A stretch of 64,000 nucleotides of DNA from Tricharina praecox (taxonomy: Eukaryota): contig NW_026250407.1 in assembly GCF_024521635.1 (NCBI RefSeq), forward strand, positions 248,001 through 312,000. The letters are read 5' to 3'. Under the pieces are notes generated by a model. The model worked only from the letters and a program-made list of their open reading frames with translations, did not search any database and had not been told where the DNA came from. The position numbers and the translations under genes were made by a program. Shown here piece after piece: positions 1-64,000 of this stretch (its first letter is position 1; each line of letters starts with the position of its first letter).

Positions 1-97
1 ATCATTACAACCAAACACCCCAAACCCCACTTGATGGGCCATATATAATCACCAATTTGTAATAGCACTCCGACACGGCATCACGTCCGCTTGCTTG

Positions 98-1680
98 TTA
101 ACGGAGGCCAATGACGCTCTGTAGTAATGTCAGTATGGAGTAGGAAAGACGGTGTAGGGAAGGGTAGGCAGACCATTTCGAGAGTCCAGACACGACGGAT
201 CCACACTTTCAGCTTTCCATCCACGCCGTCGACGCCCTCGAGCTCGAGGCCTTCCCACCAGCATCGACGCTAAAACAAAAACATCAGCATATGGCAGCAC
301 GGCAAAAAGGTTATGGTACATACTGCGGGCTTCCTCCAAAACAGCAGCAGCTTCTGCGCCATTCCAACCACGTTGCTGTCATTCGAGTCCTTGGAGTCGG
401 TTCTCAACCTGGCCAGAGCCAGACTACAGATCACGGCCTTGTTCGGCTCTCCGGCGCGGTGTCCCCAGGTATCGTCGACGTTGAATCCTCTGCCATAGTT
501 AGCAAGACAAGATCCCCCGGCAGCTGTTACGTGCCATGTAGAATGCGAGTAGATCTAACCCAGCGGTCAACATCTCGATGAGATGTTGCTCAGTAGTGCC
601 GGTATCATCGGTCCTCCTCAACCCCGAAAAGATACCATCCTGCTTGAGCAGGACTCTCCCGGCAGCGCGCTTGACCTCCATCATTTCCTGGCGCGAGATG
701 TCGCGCTTCGGCGGTATCGCGTAAAAATCCAGGTCTTCCCGCAGGACAATGATACCAGCACGGTCCTGCAGGACATTGGCAGGGCTCGTTTGCAATTGGT
801 TCACCTCCTCGTCCTCGTCCGCCGAAGCCACCGTGATCGTCGACGAGACTTTCCGGAAGAAGTCGAGCATAAATTTCAGGCAATTCGGATCGAACTGTGG
901 CGGGTGTCAGCGATTGGCGCCATTGCGTTATGTAGGACAAAGGCAACAACAACATACGTCGACTATGTAGATTCCATCGTCATGATACGAGTTCTGCTGT
1001 CCGTCGGGGAATAGACCGTTGGGGAACAGCGACAACAACACAAACTCGGGCAGCGTCAGGAGTTCGTCGCGCGACAGAATGAACGGGGTACCTCTGTCAC
1101 AAACACACGCACGCGACTTGATAAGCGAGGGGTCTTTTCGAGCCAGAATGGAAGGAAAGCGCGAGAAAAGCTACCGTAGGTCCAAGGTCAAGTTCTCTTC
1201 TCCAGTGCCTGGTGCATCTATGAAATCACAATGTCAGTTGGGATCTGCCCGAACAAAGGATGAAAAAAAGAACGCCGGCGCGCATATATCTATCGGGCCC
1301 GTACCTGCCAACGTGTTGAGCGGTGGCCCTCCTTGCTGCACCTGCGTAATGATCGACCCGGAACCTCCTGCGGCTGCCATAGCGAAAACGAATGAATCGA
1401 GCGGTGAGAGTGCTTCCGTGTAAGGTGGCGGTGGCTGCTCAGGATCCTGTTTGCTGTACGATGGCGAGGGGACGAGAGATGAAGGACCGACGACGGCGAC
1501 GAGACTCCCCGGTTGCTGCTGTTTCTGCGATTCCGCGGACTTGGACGAAGGTGATTCTGGCGGTGATGGGGGTGTGCTAGCAGACTCGGCGATTACTTCG
1601 GCGTAGGAAGACGGCTGCTGCGTGGAGGGAGCGTCCTCGGCGGTCGAGAAGTGCGACTGTAGGTGTGTAGAGGACGACAC
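98..1680 (-). CDS. WHI2: Whi2-like growth/stress regulator (BTB/POZ-like fold), 7 exons; first in-frame ATG at 1380, frame open to a GTG at 1680
   Basis: Manual splicing: exons 1680(or 1380)-1305, 1208-1175, 1093-958, 894-560, 489-324, 269-174, 118-98, all GT..AG. Protein: MAAAGGSGSIITQVQQGG..LDLRGT.F.LSRDELLTLPEFVLLSLFPNG..FDPNCLKFMLDFF..IIVLREDLDFY..EQHLIEML..WGHRAGEPNKAVICSL..QKLLLFWRKPARRCWW..KVWIRRVWTLEMSVIGLR*, which I recognise as fungal Whi2. Confidence 0.9.
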
Positions 1681-2527
1681 GTCGGGGAAGGCAAGGAGTG
1701 TTCTGCGGTGGTGAGCAATGTAGGAGGAGGCGAAGGAGCGAGGGTGGATTCGGAGTAGCCGTCAACGTGCATGCAGTCCAACGACAGCTGATCTGGCGGC
1801 GAGCGGAGGGCGGGCGGGCGGGAGGGCTGGGGTGTATAGTACCGAGTACGGACTTTGGGGTATCCAGATGTCGCTGGGCTGGGGCTCGATGAGGAGGAGG
1901 TTGTGTCTAGTGGTCGAGGGTTTACTTTAGGGGCGGATTGGGGTAATTGGGGTGTGTGATAGCCGCCGAGTTGAAGTTATCCTAAGCACCAACCAACCAG
2001 CATGGGCAACTGGTAGGAGTCCCAAGGAGGGCCAACGACACACGTCCAGCAACCGTCAGCGCGAATCACGACTGGCGGCCAAGTTCTTGGTCAGAGGGGC
2101 CTGGCCAATTATTTACTCCGTGCGAAGTCACCCAGAATCATCATGGCTGCGAAGAACTCGGTGATGAACAACTTGAATGGAGCTTCGCGGAGCTATGCTA
2201 GGCTGCTACATAGGCCACCACGTAAATTTTCTGGCCGACTCCACTAACAAATCGCTACCAACATCCAAATCCGCAGATGGCGGCGGCGGACAGACAGGTC
2301 TACTAGGTAGAATAGGTAGGTAGATATTCCCGCCTACAAGAGACAGAGTTGAAATAAGATTCCCCAACGCCAGATGAAACATACAAAGAAAAGACACGCC
2401 TGTAATCTAAGATCTACTTCTTATGCCATCTCGAGAAAAGCAAAGAAACGAAACGAAAGAAAAAGAAAAAAACCCGGAACCGCTTCCCAATAAACCGTAC
2501 GCAAACCAGAAGAATTTGAGAAAACCA

Positions 2528-3415
2528 TTATTCCGCAGCCTTCGCCTCTACCATGTCATTCCCCTCAACGACGACCTGATGATCCCTCAACTTCCGCATC
2601 AGGGCCAAAAAATTACTGTTCTGAAACTTGGCGGACGTATTTTCCTGAACAGAATCCAGCAACTGTCCCGCAGTCCTAGCCAGATCGTCGCCCTCCCTCT
2701 GCAACTGCTCCTTCTCCTGGACCTTGTCCGCAACCTCTACGGGCCGTTCAAATGCTAACAACTGCTCCTCCTCGGCAACAAACTCTCTCTCGGCATCGGC
2801 AAATGCTCGCTCGAACGCGCTCTCGTCATACTGAAACTCGCTCTGCTGGTGCTGCTGCTGGACTTGCGACACCCCCATATCCATCGAAGGGGAGTATGTA
2901 CCGAATCCCGAGTAACCGCTCGCCATCGTCGTCGCGGGAGCCAGCCCCTCCTGCTGCATCAGCGGCGCAGCCTGCTCCCTCTGCTGCAGCCTCTGCGTGA
3001 ACTCCAGTCCCCACTGCGGCTGCTGCTGCTGTTGTATCGGAAACCGTTGTACGGGAGCAGCGCCGATGTCGAGTCGCTGGAAGTCCGTCGCCCACGCGGG
3101 TGCCTGTGCTTGTGACTGCTGGAACAGCTGTGGCTGCTGCGGCGCAAAGAACGGGTCTGCGCTCACGCCGCCCGCGGACGAGAAGGCGTCGAACTCATTA
3201 TCGCCCCACGCTGGGTTCTGGGCGCTTCTGAAGCCCTGATTGTACTCTGTCAGCGCGGGGACTGGAGGGGGGCTGGGGGCGGTGGTGAGTGACAGTACCT
3301 GTGATGAACCTTGGTGGCTCTGGCCGCGGAAGCGGTCTTGCTGGTGTGTGCGGTCGGCGGTGGTATGTTTCTGGAGCGACGAGAGCGCGTTCGAGGGTCC
3401 ACAGAGAGCTGCCAT
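2528..3415 (-). CDS. PEX20: Peroxin Pex20 (PTS2 co-receptor)
   Basis: N-terminal conserved Cys motif (MAALCGPSNAL), WxxxF motifs (WATDF, WGLEF) and a C-terminal Pex7-binding-type motif (DDLARTAGQLLDSV..KFQNSNFLALMRKLRD). Probable in-frame intron 3298-3236 (GTACTG..GCTGAC..TCAG). Confidence 0.88.
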   Translation of the reverse strand: MAALCGPSNALSSLQKHTTADRTHQQDRFRGQSHQGSSQVLSLTTAPSPPPVPALTEYNQGFRSAQNPAWGDNEFDAFSSAGGVSADPFFAPQQPQLFQQSQAQAPAWATDFQRLDIGAAPVQRFPIQQQQQPQWGLEFTQRLQQREQAAPLMQQEGLAPATTMASGYSGFGTYSPSMDMGVSQVQQQHQQSEFQYDESAFERAFADAEREFVAEEEQLLAFERPVEVADKVQEKEQLQREGDDLARTAGQLLDSVQENTSAKFQNSNFLALMRKLRDHQVVVEGNDMVEAKAAE

Positions 3416-3541
3416 GGTTCTGTTTCTGACGGTGTGGTGGTGGTGGTGGCGGTGGTGGAAGAGAGTCGCGTGGAAGAGGGATGGGATGGATGAGTGGGAT
3501 ATCTATCGGGGCCAAAGTACATAAGCAGCCAGGACCTCGGC

Positions 3542-4570
3542 ATGTGGGGTCTTCGGGTCCTGGGGTGGCACCGCGGCTACTCTATTTACGCATGGATAAA
3601 ATGTTCTGCTCCAGACCACGGACAGAACGTTATCCTGTTCCCATGCGCCCTCGTAACAATAATTCCGCGAGTAACTGAAGCTTCTTTCTTTTCTCTACAG
3701 CTGGAGCTTTGGCGCAGTACGTCGGCTTGTGATGGATGCCATGACGTACCGGAAACTACTCACAATGCACGCGACAAGCTTGTGGATCCACAGGCACCCC
3801 CGACTGACGCATGTGCGAATCCACTGGACGTCACTCGCCAGCACGATAGGCCGGCCACAAGATCGTTCAGTGCAGGCGATGCGCAGAGGAACTGCGGCTG
3901 CGCAGTCGAATTCGTCCTGGATGAACCGTGCTCTTCTAATGAACGACGATTCGTCACGGATGAACGAAGGTACAAAGTTGCTCTAGCAGATGTCTACGGA
4001 AGCCAAGGGAACAGGAGTAATTTATACATGAAGGTTCTCGATACCCATGGCGACCCCGCTCACCATTCTGACCTTTACCGGCGTCTCTCCGTCCTCACTA
4101 CAGTAGCCACCCAAATCCCACCGCTTATATATATATCTCCGCAGAGCTTCCTCCAGCCAGATACCTACCGACACGGGCGCGTCTGCCTCACTGAGTTCTG
4201 CTATCCGGGTTTACGGCATCTCCTGCTACTCGTCATTGTCTACCGTGGTACATGCTCTGCCTCCCTCAGATCATGCACTGTATTGGTAATACCTATGCTG
4301 CACCTGCTCGAGAAAACCCGAAGCCCCGAGATGCCTTCCCTTCGCCCGTTATCCCCTAGGTACCGGAGATTCTGCGAGCCAGTCATCCAGTGCCGGAGCT
4401 TCTCGCGAGTGAATGCTGGCGTCTCGGATCCGAACCCCACACGCAGACGGCATTCCGCGGGCGAAACTGATGGTGCTCCCTTTTGTGCTGATCGCTTGCT
4501 GCGAAATGCAGAGTACCTACTATACACACTGCTTGCTAGGGGCCATACAGAATCGAGCTTCTGCTGGTAA
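3542..4570 (+). CDS. Long orphan ORF, no recognisable domain (may be non-coding)
   Basis: Frame open 3494-4570 (358 codons, first ATG 3542), head-to-head with PEX20. No family motif recognised. Confidence 0.25.
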   Translation: MWGLRVLGWHRGYSIYAWIKCSAPDHGQNVILFPCALVTIIPRVTEASFFSLQLELWRSTSACDGCHDVPETTHNARDKLVDPQAPPTDACANPLDVTRQHDRPATRSFSAGDAQRNCGCAVEFVLDEPCSSNERRFVTDERRYKVALADVYGSQGNRSNLYMKVLDTHGDPAHHSDLYRRLSVLTTVATQIPPLIYISPQSFLQPDTYRHGRVCLTEFCYPGLRHLLLLVIVYRGTCSASLRSCTVLVIPMLHLLEKTRSPEMPSLRPLSPRYRRFCEPVIQCRSFSRVNAGVSDPNPTRRRHSAGETDGAPFCADRLLRNAEYLLYTLLARGHTESSFCW

Positions 4571-4961
4571 TGGGACGGAAGTGAGGGGTGGATGCAGGAT
4601 GGCTTCCAGTGAGCCGCTTCCGGGAGGAGAGGTGAAGGGTTGGACAGTTTTGAAGATGGGAATTAAATGAATAACTTAGTGGACCGCAGGGAGAAGGACA
4701 CGGCAGGGACGGCGGTGGAGACGGGGGCGGCAGCGGGCAAGGCTGGTGCAATCACATGCGCGTAGAGTAGCAGCCGCTCGAAAGCAGCCTCGTCCGCTTG
4801 ACACCTCATGACGCGAGGTGTCGATCTCGAAGGCAGACTAGTTTGTGGCGCACCAAAAAAAAAAAGTTCAGCAACCCACCAGCGTCCCCCCACCAACCTC
4901 GTCCACCTCGTCCCTCTCGACTTCCTTCCTCGCCCTCTCCACCAGCCAGCCAATCAGCAAG

Positions 4962-5874
4962 ATGTTCGACAAACTCCCCGACGGCGTGATCTGCACGATC
5001 TTCGACTCGACGTCGAGCCTTTCGACGTCGACCAAGCTCTCGCAGTGTTCGCGGCGGCTCAGCAAACTGTGGAAGTCGCACCTCGACTCGCTGAACCTCG
5101 CACAGACGTTTGACGACGACCCACGGTGGCGCGGGCCCAAGTACCGTTTCTTCGCGGTCAGCATTGCGCGCGCCATGATCGAAGATGCCGGAAGTGAGAG
5201 AGCGGACACCCCCACCCCACCTAGCACATGAACGCGGCGGGGGAGCAGTGGCGCTGACAGTGGCGGTGGTGGTGGCAGAACCTCTCCCGTCGACCAACGA
5301 GGCGATCAAGGCCGGCTACAAGATCGCGGGAATAGTCAACGCGACGGTGCAACTGCTGCTGGGCGAGCTGCGCGGGCACGTCCCCGAAAAGTCCGACAAG
5401 GAGCGCGCCGCCTGGTCCCAGTGGCTCGAATACCTCCTTGCAAAATCGCTCTACATGCTGTGGATCAGCAAGCTCACGGGCGGCTCCCCCTGCGACCCCG
5501 AGTACTGGATCGACGCTGAGGAAATGGTCGCGTTCCTACTCCAGCCGAGGTGGGCACTGGCTGGATACCCCGGACTGATGGGCGTCAAGGGCGTTACCGA
5601 AGTGTGTGAGCGCGCGCCCGTCGAGCTGATTGCTAGGACCTGTGTGCTCCTCGATGAGAGGGTCCATCGGAACAGGAAGATGATGGGCGCGGAGTGGACG
5701 GATGACGAGGATGACGAGGAGGAGAAGCTGCCGCTGGATTTCTACGATGATACGGATCTGGACGATATGGAGGACGGATCTGACGAGGGCGAGTTTGAGA
5801 GTGACGATGAATTTGCCGATTCGGAGGATGATGAGGAGCTTGGATATCATAAGGGATATGCCGACGAGGAGTAG
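4962..5874 (+). CDS. F-box-like protein with acidic C-terminal tail, 2 exons
   Basis: Exon 4962-5193 (MFDKLPDGVICTIFDSTSSLSTSTKLSQCSRRLSKLWK, F-box-like) joins exon 5279-5874 in frame via intron GTGAGA..GCTGAC..GCAG (5194-5278). D/E-rich tail. Confidence 0.7.
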
Positions 5875-7077
5875 ACGGGATTTGGCGCGCTGTGGATATA
5901 CCAACATTTGTTGGTAGTCTTGGTAAAAATAGAACTGGAGTTTTGTGGAGTCTTGTGGAGTTTTTGTCATGATATCGCTTTTGCATGTGTTGGAGAGCGA
6001 TATCATGCCTGTCCTTGAAGGCATGACGGCGGATGGAATTACCAACCGGACTGAACTCGAACTCGAACCTCCAATTCCCCACAACCAAGCTACATACGAG
6101 AGCTACTAGTAGGTCCGATGATTTCCACACCCGGCGCACACGCAAGCAAGCAAAGATGGCATTAGGTACGTACGCTTCTCGTGCACTATGTACCGACATC
6201 GCAATGCACATCCGCAACCTTAGGTACATACCGGACCACGCAGAAATGTGGGAGACCCAAAGCGGATGTTCGACAATGCGACTACACAGCTCGGCAGCCT
6301 GCAGGTCGGCCATAGTCACCAAGTTCGTGAGATTATGACAGTTTTGTAGATGAGTGTTGGTGAGTGATGCTCTGTGGTTACCACACCAACTACACGGTGA
6401 ATCCCTGGGCGAAGAGATATGCGCCTCCGATTTACATGGAGTCTTCAGACCCGAGGCGAACGTGAACCTTCAGAAATGCGAAGTAGCAAAACTGCTATGT
6501 TTTTTGGTAACTAGAACAATGCGGATACCTATTCTGGCCACGAAAACCATGGACGAATCGTCTACATAGCAGGACCTACCGCGCGTCTCCACAGACCATA
6601 GATCCACAGGTAGGTATCTGATTGACCACTGATAGAGCACCTGCCGGTAGTTGGACGATATCCCAAGCCGGTACCAAGCCGACACGATTCCCAGCACAAG
6701 CGGCCAGTCCCACCGTCTACATATCGTCCACAGACGATGTGGTGATTCTGCCATCTGGTTGCAAGTGGTTACTCTACTATAAACTACATTGAAGTGTACA
6801 TACCTAATCTACATAGGAATATGGGCTTAGGTTGGAATTTGAGGTTATGTTTTTGGTTGGAGGCGTACCTATACTGCAGCTTGCCCCTTGCGTATGTAGC
6901 CCAACGGCCCGGCTGCTGGGCTACTGGGCTTCTGGCCCCTGGGCTGCTGGGCTGGACTGTTTACTGTGGGCAGTTTGGAGGCGCTGGTTGAATAGTGCAG
7001 CGTTACTAGTACTGCGTAAGGAGTTAACTCTCAACTTCAAGAAAGGAAAGGATAGAAGTAGGTGGGTACAATACTAA

Positions 7078-7488
7078 GGGCCCGTTCAGATGGCCTCAGT
7101 TTTCAGTTCCAGTTTTAGAGCGAAATTCAGTTCCCCGACGGGACACCGAATTCTGTCCAGTTTCAGTTTCCGGAGAACTGTGAGGTGAACAGAGTGTTTG
7201 GCAATTCTCAGATCACTCAGCCATAAGTCTGAATAATAGGCTTCATCAGAACTTTAATAGTGGACACATGGCCCAGCTTTTTTCTCATGGTTGAAGTTAA
7301 AATGCGATACTGAGTGACGGCAAAGAAATGACCTCTCGAGGTCAGTACCAGTTTCGTCGCTGGAGCCGCACAGTTTCGGTTTTTTTTTAAAGTTTTTGTG
7401 CCATCCAAACGGGGTCTCAGTTCCATTTGCTCAGTTTCTCGAAAAAACTGACAGTTTTCGCTAAAACTGAGGCCATCCAAACGGGCCC
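7078..7488. mobile_element. MITE, PIF/Harbinger (Tourist)-like, ~411 bp
   Basis: 26-bp terminal inverted repeats GGGCCCGTTCAGATGGCCTCAGTTTT (7078-7103) and AAAACTGAGGCCATCCAAACGGGCCC (7463-7488), 24/26 match. Flanked by TAA and TTA. Many internal CAGTT(T/C) subterminal repeats; no transposase. Confidence 0.85.
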
Positions 7489-8836
7489 TTAGCTTTCTCC
7501 GCACTGGTTTCGGAGATTTCTCGATCGTATGTACCTAGGTAGATCATTCAGGAGTCTAGAGTCTGGAGTGTGGAGTGTGGAGTCGGTGGGGCCGCTGGAG
7601 TAAACCTACTCTATTCTCTAGGGGAGCACCGGCCGACAAATACCCCCACAAAGCAGATTCCTCGATAGGCTGATGGGCTAACGAGTACAGAGTGACATCT
7701 CATGTTTCCTCCCGGAACCACCCTTTCCCTTTCAGGACCGTTCCTTCTAGGCTTCTACACCTGTAATGGCATCTCCAAATCCCCATTCACGGTCTCAACA
7801 GCAACCACCTCTGCATTTCCACTCATTAGTTATGACCAGTTAATTTACACCGCCACCACTACCACCAGCACCAGCACACAAACCACCCTAAAAGCCGTGA
7901 CTTAACAAAGACGTATCGCATCGCATCACAAAACATCACAAAACAACGTGGAAACAGACATGCAATGCAACACGCAATTCACAAGCCAGTTGCACGCGGA
8001 GTAGGTACAGTAAAGCAAAGCAATACAATACGGAGAGAGAGAAACTAATGACACGATGTCGATGTCCTACATATCCCCCTTCCAACCCCCAAACATAAGG
8101 GTGAAGAAGAAGAAGCAGAATCACCGTCCCGCCGTCCCGTCCCTTCCCGCCTCCCGCATGCTCTCGTCCTTTACAGCAGTAAAAAAAAAAGCCGCAAAAA
8201 CAAAAATAGAATGGAGATTTTTCCCTTTTCCTTTCTTTCCCCAACCAACCCATCACCCAACATGCAAAACAAGAAGATACAACGAAAAGAAAAAAAAGAC
8301 AGAAAAAAAAAGAGGCAGAAAAATGCAAACCTAAACACCCGAGAAAAGCAGAACAGAAAAGAAAAAAAAACCACTGGAAAATAAACATGAAAAACTGAGA
8401 AACAGAAGCAAAGCCATAGCTCTAATTGTTGTCAGTTGTCGGAAAAGAAAAAGAAAAAAACCGCAGACATAATATAGAAGGGACATCAAGGTCCTTTCTC
8501 TGCTCGTATAAACATTGAGCAGGTGGCGATGAAGCCAAGAACAAGTTAAAGGAAAAGAAAAGAAGGAAATGGTAAAAAAGAGTACGCCGATTGGAAGCAA
8601 TAAGGATAAGCTTTTTGAAAAGAAAAGAAAAAAGGAAAAAGAAGAAAGAACGGTAAAAGGAAGACCCCTCCGCCAGACCAGACACTCCATTTCCACTCCT
8701 AATCTTATTTTGCCCCACCCTGTGATCCTCACCTATTCCACTTCTGTAAAACTGCTTCGTTCAATCGAAATAAAGTCTTCGCAGTTTACCATCCCCACGC
8801 CACACAAGATCCGTCAGGAGCGTACCAAGCCATCTC

Positions 8837-11800
8837 CTATGATGCCATGGTTGCCTGAAATTCGTCCATGGTCAGCCTATACAAAATCATCGCCTTGAAG
8901 GCGTCAGGAGGGCGGGATGAGCGTACAGCCTTGTAGATCTCGGAGCGAGAACCCTTCTTTGCCATCTCCTGGGAGAGGATCGCACGCGTGTCATTGTCGA
9001 GGAGGCTTTCAATGACATTCCTGTAGTCGTCCTTGAGGTTGGGGTTCTCCAGGATCGACCTGAGCTTCTCCATGCCGAAGGTCTCACCGTGCCTGGCCTC
9101 GGTCTTGACTAGCTCGACAAAGTCATTGATGATCTCGTATCCGATGGTTTTGCGGTCCTTGAACGAACGCTCGTACATCTTGAAGATCTCCTCAATGCCG
9201 CATCTGACAGCCATGTCTGCGTCCTGAAGTGCAAAGTGCTTGAACTCTCGGTACATCGCCCTGTTGAAGCTCTTAACCAGGAAGTGCGACCAGAACTTGT
9301 ATAGAGTAATCAAGTCATTGTTCTTGAATAGACCGTTGGTTTCCCTGTATTTGAGGGCCTGGGCGCGAACTTCGCTGTAGCTGCGATGAGTCATGTTCGG
9401 GTCCACACCATGGGCTGCCGGAAGATGTGTGAGCCAATTGTCATCCGAGTGAGGCTTGCGAGAGGGATAGTTACCACTTGACTGCGAAGTCCTTCCAGAC
9501 TCTTCGTGTGCACCGTCTCCGTTGCTGAGGCTGGAATTACGCAGTCTCGCATCAATGCCGCCGATGTCGGTCACGCCGTTAGTCTGCACAGCACCGCTGT
9601 CACCGGTCGATGGACGCTTGACGACGACCATCAAAGCATCAACTTCTGCATCTTTGCACTCGTCGATGGGCTGCATGGGCACCGAGGGATTGATCTCTCC
9701 GTCTATACCCTGCTGCACATTGTTGGACGACGGGGAAAACTCGGGGACAGTTGCCGAAAGAATCGAGGCGGGGGTTTGATAGCCGAAAGCCGTGTTTATC
9801 GGTTGCGGGTAAAAAGGCATGCCGGCGGCGTCAGGGAAAAAAGGTTCCGCTGATCCGGACATCTCTCCTGGGGGAGTAAGCGTCGTACCGTTCTGCTGCT
9901 GACGCTGGCGCGGATCAAAGTGCCAGTCACTCATGCCACGCTTGGCAGAGTCGTCACGGTCCGACTCCTTCAATACCCAGTTCTCCCAACCTTCCTTCTT
10001 GCGGACGTAGTAGTCATCCACCCCGTACGTCAGCTGGATCTCCGGAGAACTCAGGCAAGCATCTCTCAGCACATTGATATCTTTGGTGTGTTGCTGGACC
10101 CTCTGAAAGCCCATGATGAACGACAGCCTAACGTAGCCATCGTTGTCCATGTGTTTTCGCAGGTAAATATCCTTAATCAAGTTATCTACTGAGAAGTAGT
10201 AGTTGATTTGAACGGTGAGAGCGCCATAGTCGACCACCGGCATTCCAGGGATCATGGCGTACTCATAGGGCAATCCAGCGCCACCATAAGCGAATTGCGG
10301 GAGCGAAGGTGGCTGCATGGCAGGATTGAACCTGTAGGGGTGAGCGTTGTACCCCGAATTACCACGGCCCCTGAATGATCCTACGCGCGGATGGGTGTGC
10401 TGAGGGTACTGATGTGTATTTACATTTGAAGTCGCGAATGGTGGGCTTGCAGGATTGGAGTGTCCCTGGTAGCCAGCCGGGGAAGCATGATGTCCGTTCG
10501 CAAACTGGTTGTGATAGACCCCACGTCCCCTGTAACCACCGCGACCACGCTCCCTCGGAGGATACGTGCTGGGCGATTCAGACTCCCCGCGCCCTGCGCC
10601 ATTGTGCCACTGGGTTCCCCTATCTGGCCGAGTGTGGTTGCTAGCTGCCTTCTCCTGGTCCTCCGAAGATTGGCGGTTCGTGGCACCGCCGTAGGTAGCA
10701 TCCTCTGCGATTCTGACTGGTCGGCTCCTCTCAGGCTGAACCGCGCCAGATGCCGCTACGAGTCCATTCGCTTCGACGTTCCATTCCGCAGCATCCTTCC
10801 TTCGCTCCGTAGGACCGTTGGTGACACCAGCCTTGGACTCTCGTCGCTGGGTGGTACCGCCGGGACTGGACGTCCGCTTCGCACCTTTGCTTCCTTGGTA
10901 AGTCCCACGAGTGGGATATTGGCGACCCCGTTCGCTCTCCGTTGCTCCGGAAGTGGCAGCAGCCTGTCCAGATCCAGTGATCCTCTCAGGTCTGTCACTG
11001 GAACCGGCTGCACCACCACGCCCACCACCACGCCCGCCCCGGCCCCCACGACCTTCGCGGCTACTCTTAGTCTGAATCGGCGGGACGTACGGAGGATCGA
11101 TGGCCACGGGAACCCAGGTCTTGGTACCACCACGTCCTGCGGCTGGGGCAATCCTTTCCTTCTCGTCTTTCTCCTTCTCCTTTTCCTTCTCCTTCTTAAA
11201 CTCACCTTGAGCGAGATCCGGTGTCGGCCAGGAGATAGTATCGGTGACCGGGGGCGGTAGTGACAGTGTGGTGTCGTTTTCCTGAGACTGACCCCGCCGA
11301 TTGCCACGTTTGGTTGGTACTATCAAACAGCCATGTCGTTAGAATTGCATTCGAGGCAAACTCGTAGCTACGTCGCCAAAAGGGTGGGTGGTGTCCCGAG
11401 ACTTACCCTCGTCGGTGCCCCTCCTCACATCCACATCCTTCTTCTCATCGGTATTCGCAATCTTCTTACCGGTAGAGAGCCCCTTGTCAGAAGCCGACGA
11501 TTTCTGTGCCGGACCAGGCGAGACCGAAGCAGGGATGCCCGGAGACACGCTCTTCTTGGCAGCCTCCTCCTGTCGTTTCTGCCATACATTCACGGTCACA
11601 GTCGGCTGGACATAGTCGCTAGCCCTGGCGGAGTCCGCACCACTAGATTTGCTATCCGGGTGGCTCGACGTCTGCGAGTTTCCTTCCCATCCGTTCGACC
11701 TCTCCTCGTGCAGGTCAGCAGCCGCAGCCGCAGCGCTGGTCGAGTCGTCATCCTGTTTGGTGTTTGAGCTGATGACCGGGGTAGACTGTCTCGACACCTC

Positions 11801-12022
11801 CGGCGCAGAGGAGTCAGCGGACTTTGGACGCGATTCAGCGGGCGTAGAGAGATGATCGGAAGTGCCGGTGACGGGTTCCGGGATGCCGTTCGTCATGACC
11901 ATAGCTGGTACAGCGGGTGAAACCTCAACTTTGGATGCGAGAGCAGCTTTCGAAGAGCCCGACGCCAGAGCAGCCGCGTACGAGGTTGCAGTTTCAGACG
12001 CACCGAGGGCTCGTGTAGTCAT
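8837..12022 (-). CDS. La-related RNA-binding protein (LARP1/Sro9-Slf1 family) with La motif and DM15-like C-terminus
   Basis: ATG 12022; intron 11406-11320 (GTAAGT..GATAG) joins the two ORFs in frame. RGG boxes; La motif QINYYFSVDNLIKDIYLRKHMDNDGYVRLSFIMGFQRV; DM15-like LYKFWSHFLVKSFNRAMYREFKHFALQDA. Probable last in-frame intron 8926-8855. Confidence 0.9.
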
Positions 12023-15000
12023 TCTATCGCGAATCAAACTTGGGGGGTTTGTAGTGTGAGGTGAGTAAATGCGGAAGTCAGGTCTGAACTGTGGTTGAGC
12101 GAACAAAGTTCCGACCAGCCAGCAGCACCACTGAGTCGAGATGACAACAAAAGGTTTTGCCGATCAGAGTGCGGAAATGAACGAATCCTATTCTCGAGTG
12201 CCGACGAGGAACAGGCGACTTTTCGCGTTCAATGGGGTTCGGTGTGCGCGGGTAGCAAGCAGTGATTGCGACCGTGGCGAAGTTTGTCCAACGTACGGGT
12301 TGCAGCGGTATTCAGAGACGGACCGTTGTCGTTGTTACCGAGAGAGAACACGTTCGAAGGAGCGTGTACGGGTGTGTTGGAACGAGGTTGTTGGTAAGGA
12401 GGAGAGGGGGAGGGAGGAGAGGGGGGTGGAGGGAAGGAGGAGGATGAGGAGAGGAGGAGGGGTTGTGGTTTGTAACGGGAAACTTTAAACCACGATCTTT
12501 GAACGTCAGACGGAACAACGATCAGGGAAGCGTCGCAGTAGGGAGTGGGGTCGGAGAGGCGAGTGCGGAAGTGGAAAGGGTTTGGTGGGAAGGGCTCTTT
12601 GATGTGAGAGTGAATCTCTCGCTGTGTGTCCCTCTCTCTGTCACTCTCTCTCGCTTTCGCTGTAGCGGGGGTGGACCTGAAAAAAAGATTGTGGGATTAG
12701 CGGGATGATGCTGATGGGTGGTGGGGATTGGTTGGTGGGATGATGGGCGGCACATGAAAGTCCGGCGGAACTCTGGATAAAGCCGGAAGCAAAGCAATTG
12801 GCACTCACCGGCCCAAAGAAAATGGCAGCAGCAGGATACTTCGGTACGCCGCAGACAATGGCTACGGCTTCTTTATTTTGCTTTCGGATCAGCAATTGCT
12901 TGATTTCCTGTGTCTGCTCGGTCGCGTGTCGATGGTGGAAGGGGGGACGGGAGTAGTGACTGCTGGTTTTTTCTTTTTTTTTCTGGACAGGAGGACCGAC
13001 AGCCGCTTTGACTACCGACGGGAGAAGAAACGACCGCAAAAGCGTAGAGTGGGTTTTGCGTTAGTCGTCACGGCCGCCGAGGGCAACCGAATTGTGTTTG
13101 GCGACGGTAACGGGGCTTTTGAGGACTAAGCAAGCAAGGGCACGGCGCTGCAGCTGTAGGTGGTAGAGCAGCTGTGCTGTGGCGAGACAGGTAGCGGCCG
13201 GTGCGGCAGAGAGGATACCGTAGCTGGCGACGCAACGGAGACAGCGGGCGACAGCGGGTATGGGTAAGTACCGGTATGTGCAGGTGGGTATATATACGGG
13301 AGTGATATTGTTGTTGGGGGGGGGGGGTTGATATTGGAATCAACACCAGCCTACCAGCAGCGATGAAGAACGATGGGGAAGGCAGTGAGAAGTAGATGGA
13401 GATGGGGAGGGGGAAAGCAGGACGAATGGGAGGGCGGGGAACAGGACGAAGGTGGAGGAGGGGTAGTTAAGTTGGGAGACTGGGAAAGAAAGTTGAGAAA
13501 CTCAAAGTCCAGTTAGGTGTGGAGGGAGGAGATGGAAGAGGGGTTCGTATGCAGGCCGCGGATGGAGCCACAGAACAGAGCGACAAGTGGGGACAAACAA
13601 GACCATGCTGTATGTTTCTTCTTTGAATCCCTTCTTCTAGATCGAATCCTCCCCGCATATATGCAGCGACAGGGACCGCAATTCAGCCACAGACCATGAG
13701 CCACAGACCACAAGCCACATGTTACAAGCCACACGGATGCATGGCCAAACGGTGACAGCCGGAAAGACCGAGCACACTCGAGTACAAAACAAACAGGTCT
13801 GGAGCAGAAGACTCATACGTGCATGTATACGTCCTTACTTGGGCAGGTACTCACTCTCGTACATCCATCGCACCAAGTCAACACGATACCCGGCCAACTA
13901 GTACTGACCGTCCACGTAACGAACGAACGGATCCGGACGGCTACTCTAGAGTATTTGTTTGCTGGATTCGATGGCCTGCTCCGATTGATCGCCTCATCCT
14001 TTCCCAACGACTCTCACTTGATCGCTCAATCGTAACCATAGGGATTCTTAGCGCCGCCTGCTCGACTTTCCAGTCATCAACCATCACACATGTACGCCGG
14101 TGCCACTGCCCATGGCACAGGGTCCACTCGCACGTCGAACGGTACAAAGCGATCAGACAAATAACCTGCCCGTCGAACACGGAACGGACAGAATTGCAGA
14201 GCAAAAAAAGTCACTTGCGCGTACGATCACCCAACGCGATGTCGATGCTGCCAATCATACTATTTCGACCTTCCAGCCTTCCCTCCTTCCTTCCCTCCCT
14301 CCTTCCTTCCCTCCCTCCTTCCTTCCCTCCTTTCCTCTTTTCCACCTTGTTGTGGCGTCCGTCTGGTACTCTACTTCCCTCAGAAGCACAATTTCCTGCG
14401 AACCAAAGCCACCCATCGGATTCACCACACTCCCACTCGCTCGAAACCGTTCAACCAATCTTCGTCGCTATATCAGCCAATCGATGCCCCGACACCCACC
14501 GCCAACTCCCCTCTAGCCTTCAGGTACATACAGTGCTCAACAGGCACACACCCGTTTCCGCCCTCCTTACCGCAGCTGGGCATACATACTCCAGAGTATC
14601 TCCACCGATCTCGTTCCTCGCGCCGGCACGGTGAAGTGCAACGCACACACACGCACGCACGCACAACCTGGCCGCTGCAGGCGGGCACCCACATATAAAG
14701 ATGACCCGAATGGCTGCATATCCGAGGCATGTACATAGAGTAGAGTATGCACATAGGCACGGAGAACTCGCTACGGCCGCCCCGCGGTGATACACTATGA
14801 TCCCCCCGGTCCCTGCTTGCCGGCGACGATTCCGTACAACCGCCGAGTGTACAATACTGTGTGCCTAGGTGTGTGCTCCAGAGCCCAAAGTAACCGTTCG
14901 CCTGCCCGCTGGCTGCGTTCGTGAGCAATGACCCACCATTCCTTACTTACTTACGGTCTTACACAGCAGTGCGGTTCCAGACGAGGACGAGGACGTCTGC

Positions 15001-16985
15001 GCTCCCCGCTCTAGGTAGGAGCTTGGAAGTTGAGGTGGCTATTTACAGCCAATGGAAAGGAGCTGCGAACGCTCTCGCTGTCTTTGCTTTTACCGGCCCA
15101 AAACCCCGAGTGATTAATATGCAGCGCCTACACTCTACACTCTACGATATGCATGGCAGAGAATCCCGTTCCAGCTAGAGTAATATAAATAATAAATCCA
15201 CTCCGCATACTTGGTATGTACACGGTCCTGAGTACGCCCACTACCGTGACTGCATAGTACAGTATTGTAGGTACAGTACAGATCACCCACAAAACTACCT
15301 AGCAAGCCCCACAAAGTCGCGGCCGGACTCCAGACTCTCGAAATGCATAGGACCAATTACCCATCGAGCATTGCTTTTCGCCGCAAAATTGTTGAGTCCA
15401 ATCTGTAATGGTATAAAAAGTGTCCAGCCCTTTTGATCGAGAAAGAGAAAGAGAGGGAGAGTTAATTGTTGTTGCATACGGCCTGCTCCTACAGTACCTA
15501 GAGTACCGACCGTGTGCGTCGTCGCGCGGTGCAATTTTGTCGAGTGATATGTCCCTAGTCCTGGAAATGGTGAGGTGAGTGACTCCGCCGGTTCCCTCCG
15601 ATGGCATACTGTGTACAGCGCTGTGGGTGGTAGGTACCTAGTACTCGCCTGGACAATTCATCGAGGAACAAAAGCGTGCAGTATTCCTCCGGTACCTGTA
15701 CCACTCATGGGACCCCGCTCTGATACCGTACCGTATCAGTAGGATATAAAGAAACAATCATGATTGGGATGTTGCAGATGAACAACCTGTGTGCTCGCTA
15801 CTCAGCACCCCTCGTGTGCACTGTGCAATAGTCAGAGCCTGAGCCTGAGTCTGAGCCTGAGTCTGAGCCTTCTTCCGCCACAACGTATCACGACATATCA
15901 CTGGCTTCTCTTCCTGTAGGTACTCTGGGCAAGGCTCACGACGATAGGTATCGATTGCAAAACGCCCAGAAGGAAGCCTTGGGCTTCTAACCTACTGGTC
16001 TGGGTACTCTACGCTGAGCCTTTTCTCCACCAAGGAGATGGGGGAGTTGACGATACTGCCTGTATGACTGTCTGTCCACCTGTCTGCATGTATGCCTGTA
16101 TGCCTGTCTGCCTGTCTTCCTGTATTCCTGCCTGCCTGTTCGACTTTCCACAATTCCTTTCACACGCCAGAATAGAGTCAACTGTTGATATCGATTCGCC
16201 TATAAATTTCCTACGCATCGACCGCACTCACTGGGCTCGAAGCGAATGCCTCGAGTGTACTAGAAGGTAGGTATATCGATGCTGGCTGCGTCGAGACTCG
16301 AGATCAGTTGACTCGATTCAGGTTTCCCTCCATCACTCGCAGGATAGACTACAGTAAAGGGGTCATTAGGTACAAATGTACAAGCCTCGCACTAGGTACT
16401 TGCTCGTACTTATTGAATTGTTCGAACATGATTTGTATGTCTCTAGGTAGTTATCCCAAACGTGGAATCAATGGAGGATGTAGTTATCCTAGACATGGCA
16501 TCAATGGAGGATGTATCGGTATTCCCTGCCGGTTGACTGTTGGGGGATGAGTACAATTATGCTGGCCTTGTTACGAAGTTGACTGAAGGAACCTCCCCCA
16601 CCAACCCTAGATCTATGAACCCCGCGTCTACTATCTACCACCGTGAATCATCGCTTGGGTCCTATCCAGCTATCCAGTGCGTTGCCGCCTTGTACCGTAG
16701 TCGTAACCCTACCCGCGTCAATGACTCAGTGGTACAGTAACAAAAATATGGGGGTTTCTCATGCTACAGTAAGACCGCTGGTGGGGAATAGCGGTAATGC
16801 AGCTGGCTTGTATGTAATCGTGCCACTGGAAAAAACTTAGATTGTACACGGTCTGATTTGTGGGCAAAGCTAGCTTATTACTGGTTTCAATTGAATCGGC
16901 AGTGAAGTCAAAGTCGGCATACCGATGCAGGCAGTAATGAAGTGAGCTTTGGGACAAGCTAAGGTTTAATGCCAATACAGTGAGC

Positions 16986-17942
16986 TTACAGCGGCATTCT
17001 TACGGACTTTAAAACAAAGCCCACGTGAGCATAAAACTAGAGTGGTGATAATACATTATGCCAGTACATTCACCACAGGGGTCTACTCCACTAGAGACAT
17101 TATCCGGGCAAAAAACAAAGTGTTCTATATTGCATTCATAAGAAGTGAACAATAAAAGGATTCCACCACCATTTGCCATCTTCCCTCGCTACAAAATGCA
17201 AATTCATTGGATCAACGTCTTCTAAGTTTAAGACAGAAAGAACCTTCTCATCCGGCTCTTTATAGACATTGTAAGGTGCAACCAGTGTCTCGCAGTGGAT
17301 GGCACGCTGGAGGCACTGTACGAGGAAGAAACACCGAAAGGCTGAGCCGTACTGCAGTGTGGCGATACGGAGCAGTCGGAAAAAAGAACGCTTGAGATTT
17401 TGGTTGTGGTCAGGGCCAGAGACAGATATGAATCCACCTACTGCAAAACTCATCTGGCGTGTGTGTTGTAAGTCATTCGCCTCAGCTTATGTACTCATAC
17501 CTTCATACTCAGCGATCCTATCTCCTTGTGGTGTGGGGGAGCTGTTTGGGGAGGTGTCAGCAAGAGGAGGAAGTGAAGGAGGACTGCTGTCAGTGGGAGA
17601 AGACGGATGTGGTTAGTAGAGGGAACCAACGTTGGCGGGCATGGCGGGCATAGTGGGGTTGTATGCTCTCTTAGCCATCTGCCCCTTCTTCCTTTTCTTC
17701 TTTTTCTTCTCCTACAACTCCTTCTCCCCCCACAACTCCTCCTCCACCCACCCACAACTCCTCCTCCACCCACAACTCCTCCTCCCCCGCAACTCCCCCC
17801 TGCGACTCTCCCCCCCCCCCACAACTGCTATTCCCATTCTCGTCGCAACTGCTACTCCCGACGCCACTGCTACTCCTGTTGCAACTGCTGTTCACCCTCC
17901 CGCCGCAATTCTAATCCTGCTGCATCTCCCACTCCTGCTGCA

Positions 17943-18015
<73 letters not shown>

Positions 18016-19021
18016 GCGCTGATAGCTGTTTTCTCATATAGCTTCCACCCCCGCCGCAACAGTTACTGCAACTCCCGCCGCAACATCTACTCCCACCGAA
18101 ACTGCTACTCTCGCTGATGCTTCTCAGTCTCATGACTTTTCTCGCCGCAATTGTACTCGCCGCAGTTGTACCCTCGCTGCCACATTATTCTCGCCGTAAG
18201 TATATTCTTACCGCACTCCTCCTTTTCCGGAGAGGTTCTCTAGGCTCTGGCTGATAGCTCCTGTCTCTTATAACTACTCCCGCCGCAACTGCTACAACTA
18301 CTTCCGCTGATAGCTGTTTTCTCCTATAAGCTCCTACTCCCGCCACAACTACTATTCCCCCTCCCGCTGCAGCTCTTACTCTCGTCTCGCTGGCAGCTTC
18401 TCGCCGCTGACAGGTCTTCCCTCCCACTGATAGTTCTTTTAGCAGACAACCCTTTCACGCTGATAGCTCTCCCTCTTGCTTACAGCTCCTCCACATGACG
18501 GTAGTACTTTCCCCCGCCTGCTGTCCATAATTTGACTGCCGGGAGCAGATAGTAAATCCAGCCTCCTGAAAACTTCGCACTGTACAAGTTATTCCATCCC
18601 ATTCACATTACGCACTGGCCTAACTTCTCGTGATATAGCCAGGAGTGTTGGATCAACTTCTTCTGTTATGTGCGTAGGTAAGCCGGGTTGAATGTGATCG
18701 AAAGAAGTACCATTGACAGAGGGATATGGGATTATATTGATATGCGGGGATAGCATATGGCAGTAGATAGATAATAGATGATCTGACAGTAACCCAAGAA
18801 CCGTATCCAAGAGCCCAAGTAAAGAATTTCAATCCCGCATTTCCCTATGATGCGCTTTTGCTGCCATGCAGCAGTTTCTCACATACAGACTAGATGCGGC
18901 TTTTTTAACAATGCTGATTCCTGGGAGGATGGATATAAAATGAAATCTACTGTTCAGCTGCATGAAGGCCGACATGACCTAACACCGCTTTTATATAAAG
19001 TCAGTAAGAATGCCGCTGTAA
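16986..19021 (-). mobile_element. Degenerate ~2 kb element bounded by 26-bp inverted repeats, carrying a C-to-T-decayed Q/E/R-rich coding remnant
   Basis: TTACAGCGGCATTCTTACGGACTTTA (16986-17011) matches the reverse complement of 18996-19021 at 25/26; a third degenerate copy lies at 19161-19186. The minus strand reads as E-Q-L-R-R-E repeats broken by TAG/TAA codons. Protein-like fragments at 17136-17453 and 18589-18810. Confidence 0.6.
17944..18012. repeat. (CTA)23 microsatellite, (TAG)23 on the minus strand
   Basis: Perfect trinucleotide run read directly. Confidence 0.97.
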
Positions 19022-21234
19022 AACCGCAATGAATAGAAGCTCTGCTTTTTCTGAGGGCGCATATATTTATCAATGCGGGTAAATTTTGAATATTTTACTT
19101 AAAACTATCGGGTTTAAAATCCGTTTAGCCAGGAAACTAACAGTGTTGACGATTACTAAATTACAGCGGCCTTACTACTGACTTTATTATCCCTATTTTT
19201 TTTGTCACATGTATGTACTCACTGGCATATACTCACTGGTATGTATACCTATTCTCCCTGTACCATTGCCACAATACCTCGAATTCCTTGCGAGTGAAAC
19301 CGAAACCGAAAATGCAAATACTTTTTCGTTCCTGGGGGGTTATGTACTAGGAGATCTCCCGACGCTTGTACATTGCATGACGCCTGTACATTGCATGACG
19401 CCTTTCCACCGCCCGGCGCCCGCACGGCCGTGGGGCCGCGCCTCCATTCGCGCAGTCCACACTCCGCACTTCAACCCGAGGCGCCCGTTGCCGCATACCT
19501 ACTGCGGTCCGCGGCGGTAAACCCCGCGTCTATAGTATACATACCCAGGTAACTACGCCCCGCATCAGCCCTGCCCAGTCAGTTCTGTGGACACTGGACA
19601 CCAGATCTCAGGCACTGTCCAGCGCTGACCCTGGTCAACGACCTACCAGGTAGGCACGAGTGCAGTGCTCGTGTTCCATTTGTTCCATTTGTTGGTTGTT
19701 TACCGAGCGCGCACAGCGTATCGGCGTGCTTCCCCCCTCCCCCCTCCCCCTCCTGCTTCCCCAAGCCTCCTGTTCCGCCTGCTCCTGCCCCTCCTCCTGC
19801 CCTTCCTCCTGCCCCTCCTCCTGCCCCTCCTCCTGCCCCTCCTCCTCCTCCTGCGCGTTCGGTACCTACCTGACACTGACATCGACATCGACATGGTTGG
19901 TTGGTTGGTGGCCCTCCTCGCGACCCAGAAACCTAGACCCAGAGTAGAGTCTTCGCTTCCCATCGCCCATCGCCTGTCGTCTGCACGCATGCTGCAGTAC
20001 AGCCCCATGCGTGCGTTCGTGCGTGCGCATGCATGGGATGGCAGGATCATAAATCCACACATAACTCGTTTCGTTTCGTGCTTAACGAACCTATCGCTTG
20101 CATTCCTGTTCCTTCTCTTGCGGGGATGGAGGGAGGGATGGGAGGGGCTGATGACGATTGCTCATTTCGTGCTCAGCACAGCCTTGTTCAGTGTTCACAG
20201 CAGGGCGGCTGGCTGACTGGATTGCCGGGGATGGTGACACATGGCGTGTGTGTCATACTTGAAGGTGGATGATGGATGATCGTGCAAACGCCAGTGATAT
20301 CAACTATGTCAGCGTCGACGTCGACGTCGACTGGTGTGCCCCCCATCCCCGACGAGACGAGACGAGCTCGAGCACGATCGAGCTTGAATTATCAGGACGG
20401 GCTCGATTCGACAAGGTGTTTGCACGCATGTTGTGCGATGGAAGGTTTCGGCACCAGTATGCACCTACCATGCTCCTATGGTCCTATCGATGATGGACGG
20501 CGGGAGCCCGGTACGGCACCCTGTTGACTGTTGACCGTGTTGCTCACATCGTCGGGTTCGGGGTTCGTAGTCCTGGACACACCCCCGAACGCACACCCGG
20601 CTGTCACATCTCATAAGAAGAGATCATGGACTTGCGCTCGAACATTCCAAACTCTGCGACATCTACTACTAGTAACTGGTATGACTGAGAAACAAGTTGA
20701 AACAACGGCCTACCTAGGCACCTAGGCACCTACTCGTGTGTGCATACCGCGGAAACAGTGAGATATTCCGACCCAGGAGACCTGATCCCAAAAACCAAAC
20801 CCATTCGTTCCGCTGCGCCAATACTCCCCGGGGAATGTACAAGCCACCGTCGACGGCAGCACTTCCGAGCCCGAACGCGCAGGACCAGGTCAGGCCAAAC
20901 CCCGGAGCATCCGATGGTCAACAGTCAACAGTCAACATGAGCCTTCCAAGTTCCGGCGCACGAAGCAGCCCACCACACGATTATTCGCCAAAGATACCTT
21001 CGAGCATACCTGTTTCTGTTTCTGTTTCTGTTTCACCGCAGCTCCGCAGGTCCGCTCACCATAGATATGTATCTCGAGACTCGAGACTCGCGCTCCTGGA
21101 GTTTCGAGTCTTTGGGGAGTCATTCATGATTCGTGGGCGCGGGTGACTGTGACGGTGACGGTGACGGTGATGGTGATGGTGATGGGGGCGCCGTCTGCGC
21201 ACGTTGAAACTTAGAACTTAGAACTACCTACTGC

Positions 21235-21287
21235 TGCGACTCTGCGACTCTGCGACTCTGCGACTCTGCGACTCTGAGACTCTGCGA
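21235..21287. repeat. 8-bp tandem repeat (CTCTGCGA)n
   Basis: ctgcgactctgcgactctgcgact..., about 6 units, read directly. Confidence 0.85.
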
Positions 21288-24200
21288 GGTGCAGCATCGA
21301 TCACAGGATACATTTTTTTTCTCCGGGCTGCGGGCGAGCGAGGCGATAGATGCGATGCGAGTACGGTACGGTGCCGGTAGTTGGGTGGGTGGTCTGTGCG
21401 CTTGATAGGTGTTGACGATTTCAAGTCTTGTGTGTATTTAGGAGGTATGAATGTAGCACCTACATACAAACCTGAAATATGGGCTCTTCGGTAGCTCTTC
21501 TTATCGCCAGCCTGCTCCTCAGCAGTAGGGGGGACAAGCCCATGAGACTTTACTCAGGGCTGGTGCTGGCGGTTTGAACGTAGAGAAGTGAGCTTAGGAT
21601 GGTCCCGACGCAAGATGTCGAAGGAGCGACACCGAGATATCTATCTTCAAGCTCCTGTACTCCAGCTGCGGAGAGTCTACGCCAGTGTTGATCCACTATG
21701 GTATCGTCCCCATACCTCCAAGAAACACTGTCTAGTTTCCCCACCGTATAGTATCCGGTTTCGCCGTCCGCGGAGCTTACGTATATCCCCCTGTGATACC
21801 GGAGGTATCACATTCAGCATCACAGCCCGTCACCCAGCCTCTTCCGACTACTCCGGCTCCTCCAGATCCAGTGGTTGTCCTCGCCATTAGATAATAAAAT
21901 CCTCCTAGCGCACTTCTTTAGCAAATATTAGTGCAGATCCGTGCTGCTTTCGAGTGACCTTATCGACTTATCGACATATATCGCGACAGCTGATGATGTC
22001 GCATGAGGCCACCCATGTATGTGTGTAGAGTAGTAGAGTGGTCGCTCTATCCATGGACTACATACGACTACGTACCTACAGCCCCGTCTCGGCGGGCCCA
22101 GCAACAGCTCCAGATCCACCCTCATACTCACCTGATGATAATGGTGATGATGATGGTGGATTCCGCAGCTCCAACGGTTCCCCATCCCCGGGTTCGGTTC
22201 GGACGGCGGCGGATGCGGATGATGTAGGTAAGTACGAGGTGGGTATCCCATCGAATCGACATTTGTACATTTATACATATGCGGAGTCTGGGCGCATTCC
22301 AAGCCCGCTGGGTGCCCAACGGTATCCGGTGGGCATGTATGTATGTGGAGTACCTACTAGTAATGTAATGTAAGTATGTTGCGCTTCGATAATCGGCGGC
22401 AAGGATATCGATATCTCCGGGCACTTAGCACCGCGCGTCTACCCACTACTGAGCGATCCTCCATCCCCCAGTTCGCAGTCCCCCCAGTTCGCAGCGCAGC
22501 GTGGGGGCGCAAACTCGCAGCCAAAGCGCAGCCTTCCTCGACTCCCTCAAAACACATATACACTCTAGGAATGTATCTAAACCCCAGCCTTGGAAAGCGC
22601 CCACACGCACGCACTCACGCATGTAACTACGCCGCACGCACGCAAATCTCCGGTACGGACGCACGCACACCTGGGATGCGAATGGATATGGGGATGGGAG
22701 GAGGGATGGGAGGAGGAGGGATGGAGGGAGGGAATCGATGGTTGCGACTCTGGTTGGACACCCCTGGGCGCACCCATGCGACGCGGGGAAGGGAGGGGGG
22801 AGGATCATAGTGATTACCTTCTATCACTTCCCTCCCCTCCAAGGCTGCTACGTGCGTCAGAGCTCACCTCACCTCACCTCACCTCAGCCTCCCCCCCCCG
22901 GGAACGAGAGCGAATGGGAGGAGGAGTGGTGGGAGTGGAGTGGTCATTCGTACCTGCCGATACCAATCTACAGACCTACAGACCTACCTACATACAGAGC
23001 TACATACGGCCGCCGCCGCGGCGTGCATGACGAGTCGACTCCTACATACTCCCCCATCCACCACACCCCCCCCCCCCCTACCCGGAAGACGACGGACAGG
23101 ACAGCCTTGACGGTATCTCCATACACACACACACATACATACACATTTAGTTATGCAAGTCACCTCAAACAGACAGACATACAGCCATACAGACAGCCAT
23201 ACGGTACAGACTTGGGACTGGACTGCATTGCATGCGTCATGCACGCACGCACGCCCAGAGTACTCTAGCATACCTACTCTAGCATCACATAGAGCTTGCC
23301 ACACCATGCCTTACCTGCTCTTTTCTATCGTTTCCATCGTAAATCCCCCCATTATTCATTATTCGGCATTTCCATTTCCACCGTAAGTCGATATTTTTTT
23401 TAATTATCCGTTCCGAATTTCCTTCCCGGCGTGTGGAGGGGAGGGGAGGCGCGGATGCAGAAAAACAAAAACAATAACCAAGTATGGAGAGCTCTCCAGA
23501 CCGGCGGAAATATCCGAACCCCCCCCTCAAAATCCTCCACCCCCAACCAACCCTCGACCCCGGTCCCGTATGTAGGATGTAGGGGCGGATGAACTTCCCT
23601 TCCCTTCCCCATTCTAATCTCGTCCGATCGTTTGTGCCTTGCGTTGAGTAGAGTGGTGTAGAGTAGAGGGAAGAGTAAATGAGCATCGCGGGCTCACCCC
23701 CCACCACCCGCCCCCACCTACCTCCCACCCACCACTCAACGACCCGCCCGCCGTATGACCGTGTGGCCGTATTGGGAGGCTCGATGCGGCTGATATAGAG
23801 CTGGTACGGTAGAGTAGAGTAGGAAGTAGCAGAACACAACGGCAATGACTGTGTCTACCGCGCCAGACGACTCGCGAGTCGCGCTTGCACACCCTCTTAC
23901 CTTCTACATACCTGCCCATGTACTCGTACTCTCCATACATATGGTAACCAACTAGAGTACTAACTAACTAGCACCCTGGGCCCGGCCTGGGCTGCACTGC
24001 TGCAGGCCCCAGGGTCGATCGCTACATAAGTGGTATGGAAGTTAAGGTGGTGAGGTGGGTGGTGAGGTGAGGTGGCGAGTGGTGAGGTGGTGAGTGGTGA
24101 GTGGTGAGGTGGTGAGGTCATCGTGCAGCAGCGCCGGTACTCGGGTTCGGGCTCGGGCTCGGGGCTGGTCTGGACGAAGTCGTGGTATCGTGGTATTGTG

Positions 24201-24854
24201 ATTGGTAGGTATCGGTCTGGAGTCTGGATGAGGTCCGTCAACAAATCTCCGCTTAACTACTGCACGGCGGCGGCGGTGGAGGCGGTGGTGGAGGCGAGAG
24301 AGCGAGTTGGTGTACGGTACTCTACTACGCCGTACGGTATATTCTACTAATAGTAGATAATAGTAGAGTTGGTTGGTTGCCTCATCCTACCGGTACTCCA
24401 AGGGCCTACCCTATCCGACCCACCCACCTTGCTTATACAACCTACACCGATTGTCCAGGTAAGTATAAATTTACGAGTAGTAGTGGCCGTCAGTGGCCGT
24501 CGACTCGAACTGCCGCGAACTGTCGTCCGATCTCGAGCTCGAGCTTGATCCCGAGCCAGTGGGCGTGCAACTGTGCATGTGTGCATGTGTGCATAAGTAC
24601 CCATCGTATGGTGTGTGTATCATGTACCATCGACTCTACCCACCTACAGACCACGGCCGCTCCAGAATCCAGGTCTTGAGTGAGCTCGCCGGCTGGCCGC
24701 CGAGTACGGTACCGGTACCTACCCAGGTGTCTGGCAGTGGACACAACCTGGGTGCAGCGGCCGGCCGGCCAGCCGTGCTTTCGTTGACTCCGGTATGGTC
24801 TTATCTAGTCTTGCCTGGGGCCTTGTAGTAGGTATCCGGTAGGAACTTGGGTAC

Positions 24855-24978
24855 ACAGCTCTACAGCTCTCACAGCTCTCACAGCTCTCACAGCTCCACA
24901 GCTCCACAGCTCCACAGCTCCATAGCTCTACCGCTCCACGGCTCCACTCCATAGCTCCACTCCATAGCTCCTCCAGCT
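24855..24978. repeat. Degenerate 8-10-bp tandem repeat (CACAGCTC)n
   Basis: acagctctcacagctctcacagctccacagctcc... read directly. Confidence 0.85.
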
Positions 24979-26574
24979 CGTTCACAAACCCTACCATCTG
25001 GCTCGCCGTCCGGCGTATCCTCTACGTATGTAATCCGTAAGCCCCCAGCAAGTAGGAAGGGCTTAACCCTCGCTGCCCTCGCTACCCTAACTGCCCTCCC
25101 CCCTCCATCAACCTCCTCTGGCGCCCATATCACCTCCGGAGTCTGCGTCCTCGAGGTCTAGAGACGGACGCACGTCGACATCATCACGCAGCGATGGAAT
25201 GCTTGGTTGATGGTCCCGTCCACACACCCATTTACTAGTATATTCATACCTAAGATAGTTGGTAAGTAACTTGCATAGCTATGGCGGGACGGGGGGCTCG
25301 CGTATGCAGCAACATCAGTAGCAGTATAGGTAGTAGTAATTATAGCAGTAGCATGAGCGTTGCGCTCAGATCGAGATTCGAGGCGAGGATGTATATCGAG
25401 CATAGTATTACCGTATACTCCACTTCACATCACTTCACTGCAGTGCACTACACTGCAGTAAACGACACTTCACTACACCACACTTCACCACGCTTTACTT
25501 CACTTCACCGCACTTTACTACCTATTACACTTTACCTTACTGCAGTTCACTTCACTTTAGTTCACTTCACTTGGTGCACCATCTCGCACCCTCACTTGCT
25601 TCTGCTTTTACTTTCTGCTTTTTCTTCTGAATTCTGCTTCTGCCTTTGCTCTCTGTTTCAGACCTCCACTCAGCCTCTCCTGTTCCCCTGTTCCCCTGTT
25701 TCCGTCCGTTTCCGTCCATCTGGAGGTTTGAGCCTTGAGGAACAGAGGAGGAGATGGGGTTGTTTGGTTCGTCTCTGGTTTCATACCCCCTCATACCCCC
25801 CTCCTAAGTCCCCTCGGTCCATCCGTCCCCCAGCCCATCCGTCCGGTCGACCAGTCCGCCAGTCCCCCCAGTTCATCCGTCTAGTTCGCCAGTCGACCAG
25901 TGATGACTCCGACTGGCCCCACTACTGCTGCCCACTACCCACTACCCACTACTCACTACCACTACCCACTGCTACTGCTACCGCTACTGCTACCAAGTAT
26001 GATGTGAGTTGAGTACGAGTACGTATCTCCAGTCCTAGTCCTAGTCCTAGGAAGTCTTATCTTCACAGCCCACCGTCCACAGTCCACAGTCCACAGTCCA
26101 CTACCACAGCCCTCCAAAGCACGCCAAAGCCCGGCAAAACGGCTCAAAAAACAAAAACGCACCAAACCCAGCAAACGGCCGCTGGGGGAATAAACAAAAC
26201 AACAAAAACAAAAACACAAAAACACAAAACAATGAGTTGGGATTATGGACTGGGGATGGATAATACCCCAAACCGGCAACGTTCCACCGGAATAACAATC
26301 CATCTGGGATTCTGGGTACTCTACATAATCTGCGCACTGGTAAGTTGTAAGTTGTGCACCGGACCCAACCCAACCAACGTCTCCCATCCCCATCACCACT
26401 GCATCCACTGCATCATATCCTATCCTATCCTGGGTACTAAAGCGAATGTGGTATGAATGCCAGTAAGAATGCAAGTAAGTAATTAAGTAGTCATAGGTAA
26501 CAACCAAAAGTCGTCACAAGCCCCCATCACCGACAGAAACAAAACGTGCCTACGCCAGCCAATACTCAGAACCT

Positions 26575-26597
26575 CCCCCCCCCCCCCCCCCCCCCCC
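26575..26597. repeat. Poly-C tract (similar tracts near 30103-30120 and 31755-31778; poly-G near 35186-35198)
   Basis: Homopolymer runs read directly. Confidence 0.9.
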
Positions 26598-26876
26598 TCT
26601 CCTACGCCTATAGTACTGTAGTAGAAGACGCATCGTAAGCTCGTTTCCAAGATCACCGTGCATCAGCTGCAATGCGATGCGAGATAGAGCGCTCCGGATC
26701 CGCCTATCTACGTGTGTATGTGTGTTAGGTATGTGTATGCTACGCTACATACACCACCCCTCCTTCGCTTCAGTCCTCCGTTGACATCCACTATGCCCAT
26801 CACCATGCCGCCGCCATCCCGTCGCCATCCCATCCCCAACCTATCCCCACCCCCACCGGCCAGAGCATGAGCAAGA

Positions 26877-28356
26877 TCAACCTTGCATCCACGCGGTCGC
26901 CTGTCTCGCTCCAAAGCTGCTGGCGTATCGCAGGCCTGTATTAAACATTCCACCAACAGTATCAGCGGGTTTTGTTTTCTGGGGATAACGGGATGATAAC
27001 GGGAAGAGCGGGAGAGTATCGGACCTGTAGAGCCCATCGGGAAGTATGAGACCAGATACCACACCAGAGCGACCATCTGGCAGATCGCGGCCAGGAGCGT
27101 GAGTATTGTCGACTGGAGCTATGATTCCGAAAACACCACCCCCATCCCTGGTCAGTACAGAGCTCAGATGCTTCAATCATTCGGCGGTCCAGCCACCATC
27201 ACCACCACTACCACCATCACCACGGGGCCCAGATCCGGTACTTCGGTGGAAGGATACCCGTCTCCCCCCCGTAACGGATGTGAACTCCGAGCGAGCGTGC
27301 GTGGTGTGGGCAGAGGGAAAGACAAAAGAGCAGGGTAGGTTTACCCCGACAGAGAAATACAGCGTGCACAATATGGTTCCGAAATACGCAGCCGTGAAAG
27401 GCAGTCTCGGGGTGGACATGAGATGTTTCGCGTACGTGATCGGACCCTGAAGGATCGCCCACGAAGACAGGAAGAGCAATGATCCGACGGTCCAGCTGAT
27501 CACCGGCGACGACGCACGCACCAGAAGTGTCAGTTAACCAACTCGATGGCAGCAGCAGTAGTAGTGCATGTTCTGGATATTCTGGCTATTCTGTGCCGAA
27601 AGGACAGGACAGGGCGAGGGTGCCATGTGGGCGTTGCGAGATCGACAGACAGGAGTTTGAGGACGGAGGGGTGGGGATGGGGAGGGGCACTCACAGCACT
27701 GCGAATTTCCGCGGCTTCAACGAGAGTACGGGAAACAGGAAGAAGCAGACGACGAAGCAAGCGGCTGCTCCCAGGTTGCAAGCCGAAAACGCGAGGATAC
27801 GATCCCATCTACTCACTGCGAGAAGGGAAACAGGCAAATCAGCAAAAGCAGTTCTCTTCACTTTTCCCGCCCCCCCCCCCCTCCCCACGGAGGCTTGCTG
27901 CCGTGATGTCGGCTCGGTGACGATCCGCGGCCAAGAGAGAGAGAGTCGCATTCCGAACCCCAACCCAATATCGAACGACATCCCTCAACGAACCGGCGCC
28001 ACCGCCAGCAGCAGCAGCTCCGCCACACCTCCCACCTTCCGAGACGGCGCTAGCTCTCACTCTCGCTGAGCTCCAGCAGCAGCCAAGCTCCGCGCGGAGC
28101 CTCACGTAACTATGGAACAGAACTTACGTGCAAAAAAGGCTTCATCCTCCTCCTGTCGCGTCCGCGCCGGCAGTTGTGGCGGTGGATCCGAGTAGCTCGT
28201 GGGCAGTCGCACATAGCCGCTGCTCCCCGAGGCGAACGGGTTCATGGACTGGATGCGCGACAAGAACGGCGATGACGCAGACGTGGTGACCGCAGGCTCC
28301 TCCCTCCTCGACCATCCGAGCGAGTTCATCTGTGACCTGAAAGCGTCGGCGGCCAT
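26877..28356 (-). CDS. SFT2: Sft2 (Got1/Sft2 family) vesicle transport membrane protein, 5 exons
   Basis: Exons 28356-28128, 27815-27695, 27495-27345, 27118-27025, 26935-26877 splice in frame: ..EEDEAFFALSRWDRILAF..LKPRKFAVLWTVGSLLF..GPITYAKHLMSTPRLPFTAAYFGTI..LVWYLVSYFPMGSTGLRY..*. Confidence 0.93.
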
Positions 28357-31300
28357 GACGACACCGTGCGTATGTGTGGAATCGGTTTTCGGTGCGAATA
28401 CGTTGGGGCGAACTTCAAACGGTCGGAGTATGCGGACGGGGGGTTATGGGTGGGTGGGTGTGTGGTGTAGTATGGTGTAGTAGTTATGGTGCAGTGTGTA
28501 GTCGGACGGGGAGGGGAGGGGGGTATGAGTGTGTGTGTGTGGAGCTGGATGAATGACTGCAGCTGGACGCGCGAAGTGCTCTGCTGAGACTCGAAAGGGC
28601 GGAAATATTGCTGCACGCGGTGCACGGAACAGACGGGGGGATGAGATTCCGCGACGAGCTGGAGGGGGGGGGACGTTTTTGCGCGGAAGCTGTTTGTTTC
28701 TGAGTATTTGGATGATGGGTGTCAACGGGTGGGTAGGCGGTGGTGGTGTCCGGGCCGGTCATACAGGGTCTGGGGAAGAAGACGATGATGATGTCTGGGA
28801 CGGCGCACGGCTTGGCGTCTAAGCCCCATCTGGCGCAATACCACAAAGTTCCCAGCGGCGATTTTATTTTGTTCTATTTTATTTTTCTATTCGCAAACAG
28901 CGCCATCATTTCTCACTTTTTGCGCGGATTAGAAGAGCAACGGGTCTTTGGGAGGGAGGGGGGGGTGGATTTTCTCGATTAATAGGGGTCCATCCAAGAT
29001 GGTGAGGGTGAGAAGCAGTTCTGGCATGACGGGCGGGTGCATCGTGAACCGTTCTCCTCGTCTCTCTCCGACGTCGCTCATCAGATAGCTAGAGTAGCAT
29101 GCCCATAGCTCCCTAGCTACCCCGCTCTCCGCAGCACGCAGCACAGTTACGCCATCGCATCACCCCGCTTCACCACTCCAACATGCGCGAGCCGACGAGG
29201 AAGCAGAACGAGCGGAGTGCGACGATCCCGACGGAGGAGGACCAGCGCGGTTGGCAGCGATGTCGGTGAAGCTCGGTATGCACCTGGGTGTGCGAGTAGG
29301 TACTCTACTCCACAGTACTGCCTATAGCTGGTAGCTGAAGACATGCTCGCAGGGATGGCCCCAACAAGATGGATACGCCCGAGCATGTATCGGCGTACTT
29401 GGCCCAAGTCCTTCTTCTTGTTGCGTTCCTGTATTTTCTTTCCTTCCCTGGGGACGAGGTGTATGTAGCGGCGACGGTGGAGGATGATGGAGGGGGGAGG
29501 TGCAGATGTGGAGGGGTGGCGGGGGATGGAGGGGTGGCGGGGGATGGAGGGGTGCCGAGGGGCTGCAAGTCGCAGAAGGGGAGGGTGTGTGTGCTACATT
29601 AATCTCGAGACTCGTTACTCCAGATACAACACCGACCCTGGCAAGCTGGGCTCAGCAGTGCTTTCGATGCCAGAAAACAGTCATCTTCTTCAGGAAAAAG
29701 ACAGACGTCAAGGTGGGCGTGAGCGCCTGAAGGAAGCATGGATGCACACGTTCCGGCGCGAGAGGGGAGAGAGAGTCCGACCAGCCCGAAGAAGGGAAGG
29801 TCTGCGAGCCGAGAGGGAATGGAAATAATCCGTTTATTGTTTTGCTCGGTATTGCTATTATTACCGTCCTCTTTTTTCTTTCGTTCTGGAATTCCTGCGC
29901 CGCTCTACGCATTTTCGCTTACCTATTACTGATTTGCGCTGCGAGTGTTCGTCCGCATCCCCCCCCCCAATTTCCATCCTCATCTCTGTTCTTCTTGTTC
30001 GGTGCGTGATCGACCCGTATCGTGTGCGTCTCTCTGTCTGCCCGTGGTCCATTTCTCTACTTCTACTCTGGCTTTTCCTCCTCGTCCAAGCCCTGATCTC
30101 CCACCCCCCCCCCCCCCCCCACCCCCGTACCTCGACCTCGACCTCTCATCTCTCGCCTCCCTCCCCCAGTGTCTCTTCCTTACTAAACGCCTCTCACTTC
30201 CTCTTAACCTCCTCTGGCCTCTTACCTTTCGCCGTTCCTGCTTTCACCCCCTCTCGTCCTGATCGCCGACCGCTTCACCATAACTGCGCCCAATAACCAC
30301 TACGTCCATATCCCACACTGTCCCACACATACAGACAGCCATAACTATAGCCATACATCGTACATCGTACATACACACGCCGACATATATATAAAAATCC
30401 AAGCAGACTACCAATAGCAGTCGGATCTCATTCTCTCACACAAGTAACTCCTCCTCTTCCTCTTACTCTTACTCTTCTCCGTCTTCTACTTGCTCCATCC
30501 ATCCTTCCTTGCACTGCACCTCCATGGGCAGTACTTGCCTCATCCAGCAAGAAACAGCGAGAAGAAGAAGAAAGTTCGGCACAGCTTCACATTATTCTGT
30601 GCCTCGCTCGCTCTCTCGCTGGCTGGCTGGCTGCCCTTCCTTCCCCTCCCCTCCCCTACCATTTCTACTCTACACGCACACTCGGAGCGCGCGAGGCGTT
30701 TCGCCTCCCGCTCTCTCGCTCTGGACAGCTCTTTTGGCTCGACGCACCGCATCGCCGGCAGACGTTAAGGGTCTTAGAAAGGTTCCAGCCCCAGATCTTT
30801 GGCTAGAATAGAAACCCTGTTCACCTACTGCCCCCCGTCCTTCTGCCTGCCTGCCTATCCTATCCCTCTTTCCCCACAATCCACAAACTCAATATCCCCC
30901 CCTACCCTACCCCCCCTCCCCCCACTCCGATCGAAGTACACGATCGGAGGACCACCGACGTAACTGTCCCCGCTTCACTGTCCCCCCGCCCCCATCTCTC
31001 CCCGCCCGCCAAAAAAGTCTATATGTATAAAGAACGTCGTGGGTGGCAAATATCAGGAGAATCGGAACAGTAAATCGTCGGAAAAGAAGGAATTCTAACC
31101 TTGAACCCGTCATCTTTCTTCTTAGACCGCACAAGAACAAGACAAGATCCGCGAGAACCCCACACATATCACTCCCATATTCAATATCCTCCCCCCGTCC
31201 CAACCAAACCCAACCCCCAAGCCGCAACCGCGCAGCTCACTCGTCCGCTCGTCGTCGTTGTCGTCTTCGTCGCATCCTGCGCTCTTACCGCCACTGCCTT

Positions 31301-32753
31301 TCCCCACGGAAGCAAAGCAACACAAAAAGCTCAGCACAACTCACTCACCAGCAGCAGCAGCATCGTCGACTACTGGTCCGGCCTGGCTTCTCCCCACACA
31401 ACTTCTGCTTTAAGGCAACACTAGCAAGCGTCCGTACGCCGCTCGCTCGCCCGTTCGCCGCGTCGTTTTCTTTGAACTCGCGTCACCCTCGAGTCGTCGG
31501 AGTTCAGAATCGCCGCCCGCCTTCTCCTGCCCTTTCAAAAGCTCAACCCTGTATGTAGGAACACATCCTCCGCCCGCACGCACCACTGTCCCACACCAAC
31601 TGCCCACTCCCTTCCCTCCCCCTCCCCCTCCCCGCAAAATACCAATTTGCCCTGCAGATTCTCCGCATCTGGCTACATTGCTTAGCTTCTTCTGCGTCTG
31701 TGTGGAGAACATCCACTACCGCTACCCACTCGTACATACCTCTTACATACACAGCCCCCCCCCCCCCCCCCCCCCCCCTCCACGCTGCTTTCTTTCCGAG
31801 CCCTCTCTGAACGGGGATCGACCACAGCAACGTCCTGCATAACTCCCCGGTCCAGTTATAAACCTGCCATCACCCCGCGAATCATCTCTCGAGGACACTT
31901 CGCCGCTGTGACACCCACTTTCCCCAAAGAACCTTTTTGACTCCAATTTTGCGGTTCCTGGTACTTCGAAACCCTCCCGCTTCCTTCTCCGCCACCGTCC
32001 CTCCCCGTCCAACCAACCAACCACCCTTTCTCTACACACACATCAAATACCCTCCCGCACCCCCCCACCCCCCGTCCGTAAGCTTGCATCTCCCTCTCGC
32101 TCTCCGTGCAAACGTCTTCGGCACTTTGCCTACCGGTATATAATTCTGAACCGCCGGCCAGATCCTAAGCGACAACACCATCACCACTACGTCCATTACC
32201 TCCACTACCACCGCCACCACCCTAACTAAAGCAAACCCTGACGCACCCTCGTCTCCACGCACGATTATCTACTTTACACACACCTCATCCCGAGCTGCAC
32301 CCCACGCCGAGTCGGCATACACAAACCACTGCTGCTTCGCGACACCTTCCCGCAGCAAGCTCCCAACGAATCGGTAACTCAATTCGTTGCCCTTCTGCAG
32401 CCGAAACTACCTAGGCGTGTCTTGCGTTCGACCCAGCCAGCCATTGAATTCTTGCCTCCGCCCAAATCAATTCCTAGGAACCCTTCTTGCCAACGCATAC
32501 CGTTACCCACAACAACAATAACGGCTACCCATCATTCGGAGCAGCAGCAGTACCATCGTGAGACGCGTATCTGGAGGCATCCAATTCCTTCCCGAGGTTT
32601 GCGCGCTCAAAGAACTTTCCACCGTCTACCGACCGAAGAAAATTGTGTTGCTAGCCAGGAAGAAGTCACTCGGAGCGACTTGTTCAAAAGGAAGCTGCCC
32701 CGGGCCTTCATTCACCAACAACCCCCCGGTGACTTGAAATCAAGGCAACATAA

Positions 32754-34723
32754 ATGCCCTTCTCAAGTAAGTCTCCCCTCACAACCTAACACACACACCT
32801 TCTCTTTCTCTCAACCCTGTCGGGTGTCTGTTCGGTTGATCCCATCATTTCTTCGGACGGCTGGAGCTGCTTTTCCTGGATATCCTTACTACCTCCATCC
32901 CCGCCCCCAACAGATGTGATCATCATAATCATCATCATCACTTCCAAAGCCAGTAGCGCTGACGTATTCTTGTTCTTGCCGCAGTGTCTTTCTCGACCTT
33001 TAATAAGAAGAATACCTCTTCCGATCTGAGAGTAGACATACCACCACAGATGGCCAACGGTATGCAAGCATACAACGGCACCAGCAACGGAGGTCCCGGA
33101 TCGCCCACTCCGTTCATCAAGAACGAACCGAGAGATGACGCGATCAACTTCCAACAGTTCAGCCAGCACCCGGAAGCATACAGCATGTCCGCCAATTCCC
33201 ACTTTCAGACCCAGCACGGAGGATTCACGGACCAAGATTTCGGTGGCGCCGACAGCATAGATCCATCCGAACTGACGGTGCAGAACGGTGGCTTCAGCTT
33301 CGGCACGTACTCCAGCAACCAAGGCCTCGGCTTCATGAACGGCGGCGGCGGTGGGCTCAGCATCGGCGACGACGACCTCCGCGCGGGACTGCGCGATGAT
33401 CTGTTCGACGGTCTGGACGCACCTCGGCGTGGCAACGACATGTACTCGTACTCCGACATGAATGGCGATCGTAAGGTTGGTAACGGGGCCGAATACTCGC
33501 ACACACCTGACAACCCTCCCGCGGGATCTCCGTACATGCGCGGATTCCCACAGCACGACCAGTTCCGGCGCCTGTACAACGACCCAGCCGAATCACCTTC
33601 GTCATACAACTCACCGGTCATCGGTTCGGATTCGACGCAAGGTACGAATTTCGATGGGTTCATGAATCCCCAGAAGCGAAAGAACGGCCCTATCGGAATG
33701 GACAGGTCCGAGAGGAGTCCGTCGGTCATGTCTCCGCGCACGCCCAACACTCCTGCCCTCCACGGCCTGTCTCTCACAGGTGCCGAGTCCATCAGTCTTC
33801 CGGCGCAGCCGATCCAGAATGCCCACCTGAGACAGCACCACAAGACGCTATCCAACCCGTGGGACGGTACTCCCGGCTCCTCGTCCTACGTGGATTCGCC
33901 GTTGTCGTCACCAGGCATGCATGTGCACCCTCAGATCTCGGACGTGTTCAAGAGCAAGGGAGCTTCCCTGCCCGCCAAGGTCGACCACATGACAGGCAAC
34001 TCGCAGGAAGCCAAGAAGAGACGCCGACGTGAGAGTCACAACCTGGTCGAGCGCCGGCGAAGGGACAACATCAACGAGCGCATCCAGGATCTCTCACAGC
34101 TTGTGCCACATCACCGCCTGGAGGACGAAAAGGTCCGCAAGCAGCTCCTCAACAGCGGTTCGTTATCACCAACCACTGTTGGCGCCAGTGGCAGCCCTCC
34201 CCGCGCAACTTCGGGACTGGCGGTCGGACCCGGTGGAGTCGGCCGGCGAGCCATCCCTCCCAGCGGCATCAGTGGCGAGGAGAAGGACAAGGGGCCTAAC
34301 AAGGGCGACATTCTGAACGGCGCCGTTGGCTGGACTAGGGATCTGATGTGGGCCATGCAGATGAAGCTGGAGCAGGAGAGGGAGGTTCGGGAGTTGGTGG
34401 CCCGTCTCGGTGGTACCTATCCGTTCGAGGAGAGCGAGGCGGACAGACGGATGGCTTCTGAGCTCGAAACCGCCATCGCAAAGGCCAAGAGGGACCACCA
34501 CGACTTTGGGTACTCTCGTGCCCCTGGATCCGGCCTCAGGGTTCCAGGCTACACCGACTATGCCGGCCAGCCGCTCGGAGATGGAGGATCTGACCGAGTC
34601 AGCCCCGGATCGACCGGCAAGCCCATGCAGAACGGTGGGTCCTCGAGAGGAACCCCACACTGGAACGATGGAATGATGTTGAAGGAAGAGGATGAGTCAT
34701 ACAGCGGTATGGATATGTCATGA
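32754..34723 (+). CDS. bHLH(-zip) transcription factor, Rtg3/MiTF-TFE-like
   Basis: Short exon 32754-32766 (ATG CCC TTC TCA A), intron GTAAGT..GCTGAC..GCAG (32767-32984), exon 32985-34723. Basic helix KKRRRRESHNLVERRRRDNINERIQDLSQLVP, long loop, helix 2 PNKGDILNGAVGWTRDL. Confidence 0.9.
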
Positions 34724-36428
34724 ACGAGGATTTCAAACGATTACGCTTCCTACTGATTTTCTGCGCCTTTTCCCTTTTTCTTTTCATTTCCCTTTCACCA
34801 CTTAATGCCTTGCAACACTAGAGGGAAACTTTACTTTTGGATTTCTCTTCGGGTAGTGTTCTATTTCCTTCCGTCTTCTGTGCTTTGTTCTGGAGTTGCC
34901 TTCGAGATTTGTAGCATTTATAACGTGTGTTGTGTATCCCCCGTTTGTATTATTTGCTTTTTTTGGGAAGGCGCTTGGAATGGAGGAATGCGTGTGTTTC
35001 TTTTCTTTTCTGGACGGAGTTGTTTTGTGCTTTTTTTCTTGGGGAATCTTCTCTTCTCTGTTCGTTACGCATGTTGCTGTTTTCCGCTTGCTTCCTGCTA
35101 TCTACTGTTGATGAATTACTATTACGCTTGTGTATACTAGAGGAGTATGGTTTGGGGGCAAGGCTGTGTAGCGGGAGGGGGAGAGGGGGGGGGGGGGGCC
35201 TATAACTAGCCGTTTCTCTTCTGATGTCGACGTTTGTTGTATCTTTGACTTTTTTGATTTTGATTTTGACTTTGACTTTTGGTTTTGGTTTTGGTTTTGG
35301 TTGGAGCGTTTTTGGTTTTTTGAAATTTTGTGTTGATGAATCGATCGCTGTATTCTGTGCTCTGTGTTCTGTGAGGATCACTAGGGGGAATTATACTTGT
35401 GTTTCAAGGCATGATGGTACTGGGAGCGGAGTATGATACTGGGAGTGGATGAGGGTACGCGATTTTACGGCGATAATGATGCACTGTGCACTATGTGGAG
35501 CTACGGCGGGACGGCGAGATGGGCGTCCACTCTAACTCGGGCTCCGAGGCTGGTGGGGAGTCGGGAGGCCAAGAGCACAGCCGATCGCGCATAATTAGTT
35601 GAGCCCCTCTGCCGCCGCGGCGGCTTGGGGTAACAGGGATTCTACATAGTAGGTGGATGCGCTGTGCCCGTTGCCTGCCGTACTAACTAGAGTAACTACA
35701 TCCTATTGGCCTCAGGTCAATAGTTGAGCCCTTGTATCGGTGGCTGCCGTGTATGCATAGGTAAGCCCATGGTTAAGCCTCGTGGAAGCCTTGTGGAAAT
35801 CCGGTGGAAGCCTCGCAGAAGCCTGATGGAAGCCTTAGGTATGAGGTCCTTGTGAGGTTCCTGTGAGATATCCGCAATACTTATATGGGGTTCGGCACCT
35901 GCGGACAACGACGGAAAGCCTGAAATGGATATGTAGAGTACCAACAGTCTGCACGGCGCAGTGCTTCTAGGTACCGGTATCGATCCCCCTCTACGTATGG
36001 TAGGTACCAACTAGTATCGCAGAAAGCTGCTCCCAGTCTGCAGAGACTCGAGAGATAACTGGTTTATCGTTCTGGAGTACATCAGCATCAGCATCAGCGC
36101 CGTGACAACTAGAGACTGGGACCTGGGGCTATGCGTCGGCTATACTAGTAGTGATATAGTTGTGGTACTACTAGTGTAAGTGCATAATATATCACTCGTC
36201 TAGCACTGCGGCTACTGCTCTTTTACGGCTGTTCAAAAAAAAAAGCACGGAATGCGAGTATGAGAAGGAAAAGGAAAATCGCCGTTGTGAGCCTCTATCT
36301 GTACTCCTTCGGGCCTTCGGGGATTTCACTTGCGGAGATGTACTCCAGTTCACACCGGTATCCACTCATCAAGATTCAAGCCATCCTATTAACAACGGCA
36401 CCAGGCCAGTACACATGCGACTCCTATA

Positions 36429-37628
36429 CTATATACACATAGTATCCCTCCCCGCAACAATAACCCAATCCGTCTCCTGCGGGGAGTCCGGCGCGCACTC
36501 CTTCTCGTCCGTCTCACCCACCCACATCTCCTCCCTCAGCCTCACCCCGCCTCCCATCCCCTCCAGCACCTCCATCAGCGGCGCAGTGCGCTCCACCCTA
36601 GCCGCACACACGACCAACCTACTCAACGCCCTCCCCTTCTTCACCAAAAACCCCGCCAACCCATCCGTGGCAAAACTCGCCTCGCCATCCGCATCGAACG
36701 AGAACGCGACCTCGAGCTCCCTTAGCTCCGACGGCATCGCGGCGAGTATTTTATCATCGATACTCAGCAGCGCGACCCTCTGCAACCCTGGGTTCTTTGC
36801 CACAACGGCCTCCACAAACCCGTCCGGCAGCGTGCGCAGCGCGCCGTGCTCGACATACAGCATGCGGTCGAGCGCGCCGGCGCCGGCGCGGCCAAAGCCG
36901 AACTCGCGCAGGCCCGTGAACGCCGGGATCTGCGTGGCAGGAAGCGTCCATGCGCTGATCGCCTTCGGCTCCACGATCCGTAGTGTGTGTAGCTGTCGCA
37001 GCGCGAAGAGCGCGCTCACGAGCGGTGCGGTGAGCGCGGGCATGTTCAGGACCAGTGTGCGCAGCGTCGACTGCAGCGACGGGTGTGCGCACAGGTCGTG
37101 CGCGCCGTAGGTGTCCAGGTGGGAGAGCTGCGGTAGTGTGGTCGTAAGCCCGCTGAGAGGGAATGCCGGACCGGTGTCGGCGAAGTTGAATGGGATTAGT
37201 AGGCGTGACCGGTTCCGGTAGTACTCTGGCCGGCCCGTGAGGGTGAAGGATCGCAGGGTTTGGGATGCGCCGGAGGTCGAGAGGACTCGCTGGATCGAGG
37301 CGATGATCGTGCTGTCCTTGGTCATGGAGCGCCCGTCGAAGGTCAGGGAGCGTAGGCGGGACATTTGTGGAAGGATCGTGGTCACGAAGGCGTCGTCGGT
37401 TCCGCTCAGGGCTAGCTGGCGGATGTGGGAGAGGTCGGAGGCACGGATTTGGCCCTGTGTTGCGGCCGCGATGAACTGTCGGCTGTGAGCGGTCGTGTCG
37501 TGGTATAGTGTCTCACGGAGACAGCTGTGGATGGGCTTGCAGGTCTGGATGACATTGTGGATAGACTCGGTGGAGAGGTAGGAGGCGATCTCGAGGAGGA
37601 GCTCGGTGGGCAGTGTTTGGAAAGACAT
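36429..37628 (-). CDS. F-box protein with LRR/RNI-like repeats, single exon
   Basis: N-terminal F-box MSFQTLPTELLLEIASYLSTESIHNVIQTCKPIH followed by LxxLxL repeats (LRSLTF, LSHLDT, LRTLVL, LHTLRI, LRELEV). Confidence 0.85.
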   Translation of the reverse strand: MSFQTLPTELLLEIASYLSTESIHNVIQTCKPIHSCLRETLYHDTTAHSRQFIAAATQGQIRASDLSHIRQLALSGTDDAFVTTILPQMSRLRSLTFDGRSMTKDSTIIASIQRVLSTSGASQTLRSFTLTGRPEYYRNRSRLLIPFNFADTGPAFPLSGLTTTLPQLSHLDTYGAHDLCAHPSLQSTLRTLVLNMPALTAPLVSALFALRQLHTLRIVEPKAISAWTLPATQIPAFTGLREFGFGRAGAGALDRMLYVEHGALRTLPDGFVEAVVAKNPGLQRVALLSIDDKILAAMPSELRELEVAFSFDADGEASFATDGLAGFLVKKGRALSRLVVCAARVERTAPLMEVLEGMGGGVRLREEMWVGETDEKECAPDSPQETDWVIVAGRDTMCI

Positions 37629-38323
37629 AGTTAGATATTGAATTGAGTTATGAATGTTTTTTTACTGTTCATATGGCTGGGCCTGTGTGAGGTCTTATAT
37701 CGTCGTTCCCCATTGGTAGGCGCGGGGAGGGAAATGCACTTTGACGAGGCCTGAAAGGTCGGAAGTGGAACTCGCAAAGAAAGTTTATTTCGATAGATGT
37801 AACGAGACAGCTACGGCTGACGTACGTGCATGCTCTGGAGACAAAGACTAAACCACCGGCGACAATACAGTCGTCTACCTAGGCTAAACATTCACCACAG
37901 CTTTCGGTGATGTAGATCTCACCGTTGAAACATCCGCGCAGAGTACCAACCGCCCGCCCCCAAGCGTAGCGTACGAGATCCTAGGTATACGACTCTTACC
38001 TCCTACACTCGCTCAGCGCACTTTGCCGAACCCATCACGGGTAATTAAACATCATCCGCGCTGAACTCTGAAGTGTGGTGATCTGGGGTAGTTAACCGGA
38101 CAAGCACGTCCGCCCGGCGCCCGTTGGCTGTGATACATACCCAGCCGCCGGCGGATACACTTTACTCTACTGTAACCGCACTTTGCCCCGTCTGCCCCAT
38201 AAGCATAAGTGCCAACCCTGCATAACTACATATCCCCAGTCCTTCCCACGGCTTCGGCAGCTAGAGTAATTAGTCGAGCGGCGGTGGCGAGCGGCGGTGG
38301 GGATGTCGTGATCTACTTACTTA

Positions 38324-38997
38324 GGCGCCGTTCATCTCGCCATTATCTCATCCTGCTACCACACAAAGTTGACAACCATTATTTCACTAATAATTTGAGG
38401 TGGCAAGTGTTCATCTCAACCCATTATCTCGCTATCATGTCAAGTAGGGCTGCGCCACACAAAAAAAAAAAGGTGGGAGTCTCCATCGACAACCTCAACC
38501 ACTACCATCACTACCACCATGACGCGAAAATCAACGAATGTAAAGATACTTCAACAGCTAGAACAGCAAAAACTCCTGCCTCGGCAGGAAACTTGATTCT
38601 TCGGAAGAATTTGCAACTTCTGGAAGCTGAAGACTATGGAAGCAATGGTTTTTGTTACACGCGTCATCCGGGAAGCATTGCCAGAGTCAATCTACTCATA
38701 CAGTTAGAGTCATTGAAAGAATGACTCTAGTAATGGGAGGAATGGCTCTAGTCACCGAGCAGGAATGACTGAGTAAATCCGCCAGATTCCCAGTGGAAAT
38801 GCGTAATCCATTCCATTTTTCCATCGCATTTGAGGCTCCAGGACCCTATTACATAATGGTTCACCTCAGTAGATGTGGCGTTGCTTCAGAAGTCTGGGTG
38901 CCGAAACGACATAATGCGACATAATGCTTTTAGCATTATGTCGCGCTACGTGCTTGGCACATCCACATAATGAGATAATGGCGAGATGAACGGAGCC
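38324..38997. mobile_element. MITE / non-autonomous PIF/Harbinger element, 674 bp, TTA target-site duplication
   Basis: 28-bp TIRs: GGCGCCGTTCATCTCGCCATTATCTCAT (38324-38351) vs reverse complement of 38970-38997, 27/28 match. Direct TTA on both flanks (38321-38323, 38998-39000). CATTAT/ATAATG subterminal repeats. Confidence 0.92.
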
Positions 38998-41946
38998 TTA
39001 GGTCCATGGATATCTTCGTCAATAGAATGATCCCCCACCACCACCCCTACGACTTCGGGCGGCGGTAGTTACCGTACGCGCGCAGCGCGAGCCGCCAACT
39101 TCGGAGCCGAACCGAACCGACCCATCCCCCTACATGCATACTCCACATGTCCGGGGGACGTGTGTAAATTTGGTGCTCTCTATAGTAGGTATGCCCGGTT
39201 GGGAGGCGGTAGTGCGTCTACTATTATACGCAACCACGCAACCACGCGACTCACTGTCTCGATTAGTCTAGTTGCTATTATAACAGTCGCCGTCGCCGCC
39301 GCTGACCCGCTGTATTATACTCTACTTCAAACATCTCGGTGCTAATAACTAGAATGCCTACTAGAGACAATTGGCAATGGGTAACAGGGCTGATAGCCTG
39401 ATAGCCTGATGCAGAGGTTACGAGACCGGGAGTCGAGTGAGCGCAAACAGTCAGACAGTCAGGTCCTACTACACTGGCGGCGGATTCTACTGCCTACCTC
39501 ATACCACGATCAAGTATTTAGAATAGCTTCGGGACTCGGAAGTGAAGTTACAAGTATGTAGGAATATTCCTACGCCGCACAGGTGCACAACTAATTGTAC
39601 ATAGCGAGCCCATTTCCATTTCCACCGCCTTACCCAAGACCTACCCAAGTTGCCCTTTGGAATCCAAAATTACAAGCACCGTCCAATTAGGGGACAATAT
39701 CCCTAATAAATAGAGCACCCTCAAATCGGGGCGGCTCCCCCAAGCGGCTGTCTCAGACTCCCAACTTCTCAAGATCGGCTGTCTCAAGATCCAAGATCTA
39801 AGGTCTAATGTCTACGATCCAGCCCTTTGTCCTCTCCGCGCCTCCGCGTCCGTGTCCGCGTCCTTTGTTCCGAGTCCCGACGTGTCGCGGATGTTTGTGC
39901 GCCCCCAATCCCCTACCCTTGTTTGCCGCCGGGCGAGCTGACGCTCCACTACTACTGCTGCTACTACTATTAGTATATTCGCCTAAACCGGGTTGCAATC
40001 GATTATCGAGCGGGTTATGCGGCACGCACGGACTGGAGTGCCCGCTCGTACCCTACATAGTAGTATAACTGTATAAGAAGTAGTAGTCCCGCTCGATCTC
40101 GCGGAGTCCGAGGCCGGATGCAATACGCTGCTGCTCGGGCTGTCTCCCTTCTCGCACGGAATCGACTCAAGCGGTCCGGACGACTCAAACGACTCGGGCA
40201 ACTCAAGCTAGGCTGGGGAGGGAGGGGGAATACCACTGGCACACTCGAAATTCCAGCCAGCAGACAGCAGAAAGCCGGTACTCTAGTTCCAACGTTCCGA
40301 CGTTCCGGTGGCCGCGTTACCGAATTACCGCGTTCCAGCGTTCCCGCGGACTAGTGTACGTGCTCAGCAGCAAGCCCTGCCTAGACGGGCGCTTACAGTC
40401 GCCCGGCTGGCCAATATAATGGGCGCTCAGTAGCCCAGCGCCGGCGATGATGGGCTCACTTCTGGGAAATCTAATAACGTTTATATTATGTATGTACATT
40501 TCTACCCGCCACCTGCTTCCGCGCTTTTCTCCATGCGCCACCCAGATCTGGGAAGACACCCTCTGACCGGCCGGAGTCCTTTGCTAGAGATGGTTCATCT
40601 ATGTACCTAGCTGCAAGTTGACGACCAAGAGACCTTGCTGCTGCTCCCAATGCCGAAGACACTCGCCAGCCGCAATAATATCCTCCTTGAGGCCGACTCG
40701 TTGGCCAGAGAGAGAGAGAGAGAGATCTTCAATTTATTTCTCATGCAGCCTATCTATCTAGACTATGGCGAACCGTCTTGAGACCCCGCTACCGGCCAGC
40801 ACGATGTGGCGCCGCTGTTTACCAACCAAATTATATAGGAAATCAGACCAGTATATGTTTCGCACCAAGAACAGACAATCACATATCGTCGCTCCTCACC
40901 TCCCTACACAGGCCGCAGACACATTATCCTGCTGGGCACTCTTGTTCTGCCGCCGATGCTTCGCTTCGCTTCCCTCCTCCTCCTCCTCCTCCTCCTTCTC
41001 CTCCCCTAAGTCTAGCGGAACTTTCCTCTCGCGATTGCTTGGTAGGCCTGTTGCCCCACCAGCGTGAGAGAGAGATCTTCAGTTTATTTCGCATGCAGCA
41101 CCACCATCAGTGATCTTCATCTCGCTTCTTGATCCACTTCGGGTACGTAGCTATGAGGGCGTGCCCCGTCTTCAGTTGATAGAAGCGGGCAGCCAGCCTC
41201 TTTGGCGCATTGGCTGGGAGCGGATCGGGGGTCTTTTTGGGGGCCGTTTAGTAGGTATTGTACCGTCGATTCTTGGTCCGGGACAATGACCACTGATGTG
41301 CCTCTCTCCATTTCTCGTCGGTTGATGGAAAGGACCCAAGAGTTCGTGATTGAGACGAAGAAATTCCCAATCCGCTTCGAACAGATGATGGTCACCAATA
41401 TTGATACGGGTGGACAGATGATGGTATTCTATTCGATACAGAAGAAGAACCTATCGTCCACGGCGAAGACCTCTATTTAAGACTGAGAGGCCACCTAAGG
41501 TTGGCCGCCGAACAAAGTTGGCCGCTCATCAGAGTTCGCCGGGCCCGCTCATCAGACTTCGCCTAGCCGTCGAGACTCTTCTACCGTCGAACCTTAACTC
41601 GTGCCGAGATCTCCGGGCGACCAAAGTTTGACAATCGTCATGCCGTGCCGTGATTCCAAATCCAGCTGGTTAGTTCCCGCTTCCGATTTCCCACGGGCCA
41701 ATGCTGTAAGCTGAGAAAAGGTATCACCGCTGGCAGCACTCGGACCCTCTAACAGTTGGCTGTCGGTTCGCAGTTGGTTTAGGTACTAAGAACAGCGGTT
41801 GTTCCCGGGAAAAACTGGATGAACTGCCAGTCGGTCCGATGGATGAACTGCCAGTGCAGCCAGGGCAGCCAGAGAGGGTGAGATGATGGCATCCTTGGGG
41901 GATATATCATCGTATATGGAGGTTGGTCGTCTAATCGATAGATAAT

Positions 41947-41989
<43 letters not shown>

Positions 41990-42707
41990 AGTACTGCCGA
42001 AGATGCCATCACTGACTGTCGTTTCGCTCGATCCGGGCCCGGGTCCGGTGCCAACTGCGATGACTCGCCGGCGGCCAGCCCGTGCTGACTGCTGTCGATA
42101 CCTAGTAGGAGGACACGGTGTTGCATGGCAAGAATCGACACAGCACCCGCCGGCGGGCCTGCTCTATATACCTACATCCGTCCATTTAGTGTTTGGCAAT
42201 AGGTAGTCTATCCCTTCGAGTCTTCGACGATTACGCAGCCATAATCTTACTACATATTGCGTTCTGTTGAAACCTATCTTAAACTAACTTTTGCGCATCC
42301 TCGACACACATTACAATCAAAGTATTAGCTTTACAGTGTACACCGGGATATCGACGATTGTAGGCTCGAGCCTGGAAGCGTCTAACCCGCCCGTCCAAAC
42401 ACCTTTGGGCGGACTGCTGAACAGTGAACACACCGGCCGCAGGGCTACGGTCAGTGCTCCCGATAGTCCAGTCCAGTCGATAAAATTTGAGGATGGTGTG
42501 AAGTCAGTCCGTCTAAGATTTGCCTTCACGGACTGCAGTCGAATGTCGTCGACTGCCAGAATACCACTTTCTAAATTTTCACCGCAACTCTTTCAACTCT
42601 AACTATCAGGTGTTCTCTTTTCGCACCAAGCTAGCTCTACATCGTATTCTCTCACCTCACCGTCGCCTGGACTCTAGACTCTGAATACATTTTCTTACTT
42701 TACTTCA

Positions 42708-43382
42708 CTATATTTCCAACACATCCTTCCACCTACGTTGCAGACTAGTAAACATCCGTGTGGCGACCACACGGTGTGTGGTCATTAGGCCAGCGCCACT
42801 TAATGTAAAGTCATAAGTATGTACGTTGCGGTCAGGGCGTATTTGTGGGAGACACGATGCAGTTGCCTTCATTGTATCGTACTCCAGGTCTCCGGAAAGC
42901 AAACGCAATGACGGAAAGTGATTGGCGGCAGGTTCTGCAATACGCGGTATCATCGCCAGAGTGAGCTGGAGCAGGTACAGTCGGTTCAATCTGTAGATTT
43001 AGCGGCATCGTAACTTCTGCGGCATCATTCGAAATACGATCTTGAAACAGAGGCTGAGTATCTGCTTCCACGCCTTGTAGTGTTCTGAAGTAGTCAAGAG
43101 AGAAGGTAGCGGGTTGAGGTCGTGAAGCACTTCACCGCTTAGCACTGCTATCCTGATAAATTCCATTCTATTAGAGTCCATGGAGATCTACAAATCTAGC
43201 AGTGAAACGGCAGCGCAGTCTCTCCGCAGCATCGTCGCTAAAGCTCCTCTACGGCCCTGCTCCAAAATGTTAGGGCTGGGCAGTCGCTTCGCTCCAAAAT
43301 CCGACGGTCGGAAACTTAGGGTTGAGCCACAGAAATCGCCACCGTGAAACGCCATACCAGCCACCGCAAAACGCCACACCAC
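42708..43382 (-). pseudogene. Possible decayed gene fragment (three collinear same-frame ORFs)
   Basis: ORFs 43188-43382, 42999-43181 and 42708-42989 share one frame, separated by stops, with Leu-rich protein-like composition. No family recognised. Confidence 0.25.
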
Positions 43383-44777
43383 TGCCCTTTATAGGAATAG
43401 ATAACACTCCTGTATCCTTCCTTCCAGACTCCAGTGCACCTAAACTTCGACATCGAGAGTCTACAAGTAAAAGTCTCGAGAGAAGACAGAAAGGAGAGGT
43501 GGTATGTATACCGTGGTAGGCGGCCAGTGCTTCCCGCCCGCCGTCATGACTGAGGAAGCGACTCAGCAATGAGTGAGATTGCAACATAGCCCGGATGGTA
43601 GAAGTCGAGTGATACCCCATCCGGGCAAGACCCAGTCGAGTGATGCCACATGTCGCCAATGTCGCACGTAACCCATAACGCTCGCATTGCTCGCAGCGCC
43701 CATTCGAATCCACTTCGCCACTTCGCCACATTGTGCAAATAATTTACCCCGCTGCCCACGCGGTATGTACTTTGGATCGCCTCACGAATCACGATACTGC
43801 ACAGTGCACAGTACACGCCCTGAATGAATTGCATCTACACCCGCCGTCTCGTGCCATCTCGCGCCATCTCCTACCATCTCCCGCGCACATCCGCCGTCTA
43901 GTACCTACCCCACCCCCTGCAATAACCCCACAGCCCACTCACCCTGCATGCGCATAACCAACCAACCATCCCGCAATCCACCCATAAAACCGCCACAGCC
44001 TCGGCATCACACATCACGCAAGATGGAGCACGCAGACCACACACAGACCACACACACGCAGACCACACACACAGCATAAACGTCCATTCCAAGCCCATTC
44101 CAAGTCCAAGTTCCAAGATCCAACCCCCGAGGGTCCTCACATTCCCATCCATATCCATTCCCATCCATTCCAACCTTAAGTACCCCTAAAAAGAAAAAGA
44201 AAGAAAAAACACCCCCTTCATCACGCACCAAGTTCCAGCCTGCTCCCTCCCCCGCCAATGCTGCCCCCTCCCCCTCCCCCTCCCACCCTCCCTCCCACTC
44301 CCACCAGCGCAATACAAACCGCAACTAAATCCCGCTTCGCAAAATGACCGGCAACGCAAGCAAAAGAGAAAAAAAAGCAGTATGCGAAAAGGACAGTGAA
44401 GAACAAAGAACAAGAAAAATCAAATGAATGAATGAATAGCACTTTGCAGTGTAGTGTAGTGGTTCCCAGCACAGCCGCGCTTCCCAAACATCATCCGCAA
44501 AAAAAAAAAAGAGACAAGATATTACATCCTCCGGACGCAAAGAGAAACAGAAGGAGAAAGAAGAGAAAAAAAGAGAAAGAGATGATGAGATTAACCAGGG
44601 GAGATAGTCCCGTAAACAGCCAGCCCATTTTTCACATTGCACATGTACATGGAGGAGTACATCTACGGCCCACCCACTATCGAAGAAAAAAAACCAGCCC
44701 GATTATTTCACCCGGAAAGAAGCAAAGGGAAAGATGAGAGAGAGAGAGAGAGAGAGAGAGTATGTGTGGAAGACAAT

Positions 44778-46958
44778 TTAGTTTTGTCGAAGGTTGAGCC
44801 AGCTGAGGTTGTCGATACCCTCGTGCCGACTACCAACGTTGGTACCCGAGAGATCCGTTTCTCGCCGGCTATCGGGATACACGCTGCTCGATACGTCGCT
44901 CCGGAAAGCATTGTTGTTGTACCGATCCGGACCTAGCTCGTTGTCGAGCTGGCTCCATAACGGCCGCTCGGCAAGGCTCTCCGGGATGCCGGACGAGTAG
45001 GTATCGTGAGATGCCACTGATGACATCGAGGCTTCGGAGGTTCGTCGGTCGTACTGTTGTCGCGCTCGTGGGTCGTCGAGAATCAGACCGTTCGAGCCGG
45101 CGCGTTGGACACTCACGACTCCCATCCCACCCGCCACAACGCCTGGCCCGGCGTTATAGAGGAAGGGGTTCTGGTGCATGCTGGCGTGATTGGATTCGGT
45201 GTAGACGGATGATGGAGCCCCGGAATAGGCACGTGGAGGGGTGGCAACGAGATTGGTGGCCGAGTTGCCGGAAAAGTATCTGCTCCAGCCGGATCCTCGC
45301 TCCTTCCCATAGTCCGTCCCGGCCACCGTACTGTCCTGGAAAGGATCGGCGAAAGGGTCGTTTGCAGCTGGAGGCGTACGTGTCACCGTCATCGTCGAAG
45401 GCGTCCGCTGGCTGGGATGTACAATCACACCTTGACCACCAATCCTGTGAACCTGAGGACCATCCATGAAGTTTGTACCGGAAGGAACGTACTCCCGGGT
45501 CGAGGCTTGTCGTTGCACGTTGAGCCACGAGTCGTTCTTGTGCTCGTGGAACCCCCGAGCGTTCGGCGGCGCCAAGGAACTGACGGATCCACCGGCTTCC
45601 TTCATAAAGGATGCCCCCCGATCCTGGAACGACATCCGGCGCTCTGCCCCGCGGTATCTCTTGGCATCATTCTTGGCCCGCCGCCTCCTGAGGAGGAAGA
45701 ATATGCATCCCAGAATCAAACAGGCACCGAGGATGGAGCCCAACACGGTAAAGAGCAATTGAACGGTGTTCAACCGAGCGCCATGCGACGGAGAGTCGGC
45801 TGGAGGTACATTACCGCTAGGAGTAGTAGTAGCATAGGTCGACGTTGAGACCGCTGTCGAGCTCGATGTCGACGACGTACTCGTCGGCTCGTCGGCCTGG
45901 AGCGTTCGAAGGACGGCCTCGTCGCTTTCGTTGAAGACACTCTCGGCGCTGACCCAAGAGTTCTTCCTCGTGTTGAACATGAGCAAAGGCTCGTCGTCGT
46001 TTCCACCGGTGATGATGACCATATCCCCATCATAAGCCATCGAAGTCCCCTGCCTCGTCCCGTTCGGCGCCAACGATCCATCGTAGTCGGGCCAATTGTC
46101 CACCGTCAACTGGTTTTCGGTCGATACCGCCGGATCCGCCCCACTTGCGGGACTCCTCTTCCACCTCCCAATTTCCTTTTCCCTTTCCCTCCTCCTCCTG
46201 GTCTTGCTGGTAGCCTTGTCCTTGACCTTTTTTGTTCCCACCGTCGCCGGAGAAGTCGTCAGGTCGAATGTTATCAGCATCCGTGATCCATCATCTCCAT
46301 CCATCAGACTAGCCCATGCCGAACCTCTAGTCGGCAAGCCCGTGTCCAGGCCACTATCCAGCCCACCCCATCCCGTCGCCGTGACATACGTCGTTAGCGC
46401 CTTGTTGTCGGCGTCTCCTCCCACGATTAATGCTCCACCCGTCCCCCACGGCATAACCATCGGTGAAAGCAAGGGATTCTGAGCCGGCAAGGAGATGATC
46501 TCGTTTGGAGCGGCAGCCTGAATCAGAAACGTGTTTGCCGACGCAACGTTCACGGCCGGGTACTTTGTTCCAGCGAAGACGATGATCCGTTGTGTGTCCT
46601 CCAAGAAGGTGGCACCGTGACCCGTAAGGTTGAACGTCACCGGATCTGGCAGCTGAATCGTCTCCCACTTCTCAGTCGCAAAGCTCCACCGCTGCAGGCC
46701 CATAAACCCCTTCGCGGGGACATTATCCGGGTTGGTCGTCGAGCCACCGACAATGTACAGCGACTCGTCGGTTGTGCCCCGATTGGCAATGACACACTCG
46801 GCACCGGCCGTTCCGACGTTCAACGGCAACGTCTTCCATTCCGATCCATTCGTTAGCTCCAACGACTGAAACGCAGTTTCGGAAAACGTGTAAAGAATAT
46901 TCTCTCGTATCGCCGAGCAGTGAGAGCCCAGCGGGGTCTCTGGCAAAGGCATCGACAT
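44778..46958 (-). CDS. Kelch/galactose-oxidase-like beta-propeller single-pass membrane protein
   Basis: 726-aa ORF with Kelch-like blades (LYIVGG, IIVFAG, ALIVGG, VIITGG), several NxS/T sequons, a polybasic KR/RR segment, S/T-rich stalk, one TM helix (LLFTVLGSILGACLILGCIFFLL) followed by RRRR, and a disordered tail. Confidence 0.85.
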   Translation of the reverse strand: MSMPLPETPLGSHCSAIRENILYTFSETAFQSLELTNGSEWKTLPLNVGTAGAECVIANRGTTDESLYIVGGSTTNPDNVPAKGFMGLQRWSFATEKWETIQLPDPVTFNLTGHGATFLEDTQRIIVFAGTKYPAVNVASANTFLIQAAAPNEIISLPAQNPLLSPMVMPWGTGGALIVGGDADNKALTTYVTATGWGGLDSGLDTGLPTRGSAWASLMDGDDGSRMLITFDLTTSPATVGTKKVKDKATSKTRRRREREKEIGRWKRSPASGADPAVSTENQLTVDNWPDYDGSLAPNGTRQGTSMAYDGDMVIITGGNDDEPLLMFNTRKNSWVSAESVFNESDEAVLRTLQADEPTSTSSTSSSTAVSTSTYATTTPSGNVPPADSPSHGARLNTVQLLFTVLGSILGACLILGCIFFLLRRRRAKNDAKRYRGAERRMSFQDRGASFMKEAGGSVSSLAPPNARGFHEHKNDSWLNVQRQASTREYVPSGTNFMDGPQVHRIGGQGVIVHPSQRTPSTMTVTRTPPAANDPFADPFQDSTVAGTDYGKERGSGWSRYFSGNSATNLVATPPRAYSGAPSSVYTESNHASMHQNPFLYNAGPGVVAGGMGVVSVQRAGSNGLILDDPRARQQYDRRTSEASMSSVASHDTYSSGIPESLAERPLWSQLDNELGPDRYNNNAFRSDVSSSVYPDSRRETDLSGTNVGSRHEGIDNLSWLNLRQN

Positions 46959-49900
46959 GTTGGCCGGGTCGACGACGACGACGGACTAAAACGAGAGAGT
47001 GCGCTCCACGCAAGTGTCGAGCTGGTGCGGTTCCGATTTGTATGACCCAGAAGGGGAAGATGTCGACAGAGTAGTCGCAGTCGGTACCGTATTGAAGATG
47101 TTGTTAGTTTTGCTGACTACGTCCAAAGCACGGAAGCGTAGAGAGACAAATAAAGTAGCTGTTGTTGTTGTGGTGGTTGTTGATATTGTTGTACGCGAGG
47201 AGCCTGCCTCTAAGTGATGGCATGTGACTCTGCTTGGTACCGGACGAATGTACTTCAGCTTGATCTTCGGACGAGGGCCGCGATAGCAGATTCCCGTCGA
47301 AGCAACAAGTCTTCGAGCGTGTCGAGAATTGTGTACGTTGGGTTGGGGGAGGGGAGGGGGAGGCTGTCGACACCTTACGACCTGCTTCCCATGTCCGTTC
47401 GAATCCGAGAGAATGGTAGCCGAGACCCAAAGAGCTCTCCAAGCACACATATCCGTCAGCGTTTCAGCGGCGGTCCCTCAACGGAGCAGAAACTCACTCG
47501 AGCGTAATGAACGTAAATCTATATTCTTCTTATTCTTCTTCTTTTTCCGTCCGGATGATTACTGCGGGAAAGGAGCGAGAAGTCGATCGGTATGGTGTGA
47601 GGGGGATGAATGTGTAATGAAAGTGAAGAGGAGAAAGAAAGCAACAGCAACACAGAACAGAACAGGAGCCAGCGGGTGCACGACCGAGCGAATATTGGTG
47701 GGAAGGGAGGGTGGTGGGAGTGGAAGTGGAGTACAGGAATGATATCCGGGGGGTGGTGGTGGTGGTGAGGGGGGGCTGTCGCCAGGCGGATGAGATAGAT
47801 TAACTGCGCTGCCTTCCTCCCTGTCTCGGTGTCTGTTTCCCTTTCGTCTGCACACCTATCTGGTCCGGAACGAGGGTAAATTCGGCGGCTCAACCACCGA
47901 GCACGAAGAGAACAGGACAGAAGAATCTCTGCAAGGCCACGGCGGTGGGAAATACTGGAAAGAGAGGTGTTTCGGGGGTGGTTGTGGTGAGAGCGCCACA
48001 CGGGGGGAAGAGGCACGCAGACAAGGAAAAACACGGATGTGACAAGAACAAAAGAATGGAAGAAAGGCCGGCGCAGCGAGAAAGAAAGGCAGGTGTCTCT
48101 GGGACGGTGCAAAAGGTAGGTGGTGAGAATATAGAGTTGAACTGATTCGCTCGCTCGTTCGTTCTAGTCGGTGAACCGACGATGTCGTCAGAAAAGTCCC
48201 TAGCACAAAGTTGCCCTCGAGAAACGACACGAAGAACAGCACAACAGAAAAAGGACCGAGAAGCACCACCGAACGGACTGGCGAGAAAGGAAGGAAGTGT
48301 AGGAAAGCGAGAAGAGAAGGCCAGAACCGCTCAGTGGGGCAGGCGGTATGTACCACTGCGACGGCCAATTCCTCTCTGCGATGGCTGTCGCCGCACACGC
48401 ACATCCTCCACCCATCATCGGCGCCCCCTAGTTCAGTTGGTTGGATGTATGTCGTACCAGTACCTGCATGGCGCCAGACAGCTTGGTGCAATCCTGAGAC
48501 ACGCAGCGAGATCAACTCCTCGTTGCTGTACTGACTAGTGATTAGTTAGCACACTCCTCCATGGATGATGATGATACGGCATCTCTCCGTACGTACGCCT
48601 CGCCCACCGTCCTTCCCAGTCCGGAGAGAAACACGCGTGTTCCATTGGCTGTTGCCGCTTCGGTGCGTAGTTGTGTGCTCCCATTGGATAATTGGCTATT
48701 GGCTAAGGTGGTACTCCATTCGGTGGAAGCAAAAGTCCTCTCGACCCCGTCCCAAGGATCGACGACAGAGAGTCGGACAGACAGACAGACAGACAGACTG
48801 AAGTCTGACAGAGACCCCACTCGGCGCAGTGCCCACCCTCAATGGCGATTCAATGCGTACCTGCTGCGGCTGTGCCGTAACGCCACACCACACATCTGCA
48901 CAACCGCCCTGCACGTCGCGACCCCCAAATTCCAATGCCTTTGATTCGCACCGCCGGACCGGATCATCGTTTGGGGGCGGACAAGCGAAGAAGAACCCTC
49001 CTCTTCTTCCTCTTCTTCTTCTCTTCTCTTCTTCGTCGGTAGAATGCCGAAGGACAAGCCACGCCGTCTCCCCCCGCTGAGACGCTGAGACGCCAAGCCG
49101 CACACGATGCATGGAATGTCTCGCCACAGCTTGCCGCCCTCTCGGCCGGCCAACCATCTTCCACCTTCCCTCCCATCGCCATCTCGCATCGCCAAAGCCA
49201 TCCATCCAACCATCCAGTCGATGGACTTTTTCATTTTTAATCGCCCCTTCGCCCACACCCACACACATTCACCCCCCTCCCCCGTAGGATTCCAACCAAC
49301 AGCACTCTTCAATTCCTCTTCCCCTTCATTCAAACTTCGGTTCCCTTTGTCGCCCAACTCAACGTCCTATGCACTGTCACATCTCACATGCGACATGCAA
49401 CCTGCAACTGCAACTGCAACATGCGGCGCCCACGGTGGTGGTCGGTATAGATATTCGCGCCCCCACTGGTCACCTACTGGGCAGTGGTGACTGCCCCGGG
49501 CCCCAGGTAGGCCGTGGTTAACGGGCTCTATTTTCAGCACATAATGTCGCAGCTCGCAACTCGTATCGTGTGCACTGTGGCCGGTGTGCACTGTGAGTCT
49601 GTGAGTCCGTCAGTCCGTGAGCCTGTGAGATGGATCTGGGAATGTACCACCATCGACCTCCTTGCATAGCACCGTACATGGTTATGATGTAAGTAAGAAG
49701 ACTGGCATTCCGCAGCGACACGAGACGGAGGAGGAGAGCGCGCATGCATACCACAGCATCGCATTGCATAGCACAGCGGAGCAGAGATGCCTACGCACAG
49801 TCTCGCTCGCTCCCTCGCACTCACTCAGTTATGCGACTCCGTCGCGCCCGGAACCAGGTCTCGTCTCTGTCTCTGCGCTGTGCCTGCCTGGGCCTGTATC

Positions 49901-51849
49901 TATCCAGAGTACCAGTACATCCAACAGCTGCACCCGGATGCGTCGTTGACAAGTACTCTACTCTACATGTGTAAGTAGAGTACCCAGCGCTTCCGTGGGA
50001 TCGGCACCTACCCTTCGCTTCCCTTCCCTTCCCTTTGCTCACGGAAAATAACTGGTGTGTATGCGCCGCCAGTAACCCACAGCGAAACTTCACCATTTCC
50101 CTCGCGAGTCGCCAATGGCCACCATGGCTAACTTCTCCCTCCCTCGACGGCGAGTTGCTCCCCCTCCCCGCTGTCGTCTTGTAAGTTGTCTGTATATCCA
50201 CGCTAGGTCAGGGTCCTGTACTTTACTAGCTCAGGGACCAGGACCAGGACAAGGCTGCACGCTGTAACGCCGTAACGTACCTAGCATAACTTGTAGGCCT
50301 CTTCTTCTTCTCGCGCGCTCGTGGGGATATGAAAGGAGCGATCCGGGAAATATTGAAGTCCCAGCGAGTCAGCGACGAGGCGAGTGGTAGGTACTGGAGA
50401 CTATTGCTGGAGACCAGAGCAGAATAGAGTATGTAGAGTGGATAGAGTAGTAGAGTGGATAGAGTACCAGGTGGATAGAGCAGTATATGTGTTACGCACG
50501 CTCACAGACAGTCTGGGATCGAGATGGATTATGGCCTCACATTGTAGAGTGTGTACTCTATGTTTGCGAGTCTGGGCGAGAGAGTCGTCTTCGGACGTAT
50601 TTACTCTACACACTCTACACACATACCGGTACCGGACGCTTCTATTTTGTTTTGTTTTGCTTTCGATCCTTGAACCGCAAGGGCACCCTTTTTACGTGAT
50701 TGGCGCAGGCCAGCGAGACAGCGAGACAGCGAGTGAGCGCGAATGAGCGGGAGATCGATCCGCCGACCTGGCATGCGGCGTGCGGCGTGCGGCGTAGAGT
50801 GGCGACGGTGGCGTGCGCAATGCTACTTTGTTTGCGACACTTTACTCCACCACCCACTATAATAACTAGTATCCACTGCAGTATACAAACCCAGTGATGT
50901 CAAAGAGTACACTAGGTACACTACACAGTCCATCAATAAGTACATAAAGTAACCAGCCCGTATTGCGGCCGCCCTGGACCATGCAACGGGCCATGCAACG
51001 GAACCGTAACTTTGGAAGAGCTTCGGAAGAGCTCCTATAGAGCCGCGGTGAGGCGAGTTGAGGCGAGGTGAGTCGAGTCGAGGCGAGTGATGCGGCGTGG
51101 CCGGGTACGATTCACATACTCCCACCAGCAGAGATCGCTTCCGTATTCCAATGAGATCCATGGGCTACCTATTGGCCATTCCGCTTCCTCCCTCCCCGAC
51201 TACAGTAGAGTAGATAACTAGCCCCAGGGATTGCAAGCTGCAAGTAACGCGGGTCGGACGGACTCGGGCACATCTTCGCCGAAAAAGCACGGCGTCGAGC
51301 GGATCAAGCGACTCGGGATTGTCGGCCGGAAGCAATCTCGGCCGTCGGAGGCTTCGGCTCCCGCCCGGTGTGGTGGGTGGTCCTTTGTGTCGGTCTGTCT
51401 ATTCTGTCTTGCGTGGTTCGGCCGCTTCGGGCTCCAGGGCGAGGATAGCATTGTTGGCTGTTGTCTGTATCTGTGTCTATGTAAGCAACTGTTCAAAGCA
51501 GCGAGAGATAGAGAGGATAATCAGTATCTTGTCATATATATCATACGGTCTGTCCGGACTGTGGCGACCCATTACGGTACCTATTAAAAACGGCCCAACA
51601 GCCTGGCTGCTCAGATTGAGTGATATTTCATGTACCTAGCATGACAAAATTTGGCGGAGTTGTCAGTCACAGCACACCGGAGAGCTGATTACTACGGTAC
51701 AATAATTGCATTCGCTACGCTCTTTTCCTTCCCCCTTGACTCGTATGGAGGCAGTAATGTATTGCAGATTGATTTCTTTTGATTTCTATACATACATGTA
51801 GCTTACGAGCTAAGACTAGATATAACTATCCCCATGCACCAACTACACT

Positions 51850-52806
51850 CTACAGTCCCTCCGCCAACCGCGGAACATAAATCTCGGCCCCCTCAATACC
51901 AACATCCTCGACGACAAACACATCACCAGCGTACGGACACTCCTCCCTGATGGTAGGATCCATATGGACCAGGGCGCCAGTGGCGATGACCAGCGAGCGT
52001 CCAACAAACCTCGGGCAAGCGACCTGCTTGCTGCCCTCGACGACGATCTTCCCCTTGACCTGCGCAGTCTTTCCATCGAGCCTCAGCACACACGAGCCAT
52101 TGAACATCGCGACCCAGAGGTCGCCGTCCGCACTGACAGCCACACCATCGGGACTTCCAGGCCCATGCGTCTCCGCCGCGAACTTGACAAACACTTCCTC
52201 CTCGCCCAGCTCTCCCTTTTCCGCATTGAAGGGATATTTATAAATCACCCCATTCCTCGTATCGGTGATATAGGCGGTCTTGTTATCCGGGGCGAAAACA
52301 ATGCCATTCGGCACGGCCACGGGTTCTTTAACCTTCCTTAGCGTCCCATCCGTATCGCTAACGAAAACCGCGCCCTCCTCCTTCGGCGGCCCCAGCCCAA
52401 AGCTGGTCATGACACCGACCCAAATCCGGCCGTGGCTGTCGACGCCAGCGTCGTTCGCCCGCATCCGCCCCGCCTTCTCTTCGTCGTCCGCGTAGTACGT
52501 GTTCAGGTACGTCAGCGCGCCGGTATCCTTGTGCACGCGCGCGATCCCCCGTGAGGCTGCCGCAAGGAAGTAGGATGGGTCCGTGGAGAGGAATAAAGCG
52601 CCGACGTAGTCGGAGACGCTGATCGAGGAAAGGCTCGCGCTGTCAAAGTGCGAGAACGTGTAGATCCGCTTCGACGGGATGTCCGTGAAGTGCGTCAGCC
52701 CCGTTGTGGGATCGTGCAAGGGCGACTCCGGCAGCCAGAAGTCCGGCGAGTGAAGCAGCGGCGTGGCCGCTGTGGCGATGGTGGGGATGACGAGGGAGGA
52801 TGACAT
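51850..52806 (-). CDS. Regucalcin / SMP-30 / gluconolactonase family protein
   Basis: Motifs LPESPLHD..FTDI, RANDAGVDSHGRIWVGVM, VPNGIVFAPDNKTAYITDT, PDGVAVSADGDLWVAMFNGSCV, VACPRF. Single exon, 318 aa. Confidence 0.93.
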   Translation of the reverse strand: MSSSLVIPTIATAATPLLHSPDFWLPESPLHDPTTGLTHFTDIPSKRIYTFSHFDSASLSSISVSDYVGALFLSTDPSYFLAAASRGIARVHKDTGALTYLNTYYADDEEKAGRMRANDAGVDSHGRIWVGVMTSFGLGPPKEEGAVFVSDTDGTLRKVKEPVAVPNGIVFAPDNKTAYITDTRNGVIYKYPFNAEKGELGEEEVFVKFAAETHGPGSPDGVAVSADGDLWVAMFNGSCVLRLDGKTAQVKGKIVVEGSKQVACPRFVGRSLVIATGALVHMDPTIREECPYAGDVFVVEDVGIEGAEIYVPRLAEGL

Positions 52807-53675
52807 GGCGGGCTTTGAAGTTTTCGTGCGGTTCGTGAGTGATTGATGAGTGGATACGGATTATGGGAAAGATTCTCGCTCGCTCGATGCCTCTTGTGTA
52901 TGTGCGTATGCCCGGAGGTTTACTATATATCCCCCACTTCCGCCCGGTGTATCGATATACCGAAGGCCACGATCGCGGGGTTGTTGAATGTTCCGTGCCT
53001 TGCATGCCCTCCACCCTTCAGGCTAAACCCCTCATGCGCGTGCGGAAAATCCTCACCTTCATTGTGATCAGCCCGAGCCCGGATTCCGGAAGGAAGACAA
53101 ATGAATGGATGGGCCTTGGTATGCAGAGTAGATATCGAACGTTGGCTTCACGCTTTCTCGCTTGCGGTGATGTCCGTCCACCCAGTCGGAGGAGCTACTC
53201 TAGGTAGCGATGCACCAGCCCATATGTACTCTACATAACTTGGCCTACCCATGAAACCAAGGCCGAGACCGAGACCGAAGCGGACCCCGCACCGCACCTC
53301 GGGATGTCCCACCGAAGATGAAACTCTCGGCGTGCAGAATGCAATCTGGAACGACGTCCATCCGGGCACATGGTTGACATGCTGTGATGCAATCAATTCG
53401 ACATCATATGTACGGTAGTTTGTAATGTACTAGTACACCCATGGCTCTGAGGTATCCTTTTCACCTCATCGTCGTCGATCCCCACGACCATGCAAAATCT
53501 AAGAGTAGAGTACAATCCGATATCCGTCCGTCGTACAGTACAACACATCTAGTATGCCCTGAGAGTAGAGTGTGAGAACCTAAGAGCAAAACCTACGAAA
53601 TGCAGCGCAAATGCAAAGAAGAACCCCATGAACACCAATCCTTATTACTCACAATTCCCGATCACTGTTGATTGC

Positions 53676-55095
53676 CTACTTCCTCTTACGGGAGCTCTTG
53701 TCAAACTGACTGATGATCGCCGCCGCCTCATCGTTATCAGCCAACGCCGACGAACCCGAGCCAGCGGCAGCGGCTTCCTCAGACTCCAACCGTTCTCCAA
53801 GCTCCTTCTGGTTCTTTGCCTGCGTCTCGGCAATCTTTCCATAGATGCCCATCGCGCCCGCAATCATGCCGCCGAGATCACCCAGCTGCGCAGGAACGAT
53901 GACACTGTTGGTCTCCTTGGCGAGTTTTCCGAACGCGTCCACGTACTTCTCCGCCACGGTCAGCGACACGGCGCCCTGTCCAGCTGCTCCATTCGCACGC
54001 AGAGTCTTAGCAACCGCGTCGATACCCTTGGCCGTAGCTTCAGCCTTGAGGCGGATAGCCTCGGCCTCTCCCAATGCCGCGTTGATCTGCTCCGTCTTGC
54101 TGGCCTCGGAGGCAAGGATCACCGACGTCTTCTTTCCCTCGGCGATGTTGATGGCGCTCTGGCGGTGACCTTCGGAGTCGAGGATCTCGGCACGCTTGGA
54201 ACGCTCGGCCGAGACTTGACGATGCATGGCCTGAAACTCAGTTAGCAAATAGACGGCCAAATCTACCACAGTTGCAAACGTACCTGCAGAACTGGCTCAG
54301 GTGCGTGGATATCCCGGATCTCATAACGGAGACACTTGACACCCCAATCCTCAGCCGCCTCATTGATGGCCTTGGTGATGTTGACGTTCAACGCCGCGCG
54401 CTCCTTCAACACGTGGTCCAGTGTGAGCTGACCAATTTCGGAGCGCATGGTGGTCTGGGCCAACTGAGAGATTGCGTACTCGGCGTCCTCGACACCGTAG
54501 GAGGCCTTGTAGGCATCGAAGATCCGGATGTAGAGAATACCCTGTCCTATCGTCAGTTTCTATCCAACCCACATCCACAGAGGCGAAACGAACATCAAGG
54601 TCCAAGGTAACGTTGTCGGCGGTGATGGCGCTCTGCGATGGAATTTCGATGGCGACTTCCTTCAACGACTTGACGTACTGGACCTTGTCAATGATGGGAA
54701 CGAGGATCGCGAGACCGGGCTCGAGGATTCGGTGAAATTTTCCCATTCGCTCGACGAGCCATGCCTGCTGCTGCGGGACGAAACTGCAATGGATCTTTGT
54801 GAGCAAAAAGTTCACCGTTACATCCGGCCGGAGGTGAAGCGGTTCAAGCTTACCGGATGATGGTGTTCGCAGGTAGCCGTTCTCTTCTGAAGTATGTCTG
54901 TGGGCCTCCGCTTCCGCCGGGCGCAAACATGGAACCATTCCCGGGATCGTATCTGGAGGCATTTCTCCGCTGCAGGACCTGTGGTGGTGGTGGGGCAGCT
55001 AGACTCTGGGAGAGCGCGGCGAGGCGTATGCCGGCAGCTGCTGGGACCAGACCCCCGCGATTGAGAGCGTGCGACGCCGTACGTAAGGACAGCAT
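53676..55095 (-). CDS. Stomatin-like protein 2 (SPFH/band-7), mitochondrial, 4 exons
   Basis: Exons 55095-54854, 54783-54594, 54541-54284, 54230-53676. Presequence-like N-terminus; FVPQQQAWLVERMGKF, SQSAITADNVTL, LAQTTMRSEIGQLTLD, WGVKCLRYEIRDI, AERSKRAEILDSEG, VAEKYVDAFGKLAKE. Confidence 0.94.
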
Positions 55096-55484
55096 GGTGT
55101 GTGTTCGTCGAGTCTTGATGAAGCAAACTGTGGAGGCGGAGATGGAATTCGATATGGGCGGTGGTTATATGCGAGGTTGTTGAATGACGAATGGCGGGCG
55201 GATTTCGTAGTCGGCCTAGAGTTGATCCTTGTACGGTCAGGCAGCTGTTTTGTACCACCTCCCGTTCCGTCGTTGACCGACACTGGTGTTTTCATTCTTA
55301 TGGCGGGCACTCAGCAGCACAGCGATTTACTGAGTCGTCGGTCATGAGAGCATCATCAAAAAGCCACCTGGCCTCGAGGTTTGCCTTTGACTTACGTTCT
55401 ATTCCCAAATAAATTACACAGCAAGAACACCGAGTCTTGACAGACCAACAGAAATATGAAGTATTTTACATTGTTCTGACCCAT

Positions 55485-56396
55485 CTATTCTGGCTTGCTC
55501 TCTTCTCCCTCCACCTTGCTCTCTTCTCCCCCGAGCTCGCCGCCGAGAATCTTCCGGTGCGCATCGACGGTGCGGACAATGGAAATAGGAATAGACTCCA
55601 AGCTCCGGACCAGGTCGCCACCACCAGTAGTCTGCAGCATACCCGCAAGCTGGGCCCTCAATTCCGTCAAGCCCGGCAAGCTCGAGACCCATCTCACCAT
55701 GCTGGAATCCAGCACCCGTCCCACTCCCAAACTTCCAACCGCAACGTGGCCATCCACCCTCGCAGCAACCAGGAACAACTTCTGCAGGCCACTCACCGCA
55801 GCCGGGTCCATTCCCTTGACAGCCCTTCCGGCCGGAAACATGATGTTCACCACCGTCTGAAGGTGTACCGGCGACACCGCGGGGAAGGTAACCACACCGA
55901 CGGGTCCAGTGAGTAGCACGTCGAGCGGATGCTTCTTCTGCCTCTTCGAGAACTCATACGCCTCCCTCGACGTACCGTGCTGTTTCCCGTCAATCTTGGG
56001 ATCGTAGAACTCGGCAACGCGCATCGCAGATGAGAACACAGCGCCACGCAAGATGTTGATCTTGATGTTGCTTGCGATCTCGTCTGCCTCTCCCTTGGGG
56101 GCAATCTTCGACAGTGCCGTAACCACCTCCCGCCGCAGGGCCGTCCATTCTGTGGCCCGCAGATTGTTGTGTTGGAACAGCAGCATCACAGGCGAGGATC
56201 GCAGCAGCGACAGGTAGGTACGGTGAAGCTGCGTTTTCCGGGCATCGGCGGCGCGGTGCGAAGGTGGTTGCGTGGGTGCATGTACGACAGCGCGAGCCGC
56301 GGGCGGGGTGTAAGCGCGTGTCATTCTGGGAGAGGCATGCGAGACGAGGAATCCCGTCGGTGAAGCCCGCGAAGGCAGAGGAATTCGTGGAGGCAT
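55485..56396 (-). CDS. Mitochondrial ribosomal protein uL10m (yeast Mrpl11-like)
   Basis: Basic presequence; RKTQLHRTYLSLLRSSPVMLLFQHNNL..EW.ALRRE, LLTGPVGVVTFP, LFLVAARVDG, WVSSLPGLTELRAQLAGML. Confidence 0.85.
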   Translation of the reverse strand: MPPRIPLPSRASPTGFLVSHASPRMTRAYTPPAARAVVHAPTQPPSHRAADARKTQLHRTYLSLLRSSPVMLLFQHNNLRATEWTALRREVVTALSKIAPKGEADEIASNIKINILRGAVFSSAMRVAEFYDPKIDGKQHGTSREAYEFSKRQKKHPLDVLLTGPVGVVTFPAVSPVHLQTVVNIMFPAGRAVKGMDPAAVSGLQKLFLVAARVDGHVAVGSLGVGRVLDSSMVRWVSSLPGLTELRAQLAGMLQTTGGGDLVRSLESIPISIVRTVDAHRKILGGELGGEESKVEGEESKPE

Positions 56397-57201
56397 TGTG
56401 AAAGCTATTCCCAGTGAGCAATGTCGCTTATCCGCTATTCGACTGGTAGATATCCAAAGGTACCTGTGCCGGCAACTTCGGAGGATGTTGCTTCCTTAAC
56501 GCGGGTTGGTTGATTGGTTGGAGAGGAGTTTGGTGATCAAGCGGGCCGAGAGAAAGTTTGAATGCAGCGGCTGTCTCCGTGAAGATGCGGCTCCGCTGCG
56601 GCTAACAGAATACACTCTTCAGCCTTCACCCAACACCGCAACACAGTGTAAATAAAAGGATCCGGCTGAAATTACACCTTCGCCGAGAAGATCCATTCGC
56701 AAGAAAAAGCGGTACATATTGCAGAGATTCTGGGCGATATCTCTCACTTCTTCCCCCAGTGCGAGGAAGTGCACTCCCCTCCAATACTTCTACCCTCCTC
56801 CTTTCACAACTGAATCCTTCCCCCTCCCGCCCTCCCCCCAGTCAACGCGTCGCTATCCCCCCGCCTGGCTGTCTCTCATCCCACCTCCCACACACACACA
56901 TCTACACCTTACACCCTTCTTCCAACCAACTCCTGTCGAATCTCTCTGAACCATCTGATATCGATCCCTCGATTGTTAGATCACTACTCCTTCCGTGCCA
57001 AGGTGAGTTGTCGGTGGTCCCCACGTGCAGACCATGCTCCATTCGCCAGTCACCATGGCGACTCTCCCCCGCCAAAGAAACCCCACCATCGAAGAAAGAA
57101 CGATCGAAGCAATTAGGAAGCCCCCGGCCCTACTGACACCCATCGTAGGATCCCGCCGCCCCTGCATCTAACAAACAATCAACTACTGCTCAGCCCACGC
57201 C

Positions 57202-58109
57202 AGTGAGTCTCACCCCTCCTCCCCCCAAATCAACTGTTTCGCGCTGGAAGCTGAAGTCTGCTTGTGTGACGCCATAGTGGATGACTACAACTCCGAGACC
57301 GATTCCGACTACACATCGTACTGGCGGGACTGGTTCGTCGCCACGCGGGGCCATGAGTACTTTTGCGAGATCGACGAGGAGTACCTGACGGACCGCTTCA
57401 ACCTGACCGGCCTGCAGCCCGAAGTGCCGTACTACCAGTATGCGCTGGACCTGATCACCGACGTCTTCGACTTTGACTGCGACGATGATATCCGGGAGCA
57501 GATCGAGAAGTCGGCACGCCACCTTTACGGACTGGTGCACGCTCGGTACATCATCACGACCCGGGGCTTACAGAAGATGGTACCCTCCCCTTCTCCCCTA
57601 CTGACCCCCTTTATCGACTGCACCCCACCCCACGCAATCGAAGCTTCGTCTCGCTGACATGTACCCTCACTCAACAGCTGGAGAAATACAAGAAATGCGA
57701 TTTCGGTCGATGCCCGCGCGTCTTCTGTCGCTCCCACCCCCTCCTTCCGATCGGACTCTCGGACCTGCCTCACACCAAGAGCGTCAAGCTATACTGCGCC
57801 AAGTGCGAGGACGTGTACTCGCCTAAGTCGTCGCGCCATGCGTCGATCGACGGCGCCTACTTCGGCACCTCGTTTCCGCACATTCTGTTCCAGGTGTACC
57901 CGGCGCTGATTCCACCAAAGAGCAACGAACGTTACACACCGCGGTGCTTTGGCTTCAAGACACACGCTATCGCCGCGCTGGCTAGATGGCAGGAGCAGAA
58001 GCGTGGAGAGCAGGATCGCCGGCTGGCGGAAGTCGGTATCGAAGTCAAGAGGGTGGAGGGGGATGATGATCCGGATGGGAGCAGCGAGGGCGACGATCTC
58101 TCACGATAG
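57202..58109 (+). CDS. CKB2: Casein kinase II regulatory beta subunit (Ckb2-type); ATG split by an intron
   Basis: A at 57202, intron 57203-57277 (GTGAGT..ATAG), then TG GAT GAC.. gives MDDYNSETDSDYTSYWRDWF..EYFCEIDEEYLTDRFNLTGL. Intron 57580-57677. Zinc ribbon CPRVFC..YCAKC and SIDGAYFGTSF. Stop at 58109. Confidence 0.93.
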
Positions 58110-58763
58110 ACCCCTGAGAACAGCTTCCTTGCGCGGTACAGAGCGGCGATACGGTTCACGTAAACCGAAGTGGATTTTTGAGTCGCGGATCATCACCTAC
58201 TGCGTTGTTACTTACAGGTTGAACATGTGGTGTATATGGGGCTGGGGGAAGAGAGGATGAGATCGATTCACGAAGATAAGATGGAAAGCGTTAGTGTTTG
58301 GTTTCTTTTCTGTTTCTCTTTCTTTCGGAGCCAGGTTTCGTTTTTCTTTTTTTCTGTTATTACCTTTTGTTTGCTTTATTGTCTGTTCGTGTAATACGCT
58401 TCCCACCATTTTCGTTCGGAATTTGTGTTTGTGAGATGATTTTTGATTCTGCCTCAGCGACGTAGCAGTGGACAGTTGCTCAAAGCCCAATCACGTTGTC
58501 TTCTTCTTTTTTTACCCCTCTTCTATTTTTCTTCTTGCCGTCATCTGTAGACGAGTTCTTGTAACAAGTAGATAGGGATTTCTAGGTTGTCATTTCTATT
58601 GTCGCCTCAAAATGACAACTAACACCAAGCAAGCAAGCAAAGCTTTGTGACCCAAACCGAACCGAGGACAAAAAAAACCCTTCTCCCCTCCTCCTCTCCC
58701 TGCATTACCGTCGTGCCGTCGTGTAGTGTAGTATATCGCCTCGCCTCGTCCGTCCGTCTGTGT

Positions 58764-59058
58764 TCACCGCGCTTCAAACTGCACCATTCTGTTTTTTTTC
58801 CCATTCCGTCAGCGACTGCGTCGCGCCTTGAGATGGTGGGGGGAAGGGGAGTGGGGGGAAGGGGGCAATGGAAACCAACCGTCTGGTACGCTGCTTGTAG
58901 AGGATACGGTGGCCGCACTCTTTGCAGCGAATGGGCTCGCCCTTGTTAATGCCGACCTTGACGCCGCATTCTGCGCAGAGGTAGTGCATAGTCGCCGACG
59001 CGGCGCCGCCGACGGGGGCGCCGTAGCTGCGTTCTCCGGGGGGGGCTGAGTCGGCCAT
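58764..59058 (-). CDS. RPC10: RNA polymerase I/II/III shared subunit RPABC4 (Rpb12/Rpc10)
   Basis: YLCAECG..IRCKECGHRILYKQRTR, intron 58879-58789, then RMVQFEAR*. Confidence 0.95.
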
Positions 59059-59420
59059 CGCGTAGATCTTGTGGAGTGGGTCGGGGATTTGTAAAGGTGT
59101 GGTGAGGTTTCGTGGAGGGTGGGGTTTGCGCGGATAGTGGTGGTGGTGGATGTGGTGGTGGTGGTGGTTAACGAGTGGTGGTGGATGTGGTTTGAAGGTT
59201 TTGGTCGCGCTTGGTGTGAGTAGCTTGGTGTGAGTAATTTGGTGCAACGTTGGGTTTGTAAGGCTGCATGCGGCTTTACGGTGGTGGTCAAAGCATTGAG
59301 TATCACTCGACACCTCTTCACCTGAGGCTTCAAAGGAAATCAGGCAGCTCCTAGCACACATTCAAAAGCCGCTCTTCTCGACGGCTTGATTCTATCGCAC
59401 ATCCTTGGTATGTCTAGCAA

Positions 59421-60016
59421 TTACTCGATCTCGTACTTCCAGAGCCCATCCCCCAAGTAGTGACCCGCCTCGACAGCGACACCCTTATTAATCTTTTTAA
59501 TCTCTTCGGTCCCCATCTTGAGCATACCAATCATACACGCATTCTCCTTCCCCTCCGCACCGATCGCCACCACCGCGCCCGCCAATATCTCATTCTCCTT
59601 CTCTGGCAACTTCGCACCGGCACTGGTAAGACCGGGGCACATCAGCTGGGCACCGGCGAGCACGAAGCGGATCGCACCGCGATCCACTTGGATGCGCGGG
59701 AAAGCATGCGGATAGGCGTGCACAACACGCAGGTGCGGGATCAATGGGTCGTCAAAGTGCTGGAAGAACAAAACGTGGCTGTCCAGGGCGTAGAGTGTGA
59801 GCCGCTCCGGCAGCTTGATCATGTCGAGCTGTGACTTCTTCGGGAGGATCTCGTCGATGTGCGGGATTAACAGCGGGAATTGGTCGAGCAGCCGTTGTCG
59901 CAGCGAGCGCTGGATCGACGATTTGAGTTTCGACTTTTGGGCGGTTGTTACGCTGCGTTTTCTTGTCAGTTAAGGCATGGAGGAGGGGCGGTGCTGAAGT
60001 ACGGTTTCTTGAACAT
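59421..60016 (-). CDS. TMA20: Translation machinery-associated protein 20 (MCTS1 homolog, PUA domain)
   Basis: MFKK exon 60016-60003, intron 60002-59953, then KSKLKSSIQRSLR..LIPHLRVVHAYP..VDRGAIRFVLAGAQLMCPGLTS..HYLGDGLW. Confidence 0.95.
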
Positions 60017-60266
60017 CGCGTTGGTCAGTGGTGGTATTTGTGGGAAACTGTGGTGGTGGTGAAAGACGGCAGAGGGTGATGATGTAGTTGTAGTTCCTGG
60101 GCCGAGCGTGAAGCAATCGCGGGGTGTCTCCAGTTCGCACCCCTGCAACTCGAGACGCGCCGGGTAAAAACCACGCACAGACCACACCTTCTTTCCTCAC
60201 CCAGCATCCTCAGCTGTCCCCAGCTCCCCAAACCACCTGACACGCGCCACCTCACGACCTAGCATC

Positions 60267-61217
60267 ATGTCCGAATACTGGAAATCGATCCCCAAGTACT
60301 GGTGCAAGCACTGCAAAGACTTCGTCACGGACACACCTCTCGGGCGCAAAAACCACGACGCGACATCCAAGCACCAAAACGGTCTAAAGCGTTTCCTACG
60401 CGACATCCATCGCGACAACGAGCGCGCGCAGACCGCAACTGAGAATGCTAAACGCGAGGTTGAGCGGCTCAATGCAATTGTCAGCGGCGGGTCATCCTCT
60501 ACGGCGGCGCAGCCGAACACGCAGTCGGTGGCGAAGCCGGAGGTTGCGCGAGGCGAGAAATGGGGGGCGGCCACCAGGGCCCTGACCGCAGAGGAAAAGA
60601 AGAGGCAGATGAAGGAGCTGGAGGCACTGGGTGTAGCAATGCCGGAGGAATTTAGAGGGGATTTGGCACTGCCCGGGGAGTGGTCGACGGTTTCGGTGAC
60701 CTACGAGAAGCCGAAGATGACGGAAAAGGAAAGGATGCAGAAGGAGATTGCGGAACAGCAAAAAAAGGAGATGGACGAGGCTGAGAGAAAGCGTAAATGG
60801 GACGAGCTCGATGAGGATGACAAGGAGATTCGCAGCTTTAAGATTCAGGAGCGGACTTATCCTGGTGCGGCGGCGCCGGATGTCGATGTGGATTCATTAT
60901 TTGGGAAGGGGAAGAGCAAGGTTAAGGTAGAGGAGGACGTACCTGTGGGCAAGCCGGTGGCCTTCAAAGTCGACAAGAAGGAAGAAGGTATCAAGAGGGA
61001 GGACGAGGCGGAGGACGAGGGGGAGGATACACGCGAGCCGCTAGTAAAGAGGGAGCGCTCTGAGAGTCCACCGGGAATCACAGTCAAGGCCGAGGAAACC
61101 AACGCACCAGATGTGGTCCTCAAGAAGGAGGAGGAGGAAGAAGAAGCACCCGCACCTGCTGCCAGTGGGGTGGTGTTCAAGAAACGGAAAGCTAAGAGCA
61201 TGAGGAAGAAGGACTAG
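60267..61217 (+). CDS. U1-type (matrin) zinc-finger protein, WBP4/FBP21-like spliceosomal factor
   Basis: MSEYWKSIPKYWCKHCKDFV.D..RKNHDATSKHQ zinc finger, charged coiled coil and C-terminal VVFKKRK motif. Confidence 0.88.
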   Translation: MSEYWKSIPKYWCKHCKDFVTDTPLGRKNHDATSKHQNGLKRFLRDIHRDNERAQTATENAKREVERLNAIVSGGSSSTAAQPNTQSVAKPEVARGEKWGAATRALTAEEKKRQMKELEALGVAMPEEFRGDLALPGEWSTVSVTYEKPKMTEKERMQKEIAEQQKKEMDEAERKRKWDELDEDDKEIRSFKIQERTYPGAAAPDVDVDSLFGKGKSKVKVEEDVPVGKPVAFKVDKKEEGIKREDEAEDEGEDTREPLVKRERSESPPGITVKAEETNAPDVVLKKEEEEEEAPAPAASGVVFKKRKAKSMRKKD

Positions 61218-62106
61218 ATGAGTCTTGTTTTGAATTCCGGTGCATGTTCTTACACGGCGTTTTTAGGTGTTGCTGTGGGTCCGGGAATGGGCCTCGTGAT
61301 GGATGTGTCATGCTTGTTTTTGTAGAGCGCACGCATAGATTTTAATCGGTCAGTTTGATCAACAGTACCGCAACACGGTAGAACGTTTCTGTAAGCAAGA
61401 TCATACTTCAGCTTCGTAGGGTTACGGTAGAGTGGTGTTCGGACAGCTCTGCCAAAGTGACACCTAGAGGGATATTCAGACGACAGAGCCCATTCAACCT
61501 TAATAGGTATTCTGCAATTATCGCTGTGGATTGGAATCGTCATTTGACAATCGTCTCGATCACATAGCATCACGGCGCGACATCATCGGAATCGAACCCC
61601 CAGAAAGGAAAAAAAATGTGGCTCCGCTGGTAAGGAACAAAGCGTCCTTGAACATCTCCAAAGAGAGTCCTATGCAAGCTCCAGCTGCGGAGCAAAAGAG
61701 TAATCTTCTTCACTCTCGGTACACCAGATAGAGGACACGGCAATAGAAATCGAATAAAGTGTCCTACAATAAAGGGTCCTGCAATGAGTGAAGAGGAAAG
61801 GAGAAGAAAGGGAGCGTAGAGTGGTGGGAAAATTTCGTTGGTTTTATATGGTAGCCAGCCGCTAGCGTACTTGGCGGAATGGTTGTGTGGCTGATGGTTG
61901 TGGCTCGATTAAACTTTTTTGAGCCCCAGGCGAGCGTTAGACAGCAACCCCTCTTCCCGTGCCCCTCATCACCCCCACTAGAAACCGCATCATCCGTTTC
62001 TGGCAACTCACCCACTACCAACCTACCACTCTTCGCGAGGCCAGTCTTCGTCACCTTTCCTCACCTTTTTCGATTTTTCTCCCATCTCAACTCGCAATTA
62101 CCCACA

Positions 62107-63588
62107 ATGCCTCCCAAGAAGGCCCAGGAAGAGAAGAAGATTATGCTCGGGCGGCCGGGAAACAGTCTGAAGAGTGGAATTGTGGGTTGAGCTGTCTTCT
62201 TCGGCGGTGCTTTTGCTCATGCAGGAGGATAGGTTGGTCTCGCGAACGTTGGCAAATCGACGCTTTTCCAGGCCATCACTCGATGCACTCTCGGAAACCC
62301 CGCCAACTTCCCGTACGCCACTATCGATCCCGAGGAGGCCCGTGTCGTCGTTCCCGATGAGCGATACGACTGGCTGTGTGAGCACTACAAGGTATATTCT
62401 CAAACGCAGCTCTAGCAATTCTGCTCCGAAGAAGTGCAAGGCGGCGGTGTTGCTTTCTTGCTTTCTTACTCCATTCATACCCCATCCAAGTGATACGACG
62501 CTGAGGAAGAATTCCGACTAAAGCCCCATTCTAAAGTTCCTGCGAACTTGACCGTTTACGATATCGCCGGATTGACGCGTGGAGCCTCGACCGGAGCCGG
62601 TCTGGGTAACGCTTTCTTGTCGCACATCCGCGCTGTCGATGCCATCTTCCAGGTTGTCAGGTGCTTTGACGATGCCGAGATTATCCACGTCGAGGGAGAC
62701 GTCGACCCCGTGCGCGATTTGGGAATCATCAGCCACGAGCTGCAGGTCAAGGATATCGAGTTTGTGGAGAAGAACTTGGATGCCCTGAAGAAGCTCACCA
62801 TCCGAGGTGGGCAGTCGCTTGAGATGAAGAAGCTCAAGGAGGAGCAGGCGATCGTTGAGGCTGTCCTGGAGCACTTGAAGAGTGGAAAGGATGTGCGCAA
62901 GAACAACTGGGGTACTAAGGAGGTGAGCGACTTTTCTGTCCCGATAGCGTACCGAGACGGTGCTCACGCAGTCATCAGGTCGAGATCATCAACAAGCTCT
63001 TGCTACTCACCGCCAAGCCCGTCATCTACATCGTGAACCTTTCTGAGCGCGACTTTATCCGCCAGAAGAACAAGTACCTTCCCAAGGTCAAGGCCTGGGT
63101 CGACGAAAACAGCCCCGGTGATGTCATCATTCCCATCTCCGTCATCTTTGAGGACCGCCTCACCCGCATGACCGACGAGGAAGTCGCCGAGGAGTGCAAG
63201 ACCCTCAAGACCAAATCCCAGATCGGCAAGCTCGTCGTGACCATGCGCAAGGCCCTTCGTCTGATCTCCTTTTTCACCACTGGAACCGACGAGGTCCGGC
63301 AATGGAGTATCCGCGAGGGCACCAAAGCTCCCCAGGCTGCTGGTGTCATCCACGGTGACTTCGAGAAGACGTTCATTCAGGCCATCATCTCCCGGTATGC
63401 GGATCTGAAAGAGCTCGGTAGCGAAGCTGAGGTCAAGGCCGCTGGAAAGCTCCTCATCAAGGGCAAGGAGTATGTCATGGAGGACGGTGATATGTGAGTT
63501 CTACGCCCTCGCTTTTCCACGATGGTGCAATGGTTACTAATCTGCGAGGAACAGCGTCCTGTTCAAGGCCGGTGCTGCTAAGGGTTAG
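62107..63588 (+). CDS. OLA1: Obg-like ATPase Ola1/YchF, 5 exons
   Basis: Exons 62107-62181, 62233-62391, 62524-62922, 62979-63493, 63555-63588. P-loop [41 protein letters not shown]-type [23 protein letters not shown]. Confidence 0.96.
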
Positions 63589-64000
63589 AGCGACATATCC
63601 AGCGTACATAGAAGGAATATGTGATGCGGGAACAAAAGCATTATCTTCTCTTGTTGATCATGAGCTACTTAGTGAAATGAAGTACGAAAAATGCCTCCTG
63701 GCTTTCGTCTCGTGGTGACTGGAAGATCGTAGACGGTGGCGGTCACAATTCCTAGAGCTTTCCTCATAGGGGTATCCACCGTGACTAGAAAATTTGGATC
63801 ATTCCCATTATTCGGAGAGCTGCTGTAAAATATCACTCGTCAGCTAGTCATGGCCGAACACGAGCCCTTGCCCCATACTGACTGAGCTCTCTCTCCCATA
63901 CTGACTGACGGAAACGAGCTACTTACTGTGCAGGTGCTCACTAAAGTAACTTGCCGTTTATCGCCGCCGCGATACCACAGCGTGAGATAAAAGAATCATC

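Follow-up and report, generated by a model that had tools for sequence, protein, structure and literature searches.

A very probable GUG start upstream of the WHI2 AUG and a longer Whi2 with a candidate ubiquitin-ligase docking motif

The WHI2 locus and its unspliced leader

The window, as we call the whole stretch of 64,000 nucleotides that was analysed, carries a minus-strand gene close to its first letter, the orthologue of WHI2 in a Pyronemataceae-like fungus of the Pezizales. Its product, a regulator of the BTB/KCTD-like type, acts in stress responses and on TORC1. A protein search with the exon query 499-906 matched 827 proteins at E<=1e-20, among them several named 'general stress response protein Whi2' or 'WHI2-like protein P4H10.16c', and it is this homology to named Whi2 over the BTB-containing core that places the gene among the WHI2/KCTD-like BTB proteins; Pfam, run on single-exon translations of WHI2 only, gave no match at E<=0.1. 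The spliced protein has 340 residues in common with its nearest relative P0001, which was called on a 1,712-nt Logan contig whose sequence lacks the introns of the window, and 256 with a protein of Sphaerosporella brunnea. All six exon joints are present in transcript contigs and the spliced frame is free of internal stops. Counted from the two starts considered below, the protein has 390 (long form) or 290 residues (short form). The features are as follows.

98..1380, minus strand: WHI2 coding region, seven exons (1380-1305, 1217-1175, 1093-958, 894-560, 489-324, 269-174, 118-98), stop codon TAA at 100-98
1218..1304, minus strand: intron 1, 87 nt, GT..AG, with the joint 1217/1305 in contigs from X1, X2 and X4
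1378..1380, minus strand: main AUG, of the short isoform (290 aa), context gctATGg, start in most gene models of relatives
1381..1680, minus strand: N-terminal extension, 100 codons, S/P/Q-rich, predicted to be disordered
1420..1434, minus strand: codons of PPPPY (PPxY or PY motif), read from the sequence
1678..1680, minus strand: GTG, proposed near-cognate start of long Whi2, in frame and 100 codons before the ATG at 1380, its G read also in the RNA contigs
1672..1684, minus strand: 13-nt island around the GTG, CGACGTGTCGTCC, identical in the locus L001, with both flanks diverged
1681..1965, minus strand: 5' leader before the GTG, without a splice joint up to the end of one transcript contig (run X2)
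1703..1720, minus strand: GCTCAC..CGCAG, possible branch point with 3' splice site, unused, without a contig joint
1762..1764, minus strand: in-frame TGA that closes the WHI2 frame upstream, from reading the frame
1593..1772, minus strand: out-of-frame uORF, 59 codons and stop, beginning 92 nt before the GTG and ending 88 nt after it

A contig of run X2 (record 5) covers 1305-1965 with neither gap nor mismatch, and one of run X1 (record 1) covers 1305-1819 without a joint or a differing letter. Since both skip six GT..AG introns, they are derived from RNA, and their colinearity over 1305-1965 means that the leader is unspliced and holds the GTG at 1680, the ATG at 1772 and the TGA at 1764. At least 585 nt of unspliced leader precede the first in-frame AUG of the WHI2 mRNA. 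The cover ends at 1819 (X1) and 1965 (X2), positions that do not mark transcript 5' ends. Past 1965, X2 carries 23 loose letters, which we take to resemble a sequencing adapter and which hint at a fragment end only. A preliminary description of this DNA had named two findings that would speak against a translated extension, a transcription start downstream of about 1450 and an upstream exon with an ATG spliced in frame; the contigs extend well above 1450 and contain no such exon. The GCTCAC..CGCAG string that it took for a plausible 3' splice site at 1703 is there, but it is unused, with no joint anywhere in 1305-1965 in X1 and X2.

As described before, the WHI2 frame is open from the TGA at 1764-1762 to the first in-frame ATG at 1380-1378, that is, over 127 codons without an in-frame ATG, so that the frame above the annotated AUG is open and the mature mRNA offers no in-frame AUG in it. 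The extension translates up to DPEQPPPPYTEALSPLDSFVFA-M; the earlier reading of this end is right except that it left out the final A. From 2200 down to 1378, ATGs occur at 2144, 2141, 2003 and 1772, all out of the WHI2 frame, and at 1380. The ATG at 1772 is the sole one in any frame between 2003 and 1380; it opens the out-of-frame ORF with its stop at 1595-1593, again as described, and has a weak context with T at -3 and C at +4. Over the 300 nt between the GTG at 1680 and the ATG at 1380 there is no ATG in any frame, as leaky scanning from one start to the other requires. In the C-rich leader all three minus-strand frames stay open for more than 100 codons (1577-1906, 1593-1976 and 1234-1761). 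The open frame alone is no more than chance here; it is the conservation that exceeds chance.

Conservation of the extension and of its start codon

Comparison of Pezizomycotina loci upstream of the MAAAGG ATG, proposed earlier as the check on the extension, revealed a conserved frame, a bias towards synonymous substitutions and a conserved near-cognate codon, and conservation is present over 1381-1680. Between the window and L001, its closest relative at the DNA level, dN/dS of the extension is 0.24 (79 codons) with an excess of third-position changes, and in 23/23 hand-chosen pairs it lies between 0.07 and 0.36. In the PSPSYSKQDPE..SPLDSF block the differences between window and L001 are almost all synonymous. 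Judged by these substitution patterns, the extension is under purifying selection in the WHI2 frame. A conserved open extension without in-frame ATG was found in 77 of 80 metagenomic WHI2 loci (in eight of the 77 a contig edge truncates it); these loci, all 80 of them related metagenome contigs, were read from DNA alone, so that 5' introns are possible there. Together with the window, 64 of these loci give 65 distinct complete extensions of 89-215 codons.

At the N-terminal limit of conservation these 65 extensions have TTG in 46 cases, GTG in 16, CTG in two and TTC in one (L079), hence NTG in 64/65, in a column that was picked by eye from residue motifs after NTG codons had been highlighted, which makes the count circular to some degree; the column could not be fixed from a MAFFT alignment of the full set, in which the N-termini were full of gaps. 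The -3 position is a purine in 65/65 (A in 51, G in 14), and across the aligned contexts information content is highest at the start codon itself and at -3/-4. At other positions of the extensions TTG accounts for 22 of 553 leucine codons and GTG for 46 of 409 valine codons, and NTG for 101 of about 9,800 other extension codons. An equivalent start codon is found in all 17 clusters (60% identity) of Pezizomycotina loci.

In the window, the in-frame GTG at 1680-1678 has the purine at -3 that had been reported for it (cccgacGTGt, G at -3), and its -3 purine, +4 T and +5 C agree with the consensus of the 65 aligned contexts. L001 has a GTG at the same place within the identical 13-mer, a TGA six codons before it and no in-frame ATG before the main ATG; the 27 window codons before the GTG have no similarity to L001. 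The island was found by anchoring the two sequences on the GTG; in a global DNA alignment of the leaders, the two matched up from about column 545 on, over exon 1 and the final ~180 nt of the extension, but not before. P0001, whose extension is 76% identical over the aligned N-terminal part, begins M-SSST where the window reads V-SSST, and the ORFs of P0001 and P0081, both on short Logan contigs (1.4-1.7 kb), begin M-S-S at the position aligned to the GTG. Among 19 Logan ORFs inspected on short contigs there are five clear cases (P0001, P0051, P0072, P0100 and P0137) that begin with M exactly at the genomic GTG or TTG of relatives; the first M of P0001 could be a true ATG or the gene caller's rendering of a GTG. 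The annotated homologues P0047 (MTVDS), P0054, P0008 and P0010 carry an M a few codons before the motif, which indicates that some species may use a nearby AUG. The position +4 after the GTG of the window is T, not G. Structure-assisted initiation was also considered and rejected: the 91 nt that follow the GTG fold no better than shuffled sequence (z 0.32 in the window, -0.85 in L001). The main Met is present in all loci, with G at +4 in 63/65.

The PPPY..SPL..F conservation, earlier put forward tentatively, proved real: PPPPYTE, P, S, F and M are invariant in an alignment of five Pezizales sequences, and the block is present in 80/80 loci. The motif reads PPP(P/A)Y in all 80 metagenomic loci, the block is kept in 75/75 protein matches whose alignment spans it (sequences inspected for 33), and many Sordariomycete- and Leotiomycete-like loci have a second PPxY (SPPPQYP). 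The PPxY core lies in a segment predicted to be accessible, since residues 1-128 of the P0001 model have block-mean pLDDT values of 30-48, that is, below 50; the model, made with 27 homologues, is weak overall (mean pLDDT 53, pTM 0.32) and was relied on only for residues 1-128 not being confidently folded. From residue 131 on it shows a strand-helix core of low overall confidence. By analogy with known PPxY motifs, the PY motif most likely docks the WW domains of a Nedd4-type ubiquitin ligase, Rsp5/HulA. A literature search found no publication joining Whi2 with PPxY, and where Whi2, Rsp5 and 'PY motif' co-occur in the literature found, the terms refer to different proteins.

Two starts on one mRNA

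Taken together, translation from a GUG above the annotated AUG very probably yields a longer Whi2 that carries a candidate ubiquitin-ligase docking motif. We consider it likely that WHI2 has a conserved near-cognate start giving a long isoform with the PY motif, and that leaky scanning to the AUG gives a short one. The candidate pair of isoforms put forward in the preliminary description gains from the unspliced transcript that reaches past the GTG, from purifying selection and from the GTG context shared with L001; beyond that, an equivalent TTG or GTG, the -3 purine and the ATG-free tract recur in 17/17 Pezizomycotina clusters. GUG and UUG are weak start codons. Scanning ribosomes would meet the weak out-of-frame AUG at 1772 first and then the GUG at 1680 in its conserved context. 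A fraction of them would initiate there, decoding GUG as Met, and make the isoform of 390 residues, in which a disordered N-terminal extension of 100 residues carries PPPPY at its end directly before the conserved Met. Others would scan 300 nt without an AUG and start at AUG 1380, giving the isoform of 290 residues without the PY motif. Ribosomes translating the uORF would bypass the GUG and, on reinitiation, could feed the short form only; the overlapping uORF would thus lower the use of GUG. If the PY motif docks a ligase as proposed, the long form would be set apart from the short one by its ubiquitin-dependent stability, its location or a function as adaptor. Initiation at GUG 1680, the ratio of the isoforms and its regulation, reinitiation after the uORF and binding of WW domains are what we infer from these data.

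Both isoforms could also exist with the short one coming from a second promoter inside or after the extension instead of from leaky scanning, which we regard as unlikely. Alternative promoters are a common source of N-terminal proteoforms, and contigs that do not mark 5' ends leave room for a shorter transcript. Against this stands the composition of the tract. From the start codon to the main ATG of the 65 loci, seven ATGs in any frame were observed and 267 expected from shuffles (ratio 0.03), and 58/65 loci have none; over the 300 nt upstream the figures are 168 and 218 (0.77), over the 300 nt downstream 346 and 277 (1.25). Only a tract that ribosomes have to scan is expected to lose ATG from every frame.

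That only the short isoform exists and 1381-1680 is an untranslated leader, open by chance or as the relic of an AUG-bearing ancestor, is quite unlikely. The idea fits the three open frames, it fits the ten of the 13 nearest relatives fetched that are annotated or called from the MAAAGG-type Met or just after it, and the WHI-2 of Neurospora crassa is described as a protein of 297 aa in the available text of PMC6987382. Short gene models are, however, the expected output of gene predictors that accept ATG only, and an untranslated leader would have to account for a dN/dS of 0.24 with third-position excess against L001, for the conserved GTG context, for 300 nt without an ATG in any frame and for the same design in 17/17 clusters.

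Translation of the extension from another near-cognate codon, namely ATC 1749, ATT 1719, ACG 1623 or ATC 1593, seems decidedly improbable to us. These codons are in frame, the frame is open from 1761, and cpc-1, in the part of its description at hand, uses several near-cognate codons (PMC5487733). But -3 is a pyrimidine for ATC 1749 and ATT 1719, and the stretch of 27 codons ahead of the GTG is unlike L001, which has a TGA six codons ahead of its own GTG. The conserved nucleotide island covers GTG 1680, and P0001 and P0081 begin at the position aligned to it.

It is highly improbable that the long form starts at AUG 1772 and enters the WHI2 frame by a -1 (or +2) frameshift between 1762 and 1595. 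No other AUG lies in that part of the leader, the ORF that AUG 1772 opens runs into the beginning of the extension, and L001 has an equivalent uORF of 60 codons in the same relative frame, which begins 68 nt before its GTG and ends 115 nt after it; the formal alternative was raised for cpc-1 by Ivanov et al., as far as the accessible text goes (PMC5487733). Yet X XXY YYZ heptamers are missing from both uORFs, that of the window and that of L001, the 13-mer shared by the two offers no slippery site, the uORF peptides of the two show no conservation between them, and most other loci lack an overlapping uORF, the nearest upstream ATG opening an ORF that runs past the start in only 6/65.

An upstream exon with an ATG, spliced in frame onto the extension for instance at the CGCAG of 1703, is barely conceivable: the branch-point-like and AG string at 1720-1703 and the long M-initiated N-termini of some annotated homologues would suit it, but the contigs are colinear over 1305-1819 (X1) and 1305-1965 (X2) and yet splice six other introns, splicing from GT 1766 to 1703 would not restore the frame, and in 21/65 loci an in-frame stop lies <=9 codons before the TTG or GTG, in a consensus without AG just upstream. 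As they have no joint and read G at 1680, the contigs exclude such an exon, rule out an error of assembly and show the 1703 site unused in them; for the abundant transcript the upstream exon is largely refuted.

We therefore return to the GUG-started long and AUG-started short isoforms. From the loci compared, the dual-start arrangement appears ancestral for the WHI2 genes of Pezizomycotina, in which the start is usually UUG. The hidden near-cognate start appears, at the level of sequence, to be conserved across filamentous ascomycetes, and the gene models examined miss it. Near-cognate start use depends on the stringency set by eIF1 and eIF5 and on the status of eIF2, so that the isoform ratio would reflect the translation machinery. 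It is tempting to go further, and we put this forward as possible rather than probable: in all Pezizomycotina WHI2 may be an ancient dual-start gene whose UUG or GUG is held weak by selection (it is never ATG in 65 loci), whose long form has a disordered arm with one or two PY motifs that makes it an adaptor or substrate of Rsp5/HulA, whose AUG-free tract gives the bare BTB form, and whose isoform ratio couples the state of the translation machinery to a regulator of TORC1 and cell fusion. Work on the short form, such as N. crassa WHI-2 with its 297 aa, would then have covered half of the gene's output.

Whi2 restrains TORC1 at low amino acids, and several filamentous fungi require it for cell fusion, for development or for infection structures, according to the portions available of PMC6126876, PMC6987382 and PMC8295519. 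If the long form is real, current WHI2 models are wrong in two ways, being short forms or chimeras with the upstream neighbour; 16/75 protein matches carry Pfam domains of unrelated enzymes (DPP3, enoyl reductase, G-patch, PEX18/21 etc.). Constructs that begin at the annotated ATG would miss a conserved regulatory part, and WHI2 would be a clean, subphylum-wide natural case of start-codon stringency setting proteoform ratios in fungi.

Comparison with known systems

In yeast, GRS1 and ALA1 each give a long form from a non-AUG codon and, by leaky scanning, a short form from AUG. A CUG/AUG pair of the same kind is described for c-Myc in the text available to us (10.64898/2026.06.01.729300). As proposed for WHI2, a weak upstream start gives the longer and AUG the shorter proteoform in these genes, with a ratio that is tunable by start-codon stringency. 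The extension of GRS1 and ALA1 is a mitochondrial presequence, whereas that of WHI2 is a disordered region bearing a PY motif. Rsp5/Nedd4 ligases have partners that bear PY motifs, among them arrestin-related adaptors (PMC9282857 and PMC8509885, in the parts available), and WHI2 resembles such partners in having its PPxY core in a disordered segment, here a predicted one.

The orthologues N. crassa WHI-2 (NCU10518; its 297 aa correspond to the short form; PMC6987382) and Magnaporthe oryzae MoWhi2 (MGG_11241; PMC8295519) are, in the text available for both, the same gene with BTB domains and a Psr1/CSP-6 partner; this text does not mention an upstream extension or a second isoform of either. 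A literature search, supplements aside, found no publication on a non-AUG start or an N-terminal extension of WHI2. Among the BTB/KCTD proteins with which Whi2 is compared, human KCTD11 is translated from an upstream AUU, and there, as proposed for WHI2, the annotated AUG form is N-terminally short and the longer form non-AUG-started, as far as the accessible part of PMC6566181 goes. The KCTD11 extension of 39 aa completes the BTB fold. The WHI2 extensions, in contrast, have 89-215 aa, are predicted to be disordered, carry the PY motif and lie before the BTB domain, and the two have no sequence relationship.

The closest precedent is cpc-1 of N. crassa, the GCN4 homologue, which has a non-AUG N-terminal extension (Ivanov et al. 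2017, PMC5487733); the main text of that paper, in the part available, does not mention WHI2. A non-AUG extension as such is known from cpc-1, and WHI2 would be a new gene of this kind. Both genes have an extension conserved throughout Pezizomycotina, a near-cognate start (a probable one in WHI2) in good context, a bias towards synonymous substitutions in the main frame and an interplay, proposed for WHI2, with a uORF that overlaps the extension, as far as the available description of cpc-1 reaches. They are different genes for different proteins, and in cpc-1, by the same account, several near-cognate codons are used in a frame that is open to the transcription start, whereas WHI2 has one dominant TTG/GTG site, which often lies a few codons after a stop and leads into a tract free of AUG.

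The WHI2 locus and its leader

The core of a seven-exon gene on the minus strand of the window matches proteins named Whi2 or WHI2-like, the nearest named relatives being those of the Pyronemataceae Sphaerosporella brunnea (87%, one 135-residue exon), Pyronema and Wilcoxina (both 80%). On re-reading the sequence, the positions that the preliminary description had assigned to its leader proved right:

1380 (-): first in-frame ATG of WHI2
1764-1762 (-): TGA bounding the open frame upstream of ATG 1380 (127 codons, no ATG)
1680 (-): in-frame GTG, 100 codons ahead of the ATG, G at -3
1772-1593 (-): out-of-frame uORF of 59 codons, from ATG 1772 to the stop at 1595-1593

ATG 1772 is the sole ATG in any frame between 2003 and 1380 of this strand, and its uORF, stopping at 1595-1593, overlaps GTG 1680. 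Initiation at the GTG would give a long form of 390 residues, and at the ATG a short form of 290. The extension between them is S/P/Q-rich and ends ...SPSYSKQDPEQPPPPYTEALSPLDSFVFA-M. By itself the open frame is weak evidence, because each of the three minus-strand frames runs over 100 codons without a stop in the C-rich leader.

The next gene upstream, at 2528-3502 (minus strand), is PEX18/PEX21-like; its match to Pfam PF25098 (E 2e-4) falls short of the curated cut-off. Such a gene also precedes WHI2 in the metagenome locus L001 (at about 1672-1740), and PF25098 is fused to WHI2 in two Onygenales gene models (P0045, P0059); from these arrangements the pair appears syntenic across classes.

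The codon at the head of the extension

The translated extension and exon 1, searched as one query, matched 75 longer proteins. The block EPPP(P/A)Y(T/S)E-x-SPL-x-SF-x-Y/F-x-MAAAGG was found wherever we looked (33 sequences among the 75), in Pezizomycetes, Orbiliomycetes, Eurotiomycetes, Lecanoromycetes, Dothideomycetes and Sordariomycetes; the preliminary description was correct in suggesting that PPPY..SPL..F is conserved in homologues.

Metagenome contigs scanned with a Pezizales alignment yielded 80 WHI2 loci, mutually related and known from DNA alone. In 77 of them the stretch from the upstream in-frame stop to the conserved Met contains no in-frame ATG (the contig edge is reached first in 8 of the 77); the near-identical L002, L003 and L006 have one about 100 codons ahead of the motif. 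The first conserved residue motif always contains an NTG codon, as in aitLsasrdssdgss, tVdsdtssvhttpsl, akLdperis, pttaLs and tkLf, or dVss in the window and L001. The site was set by residue motifs in 73 distinct extensions (80 loci and the window), of which 65 were usable and 8 truncated, and its column was picked after the NTG marks in the translations were visible.

Table. Candidate start site and ATG counts (65 extensions; expected values from shuffles)
Codon at site: TTG 46, GTG 16, CTG 2, TTC 1
Base at -3: A 51, G 14
Base at +4: T 50, G 13, C 2
TTG among other Leu codons within extensions: 22/553
GTG among other Val codons within extensions: 46/409
ATG, any frame, near-cognate start to main ATG: observed 7, expected 267, ratio 0.03; zero in 58/65 loci
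ATG, any frame, 300 nt upstream: observed 168, expected 218, ratio 0.77
ATG, any frame, 300 nt downstream: observed 346, expected 277, ratio 1.25

Anchored on the site, information content is highest at the codon, -3, -4 and -8, and it tails off past -12. An in-frame stop lies at most 9 codons upstream in 21 of 65, and all 17 clusters (single-linkage, 60% identity) have the site codon.

L001 is the closest of the 80 loci (87% over residues 98-152), and its exon 1 residues are identical to those of the Pyronema domesticum protein. A TGA opens its WHI2 frame six codons ahead of the GTG, and the main ATG, 89 codons after the GTG, is the first ATG in that frame; between the GTG and the main ATG, none of the frames contains an ATG. 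The 13-letter CGACGTGTCGTCC around the GTG is identical in window and L001, and the flanks have diverged on both sides. Among database proteins the nearest relative, P0001 (387 aa), comes from an ORF call on a Logan contig of 1,712 nt and has none of the window's introns in its sequence. Its N-terminus MSSSTDPPPHFSTDED... aligns with V(GTG)SSSTHLQSHFSTAED of the window, and its first M may stand for a true ATG or for a GTG that the gene caller wrote as M. On short contigs, 5 of 19 Logan ORFs inspected clearly start with M exactly at the site (P0001, P0051, P0072, P0100, P0137); P0150, P0161, P0166 and P0183 have plausible M starts there or at a second GTG, and the others start elsewhere or could not be judged. 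Of 13 nearest relatives fetched, 10 begin at the MAAAGG Met or just after.

A second in-frame GTG lies about 11 codons past the TTG (rdssdgssVsdk) in the Lecanoromycete- and Eurotiomycete-like L002, L044, L051, L057, L063, L080 and others; as P0161 starts there (MSDKISF), a second near-cognate start is possible. CTG, TTG and GTG are each rare within the extensions of the 65 loci, with 101 occurrences altogether in about 9,800 codons, which could reflect avoidance of extra near-cognate starts or merely a third-position C preference.

Two predicted forms of Whi2

From the near-cognate site to the main ATG there are 89-215 codons (median 148, 65 loci), and this tract is almost free of ATG (Table), as expected if ribosomes passing a weak start must get to the next AUG. 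The main AUG is invariant, with G at +4 in 63 of 65. Some ribosomes would initiate at the near-cognate codon and make the long form; others would reach the main AUG by leaky scanning. With the main AUG lying directly 3' of the PY block, exactly that motif would be missing from the short form. That the short form comes instead from an internal promoter is unlikely, since this leaves the ATG-free tract unexplained.

Were the extension an untranslated relic, with the short form the only product, its substitutions would be hard to understand, and we regard this as quite unlikely. In the well-aligned part, 11 of 14 codon differences read between window and L001 are synonymous; dN/dS is 0.24 (79 codons) for this pair and 0.07-0.36 in 23 of 23 pairs, which were picked as near relatives. 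A start at another near-cognate codon of the window is distinctly improbable, because the other in-frame candidates sit in unfavourable context amid unconserved sequence. No hairpin was found after GTG 1680.

The finding of the preliminary description is thus confirmed, and its reading of a GUG-started long and an AUG-started short Whi2 is supported and broadened: a conserved codon, GUG here and mostly UUG elsewhere, is the probable near-cognate start of the PY-bearing form.

PPxY motifs are ligands of WW domains in Nedd4/Rsp5 ligases, and by analogy the extension may be a WW-domain ligand. In a predicted model of P0001 (27 homologues; mean pLDDT 53, poor overall), no confident fold is assigned to residues 1-128, and a BTB-like core begins at about 131. 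Short motifs make up the conserved elements of the extension: PPxY, joined in other classes by PPPFSSLY, ETKAALPxDTK and a second PPxY. The latter (SPPPQYP, SPPPGYP or SPPPRYP) occurs mid-extension with PPPFSSLY in many lineages (L005, L007-L010, L017, L020-L023, L025-L027, L061, L070-L072 and others); window and L001 have neither.

Leader transcripts, gene models and known systems

Contigs from two public transcript runs of two studies (X1, X2) match the window with no mismatches and lack six GT..AG introns, and are therefore RNA-derived. They span 1305-1819 (X1) and 1305-1965 (X2) without any joint; the abundant WHI2 mRNA thus has an unspliced leader holding the whole extension, GTG 1680 (G in the RNA contigs), TGA 1764-1762 and ATG 1772. 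Two metatranscriptome runs contribute sequence-identical pieces, 1382-1605 from X3 and, from X4, spliced exons reaching 1425. Beyond the window's first base, the WHI2 contigs (X1 record 1, X2 record 5) run on for about 530 letters, reflecting either a 3' UTR of more than 600 nt or joining to an adjacent transcript.

Frameshifting from the AUG 1772 uORF into the WHI2 frame is very improbable: no slippery site was found in the uORF, and the arrangement is not general among loci. L001 has a weak-context out-of-frame ATG in the same relative frame, opening a 60-codon ORF that crosses its GTG; the uORF peptides of the two loci bear no relation to each other. In several lineages (L047, L053, L075, L028, L031, L041 and L035-L038) the AUG uORFs are very short, and they end about 20-50 nt ahead of the site; in the window, L001, L044, L051, L077 and L079 the uORF crosses it instead. 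An ATG-bearing upstream exon spliced in frame onto the extension is extremely improbable, being excluded for the abundant transcript by the joint-free contigs: the CGCAG at 1703, proposed earlier as a 3' splice site, is not an acceptor in them. None of the outcomes named as refuting in the preliminary description came up: these contigs, which do not locate transcript 5' ends, include no spliced-in ATG exon, and the transcripts do not start downstream of 1450.

In many database models WHI2 is fused to an unrelated neighbour (dipeptidyl peptidase 3, ABC-F, enoyl reductase, G-patch, adenosylhomocysteinase, tRNA methyltransferase), and 16 of the 75 matches carry foreign Pfam domains; gene predictors seeking an ATG would yield such chimeras. 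One, P0039, labelled as the tree Carpinus fangiana, fuses a fungal-type WHI2 to adenosylhomocysteinase and is probably fungal DNA within a plant assembly. N. crassa WHI-2 is given as 297 aa in PMC6987382, and the A. nidulans WHI2 phosphosites S103-S111 would match short-form numbering.

Our literature search, which covered few subscription journals, returned no non-AUG start (KCTD11 aside), N-terminal extension or PPxY for Whi2, and for WHI2 itself we found no earlier account. The kind is already known: human KCTD11, a BTB protein resembling Whi2, is reported to initiate at AUU (PMC6566181), and the nearest precedent for a non-AUG N-terminal extension is that of cpc-1 in Pezizomycotina (PMC5487733).
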